Source of the DNA: Prevotellaceae bacterium
Lineage (GTDB): Bacteria; Bacteroidota; Bacteroidia; Bacteroidales; UBA932
Length of the DNA stretch: 24,000 nt
Assembly (NCBI GenBank): GCA_031279475.1
Contig: JAITIL010000070.1
Coordinates: 653 to 24,652 of the forward strand
Direction: 5' to 3'
A program made the position numbers and the translations under genes. The notes beneath the pieces were generated by a model that worked only from the letters and a program-made list of their open reading frames with translations, made no database searches and had not been told where the DNA came from. Positions within the stretch are counted from its first letter, which is position 1, and each line of letters starts with the position of its first letter. Shown here piece by piece: positions 1 through 24,000 of the stretch.

Positions 1-976
1 CAAGGCGATAGGGCATATTGGTGGTGGTGCCTGAAATAGTCAGGTTATTATCCGTACCGAATGCGGGTTGATAAATCTGGTCCTGCCAATCGGTATTTGA
101 AGTTCCCAACATAGCTTTAAATTCATTGTTGCTGAGTGGATAGTTGTTTATTATACTACGAATCTGACCGGCCGAAAGCACTTCTATCTTCGTTGGCAGA
201 ACAGAAGTTGAAAACCTGGTGTTGAAATCTACTTTGGTTTTTTGTCCGAATTTAGCCTGTTTGGTCGTAATAATAACAATACCATTAGAGGCTCTCGATC
301 CGTAGATAGCAGTAGCCGAAGCGTCTTTCATTACATTCATGGATTCGATATCATTCGGATTGATGGTGCTCAACAAGCCGGGAGCACCTTCCACACTGCT
401 GTTTTCAATCGGAACGCCATCTATAATAATCAATGGGTCATTGCTTCCGCTCAGCGATGCACCACCCCGTATTCGTATCCGGCTTCCCGATCCCGGAGCG
501 CCTCCATTCGGCGTGACTACCACTCCGGCTATTTTGCCCATAATCATCCGGTCGGCCGACACTACTCCTTTCTGGAAATCCTTTTCGGCAACTACTGTAA
601 TGGCGCCTGTAAGATCCCTCTTTTTTACAGAAGAATAGCCAATCAATACCACTTCGTCCAAATCCGTAACATCATTCTCGAGTGTTACATCAATACGTGT
701 GAGGTTTTTTACCGCCACCTTAACCGGTTTGTATCCAATATAAGAAAAAACAAGCGTTACTTGCCCTTTTTCCGGGACAGTAATGGAATAATTGCCATCC
801 ATATTGGTCACAACAACTGTTTTTGTCCCTTCAATGGTTACCGATACCCCGGGAAGAGTTTCTCCTTCGGGATTGAAAACAGCTCCTTTTACTTGTGTTT
901 CCTGCCCCAACAAGTTGTTTACAGAAAACATGAGCATACATAACAAGCATGCTATTTTTAATAAATGTGTTTGCAT
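1..976 (-). CDS. SusC/RagA-family TonB-dependent outer-membrane receptor, N-terminal ~325 aa (gene continues past position 1)
   Basis: Absent from the ORF track because there is no stop inside the window. My translation of the minus strand from the ATG at 976..974 gives a signal peptide, MQTHLLKIACLLCMLMFSVNNLLGQ. Next comes a carboxypeptidase-regulatory-like domain (ETQVKGAVFNPEGETLPGVSVTIEGTKTVVVTNMDGNYSITVPEKGQVTLVFSYIGYKPVKV). Plug-domain motifs follow (DEVVLIGYSSVKKRDLTGAI, IRIRGGASLSGSNDPLIIIDGVP, INPNDIESMNVMKDASATAIYGSRASNGIVIITTK). The frame stays open to position 1. Confidence 0.9.
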   Translation of the reverse strand, partial: MQTHLLKIACLLCMLMFSVNNLLGQETQVKGAVFNPEGETLPGVSVTIEGTKTVVVTNMDGNYSITVPEKGQVTLVFSYIGYKPVKVAVKNLTRIDVTLENDVTDLDEVVLIGYSSVKKRDLTGAITVVAEKDFQKGVVSADRMIMGKIAGVVVTPNGGAPGSGSRIRIRGGASLSGSNDPLIIIDGVPIENSSVEGAPGLLSTINPNDIESMNVMKDASATAIYGSRASNGIVIITTKQAKFGQKTKVDFNTRFSTSVLPTKIEVLSAGQIRSIINNYPLSNNEFKAMLGTSNTDWQDQIYQPAFGTDNNLTISGTTTNMPYRL

Positions 977-986
977 AAAGTTAGCG

Positions 987-1931
987 TTAAGGTTGTTTTA
1001 ATTTGTTTTCAAGTAAGAATATTAACGGGATATGAAATCTGTTTGCCCAATATTTTTCATTATGATCTTCACCCGGGAATTCAATGGTTGTCCAGGATGT
1101 ATCATCATAAGACTTTTGTTTCACGACAGTATCAATATTTTTTTGAAATTCGGGATAGTTGGCATCTAAGCCTACAGTGCCATAATCAAAATAGATGGCA
1201 TGGTTTTCAGGTGAGGGTAAAGATTGTTCGAGGTAGGCACAAATGCCAGCGGGTATTTCCTCATTATAATCGAATGTCCCTATCCAATGAGTAGAAAGGC
1301 AGGCTGCACCATAAAAAACTTGCGGGTACTCACAAAGTGCATAAAGCGATATTAAAGCCCCCAGGCTCGATCCGCTTATAAATGTTTTTCCCTGTTCCGG
1401 AAAAGTAGGAAATGTATGATCTATAAATGGCTTTAACTCCGTAACTATAAATTGCAAATAACGATCGGCTAAAGGACATTCCAGAAACAAAGCTAACAGC
1501 TGATTACGGAAAGGTTCTTCAATGTATTCTATAGCCTTTTGCGGAAAATATTCGGTATATCTTTTACGGCCATTATTCCAAATACCCACCACAATGACAT
1601 CTTCAATTTCCTGTTGTGCCATTAATTTCCCCACGGTTTCATCTACCTGCCATTCTTTGCTATTCCATACCCCGCCGGCATCAAACAAATTTTGTCCATC
1701 ATGCATATAGCATACCGCATATTGTTTGTCTGAGGAAAAACTCTCAGGAAGCCAAACATCTACATTCCTGTTCTCAACCCATTCGGATTCCACATAAAAA
1801 CGTTTGACTGTTCCGGATGACACATTCAGGCTATGCGCTATTTCCACATAATGGGCCTGACCCAGCACAACATGACATTCCAAAAGAATCAAGAAATGGC
1901 AGAGAAAAAAGTTATAAATATTTTTTTGCAT
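987..1931 (-). CDS. Secreted alpha/beta-hydrolase, 'putative esterase' (esterase D / enterochelin-esterase-like) family
   Basis: ORF 987..1964. It has a GxSxG nucleophile elbow (ISGSSLGA) in an esterase-family context (VDVWLPESF, YMHDGQNLF, VVGIWN). I prefer the ATG at 1931 (MQKNIYNFFLCHFLILLECHVVLGQ, signal-like) because a TAnnTTTG box lies at 1954..1961, downstream of the longer ORF's start. It ends 10 nt before the SusC start, so the two are probably co-transcribed. Confidence 0.8.
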   Translation of the reverse strand: MQKNIYNFFLCHFLILLECHVVLGQAHYVEIAHSLNVSSGTVKRFYVESEWVENRNVDVWLPESFSSDKQYAVCYMHDGQNLFDAGGVWNSKEWQVDETVGKLMAQQEIEDVIVVGIWNNGRKRYTEYFPQKAIEYIEEPFRNQLLALFLECPLADRYLQFIVTELKPFIDHTFPTFPEQGKTFISGSSLGALISLYALCEYPQVFYGAACLSTHWIGTFDYNEEIPAGICAYLEQSLPSPENHAIYFDYGTVGLDANYPEFQKNIDTVVKQKSYDDTSWTTIEFPGEDHNEKYWANRFHIPLIFLLENKLKQP

Positions 1932-1953
1932 AAAGTCACAGTAAGTAACTTTG

Positions 1954-1961
1954 CAAACATA
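1954..1961 (-). promoter_or_regulatory. Candidate Bacteroidota -7 promoter box (TATGTTTG on minus strand) for the esterase-susC operon
   Basis: The plus strand reads caaacata, whose reverse complement TATGTTTG fits the Bacteroides sigma-A consensus TAnnTTTG. It lies 23 nt upstream of the ATG at 1931. A second match (TATATTTG, plus coordinates 2055..2062) lies further upstream. Confidence 0.35.
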
Positions 1962-2146
1962 CATTATAACCCTCCAAAAGACAAGGAATAAAAAGCAGGT
2001 CTAAGAAATATATAACTGAAATAAAGCCCCAAATAAATATACTACGCTAATTTACAAATATATACTAAATTTTCAATGTTAAGAAAATATAAATTATATA
2101 TATCTAAAATATTAAACTAAAGTTTTGATTGCCGATCATATTATAA

Positions 2147-3757
2147 TTAACCAGCCAATTCTATTTTCATAATTTCCTGTTCAAATTGTTCGCTGGGGAC
2201 CAATGCGTGTTTTTTGATTTTCGATTTATACGTATTTATAGTGTGTACCGAATAATTTAAGAATTTGGCAATGCTTTCAACATCCGACACGCCTAAGCGG
2301 ATTAATGCGAATATGCGTATTTCTGGACTAAGTACATGCGCCGATTTGAGCGTGATCTGGTATTCTTCTTTCAACAATAGATTGAATTGCGTAACGAAAT
2401 TGGGGAATATTTTAATAAAAATTTGATCAAACGAATTAAACATTTCTTCCCTGTATTTTTGTATTTCCATTGTTCTTAGTACCCTAAGCGAATCATCATA
2501 CTGTTTGCCCAGCAATTTTTGGGTGATTAATTTTCTGTAGTATTCCAATTTTTCTATAAAGGCGGAATTAACACTAAAAAAATATCCAATATATCCGTTT
2601 TTAATATTATCTACTTCTTTCAATTTATCGTTGATTTGCTTCAATGTTTCATTTTGTTGTTTATTTATTTCACGTGCTTGTTTTAATTGTCTCATCTGTA
2701 TCATAATAACAATTATAGCAACAAGAAATAAAACAAGTAAGACAGAGATTATAATGGAAAAATCAACTAACCACTGGCGTTGTTTATTAATAATATCAAA
2801 TCTTGTTTTTTCAATGATGGGCAACACATCTCCAACTTCTATTTTTCGATGGCGCGCATTATAAAATTCAGCGTCTGCCAGGGCTTCAGTGGCATACTGG
2901 TAAGCATGCTGTAAATCTCCTTTATCATATACGATAGCGGCCAATATACATAGTGCGGGAGTTTCTTTAACTACTGCTTTAATATCGGCAATGGCGGCAT
3001 AACACAAATAAGGGATAGCCTGCACAGTATCTTTCAGTAAAAGATAGAACAGCCCCATACCTCCAGTATTCAACGACTTGTTTCGTTCATTCAAATCCAT
3101 TGTTTCTAATTGTAGTTTTATGCTTTCAATAGCTTGCTGATATTGACATTGGCATCGGTATATATTCACCTTATGCGGAAGGCTTTGCGGATTATCCTCT
3201 CCCTGTAAATCAATAACGAGTTGACTATACTTGATCGATGCCCTGCTATACTCGCTTTGATACGGCTCAACCATTATAGAGTTACTCATATCAAGATTTA
3301 ATTTGGATAGAAAAGAATATAACGCCGTTTTATGATGCAGCGTTAATTCCTTAACATCAATTTTTTGTACTATTTCATTAGACTCTTTGAAAAGCCCTGC
3401 ATTCAAGCAACAATAGGCCATAGATAATTGAGATTCTATAATCTTGTTTTTATCCTTCATTGCAGTGGCCAAATCAAGCATTTTTTCCGTATAAAAATAG
3501 GCTTGCTCATAGTTATACAACTGATATTCTTCATACAGCTTTACATACAAATCATATTTTTTGTTAGGCTGAATATTAGACCTTTGCAATATTATTTTCA
3601 AGGAGTCAATATGCATTATTTTGGTTCGCTCATAAACACGCTTATGTTTAAGTGCCGCATCTAATTCTTGCAGGTTACTTTGCGTAAAATCGATTTGGCA
3701 AAAAGCAAATATTTCAGATAGAGGCAGAATTAAAAATAAAAACAATGTAAACTTCAT
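2147..3757 (-). CDS. Membrane-anchored TPR-like sensor with C-terminal LuxR-type HTH (DUF6377-like transcriptional regulator)
   Basis: 536-aa ORF. It has an N-terminal signal peptide (MKFTLFLFLILPLSEIFAFCQ) and a long helical-repeat region. One TM helix follows (FSIIISVLLVLFLVAIIVIMI), then a coiled coil (QMRQLKQAREINKQQNETLKQINDKLKE). The C-terminus is an HTH (LSPEIRIFALIRLGVSDVESIAKFLNYSVHTINTYKSKIKKH). This architecture and its position next to susC are typical of Bacteroidota PUL regulators. The gene is very AT-rich. Confidence 0.75.
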   Translation of the reverse strand: MKFTLFLFLILPLSEIFAFCQIDFTQSNLQELDAALKHKRVYERTKIMHIDSLKIILQRSNIQPNKKYDLYVKLYEEYQLYNYEQAYFYTEKMLDLATAMKDKNKIIESQLSMAYCCLNAGLFKESNEIVQKIDVKELTLHHKTALYSFLSKLNLDMSNSIMVEPYQSEYSRASIKYSQLVIDLQGEDNPQSLPHKVNIYRCQCQYQQAIESIKLQLETMDLNERNKSLNTGGMGLFYLLLKDTVQAIPYLCYAAIADIKAVVKETPALCILAAIVYDKGDLQHAYQYATEALADAEFYNARHRKIEVGDVLPIIEKTRFDIINKQRQWLVDFSIIISVLLVLFLVAIIVIMIQMRQLKQAREINKQQNETLKQINDKLKEVDNIKNGYIGYFFSVNSAFIEKLEYYRKLITQKLLGKQYDDSLRVLRTMEIQKYREEMFNSFDQIFIKIFPNFVTQFNLLLKEEYQITLKSAHVLSPEIRIFALIRLGVSDVESIAKFLNYSVHTINTYKSKIKKHALVPSEQFEQEIMKIELAG

Positions 3758-3884
3758 GGCTATAGTTTTTATTAGAACCGATGTGCAATTATACGAAAAA
3801 TTTACAACACCAAATTACTGCCGTAAAATTTCTTTTAATTTTAAATGTTTTTTTCAATAAATGCGAAAATAATAATAATTTTTG

Positions 3885-3892
3885 TATTTTTG
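3885..3892 (+). promoter_or_regulatory. Candidate -7 promoter box (TATTTTTG) for the AraC-family gene
   Basis: Matches TAnnTTTG and lies 49 nt upstream of the ATG at 3941, in the divergent intergenic region 3758..3940. Confidence 0.3.
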
Positions 3893-3940
3893 CACTAAAA
3901 TAACCTGTTCTTTTTTAAAACCTAACCAACTTTTACATCC

Positions 3941-4825
3941 ATGAATAATCTTACTTCTATCCGTGAGATTACACCGCTATCTGCAAAAGATTGTTTTTAT
4001 ATTGCCGACCGGCAAAAAACAGCATTCACTTATCCTATTCATACCCACAATGAATTTGAACTGAATTTTATTGCACAAGCGCCCGGTGTGAAAAGAATTG
4101 TGGGTGATTCTATTGAAATCATCGGCGAATACGACCTGGTGCTTATTACCAGCAAGGATTTGGAACACGTGTGGGAGCAACACGAGTGCCGGTCGCCCCA
4201 CATTCGTGAGATTACCATACAGTTTTCGCCCGACTTGTTTTTTGCCAATTTCATCGACAAAAACCAGTTCGGCACCATCCGCAGGATGTTGCAAAAGGCG
4301 CAGAAAGGGTTGTCTTTCCCTATGGAGGCCGTTTTGAAAACATACGGGTTGTTGGATAAATTATCGGGCAAGCAAGGTTTTTATGCGGTGCTTGATTTCT
4401 TAACCATCCTCTACGAACTCTCCCTGTTCAGCGACGAAGCGCGGACATTGTCAAGTTCTTCTTTTGCAAAAACAAGCGTACAGTCCGACAGTCGCCGCGT
4501 GCAAAAAGTGCAAGAGTACATTAATGCACACTACAAAGAGGAAATCCGCTTGAGCGAGTTGGCCGACATCATCAAGATGACGCCGGTGGCGTTTAGCCGC
4601 TTCTTCAAACTGCGCACCAGTGAAACGCTGATGGACTACATTATCGATATTCGTTTAGGGCATGCTACCCGCCTGTTGGTCGACTCCACTATGTCTATTT
4701 CCGAAATATGTTACGACTGCGGTTTTAATAATATTTCCAATTTTAACCGTATCTTCAAGAAGAAAAAGAATTGTTCGCCTAAAGAATTTCGTGAAAATTA
4801 CCGGAAGAAAAAAGTCGTAGTGTAG
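3941..4825 (+). CDS. AraC-family transcriptional regulator (N-terminal cupin-like sensor domain, C-terminal double HTH)
   Basis: 294-aa ORF. The N-terminal part carries YPIHTHNEFELNF and DLVLITSKDLEH (cupin/AraC ligand-binding type). The C-terminal part carries IRLSELADIIKMTPVAFSRFFK and SISEICYDCGFNNISNFNRIFKKKKNCSPKEFR (AraC HTH signature). Confidence 0.9.
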   Translation: MNNLTSIREITPLSAKDCFYIADRQKTAFTYPIHTHNEFELNFIAQAPGVKRIVGDSIEIIGEYDLVLITSKDLEHVWEQHECRSPHIREITIQFSPDLFFANFIDKNQFGTIRRMLQKAQKGLSFPMEAVLKTYGLLDKLSGKQGFYAVLDFLTILYELSLFSDEARTLSSSSFAKTSVQSDSRRVQKVQEYINAHYKEEIRLSELADIIKMTPVAFSRFFKLRTSETLMDYIIDIRLGHATRLLVDSTMSISEICYDCGFNNISNFNRIFKKKKNCSPKEFRENYRKKKVVV

Positions 4826-5224
4826 CATTGAGTAGTATTTATTCCCCAAAAATGATACTATATTAACATCTTTTATCTTCGGCCATAAGGAAGTATAACT
4901 CCTCATTTCTAATTAAAAACCATCACACGCCGCGGAATATAATGTTAATATAATACCATAAACGCGGGTTATAAAATATCAATAATGGATAATAAAGTAT
5001 TTGTTATGAATCCTCTTTCATTTTTATCATTCGTTTAATATTTTAACTTAATATTGGGTTTATGTTAACGGCGTCAGCCAAATAAAATTGGACAAACTGA
5101 AGGATTAGGCCATAAAAATTAACTTTAACTAATAATGTATGAAAAAACTGTTTAACCTACAATGGGCAAATCGACAAACACACCTTTACGGCCATGCCCG
5201 GACAGGAAATGTGGGAGTCGTTAT

Positions 5225-5419
5225 GGGAATGGCAACGGCGGCGACGGTAAAATCAGCACCGAAAACCGGACGAGTATAGGCTCGCCGCTGCCGAAGTTTA
5301 CCTATGGGTTCAACAATACATTCAGCTTTAAAAATTTTGACCTCACCCTGTTCCTGCAAGGCAGCTACGGCAATAAAATCTTTAACGCCTTAGACCGCGA
5401 CTTTACCGGCATGGGCTAT
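5225..5419 (+). pseudogene. Isolated internal fragment (~65 aa) of a SusC/RagA TonB-dependent receptor beta-barrel
   Basis: Within ORF 5162..5509, the stretch GNGNGGDGKISTENRTSIGSPLPKFTYGFNNTFSFKNFDLTLFLQGSYGNKIFNALDRDFTGMGY matches the conserved mid-barrel SusC block (NGDGKI..DR..IG.P.PKF.GG.NN.F.YKNFDL..F.QG..GN.IFN). No plug domain, signal peptide or barrel C-terminus flanks it. Confidence 0.6.
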
Positions 5420-5600
5420 TTCATCCTGTTATTTTTTAATATATGCCGAAACCAACATCTGGGCGCAGGAAAGCGTGCATTGCAAGGCAATAACTTTTTC
5501 CACATTTAAGTTAAGAATTAAGAAAAGGTCTTTGACATATTGTTTACACGTTTTTGGCGAAAGTTTAGCTTTATTGTGTTGTTATTACAAATAAAATGAC

Positions 5601-5608
5601 TACTTTTG
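5601..5608 (+). promoter_or_regulatory. Candidate -7 promoter box (TACTTTTG) for the PD-(D/E)XK nuclease gene
   Basis: Matches TAnnTTTG and lies 27 nt upstream of the ATG at 5635. It is downstream of the ATG at 5596, which argues against the longer ORF. Confidence 0.35.
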
Positions 5609-5634
5609 CGTATTGTACCATTCAAACTATTATT

Positions 5635-6651
5635 ATGATAATTGCTAACCCCATTTACGACACCGTGTTTAAGCGGCTCATGGAAAACGAACGGGCTGCC
5701 CGCTTTTTTATCGGCACGCTGCTGAACCGGGAGATTACATTGGTGAAAATGCTGCCGCAAGAATTTACCCACTACAACGAGACCGATAAACTCACCGTTT
5801 TCCGACTCGACTTCATGGCCACCGTCAGCACAGACAGCGGAGAACAGCAAAAGATTTTGATTGAAGTGCAAAAAGCGAAGGAAGAAACCGACCTGATGCG
5901 TTTCCGCGGCTACTTGGGCGAGCAGTATAAGAAGGAAGAGGAGGTCGATGGTGTGAAAACAGCGCTACCCATTACCACCATTTACATATTGGGATTTACA
6001 TTGCCCGAAATACCGACGGCCTGTATGAAAGTAGGCCGGGAGTATAAAGACTTGGTGAATAATGTGCTTCTCGACGCCCGCAGTCCTTTTGTGGAAAAGC
6101 TCACGCACGACAGTTACATCGTGCAGGCAAGCCGGATTACGGGACGTTACCAAACACGGCTGGACAAGCTGCTGAGCATTTTCGAACAGGCATATTTCAC
6201 CGACACCACCGAAGCCGTAAAGCAGTACAAGTACGAGCCCGACGACGCGGAGGTGAAAGCCATCACAGAATTGCTGCACCATGTGGGCACCGACCCCGAT
6301 GAACGCAAAGAACTGGACGACGAGATAGAGTATCGCCGCACATTGAACGAATGGTTCGGGAAACACTACGCCACCATTATACAGCAAAATCAACTCCTGG
6401 CAGAAAATCAGAAGAAGCTGAAAGAAGCTGCTAAAGCTATTTCGGAACAAAGCAAAACGCTCTCGGAACAAAGCAAAACACTCTCAGAGCAAAGTAAAAC
6501 GCTCTCGGAACAAGACAAAGCGCTCTCAGAGCAAAGCAAAACGCTCTCGGAACAAAGCAAAGCCATTTCGGAAAAAGACAAAGCTATTTCAGAAAAAGAT
6601 GAAAGAATTGCAGCGCTGGAGCGCTTACTAAAAGCTACAGGGAAAATATAA
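5635..6651 (+). CDS. PD-(D/E)XK nuclease-family protein (Rpn-like 'putative transposase/recombination-promoting nuclease') with C-terminal heptad-repeat coiled coil
   Basis: ORF 5596..6651, with the ATG at 5635 preferred (MIIANPIYDTVFKRLMEN...). The N-terminus is of the family type. A nuclease core pattern is present: RLDFMATVSTDSGEQQKILIEVQKA, giving D ... E-V-Q-K. The C-terminal ~60 aa are eight SEQSKTL-type heptads. Confidence 0.75.
   Translation: MIIANPIYDTVFKRLMENERAARFFIGTLLNREITLVKMLPQEFTHYNETDKLTVFRLDFMATVSTDSGEQQKILIEVQKAKEETDLMRFRGYLGEQYKKEEEVDGVKTALPITTIYILGFTLPEIPTACMKVGREYKDLVNNVLLDARSPFVEKLTHDSYIVQASRITGRYQTRLDKLLSIFEQAYFTDTTEAVKQYKYEPDDAEVKAITELLHHVGTDPDERKELDDEIEYRRTLNEWFGKHYATIIQQNQLLAENQKKLKEAAKAISEQSKTLSEQSKTLSEQSKTLSEQDKALSEQSKTLSEQSKAISEKDKAISEKDERIAALERLLKATGKI
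6436..6603 (+). repeat. Eight tandem copies of a 21-bp in-frame repeat (consensus ACGCTCTCGGAACAAAGCAAA = TLSEQSK)
   Basis: Read directly. Units start at 6436, 6457, 6478, 6499, 6520, 6541, 6562 and 6583. They encode AISEQSK, TLSEQSK, TLSEQSK, TLSEQDK, ALSEQSK, TLSEQSK, AISEKDK and AISEKDE. Units 2 and 6 are identical at the nucleotide level. Confidence 0.95.
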
Positions 6652-6678
6652 GTGTAGCCGGCGACTCGAATAAATAAA

Positions 6679-6714
6679 ACGTGTAAATAAAAATGCTTCT
6701 TTACACGTTTTTTT
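6679..6714 (+). terminator. Rho-independent terminator candidate after the PD-(D/E)XK gene
   Basis: A 9-bp perfect stem, ACGTGTAAA (6679..6687) pairing with TTTACACGT (6700..6708), with a 12-nt loop. It is followed by TTTTTT (6709..6714) and lies 28 nt after the stop codon. Confidence 0.55.
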
Positions 6715-6733
6715 ATTGAAGAATACTATTAAA

Positions 6734-7488
6734 ATGAATACAACAATAAACAAAATTATACCACTCATTATCAATATGATAACATTTTTATCCTGTAACA
6801 ATCCGGAAACCGGGAACACCGTCCAAACGGCGGTCGAAAAACATGGGCAACTATCCGTAAACGGCACTGCACTGGTGGACAAAAATAATGAAACCGTGGC
6901 ACTGCGCGGGGTGAGCCCCGGATGGCACAAATAGTGGCCGCGCTTCTATTCCAAAGAAACCGTAGCGTGGTTAGTATCCGATTGGAACGTCACGCTGTTG
7001 CGCGCCGCCATTGGCGTGGAACCCGACGGCGCCTATCTGTCCAATCCCACGCAGGCGCTACGACGATGCCTTACCACCATAGTCGACGCTGCCATTGAAC
7101 ACGGCGTTTACGTGATTATCGACCGGCATGCGCACTACATTTACATCGAAGAGGTCACAATATCGTGTATACCACGCATTTCTACGCCAGCACGCACAAA
7201 CAATGGCTGCTCGACTGTGCCGACTATGCATTACAAAAAAATTTACCTATCTTTGTATCAGAATGTGCCGGCATGGAAGCCAGTGGCGATGCAGCCATCG
7301 ACCTTGAAGAATGGAACCGCTACCTGCAATGGATGCAACAAAAAAAACTCAGTTGGGCGGCCCGGTTAATCTCCGACAAGGATGAAACCTGTTCTATGAT
7401 GGCATTGCTCATTCCGCCCATCGACGGTTGGCAGGACAATGATTTAAAAACATGGGGGAAAATTGTGAAACAAGCGTTAAATCCATAA
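6734..7488 (+). pseudogene. Glycoside hydrolase family 5 (endo-beta-glucanase/mannanase type) lipoprotein, disrupted by a nonsense codon and an internal deletion/frameshift
   Basis: Three track ORFs (6716..6934, 6998..7369, 7165..7488) together read as one GH5. There is a lipoprotein signal, MNTTINKIIPLIINMITFLSC. Then GQLSVNGTALVDKNNETVALRGVSPGWHK is followed by TAG (6932..6934) and WPRFYSKETVAWLVSDWNVTLLRAAIGVEPDGAYL...GVYVIIDRHAH in the same frame. The frame switches near 7140..7152 to NIVYTTHFYASTHKQWLLDCADYALQKNLPIFVSECAG...KLSW. The segment that normally carries the NEP acid/base motif between the IIDWH and HFYA blocks is missing. Confidence 0.8.
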
Positions 7489-7543
7489 TCCAGTGGCACG
7501 AACCGGAACGAATTTCTTTCACGAACAAATAAAATAAATAATC

Positions 7544-8236
7544 ATGAAAACAAAAAAACTGATTTTAGGCGCCGTATGCCTTTTCGCAGGACTAACCGTT
7601 CATGCACAAAACAATGAGCAGTGGGCGCGATTGAACGCCTACGCAAATGACAACGCACAACTGAAAAAAGAAGCCACACCAGTGAAAGCGGCTTTCATGG
7701 GCAACTCCATCACACAGGGATGGGCTGCGATGCGTCCCGATTTTTTCAAAAACAACAATTACGTGGGACGTGGTATCAGCGGACAAACCACGCCGCAAAT
7801 GCTTTCCCGCTTTAGAACCGACATTGTAGCGTTAAAACCGCAGGTGGTGGTCATCAACGGCGGCATCAACGACATTGCCACCAACAGCGGCCCCTACGAC
7901 TTCGAATTTACCTTCGGAAGCATCCAGTCTATGGCGGAAATAGCCCATGCCAACGGAATAAAAGTAATTCTCACATCCGTGTTGCCGGCGGCGAAAATCC
8001 CGTGGCGCGAGGAAATCCCGGCCGTGCCGGAAAAAGTAGACCAACTGAACGCCGCGATAAAAACCTATTGTACCGGTAAAGGCTTCACCTACGTGGACTA
8101 CTACGCGCAATTAGTAAGCAAGGACGGCAGTAAAGGAATGATTGCACAATATACCACAGACGGCGTTCACGTGACCGTAGCGGGTTACGAAGTCATGGAA
8201 AAAATTGTGAAACAAGCCATCGATAACATAAAATAG
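7544..8236 (+). CDS. SGNH/GDSL-family hydrolase (carbohydrate acetyl-esterase type), secreted
   Basis: 230-aa intact ORF with a signal peptide (MKTKKLILGAVCLFAGLTVHAQ). All four SGNH blocks are present: FMGNSITQGW (block I Ser), RGISGQTT (block II Gly), VVINGGINDI (block III Asn) and DGVHVT (block V Asp-x-x-His). Confidence 0.85.
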   Translation: MKTKKLILGAVCLFAGLTVHAQNNEQWARLNAYANDNAQLKKEATPVKAAFMGNSITQGWAAMRPDFFKNNNYVGRGISGQTTPQMLSRFRTDIVALKPQVVVINGGINDIATNSGPYDFEFTFGSIQSMAEIAHANGIKVILTSVLPAAKIPWREEIPAVPEKVDQLNAAIKTYCTGKGFTYVDYYAQLVSKDGSKGMIAQYTTDGVHVTVAGYEVMEKIVKQAIDNIK

Positions 8237-8248
8237 AATTAAGACAGG

Positions 8249-8831
8249 ATGAATTTATTCAAACAAAGGCATAAAGCGATAAATTAAGGAGTACGAACAA
8301 TTAATTACACGAAAAAACAAACCGGCGCTTCCAGGCAATGGCATCTTTGAACGCTACGAAAATCCTGTGCTAACGCGAAATCACACACCCGTTTTTTGGC
8401 GTTACGATTTAAATCCGGAAACGAATCCTTACTGCATGGAACGCTTCAGCATCGGCGGCACATTCAACGCCGGCGCCATAAAATGGAAAGGGACGTACCT
8501 GCTGGCAGCCCGTGTGGAAGGCAGCTATCGCAAATCGTTTTTCGCCGTAGCCGAAAGCCCGAACGGCATAGACAACTTCCGCTTTTGGGACTATCCCATC
8601 ACGATGCCCGAAACAGACAATCCGGCCACAAACATCTACGACATGCGCCTCACCGCCCACGAAGATAGCTGGATTTATGGCGTCTTCTGCGTGGAACGCA
8701 AAGACCCTGACACGCCGGCAGGCGACCTCTCGTCGGCCATGGCAGCGGCGGGCATTGCACGCACCAAAGATTTGGTCACGTGGGAACGCCTGCCCGACCT
8801 GAAATCGAAAAGCCAACAGCGCAACGTGGTT
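8249..8831 (+). pseudogene. GH130 beta-1,4-mannosyl-glucose/mannooligosaccharide phosphorylase, N-terminal half only, with an early frameshift
   Basis: The ATG at 8249 gives [12 protein letters not shown] and then TAA at 8285. A shift of one nucleotide continues as [109 protein letters not shown]...[23 protein letters not shown]...[27 protein letters not shown]. These are GH130 hallmark blocks. Similarity stops at about 8831, roughly half the length of a ~390-aa family member. Confidence 0.75.
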
Positions 8832-8973
8832 TGGCATACGCCTCATGCTGAGCTGGCTGCCGGCCATCAGCTGCATACTCGCCGTAGTGGGCATGACGTT
8901 CTACCCGCTGTCGGAAAAACGGGTAAAAGAAATTGTGGAAGAATTGGAAAAGTTACGTATCTTTGGACATTGA
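8830..8973 (+). pseudogene. C-terminal ~47 codons of a GPH/MFS-type sugar:cation symporter, fused to the truncated GH130
   Basis: The frame starting at 8830 reads [47 protein letters not shown] and then stops (TGA 8971..8973). It consists of a last TM helix plus the 'FYPL(S/T)(E/D)K+..EI..EL' tail typical of glycoside-pentoside-hexuronide symporters. No upstream transporter sequence is present. Confidence 0.55.
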
Positions 8974-8992
8974 ATTTTAAGGTTACGGACTT

Positions 8993-10390
8993 ATGCCCAA
9001 AAGTAAAAATAACCGTAAACGGACAAAGAAGGTTTATCACTCGTCTCAACCAAAGAACTACTTTATATACCGGCCGCCGCAAACACATCTCCGGCACATG
9101 GAAGAAGTGGGGCGTAAACTGCTTCGCATCGTGGGCGTCGACGACTCATTCCTCGACCGGATGACGAAACAACAATTGCACGCAATACTGTCAAGGCCGT
9201 GCGAAAGGCCACGCGTAGTGATAAAAAAAGGTGAACGTGTTCCCCGCTCCTATTTGCGCTACGTTCATTCCTATTTGTTTACCATGCTTGAAGAACACCG
9301 CCTGAATAACGACGCCGGCATTGACCTTTCGCTGGCCGATGCATTGGGCTATGGGTTCGCTTTTTTCGACGGAATGACACTGTATCCCGGCTGGAAACAC
9401 ATCGTGCTTGGCGAGGTAGAAGCCGTCAGGGCGGCTGTCAAAGCGATAAACGACGCGGGGATATTCCTCAAGCGTATGCAAGACCAGGTAACCAACCTTA
9501 TCAGATTTCCTTTGATGAATATCTCGCAAGTGCAATTCCGGCTATACGGCTACCTTGGAAATTATGAGGAACGTCCATCAGGCGCCATTGGTTTGACGAT
9601 TGCCCTCACCTCCGCCGTGCCCGAATGTATTTCGTTCCAACATTTCGATATATGGCGAAAAGCCTACCGGTTCTGCGTAGGCCCCATACAAATGCTGGAA
9701 ATGTTGCCTGCTAAAATCCGCTACAGCGCTATCTTTCCCACCTGCCGCGAGGAGGACGACCGGGAACTCTCTATCTACATCCAACAACACGCTATCCTCC
9801 GACTCAAGGAACGCCTCCAAATTCTTCCGCCTACCGAACGGATGATGCTCCTCTATAGCTCGCTGATGTTGTCGCCAAACATAGTGCGGGGGACCGACGA
9901 ACAACCCCTCTTCGTTGCCCATATCGACAACAATGAAAGGGCAAAGAAAGAAGTATTCGGTTACTTCTCTTTCGTCACACAGGGCGATAAACTGTTTATA
10001 TTAACATTCCTGCCCGTCACCAGCGCTTTAACTCCGGAAGGGAAACGCCTGCAGAAAATGCTCCGTCTTTCCACAAAAGACATCACCTATTTGAAAATGG
10101 ATTTGTTGAATTTTTTGTTCGACATCGATTTTGAACAAATCCCCCTGCTGAAAAACGCGCTGGTGGAATCGGGAATCTACCGGATAAAAGAACATCTCCA
10201 AAGATGGTTGAAGTTCCCTGACATGACGGATGACAAACAAACCGCCTTCGTCAAAAAATTCCTCGAAGAACATCCCGCCAACCGCGCTGACGCGCTGGAA
10301 CTGCCGGACGACAATAATCTCACCGAACCTGCAAGTCTGTCAACCGAAGAAAAACGGCGGAAAGAAACGGCTGAAAAACCGGAAGAGTAG
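8993..10390 (+). CDS. Hypothetical protein, 465 aa, no recognisable domain (basic N-terminus, acidic C-terminal tail)
   Basis: A long uninterrupted ORF in sequence of roughly 50% GC, which is unlikely by chance. The N-terminus [16 protein letters not shown] is highly basic. The C-terminus [30 protein letters not shown] is acidic and looks disordered. I recognise no catalytic or binding motif. An alternative start is M36 (MEEVGRKLL). Confidence 0.7.
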
Positions 10391-10409
10391 TACAAATGGA
10401 AAAAATCCT

Positions 10410-10417
10410 TACCTTTG
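10410..10417 (+). promoter_or_regulatory. Candidate -7 promoter box (TACCTTTG) giving a ~135-nt leader for the ABC-F gene
   Basis: Matches TAnnTTTG. It lies 20 nt after the stop of the 465-aa ORF and 144 nt upstream of the ABC-F ATG (10561). The leader contains the mini-ORF ATGAAAATGAATAGCTAA (10446..10463, MKMNS). Confidence 0.3.
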
Positions 10418-10560
10418 CGCCAAGTTTAACTTAACACGTGCTTCAATGAAAATGAATAGCTAATAGTCGGCTTCCGGAACCGGCACCGCAACAATACCAA
10501 GTAACAGTTCGGTTTAATTTTATTGCCTGCATTGATTTTTGGGCACCTATTAGTTATATC

Positions 10561-12147
<1,587 letters not shown>

Positions 12148-12174
12148 AAAAGAATCTTGCCATTTCATCCACAC

Positions 12175-13713
12175 TCACCCGGCCCAGCCCTCGCGGTCTA
12201 AATTCCGGTAGTTGATAGCTTCCGACACGTGGTCGGGCTTGATGTGCGCCTCCTGCCCCAAATCGGCGATGGTCCGCGCTACCTTTAATATCCGGTCGTA
12301 AGCGCGCGCCGAGAGGCCAACCTGATCCACCGCAGTTTTTAGTAACGCCGTACAATCGTCGTCCAATTTACAATATTTCTTCAACAGGCGTGGAGGCATC
12401 ATGGCGTTACAATGTATGTGCGGCTCAAATTTGAAGCGCTGTTCCTGTATTTTCCGCGCGGCTATGACACGTTCACGGATGGCGGAGCTGCTTTCGGCCG
12501 GTTTTATCTCCGAAAGTTGCGCAAAAGGCACCGGGACCACCTCAATGTGAATGTCAATGCGGTCGAGCAATGGGCCGGAGATTTTACCCAGGTATTTTTG
12601 TACTACCCCCGAAGCGCATAAACAGGGCTTTTCGGGATGGTTGTAGTTGCCGCAAGGACAAGGATTCATGGAAGCCACCAGCATGAAATTTGCAGGATAT
12701 TCAATCGAGTACCGTGCGCGTGAAACGGTGATGGAACGGTCTTCCAGCGGTTGCCGCATCACTTCGAGCACCGTGCGCTGAAATTCCGGCAGCTCGTCGA
12801 GAAACAGTACGCCGTTGTGCGCCAACGATATTTCGCCCGGTTGCGGGTTGCTGCCTCCGCCCACTAACCCAACGTTCGAGATGGTGTGGTGCGGCGCACG
12901 AAACGGACGTTTAGCCACTAATCCTGTGTTTTTGTCAATTTTTCCCGCTACCGAATGAATTTTCGTGGTTTCCAATGCTTCTTGCAGGCTCAGCGGAGGA
13001 ATGATGGTGGGCAGTCGCTTTGCCAGCATGGTTTTACCTGAGCCCGGCGGCCCTATCATGATAATATTGTGCCCGCCCGCTGCAGCTATTTCCATGGCGC
13101 GCTTCACATTGTCCTGTCCTTTCACATCGGAAAAGTCCACATCAAAAGCGGTGGACAATTGTTGAAAATCTTCGTGAATATTTACCTTCAACGGTTGCAG
13201 CTCACTTTCTCCATTAAAGAAATCGATGACTTCGCGCAAGGTTTCCATCCCATAAACATTTAACGCTTCCACAATACCTGCTTCGCGGGCGTTCTCTTTC
13301 GGGAGAATGAGCCCCTTGAATTTTTCACGGTGTGCTTGCAGTGCAATGGGCAATGCGCCGGTAATAGGCCGCAGATGCCCGTCGAGCGACAGTTCGCCCA
13401 TAATCACAAATTCCGCTATTTTCTCCGCGCTCATTTGTTCCGAAGCGGCCAGCAGCCCCAGCGCCAGCGGCAAATCGTAGGCCGAGCCCTCCTTGCGGAT
13501 GTCGGCCGGCGCCATGTTGATCACCACCTTGCGCCCCGGCATGCGGAACCCGATGGTCTGGAGGGCGGTGTTGATGCGTTGCTGGCTTTCTTTCACGGCG
13601 CTGTCGGGCAGCCCCACCATGCAGAACCCGAAGCCCGGCGAGGCGTCCACCTCAATGGTAATGGTAGTGGCATTGATGCCGTAACAGGCGCTGCCGAATG
13701 TTTTAATTAGCAT
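12175..13713 (-). CDS. comM: YifB/ComM-family Mg-chelatase-like AAA+ ATPase
   Basis: ORF 12175..13770, with the ATG at 13713 preferred (MLIKTFGSACYGINATTITIEVD, the family-typical N-terminus). It has an N-terminal Lon-protease-like domain and then Walker A GPPGSGKT. VLFLDELPEF (Walker B) and the cysteine cluster NPCPCGNYNHPEKPCLC also match. The C-terminal block ARAYDRILKVARTIADL is family-typical. Confidence 0.9.
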   Translation of the reverse strand: MLIKTFGSACYGINATTITIEVDASPGFGFCMVGLPDSAVKESQQRINTALQTIGFRMPGRKVVINMAPADIRKEGSAYDLPLALGLLAASEQMSAEKIAEFVIMGELSLDGHLRPITGALPIALQAHREKFKGLILPKENAREAGIVEALNVYGMETLREVIDFFNGESELQPLKVNIHEDFQQLSTAFDVDFSDVKGQDNVKRAMEIAAAGGHNIIMIGPPGSGKTMLAKRLPTIIPPLSLQEALETTKIHSVAGKIDKNTGLVAKRPFRAPHHTISNVGLVGGGSNPQPGEISLAHNGVLFLDELPEFQRTVLEVMRQPLEDRSITVSRARYSIEYPANFMLVASMNPCPCGNYNHPEKPCLCASGVVQKYLGKISGPLLDRIDIHIEVVPVPFAQLSEIKPAESSSAIRERVIAARKIQEQRFKFEPHIHCNAMMPPRLLKKYCKLDDDCTALLKTAVDQVGLSARAYDRILKVARTIADLGQEAHIKPDHVSEAINYRNLDREGWAG

Positions 13714-13848
13714 AGATGTTTGAACACAAATATTTAGATAACAGACAATTAGACGACAGACAAGGAACATTTACACAACAAACAACCAAAGTTATGGTGG
13801 ATACGGTGGATAGTGCAAAGGTAAGAAAAATTCTAATACGACGAAAAA

Positions 13849-14331
13849 TTATTTCCGCTCATACACAAGAAATGAGAAAGCATGCGGGAATTGTGCGCCG
13901 CCCGTAAAATCTTCGCGTGCGATTTCCTGCCATTCGGCAACGTCTATGACAGGGAAAAATGTGTCGCCCTGATAGTCTTCGTGCACTTGGGTAACATATA
14001 ATTTCTGCGCCAGCGGGAGGGTTTCGCGGTAAACCGCGCCACCGCCAATTACAAACACTTCCGTTTCGTTTGCAGTGCGCCGCAGCGCTTCCGCTATCGA
14101 CGATACTACCGTGACGCCATCTTGCGGCGCTATCGTACGGCTAACAACAATATTCCTCCGGTTCGGCAAAGGCTTCCCGATGGATTCAAATGTCTTGCGT
14201 CCCATGATTACTGCATGCCCCGAGGTCACCTGCCGGAAATATTTCAGGTCTTCCGAAATATGCCACAACAATTGATTGCCTTTTCCGATGGCGTTATTTT
14301 TCGCTATGGCTACAATAATAGAAAGATTCAT
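13849..14331 (-). CDS. folA: Dihydrofolate reductase
   Basis: 160 aa. MNLSIIVAIAKNNAIGKGNQLLWHISEDLKYFRQVTSGHAVIMGRKTFESIGKPLPNRRNIVVS matches the DHFR signature. It lies directly downstream of thyA (17-nt gap). Confidence 0.92.
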   Translation of the reverse strand: MNLSIIVAIAKNNAIGKGNQLLWHISEDLKYFRQVTSGHAVIMGRKTFESIGKPLPNRRNIVVSRTIAPQDGVTVVSSIAEALRRTANETEVFVIGGGAVYRETLPLAQKLYVTQVHEDYQGDTFFPVIDVAEWQEIAREDFTGGAQFPHAFSFLVYERK

Positions 14332-14348
14332 AACTCATAATTTATAAC

Positions 14349-15143
14349 TCATACTGCGATATCCGCTTTAATGGCGGGGTATGGGTCGTAATCCTGCAAT
14401 TGGAAATCGCCATACTTAAATTCAAAAATTGATTGCACCGCCGGGTTTATTTTCATGGAAGGGAGGCGGCGCGGCGCACGTTGCAGTTGCGTGTCCACCT
14501 GCTCCAGATGGTTCAGGTAGATGTGCGCGTCGCCCAGCGTGTGGATAAATTCGCCGGCCTGCAACCCGCACACTTGCGCCATCATCAGCGTGAGCAGCGC
14601 ATACGATGCGATGTTGAACGGCACGCCCAGGAACACGTCGGCGCTACGCTGGTAAAGCTGGCACGACAGTTTGCCGTTTGCCACATAAAACTGAAACAAC
14701 ACATGACAGGGCGGCAAAGCCATACGGTCAAGTTCGCCCACATTCCATGCACACACGATATGCCGGCGCGAGTCGGGGCTGGCGGTCAGCGATTGCACCA
14801 CCTGCCCGATTTGGTCAATGTGTTGCCCGCCGGCCGTTGGCCACGAGCGCCATTGGTAGCCGTAAATTGGCCCCAGTTCGCCACGGGCGTCGGCCCATTC
14901 ATCCCAGATTGTCACCCGGTGGTCATTCAGGTATTTGATGTTCGTGTTGCCTTGCAGGAACCACAGCAATTCGTAGATGATTGATTTCAGGTGCACCTTT
15001 TTTGTAGTCAACAGCGGAAAGCCCTGTTGCAGGTCGAAGCGCATTTGGTAGCCAAACACGCTTATGGTGCCGGTACCGGTGCGGTCGGTTTTCTGCACGC
15101 CTTCACGGCGAATATGCTCCAAAAGGTCAAGATAGGCTTTCAT
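14349..15143 (-). CDS. thyA: Thymidylate synthase (ThyA type)
   Basis: ORF 14349..15182. The true start is the ATG at 15143 ([38 protein letters not shown]), which is collinear with E. coli ThyA from residue 1. The active-site block [13 protein letters not shown] and the [16 protein letters not shown] block are present. Confidence 0.95.
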
Positions 15144-15328
15144 ACATCTTTTTAACTTGAGGTTGCAACAATGGAAGTTCATTTAAAACGGCAGCCCAAA
15201 TTCTTTCATCTTTTATTTGGTAATAACCATGCACCAATATGTGAAGCGCAACCTGACTGTCGGGAAGTTGAATATTCTGCCTCATTATGAAATTTCTGTA
15301 CTTTCTACAAAGGTATGGAAAATAACGT

Positions 15329-15374
15329 AAATAAAAAAATAACTTCATTTTGAGACCAGGGCAACCGCATGAAG
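15329..15374 (-). terminator. Weak rho-independent terminator candidate downstream of the TonB-dependent receptor
   Basis: On the minus strand: CTTCAT (15374..15369), a 20-nt loop, ATGAAG (15348..15343), then TTATTTTTTTATTT. The stem is short and the loop is large, so support is weak. Confidence 0.3.
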
Positions 15375-15409
15375 TCATGCAATATAACAGCACAAAATGG
15401 AACGTAAAC

Positions 15410-17698
15410 TCACAGTTTTTTCCGCAACGCAATGCCAAACTGTAGCGGCAGCCCTTGCTGCGCAAACGAGTTGCCGTTAATTCCATTAAAATAAAACAAA
15501 TTGTAAACGGCGCTTGTCATGTTTTTACCCCAAGCCGTAATGGAAAATTTATTTTTTTCAACCGTCACCGAAGCATCCAACAGGCCGTAAAAATCCTGCA
15601 CGGCGTCGTTGCTTTCGGTGAAATAAATTTTCCCCAGCCCCGTGTATTGTGCGCCCACCGTAAGGCGCTCCAGCCAAACATGGCGAAATTCGAACACATA
15701 TTCCGCACCGGCCGAGAGGGTGTGTCGCGGCACAAAAGGGATGTACTTTCCCCGATAATCTACCGATACCGGTTGTTGTTGATTGTCAATTTTTATGGAG
15801 TCACCATATTGCAAAAAAGCGGCGTGGGTATATCCATAATTAACCGTAGCCGAAAAATTGTTTATTGAGCCTCTCAGGGATATTTCCGCTCCGTAGCTTT
15901 GCGACTGTCCGGCATTTTTCATCATCCTGCCCAGCCCGCTGGGAACGAATTGCGTAATTTGCTGGTCGCGGCTATCAATGTAAAACAGCGACGCTTCCGC
16001 CCGCAACCGGTTTCGGAAAAACGCCGCCCGTGCGCCGGCTTCGTAATTCCAGCTGTACTCGGGCTTGTAGGCAATAAGTCCGGCGTCTACCGTAGTGTTT
16101 TTCGTTTGCGTTTCGGGCGTCTTTGCCAATGTCTCCAATTCGCTTTGCAGCACATCCGAGAACAGTTGAAAATTATAGCCGCCGGCACGATAGCCGCGGC
16201 TCACCGATACGTAAACCCGGTTCCCGGCGGTCAATTCATAATTCAAGGTGAACTTGGGCGAAAACTGAAGAAACGATTGCTCGTCCTCGCCGCTAACGTT
16301 CACGCCAATGCGGTAATCGAGCGGTGTTACGGTGTAAGGCGGACGCGGTATGGTCATTGTGCCTTGAACAGGAAAATCCAAAGCGTACGTGGCGTGGTTT
16401 ATGGAAATTTTTTCATAATCAAACCTCACGCCAGCCGTCGCTGTGAGCTTATCGAAAAGAAACCGGCGGAATGTGGATTGATGAAACAGCGATATGCCGA
16501 ATGACGGCGTGGTGTAGCGACCCGACGAATAACAGTCGTCCACCACCCAAAGTTTAACAGGGGCGCTCGGCGGTATTTGTGAAAAAATTAGCCGGTCGAA
16601 GAAATCTTTTTTCAATGTTACCGGCGCATCGGTAGCCAGCCCTTTGTAGAAACCGAATGTGCCGAACAGCCACTGATACCTCCCCTCTCCGACCGATTGG
16701 GCAACGATTTCCTGCGTGAAGGCGTGCTGGCGTTGTAGCTGTCCCAAAGTAAAAAGATTGTCGGGACGGAAGTCCTGGTCCATTTTCATCGCATCGTCAA
16801 AATACTGGTACGACGTGGCGCTTGCTATGGTGTAGCCACCTCCCCGGTATTGCACATACAGGCTGTTCACAAGCCATTGCCGCACATAGCTCGACTCGTC
16901 GTTGTAGCTGATACTGTCGCCCGCATTGCCCTGTGCGCTCGCCAAGCCATACGGATAGCCGTTTTGCCGGCTGCTTTCGCCGCTGATAATATAATTCAAT
17001 TGCCAATAATCGTTGATTTTCCAATCGAGACGGAGGCGCAATCCAAACGACTGAAGCGCGCCAGCCGGCGTATTGGTAAACCGGTTGGTGAAGAAACCGT
17101 CAGACTTTTTGTAGGTCATACTTGCCGAAACCCCAATGTTTTCAGCGGGTTTGTCGCTATACGCAAAATTGGATTGCAGGGTGTTCCCATTTCCGTACAA
17201 CAGGAAAAACTTCGTTCCCTGTTGCGAGAGCGGCGACGGCGTATAAATATTAATGATGCCTCCCATCGTATTACGTCCGTACAGTGCGCCCTGTGGCCCG
17301 CGCAGCACCTCAATGCCGGCGAGGTTGTAGAAATCGAAATCATACATGCTCTTGTCCAAATACGGAATATTATCCACATAAAGTCCCACAGCCGGGTCGT
17401 TCATGCGCGAACCAACCCCCCTGATATAAATGGCCGACGTGAGTTTTGCGCCGTAACCGGGCATGTAAAAATTGGGCGTCATGCCCGTTAATTTTGTGGG
17501 CGCGTCAATGGCATTCTTCTCGATAACCCCTGCTGCGAAAGCCGAACAGGCTGCCGGAATATTTTCAATGGAATCTGTTTTTTTGTAGGAGTAAAAATTT
17601 ATTTCTTTTAGTTCAATTGTTTTTACAATATCTGTTGTTTGTTGTGCGTAAAGCCCGCCGGATATAAAGAACAGGAATAGCGTTAATTTATTTGTCAT
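15410..17698 (-). CDS. TonB-dependent outer-membrane receptor (stand-alone, siderophore/metal/cofactor type; no SusD partner)
   Basis: 762 aa with a signal peptide (MTNKLTLFLFFISGGLYAQQ). Plug motifs are present (IRGVGSRMNDPAVGLYVDNIPY, IEVLRGPQGALYGRNTMGGIINIYT). A long beta-barrel rich in alternating aromatic/polar residues follows. It lacks the carboxypeptidase-regulatory domain of SusC proteins. Confidence 0.9.
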   Translation of the reverse strand: MTNKLTLFLFFISGGLYAQQTTDIVKTIELKEINFYSYKKTDSIENIPAACSAFAAGVIEKNAIDAPTKLTGMTPNFYMPGYGAKLTSAIYIRGVGSRMNDPAVGLYVDNIPYLDKSMYDFDFYNLAGIEVLRGPQGALYGRNTMGGIINIYTPSPLSQQGTKFFLLYGNGNTLQSNFAYSDKPAENIGVSASMTYKKSDGFFTNRFTNTPAGALQSFGLRLRLDWKINDYWQLNYIISGESSRQNGYPYGLASAQGNAGDSISYNDESSYVRQWLVNSLYVQYRGGGYTIASATSYQYFDDAMKMDQDFRPDNLFTLGQLQRQHAFTQEIVAQSVGEGRYQWLFGTFGFYKGLATDAPVTLKKDFFDRLIFSQIPPSAPVKLWVVDDCYSSGRYTTPSFGISLFHQSTFRRFLFDKLTATAGVRFDYEKISINHATYALDFPVQGTMTIPRPPYTVTPLDYRIGVNVSGEDEQSFLQFSPKFTLNYELTAGNRVYVSVSRGYRAGGYNFQLFSDVLQSELETLAKTPETQTKNTTVDAGLIAYKPEYSWNYEAGARAAFFRNRLRAEASLFYIDSRDQQITQFVPSGLGRMMKNAGQSQSYGAEISLRGSINNFSATVNYGYTHAAFLQYGDSIKIDNQQQPVSVDYRGKYIPFVPRHTLSAGAEYVFEFRHVWLERLTVGAQYTGLGKIYFTESNDAVQDFYGLLDASVTVEKNKFSITAWGKNMTSAVYNLFYFNGINGNSFAQQGLPLQFGIALRKKL

Positions 17699-17770
17699 GT
17701 AGTATCAGCAGTATAAAAATATTATCAAGCATTTTATTGTCAATGAGTTTCGTGTTTTTTTTTGTACACT

Positions 17771-17807
17771 AATTTTGTTACAAAAATACGGTTTTTTTTC
17801 GACAAAA
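17771..17807. repeat. Copy A of a 37-bp repeated element (AATTTTGTTACAAAAATACGGTTTTTTTTCGACAAAA)
   Basis: 34/37 identical to 21707..21743 in the same orientation. It contains the palindrome TTTTGT-T-ACAAAA (17773..17785). On the minus strand it contains a TAnnTTTG box (TATTTTTG, plus coordinates 17781..17788), 83 nt upstream of the receptor ATG at 17698. Confidence 0.8.
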
Positions 17808-17942
17808 AAACAAAGTGGATAATTGTCAAATTTACATTTTTTTAACATAATATGTAAAAAATAATGGGGATCATATTAAAAAATATACAAAAATTTAACT
17901 TAATCATATTAAAAATATGGGGGTACTATTAAAAAAAGTGCA

Positions 17943-17950
17943 TATATTTG
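17943..17950 (+). promoter_or_regulatory. Candidate -7 promoter box (TATATTTG) for glnK-amtB
   Basis: Matches TAnnTTTG and lies 43 nt upstream of the ATG at 17993. The TTG 'start' of the track ORF (17948) lies inside this box. Confidence 0.35.
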
Positions 17951-17992
17951 CACTTTGATAATAAAAATTATTACACATTAATATTTAAGATT

Positions 17993-18355
17993 ATGAAAAA
18001 AATTGAAGCTATTATTCGCAAAACCAAATTTGATGAGGTAAAAGAAGCTTTGATGGCGGCAGACATTGAATGGTTTTCGTATTCGGAAGTAAAGGGCGTC
18101 GGTAAAGACAGGGAAGAAAGAATCTACCGGGGCATTGTGTATGATACGAGTTCTATCGAACGGTATCAGTTGAGTATTATTGTCCGCGACGTGAATCTGG
18201 AAAAAGCGATTCAAGCCATTGAAAAGGCTGCCCGCACAGGTGAAATCGGCGACGGACGGATTTTTATTTTTCCCGCCGAAGATGCGATTAGTATCCGTTC
18301 CGGAAAAAGAGGGGATGCTACCTTATTTATTGATGATAAAAAAGTAACTAACTAA
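17993..18355 (+). CDS. glnK: P-II nitrogen regulatory protein (GlnK type, linked to amtB)
   Basis: ORF 17948..18355, with the ATG at 17993 preferred (MKKIEAIIRKTKFDEVKEALMAADIEWFSYSEVKGVGKD...). It shows the P-II fold signature, including a T-loop region with Tyr (ERIYRGIVYD). The C-terminal block TGEIGDGRIFIFPAEDAISIRSGKRG is also present. It ends 14 nt upstream of the ammonium transporter gene. Confidence 0.9.
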   Translation: MKKIEAIIRKTKFDEVKEALMAADIEWFSYSEVKGVGKDREERIYRGIVYDTSSIERYQLSIIVRDVNLEKAIQAIEKAARTGEIGDGRIFIFPAEDAISIRSGKRGDATLFIDDKKVTN

Positions 18356-18369
18356 AAATCTAAGGAATT

Positions 18370-19659
18370 ATGAAAACTTATTTTAACACATTAGTCCCCC
18401 CTTTGGATATTGCAAACGAATTGGGTTTATCGTTAGATACGGTATGGATGTTGTTGGCAGCCATGCTCGTATTTTTTATGCAACCGGGTTTTGCACTTGT
18501 AGAAGCAGGTTTTACAAGAACAAAAAATACAGCCAATATATTAATGAAGAATTTTTTGGATTTCATGTTGGGGTCATTATTGTTCTTCTTTGTGGGCTAC
18601 GGCATTATGTTCGGCGAAGGCGGTTTCATCGGAATACCTAATTTTTTCAGTCTGGACGTCAATCCAACCGACTTGCCGGTTGAAGGTTTCCTAATCTTCC
18701 AAACCGTGTTCTGTGCTACGGCGGCGACTATTGTGTCGGGCGCCATGGCCGAAAGAACTAAATTCCACATGTATCTGATTTATACAGTTTGTATCAGCGT
18801 ATTTATCTATCCGGTGTCCGGACACTGGACCTGGGGCGGCGGCTGGTTGATGAACGGCGATGAAGGAAGTTTTATGATGAATACCTTCGGAGCGGCATTT
18901 CATGATTTTGCAGGCTCAACCATCGTACATTCCGTAGGCGGCTGGGTAGCTTTGGTCGGCGCATGGATATTAGGCCCGCGTATCGGTAAATACGGCAAAG
19001 AGGGCAAGTCGAAAGCCATCCCCGGGCACAATTTGACGATAGCGTCCCTGGGCGTATTTATTTTATGGTTTGGATGGTTTGGATTCAACCCCGGCTCACA
19101 ACTGGCGGCTTCGGGTGAAGAGAACCGGACGGCAATTTCCCATGTATTCCTGACGACCAACCTGGCGGCTTGTGCGGGTGGTTTCTTCGCTTTGATTACG
19201 GCTTGGTGGAAATACAAAAAACCGTCCCTGTCGCTTTCTTTGAACGGTGTTTTGGCGGGATTGGTCGGTATTACGGCTGGCTGCGACGCCGTATCGCCTA
19301 TAGGAGCCATCATTATCGGTCTCGTTTGCGGCGCTGCCATGGTATTTTCTGTCGAATTTATCGACCGCGTCCTGAAAATTGACGATCCCGTCGGCGCTGC
19401 TTCCGTACATGGCGTCTGCGGTTTTATCGGAACGGTTATGACCGGCTTATTGGCTACCGATGGCGGTCTGTTCTACGGTTACGGTGCAGGATTTACGCTT
19501 GCCCAGTTGACTGGAGCCGTCACTGTTGGACTTTGGGCTTCCGTTGCGGGATATGTGATATTCAAATTGCTGGATGTGGTGTTTGGTCTCCGTATTTCGA
19601 AACGTGTGGAAGAAGAAGGCCTGGATATTTATGAACACGGGGAAACCGCGTATAACTAA
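18370..19659 (+). CDS. amtB: Ammonium transporter (Amt family)
   Basis: 429-aa polytopic membrane protein. Amt signatures are present: FMQPGFALVEAGFTRTKN, AFHDFAGSTIVHSVGGWVALVGAWILGPRIGKY, LWFGWFGFNPGS and DDPVGAASVHGVCGFIGT. Confidence 0.92.
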   Translation: MKTYFNTLVPPLDIANELGLSLDTVWMLLAAMLVFFMQPGFALVEAGFTRTKNTANILMKNFLDFMLGSLLFFFVGYGIMFGEGGFIGIPNFFSLDVNPTDLPVEGFLIFQTVFCATAATIVSGAMAERTKFHMYLIYTVCISVFIYPVSGHWTWGGGWLMNGDEGSFMMNTFGAAFHDFAGSTIVHSVGGWVALVGAWILGPRIGKYGKEGKSKAIPGHNLTIASLGVFILWFGWFGFNPGSQLAASGEENRTAISHVFLTTNLAACAGGFFALITAWWKYKKPSLSLSLNGVLAGLVGITAGCDAVSPIGAIIIGLVCGAAMVFSVEFIDRVLKIDDPVGAASVHGVCGFIGTVMTGLLATDGGLFYGYGAGFTLAQLTGAVTVGLWASVAGYVIFKLLDVVFGLRISKRVEEEGLDIYEHGETAYN

Positions 19660-19704
19660 AGTTTATTTATGCCGTTTGAACTTATTAATTAAAAAAATAT
19701 TAAA

Positions 19705-20397
19705 ATGAAAAAGTTAATTTTTGTATTAGCGGTTCTGGTTGGAGCCGGCAGTGTTAAAGCCCAGGACAAAGGTTTGAATTTTTCGCTGGGAGCGGACTTG
19801 GTTAGTTCGTATGTGTGGCGGGGCACGTATCAAACAAAAACCGCTTTTCAGCCCACAGCGGGTTTAAGCTTAGGCAATTTTTCATTATCGGCATGGGCGA
19901 GCACGGAGTTTACCGGACCACAGAAAGAAGTCGATTTCACTGTGGGGTATAGCGTTGCCGGCTTGTCGCTGGCTATCACAGATTACTGGTGGTCGGGCGA
20001 ACAAGCTTATAAATATTTGAAATACGATAGCGGAACGGCGCATTATTGGGAGGGAAGCCTGAGTTATGTCTTGCCCGTGAAGTCTTTTCCATTGAGTCTT
20101 AGCATAAACACCATGTTTGCCGGGGCCGACAAGAAAGAGGGGGGAAACAAAAATAATTTTTCTACTTACATCGAAGTTTCTTTACCATTTACAATTAAAG
20201 AGGTCGACTTAAATGTGGGTCTTGGCGCCACGCCGGAAAAAGGACTTTACGCCTCACAAGCGTCTGTGGTCAATATCAACTTGAAAGCAAGTAAAGAAAT
20301 TAAAATTACGGACAGTTTTTCTTTGCCGGTTTTTGGACAGATAATCCTTAATCCTAATCAGGAGGATATCTTTTTTGTATTCGGATTTAGTTTATAG
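19705..20397 (+). CDS. Small outer-membrane beta-barrel protein (TorF/Gcw_chp-like putative porin)
   Basis: 230 aa with a signal peptide (MKKLIFVLAVLVGAGSVKAQ). The family-like N-terminal block is LGADLVSSYVWRGTYQTKTAFQPTAGLSLGNFSLSAWAS. It has an alternating beta-strand pattern and a terminal aromatic-rich strand (FFVFGFSL). Porins of this type commonly follow amtB. Confidence 0.7.
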   Translation: MKKLIFVLAVLVGAGSVKAQDKGLNFSLGADLVSSYVWRGTYQTKTAFQPTAGLSLGNFSLSAWASTEFTGPQKEVDFTVGYSVAGLSLAITDYWWSGEQAYKYLKYDSGTAHYWEGSLSYVLPVKSFPLSLSINTMFAGADKKEGGNKNNFSTYIEVSLPFTIKEVDLNVGLGATPEKGLYASQASVVNINLKASKEIKITDSFSLPVFGQIILNPNQEDIFFVFGFSL

Positions 20398-20464
20398 ATG
20401 AGGAATTATAGCGTCATATTGATGCTTATCCTATGTCTTACCAAGCATTTTGGCATATATTACC

Positions 20465-20881
20465 TTATGCAGATATTTCTTCTAATTCTTCTAAAGTTCC
20501 TTTAAAAAATTGGGCAGGAATTATTAATGTTCCTATTATCCCCGCATTAGCAGTTAGTGTTGTAATAAATGAGCGAATATAAGGAAACATAATAGCGGGA
20601 GCGTTTGCATTAACAAATTTTTTCTTCAATTCGTCGGATAATTCATCATTTAGTTCAAAGTGCCCAATAGCGCGTAGTCTTAAAGTAAAATAGCGCTCAT
20701 CTTTTAGTTCTATTTCCGTTACAACCTTAAATAGATATTTATTATCTTTTGGATAAAACACTCGTGGAGTGCTATCGATTTTTATATCCATCTTGTCTTC
20801 CGGAGTTGTTATAGCATGAAAATCGACATCTAAAATATCAACCCCATGGAATGTTAATTTTGTTTGGTGAGATACTTCCAT
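20465..20881 (-). CDS. SecB-like chaperone (third gene of the cassette)
   Basis: 138 aa. It is collinear with E. coli SecB as I recall it. LTFHGVDILDVDFHA corresponds to FQIQRIYTKDISFEA. NANAPAIMFPYIRSFITTLTANAGIIGTLIIPAQFF corresponds to [37 protein letters not shown]. It has an acidic C-terminal tail (LEELEEISA). Its ATG (20881..20879) overlaps the upstream stop codon by 1 nt (TAATG). Confidence 0.75.
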   Translation of the reverse strand: MEVSHQTKLTFHGVDILDVDFHAITTPEDKMDIKIDSTPRVFYPKDNKYLFKVVTEIELKDERYFTLRLRAIGHFELNDELSDELKKKFVNANAPAIMFPYIRSFITTLTANAGIIGTLIIPAQFFKGTLEELEEISA

Positions 20882-21117
20882 TATGCTGCTAATTGGTAGT
20901 CATTGGGGATATCACAGGTTTCTACAGTAGTCAAAACACTATTGGTGTTTTGCTTAAAAATAATTGATGTTGGGGCGAGCGCTTCAAAATAGCCATCGCC
21001 TAAAAATGCTGATAAATTTCTATCCCGTTGATTTAATAACCATTCCGTTAAACTTTCTGTAGTTTCGCTTGCAAGGGCTTCGTCTATGCTTTGTTCAAGT
21101 TTGTGTAAATCTAACAT
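20881..21117 (-). CDS. Small strongly acidic protein (78 aa), candidate chaperone-dependent antitoxin
   Basis: MLDLHKLEQSIDEALASETTESLTEWLLNQRDRNLSAFLGDGYFEALAPTSIIFKQNTNSVLTTVETCDIPNDYQLAA. I count about 13 D/E against 4 K/R. The N-terminal half looks helical and the C-terminal half is beta-prone and hydrophobic. It starts 16 nt after the upstream gene and its stop overlaps the SecB-like start. No HTH/RHH motif is evident. Confidence 0.6.
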   Translation of the reverse strand: MLDLHKLEQSIDEALASETTESLTEWLLNQRDRNLSAFLGDGYFEALAPTSIIFKQNTNSVLTTVETCDIPNDYQLAA

Positions 21118-21133
21118 AGTTATGTGTTTTTAG

Positions 21134-21619
21134 TTACACCTCATGGGTAGCATGAAGTGCAAAGTTATGAATAATTTTTAATTTATATGCGACTAATTGA
21201 ATGCGTTTACGATAATTAAAATTTATCACCAGTAAATCAGTGCTATGCGGCAAATCCTGAAACATAATGCCATCAGTCAGGTTTTCCCATTTTGCTTTTT
21301 CTTTAAAATACTGATTTATTTCACTTATCGTAGGCTTTATATTTGTTTTTTTTATTATATATTTTGCGGCTTTTTCAATTTGCTTGATCCAAAATTTATA
21401 ATGTTCTTCATTAAATACAGTGTCCAATATATTTTCGCAGCTAATAGTAGCGGAGTAAATTTCAAAATATCCGGTTTTTCTTTTACTATTGCCGCCCCAA
21501 TGGAGGGCATCTATCTCATCATTCCAAAAATAATAACCATCTCCCAACCACGCATCACATTTATTACACATAACAGGAGCGTTCAGTAATCGACTCCTCT
21601 TTTCTTGCGTATGATACAT
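21134..21619 (-). CDS. DUF3990-like protein (162 aa), candidate toxin; possibly ADP-ribosyltransferase-like fold
   Basis: Track ORF 21134..21778 (GTG start). I prefer the ATG at 21619 (MYHTQEKRSRLL...) because a TAnnTTTG box (21652..21659) and the 37-bp element lie inside the longer version. The block order YH(3), LGDGYYFWNDEIDALHWG, GYFEIYS, NEEHYKFWIKQI resembles DUF3990/PF13151 as I remember it (YHGS, FGxGFYxT....A..WA, .E.Y.., ..W..FI). This assignment is from memory and unverified. Confidence 0.55.
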   Translation of the reverse strand: MYHTQEKRSRLLNAPVMCNKCDAWLGDGYYFWNDEIDALHWGGNSKRKTGYFEIYSATISCENILDTVFNEEHYKFWIKQIEKAAKYIIKKTNIKPTISEINQYFKEKAKWENLTDGIMFQDLPHSTDLLVINFNYRKRIQLVAYKLKIIHNFALHATHEV

Positions 21620-21651
21620 TAATCGCCTCAATGTGAAAATAATATAGGTTA

Positions 21652-21659
21652 CAAAAGTA
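21652..21659 (-). promoter_or_regulatory. Candidate -7 promoter box (TACTTTTG on minus strand) for the three-gene cassette
   Basis: The plus strand reads caaaagta, whose reverse complement TACTTTTG fits TAnnTTTG. It lies 33 nt upstream of the ATG at 21619. Confidence 0.35.
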
Positions 21660-21706
21660 GGTAATGACGCCGAAAACGGTTCTAATGCCTTTATTGTTTT
21701 ATATTT

Positions 21707-21743
21707 AATTTTGTCACAAAAATATAGTTTTTTTTCGACAAAA
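21707..21743. repeat. Copy B of the 37-bp repeated element (AATTTTGTCACAAAAATATAGTTTTTTTTCGACAAAA)
   Basis: 34/37 identical to 17771..17807 in the same orientation. It contains the palindrome TTTTGT-C-ACAAAA (21709..21721) and a minus-strand TATTTTTG box (plus coordinates 21717..21724). It lies between the metF stop (21780) and the cassette start (21619). Confidence 0.8.
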
Positions 21744-21779
21744 CAAAACATTGTCGGTGTGTTATAACGGAAAACCACG

Positions 21780-22649
21780 CTATTTCTGCATCAGCGTTTC
21801 AAAGATTTCTACGGTGGCGCGTGATTTATTCAGTGTATAGAAATGCAAGCCCGGCGCGCCCATCAGCAACAGGTCGCGGCATTGTTGAATAGCATAATCC
21901 ATGCCTGTCTGGTAAATTTTCTTCGGATTATTTTCGTACGTTTTTATGCTGTCTTCCAACTCGGGCGGCACAGCGGCGCGGCTCATTTTGGTGGAACGTA
22001 TTAGTTGGCTGTAAGAAGTAACAGGCATAATGCCCGGAATGATGCGGCAAGTAATGCCGGCCTGTTGGCATTGCGCTACGAAATTAAAATAAATCTCGTT
22101 AATAAAAAATAATTGGGTGATTAAAAAGTCGGCGCCGGCCGTTACTTTTTCTTTCAGACGACGGATGTCATCGCCTGTCGATACGGCGTCGGGGTGTTTT
22201 TCGGGGTAAGCGCCGCCGCCGATGCAGAAGTCGAAACCCTGCGCTTTCACGAAAGCAACCAGTTCCGACGCATACTTAAAACCGTCGGCGGGCGGCGCAA
22301 ATGCCGTTGTGCCGGCGGGCGGGTCGCCGCGCAGCAGCATCAGGTTCTCCATGCCCATTTGTTGCAAGGCTTGCAAGTCGTGCAGCGTTTTTTCCCTTGA
22401 GGCGGCGATGCAGGTGTAGTGCGCCATGGTGTTCAACCCGATTTTGTTTTTCAGGTAATCCACCAGCGCAAACGTGCGCTCCTGCGTGGAGCCGCCCGCG
22501 CCGTAAGTCACCGTCACAAACGAGGGGGCAAGTTTCAATAATGTTCCCACGTTGATGCCGAAATCTACAGCCGAAATTTCATCTTTCGGCGGGAAAAATT
22601 CAAACGAATATGTGCGCGGCGTATTTTTAAAAAGTTCGGTAATCTTCAT
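21780..22649 (-). CDS. metF: 5,10-methylenetetrahydrofolate reductase
   Basis: 289 aa. YSFEFFPPKDE, FVTVTYGAGGSTQERT, MAHYTCIAASRE and NLMLLRGDPP are MetF family blocks. Its start codon (22649..22647) lies 1 nt from the upstream peptidase stop codon. Confidence 0.9.
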   Translation of the reverse strand: MKITELFKNTPRTYSFEFFPPKDEISAVDFGINVGTLLKLAPSFVTVTYGAGGSTQERTFALVDYLKNKIGLNTMAHYTCIAASREKTLHDLQALQQMGMENLMLLRGDPPAGTTAFAPPADGFKYASELVAFVKAQGFDFCIGGGAYPEKHPDAVSTGDDIRRLKEKVTAGADFLITQLFFINEIYFNFVAQCQQAGITCRIIPGIMPVTSYSQLIRSTKMSRAAVPPELEDSIKTYENNPKKIYQTGMDYAIQQCRDLLLMGAPGLHFYTLNKSRATVEIFETLMQK

Positions 22650-22650
22650 T

Positions 22651-24000
22651 CTACTTCATCCATTTATCAAGCCAGCGATAGAAAATACGGTGCCACAAAA
22701 TGCTGTTTTGCGGTTTCAATACCCAATGGTTTTCATCAGGAAATAATAACAGTTCGGCCGGCACGTCGTGCAGGCGGGCGGCGGTGAATGCCGCCATAGC
22801 CTGGTCGTAGGGTATGCGGAAATCTTTTTCGCCGTGTGTAATCAAAATAGGCGTATCCCAGCGGTTGGCATATTTATGCGGCGATTCATCGTAGGTGCGT
22901 TGCGCTGTTTTGTTGTGCTTGTCCCACGGTGCGCCGCCGTTGTCCCAATGCGGGAACCACAGTTCTTCGGTAGTCATGTACATGTGTTCCGAGTTGAACA
23001 CGCCAGCGTGGGCAATGAACGCCCTGAAACGTTTATTGTGGTTTCCGGCAAGCCAAAACACCGAATATCCGCCGTAGCTGGCGCCTGTGCAGGCAATGCG
23101 GGCGCCGTCAACAAACGGCTCTTTCTTCATTTCATCGACGGCCGTGAGGTAGTCTTTCATGTTTTGCCCGGTGTAGTCGCCGCTGATTTGCTCTGTCCAT
23201 GCCTGCCCGAAAGCCGTGGTGCCGCGCCGGTTTGGAAGAATTACGATGTAGCCCTGCGCCGCCATCAAGCGGTAGTTCCAACGGTATGACCACCCCTGGC
23301 TGATGGCGCCTTGCGGCCCGCCGAGGCACATCATGATGGCCGGATATTTTTTGCTTGCGTCAAAATCGGGCGGATACACAATCCACGTGTGCATTTGCTT
23401 ATTGTCGGTGGTGGTCATCCAGCGTTGCTCCATGCGGCTTTCCTTCAGCTGGTCGAGGATGTGTTTGTTTTCAAACGTGAGTTGCGTGATGGCGCCGGTG
23501 GCCGGATTTACGGCAATCACCTCGTCGGGCTCCATCATCGAATGGCGGGTGGCGACCAGCTGCTCGCCTGCAAGCGCCGGAGCGCCCACGTCAAAAATGC
23601 CGTCGGTGATTTGCCGGGGCTTTTTCCCGTCGATGGCGATGGCGTAAAGGTGCGTCAGTGCGTTCACACAGGAAGAGAAGTACAGGCCTTTGCTGTCGGG
23701 CGCCCACGTAAAGCCTTCGATGTTGTAGTCGAAGCGTTGCGTCAGGAAAGTCTTCGTTCCTGTTTCGATGTTCATAATGAACAGGCGGTTCAAGTCGGCT
23801 TCGTAGCCGTCGCGTTCCATGCTTGTCCATGCCAGCCACTGGCCGTCGGGCGAAAACTGCGGGCACCTGTCGTAGCCTTTCATCTCTTCGGTGAGGTTTA
23901 CCGTGCGCCTGTCGTCGAGGCGATACAGGTAGACGTCGGAATTGGTAGAAAGCGTGTAGTCCTTGCCTGTTTTTTTGCGGCAGGTGTATGCAATGGCTTT
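22651..24000 (-). CDS. S9-family serine peptidase (prolyl oligopeptidase / acylaminoacyl-peptidase type), C-terminal ~450 aa; N-terminus lies beyond position 24000
   Basis: The frame stays open upstream of the track's first Met (23883) to the window edge (my translation: KAIAYTCRKKTGKDYTLSTNSDVYLYRLDDRRTVNLTEEMKGYD...). Beta-propeller-type repeats are present (FSPDGQWLAW, WAPDSKGLYF). The alpha/beta-hydrolase domain has the nucleophile GASYGGY, the Asp block THGEKDFRIP and the His block PDENHW. Confidence 0.9.
   Translation of the reverse strand, partial: KAIAYTCRKKTGKDYTLSTNSDVYLYRLDDRRTVNLTEEMKGYDRCPQFSPDGQWLAWTSMERDGYEADLNRLFIMNIETGTKTFLTQRFDYNIEGFTWAPDSKGLYFSSCVNALTHLYAIAIDGKKPRQITDGIFDVGAPALAGEQLVATRHSMMEPDEVIAVNPATGAITQLTFENKHILDQLKESRMEQRWMTTTDNKQMHTWIVYPPDFDASKKYPAIMMCLGGPQGAISQGWSYRWNYRLMAAQGYIVILPNRRGTTAFGQAWTEQISGDYTGQNMKDYLTAVDEMKKEPFVDGARIACTGASYGGYSVFWLAGNHNKRFRAFIAHAGVFNSEHMYMTTEELWFPHWDNGGAPWDKHNKTAQRTYDESPHKYANRWDTPILITHGEKDFRIPYDQAMAAFTAARLHDVPAELLLFPDENHWVLKPQNSILWHRIFYRWLDKWMK

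Follow-up and report, generated by a model that had tools for sequence, protein, structure and literature searches.

PD-T4-9, since renamed CmdTAC, is a toxin-antitoxin-chaperone system that acts against phages (PMC9519451). Its toxin CmdT has been shown experimentally in Escherichia coli to be an NAD+-dependent RNA ADP-ribosyltransferase (ART) with an H-Y-[E/D/Q] triad (PMC11618068). In single-stranded RNA, CmdT modifies adenine at N6 where it occurs in GA dinucleotides, and translation is thereby blocked; the antitoxin CmdA, which has an LAA ending, is a target of ClpXP/ClpP degradation, and the SecB-like chaperone CmdC guards CmdA until a phage capsid protein titrates CmdC (PMC11618068; bioRxiv 10.1101/2024.02.24.581848). 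Two E. coli CmdTAC systems have been characterised independently and both target mRNA (PMC11618068; bioRxiv 10.1101/2024.02.24.581848), and expression of E. coli CmdT alone is non-toxic (PMC11445053). The authors of CmdTAC call a system where CmdT and CmdC lie within two genes of each other, CmdA being left free to vary (PMC11618068; PMC9519451).

Several other described systems have parts of this design in common with the locus reported here. In Mycobacterium tuberculosis HigBA-SecB(TA) and in E. coli HigBAC and MqsRAC, a SecB-like chaperone guards an antitoxin that is sensitive to proteases and has a chaperone-addiction region at its C-terminus; however, the toxins of these systems are RNases of the HigB/MqsR type and are unrelated to ARTs. 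DarTG is likewise a toxin-antitoxin phage-defence system whose toxin is a nucleic-acid ADP-ribosyltransferase, but DarT modifies thymidine in single-stranded DNA, its antagonist is a macrodomain glycohydrolase, and the system has neither a chaperone nor a degron-tailed antitoxin.

The locus lies in a window of 24,000 nucleotides, the whole stretch of DNA that was analysed, from a metagenome-assembled genome (MAG) of a Prevotellaceae bacterium. An initial annotation, made from the letters alone, had singled out one minus-strand open reading frame (ORF) as a toxin candidate. Its translation gives a protein of 161 aa with the N-terminus MYH, and the four sequence blocks quoted in that annotation were each found at the residues given for them: MYH at the start, LGDGYYFWNDEIDALHWG at residues 25-42, GYFEIYS at residues 50-56 and NEEHYKFWIKQIEK at residues 70-83. 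The mechanically called ORF begins further upstream, with a GTG at 21778, and would give 214 aa; the NCBI record of the identical protein, named a hypothetical protein of a Prevotellaceae MAG, has 205 aa. Among the 120 matches listed, most homologues are 161-162 aa long, and among the 30 alignment rows listed, most begin with MYHTQE; on these grounds the MYH start chosen in the initial annotation is likely the true one. A word-indexed search recovered homologues in 306 clusters (E<=1e-3), and an exhaustive search with an HMM through 1.84 billion representatives recovered 325 representatives at 50% identity, numbers far beyond what chance would give. These results confirm that the ORF is a genuine gene. 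The features of the locus are listed in Table 1.

Table 1. Features of the CmdTAC-type locus, with positions in the window
Feature	Position	Strand	Product or content	Basis
cmdT-like toxin gene (predicted ADP-ribosyltransferase)	21134..21619	-	161 aa + stop	PADLOC, BLASTP, HMM, AF2, Foldseek
cmdA-like putative antitoxin gene	20881..21117	-	78 aa + stop	Position between toxin gene and SecB-like gene; LAA tail
cmdC-like SecB-type chaperone gene	20465..20881	-	138 aa + stop	Pfam SecB; PADLOC PD-T4-9_C
Low-GC islet	20400..21779		Three-gene operon and its upstream region only	Composition profile
Promoter-like element	21706..21747	-	About 100 nt ahead of the toxin start codon (ATG)	Consensus match only

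The toxin had no match in Pfam even at E<=10, and a match to the NCBIfam HAD REG-2 model was noise (15.6 bits, with the cut-off at 155). The PADLOC models of PD-T4-9 gave a different result: the protein matched PD-T4-9_A (PDLC04068) with an E value of 1.1e-16 (59.5 bits) and PDLC04069 with 1.5e-10, and PD-T4-9_A was matched by all 66 of the diverse relatives taken from the exhaustive search, the best of them at E 3.2e-75. A reference E. coli cmdTAC was found by way of the published mutagenesis and cloning primers (supplement of PMC11618068), which located a near-identical operon in E. coli N2250. The first 25 nt of the first gene of this operon are exactly those that primer CV111 takes from cmdT, and the gene also includes the right half of CV109. 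The N2250 operon lies within a P2-like prophage, flanked by a DinI-like gene and a portal gene, in agreement with the literature description of cmdTAC, and encodes products of 192 aa, 77 aa (ending in DLAA) and 129 aa (annotated as SecB), in that order.

Comparison of the two loci by BLASTP showed that the window toxin and the E. coli CmdT-like protein are 23% identical over 128 aa (E 2e-9), and an HMM of the close family detected E. coli CmdT among all six-frame ORFs of that locus with 28.9 bits (E 5e-9). Because BLASTP, the family HMM and the PD-T4-9_A matches of all the relatives agree, the window toxin and E. coli CmdT are, at the level of sequence, one continuous family. The suggestion of the initial annotation that the protein is a toxin of H-Y-E ART type is borne out to this extent, that the protein falls in the CmdT family by its PADLOC match and the E. 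coli member of this family is a demonstrated ART. The two toxins have in common a GYYFW motif with the catalytic Tyr and an H / Y / Q pattern, but they differ in length (161 against 192 aa) and the window toxin has its His at residue 3. A search of PDB sequences, with the single sequence or with a 66-sequence profile, found no relatives.

The toxin gene comes first, then that of the small antitoxin and then that of the SecB-like chaperone, as in the CmdTAC systems of E. coli ECOR22 and O112ab:H26 (PMC9519451; PMC11618068; bioRxiv 10.1101/2024.02.24.581848), and the chaperones, like the toxins, are homologous by HMM. The 138-aa protein matched Pfam SecB with 33.4 bits (cut-off 26) and PADLOC PD-T4-9_C with E 1.4e-14, and in BLASTP it aligned over 56 aa with the E. 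coli CmdC-like protein at 36% identity (E 2e-9). Its gene is the second one downstream of the toxin gene, which is the spacing that the calling rule of the CmdTAC authors asks for, and a dedicated SecB-like chaperone gene alongside genes for a toxin and a small protein is the arrangement of toxin-antitoxin-chaperone (TAC) modules. All three genes are co-directional, the gap between the toxin and antitoxin genes is 16 nt, and the ATG of the chaperone gene, read from the sequence, overlaps the antitoxin stop (TAATG); this overlap and the short gap suggest that the three genes form a single operon.

Related genome loci were compared with this arrangement. The 80 loci came mostly from Bacteroidales, Chitinophagales, Sphingobacteriales, Flavobacteriales and Saprospiraceae, with some from Ignavibacteria and Balneolales. 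A homologue of the 78-aa protein was found directly downstream of the toxin gene in 74 of them and a SecB-like homologue next in order in 69. Several loci that have no partner genes stop at a contig edge, and about a tenth of the loci carry frameshifted toxin or chaperone genes. The initial annotation had described the neighbours correctly, as an acidic 78-aa protein and a chaperone, but had read them as the outcome of partner swapping around a conserved effector. This reading does not hold: because the order of toxin gene, small ORF and SecB-like gene is kept in 69-74 of the 80 loci, the 78-aa protein and the SecB-like chaperone are cognate partners of the toxin, conserved as a unit. Taken together, the ORF is very probably the toxin gene of a three-gene operon of CmdTAC (PD-T4-9) type. 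The operon is an uncharacterised new instance of a known and recently well-characterised system, one that standard defence annotation of the PADLOC type would already call as PD-T4-9. A tblastn search of the phage collection with one distant family member as query found nothing. CmdT-like and CmdC-like families are present among the phage protein families of PHROGs.

The 78-aa protein had no match in Pfam. It is acidic (13 D/E against 4 K/R, pI 4.1) and its C-terminus reads NDYQLAA. The bacterial ssrA tag ends in NYALAA, and the tail of the 78-aa protein looks like such an ssrA/ClpXP-type degron. Within the family, 58 of 75 tails end in AA and 7 in AS, the common form being Y-x-[LMI]-A-A; among these 65 members, 35 have Tyr at residue -5 and 42 have L, M or I at residue -3. 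An N-terminal segment of about 30 residues is conserved (MLDL..LE..LD.AL..ET.ESL..WL), as is an LG.G block, which is followed by an indel-rich variable region containing F/Y residues. A single-sequence AF2 model placed helices at residues 4-16 and 23-30 at low confidence (pLDDT 59.8), and these predicted helices fit the published form of CmdA, an N-terminal helix pair followed by an unstructured tail. The antitoxins of the window and of E. coli resemble each other in size (about 77-78 aa), acidity and LAA ending, but their sequences show no significant alignment: the 78-aa protein had no BLASTP match to E. coli CmdA, the HMM of the antitoxin family did not detect it (E 0.72), and hhalign of the family against E. 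coli CmdA gave a P of 0.043 and a probability of 1.2%. The divergence of the antitoxin across the CmdTAC superfamily is too great for alignment, and in this one respect the partner-swapping idea of the initial annotation stands. The CmdTAC authors reported likewise that CmdA is too variable to serve as a system criterion (PMC11618068).

The catalytic residues of the toxin were placed with the help of the published mutagenesis. The primers for Y41A (PMC11618068) read GGT TAC GCG TTT TGG, so that it is the second Tyr of GYYFW that is altered, and this Y41 aligns with Y30 of the window toxin. The initial annotation had already flagged Y30, and in the wider-family alignment of 66 sequences it proved to be the sole invariant column. 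Eleven further positions are at least 90% conserved in the same alignment (Y2, P15, W24, L25, G26, F31, W32, A38, W41, G42 and Q141); residue 3 is His in 51 of the 66 sequences and Gln in the other 15. Another residue proposed by the initial annotation, E53, fared differently. It varies freely in the 66 sequences (E, D, Q, H, I, S, V, M and others), which does not favour it as the catalytic acid, and the conserved third position is instead Q141, present in 64 of 66 and aligned with the Gln of E. coli 'PEQMV'. E71, Q121 and D122 are invariant within the Bacteroidota clade only; E71 and Q121/D122 were rejected as the third catalytic residue, since the branch nearest E. coli CmdT lacks them but retains Q141. 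The alignment indicates that the catalytic triad is likely H3, Y30 and Q141, with Q141 placed by alignment rather than by structural superposition. Y55 may be a second NAD-stacking Tyr, a role that we assume on the model of Y65 of diphtheria toxin and Y907 of PARP1.

Structure prediction from a 46-sequence alignment gave an AF2 model of the toxin with a pLDDT of 91.1 and a pTM of 0.84. The model has strands at residues 2-6, 28-32, 51-59, 64-66, 117-121, 140-144 and 150-160 and a helical insertion at residues 71-114. Foldseek searches of viral structures (BFVD) returned ART-PolyVal-like proteins with E values of 4e-4 to 5e-3 and probabilities of 0.99-1.0, with DarT at rank 50 (E 0.88). Searches of the PDB gave no individually significant match (best E 0.028), and ranks 2-47 were nearly all ART domains of PARP1/2/4 and the NatT toxin, at E values of 0.07-2, those of the PARP domains being 0.07-1. 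One toxin relative also had a weak match to Pfam PARP. The protein is thus predicted with confidence to have a compact fold, one that weakly resembles ADP-ribosyltransferases. The toxin weakly resembles the H-Y-E ARTs (diphtheria toxin, exotoxin A and PARP) and the phage ART-PolyVal proteins in its predicted fold and has the order of the catalytic motifs in common with them, but its third position is Gln where theirs is Glu, it carries the helical insertion, its target would by homology be RNA instead of protein, and the similarity of these structures to its model is low (TM 0.3-0.5). The CmdT authors likewise found only a loose match to exotoxin A, with an r.m.s.d. of 6.9 Å.

The surroundings of the operon differ from those of its E. 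coli counterparts in host, Bacteroidota against Enterobacteria, and in setting, a bare chromosomal islet against the hypervariable region of a P2-like prophage. The islet is 1.4 kb long and poor in GC, at about 30-36%, where the genes on either side have about 47-58%. Its immediate neighbours are a porin-like ORF and metF, and the wider neighbourhood is one of housekeeping genes (thymidylate synthase, DHFR, a TonB-dependent receptor, P-II, an ammonium transporter, MTHFR and an S9 peptidase). The insertion site differs among genomes, and a search for direct repeats flanking the islet found none. Upstream of the toxin gene, the pattern TTTG-N17-23-TAnnTTTG, which we take to be the Bacteroidota promoter pattern, matches at 21717-21747 on the minus strand, a position that fits a candidate promoter element there. 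The pattern has five matches in the window against 1.36 expected, and the 36-nt core of the element is repeated at 17770-17805, upstream of the TonB-dependent receptor gene. Neither an enrichment of sigma-70 promoters nor an intrinsic terminator was found when these were looked for.

A mechanism for the operon can be proposed by inference from E. coli CmdTAC (PMC11618068; bioRxiv 10.1101/2024.02.24.581848). In an uninfected cell, the N-terminal helices of the antitoxin would bind and neutralise the toxin, possibly aiding its folding, while a tetramer of the SecB-like chaperone would hold the disordered, aromatic-containing tail of the antitoxin and so shield the ssrA-like YxLAA degron from ClpXP. 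Once a phage infects, one of its structural proteins, newly synthesised and abundant, would compete for the chaperone; the antitoxin would then be degraded by ClpXP and the toxin freed. The freed toxin would use NAD+ to ADP-ribosylate single-stranded RNA by means of H3, Y30 and Q141, translation would halt, and the infection would be aborted. By analogy with the E. coli system, it is probable that the toxin is an active ART, and a role of the operon in phage defence is the somewhat favoured expectation; whether the target would be mRNA at GA sites appears evenly balanced.

The readings that compete with this one differ in how far they depart from CmdTAC. The initial annotation had likened the toxin to DUF3990 (PF13151), and on this account the protein would be a DUF3990-family effector that has lost its DUF3791 partner and gained an unrelated immunity protein and a chaperone. 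DUF3990 is listed in the ART clan of Pfam (PMC7955679) and is matched by more of the toxin relatives than any other Pfam family, although these are 6 of 66 and their best E value is only 0.0058. The weak matches are collinear and fall in the first half of the profile: relative P0137 scored 16.8 bits, the best among the relatives, with residues 32-97 on profile positions 19-85, and the A2 consensus scored 16.1 bits with residues 7-80 on positions 4-78. Family consensus sequences in general scored 14-16 bits in a Pfam scan that served as a rough substitute for a profile-profile test against PF13151. All of these values, 12-17 bits for relatives and consensus sequences together, lie far under the cut-off of 32.2 bits, unrelated noise matches score about the same, and the toxin itself has no PF13151 match at E<=10, so that membership of the family fails and the resemblance is confined to sub-threshold matches of relatives and consensus sequences. 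The resemblance lies in a generic signature of H-Y-E ARTs, H...GxG(F/Y)YF...W, in the form H...G-x-G-(F/Y)-Y-F...A..W(G/A) of the N-terminal ART core, and the C-terminal halves show no match. DUF3791 is absent beside the toxin, where the neighbours are the 78-aa protein and the SecB-like chaperone, and the recurrence of these same two partners indicates that it is absent family-wide. With CmdT models matching the toxin at E 1e-16 and partners that are conserved throughout the family, with no sign of a recent swap, an origin from DUF3990 is very improbable, and the sequence likeness would allow no more than a relation at clan level.

The CmdTAC-type assignment leaves more room for a CmdT-family ART that sits in a TAC module and acts on another target (DNA as in DarT, tRNA, rRNA or protein), or for a mainly selfish addiction module. 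The toxin is no more than 23% identical to E. coli CmdT, residues that are strict in Bacteroidota (E71, Y74, W77, Q121 and D122) are not kept by the distant branch closest to E. coli CmdT, the locus lies amid housekeeping genes and outside any defence island or prophage, and frameshifted copies make up about a tenth of the related loci. This reading is nevertheless unlikely, given a catalytic core and a toxin-antitoxin-chaperone architecture in common with two mRNA-targeting E. coli CmdTAC systems and the occurrence of both families in PHROGs. A further reading, possible though doubtful, is that the Bacteroidota clade, with about 300 clusters at 90% identity and compact 161-aa toxins, is a functionally distinct CmdTAC branch in which the SecB-like chaperone senses a structural protein of Bacteroidota phages and the nucleic-acid specificity of the toxin may differ from GA/N6-adenine. 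That the protein is no toxin at all, but a conserved small NAD- or nucleic-acid-binding housekeeping protein with a SecB-like neighbour by chance, is hardly credible. The non-toxicity of E. coli CmdT on its own (PMC11445053) would agree with such a protein, but the homology to a demonstrated toxin, the tight linkage to a SecB of TA type and a small protein with a degron tail, the position on a low-GC islet inserted at different sites in different genomes and the frequency of pseudogenised copies all speak against it.

Read as a CmdTAC-type operon, the locus leaves the current understanding of CmdTAC unchanged. The toxin residues of interest are revised to H3, Y30 and Q141, together with Y55, in place of E53. 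If the recurring sub-threshold matches meant that DUF3990 is a true sister family, DUF3990/DUF3791 pairs would be predicted to be nucleic-acid ADP-ribosylating toxin-antitoxin pairs. For the organism, a hypothetical protein and its two neighbours gain a specific proposal of function, namely that they may form an RNA ADP-ribosylating abortive-infection module, and for the family, putative CmdTAC-type defence forms a large and well-conserved clade in Bacteroidota and Ignavibacteria that includes gut and termite-gut lineages.

An identical protein from a Prevotellaceae metagenome-assembled genome (P0001) is annotated in the public record as 205 aa long, with its start placed upstream. Homologues show that translation most likely begins at the ATG at 21619 on the minus strand and not at the annotated upstream position, and the 44 additional residues of the 205-aa annotation would run across a promoter-like region. 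This 36-nt promoter-like element has the pattern TTGTCGAAAAAAAAC-NN-TATTTTTGT-N-ACAAAATTA and occurs twice in the window, each copy with no mismatch, where no copy is expected by chance. It was not found in any of the 82 loci fetched for comparison. The element may be a genome-specific promoter cassette, in which case the toxin operon would be under a host-type promoter. The intergenic DNA separating the divergent TonB-dependent receptor gene and P-II/amt operon was very AT-rich (GC 21–25%).

Coordinates of the sequence features in the window
Feature	Position	Strand	Location
36-nt promoter-like element, copy 1	17770-17805	-	upstream of TonB-dependent receptor gene
36-nt promoter-like element, copy 2	21706-21741	-	upstream of toxin gene
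AT-rich intergenic DNA	17600-18050		between TonB-dependent receptor gene and P-II/amt operon
230-aa ORF	19705-20397	+	after P-II and ammonium-transporter genes
Antitoxin gene	20881-21117	-	
Region of the annotated upstream toxin start	21620-21778	-	

The antitoxin ends in NDYQLAA, and together with the related loci its tail gives the consensus Y-x-[LMI]-A-A. The ssrA tag ends in ...NYALAA. The antitoxin tail resembles this tag and seems to imitate, as part of the encoded protein, the tag that tmRNA adds for degradation. The window itself carries no gene for a tmRNA or a tRNA.

In about one-tenth of the related genome loci, either the toxin gene (L008, L023, L069, and L077) or the gene for the SecB-like chaperone (L012, L042, L074, and L081) was interrupted, giving two ORFs. 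Such cases look like frameshifts or pseudogenes, and their frequency suggests that the module decays often; alternatively, the split ORFs may be sequencing or assembly errors in metagenome-assembled genomes. For a few close homologues (L011, L020, L027, L031, and L035), binning had assigned the contig to a cyanobacterium (Vulcanococcus), to Gammaproteobacteria, to Thermoguttaceae, or to archaea; this may be due to mis-binning or recent horizontal transfer. One of them, L020, shares its ORF spacing with the Phaeodactylibacter locus L019, and the antitoxin rows of the two loci are identical.

A cmdTAC operon of E. coli N2250 (NZ_CP189474.1; positions 2905-4118 of the reference locus L082) agreed with the published ECOR22 primers: it has the exact 25-nt segment of CV111 that covers the start of cmdT, and also the right half of CV109. 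The existing annotation goes no further than calling its first two genes hypothetical and the third 'protein-export chaperone SecB'. In this copy the Tyr targeted by the 'Y41A' primers has number 43, two residues off the numbering of the paper.

The 230-aa ORF has an N-terminus like a signal peptide; its C-terminus is beta-barrel-like, with F-x-F as the last residues, and Pfam gave no match at E ≤ 1e-5. Given that P-II and ammonium-transporter genes precede it, the ORF may encode an uncharacterized outer-membrane porin tied to ammonium uptake.

Alignments of the CmdT family (A2) and consensus sequences recurrently showed similarity to DUF3990, the family that the toxin was said to resemble in the initial annotation. 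This similarity was collinear but sub-threshold, and its recurrence hints that DUF3990 may be a sister ADP-ribosyltransferase family. If this is true, DUF3990 proteins may likewise be nucleic acid ADP-ribosylating toxins.
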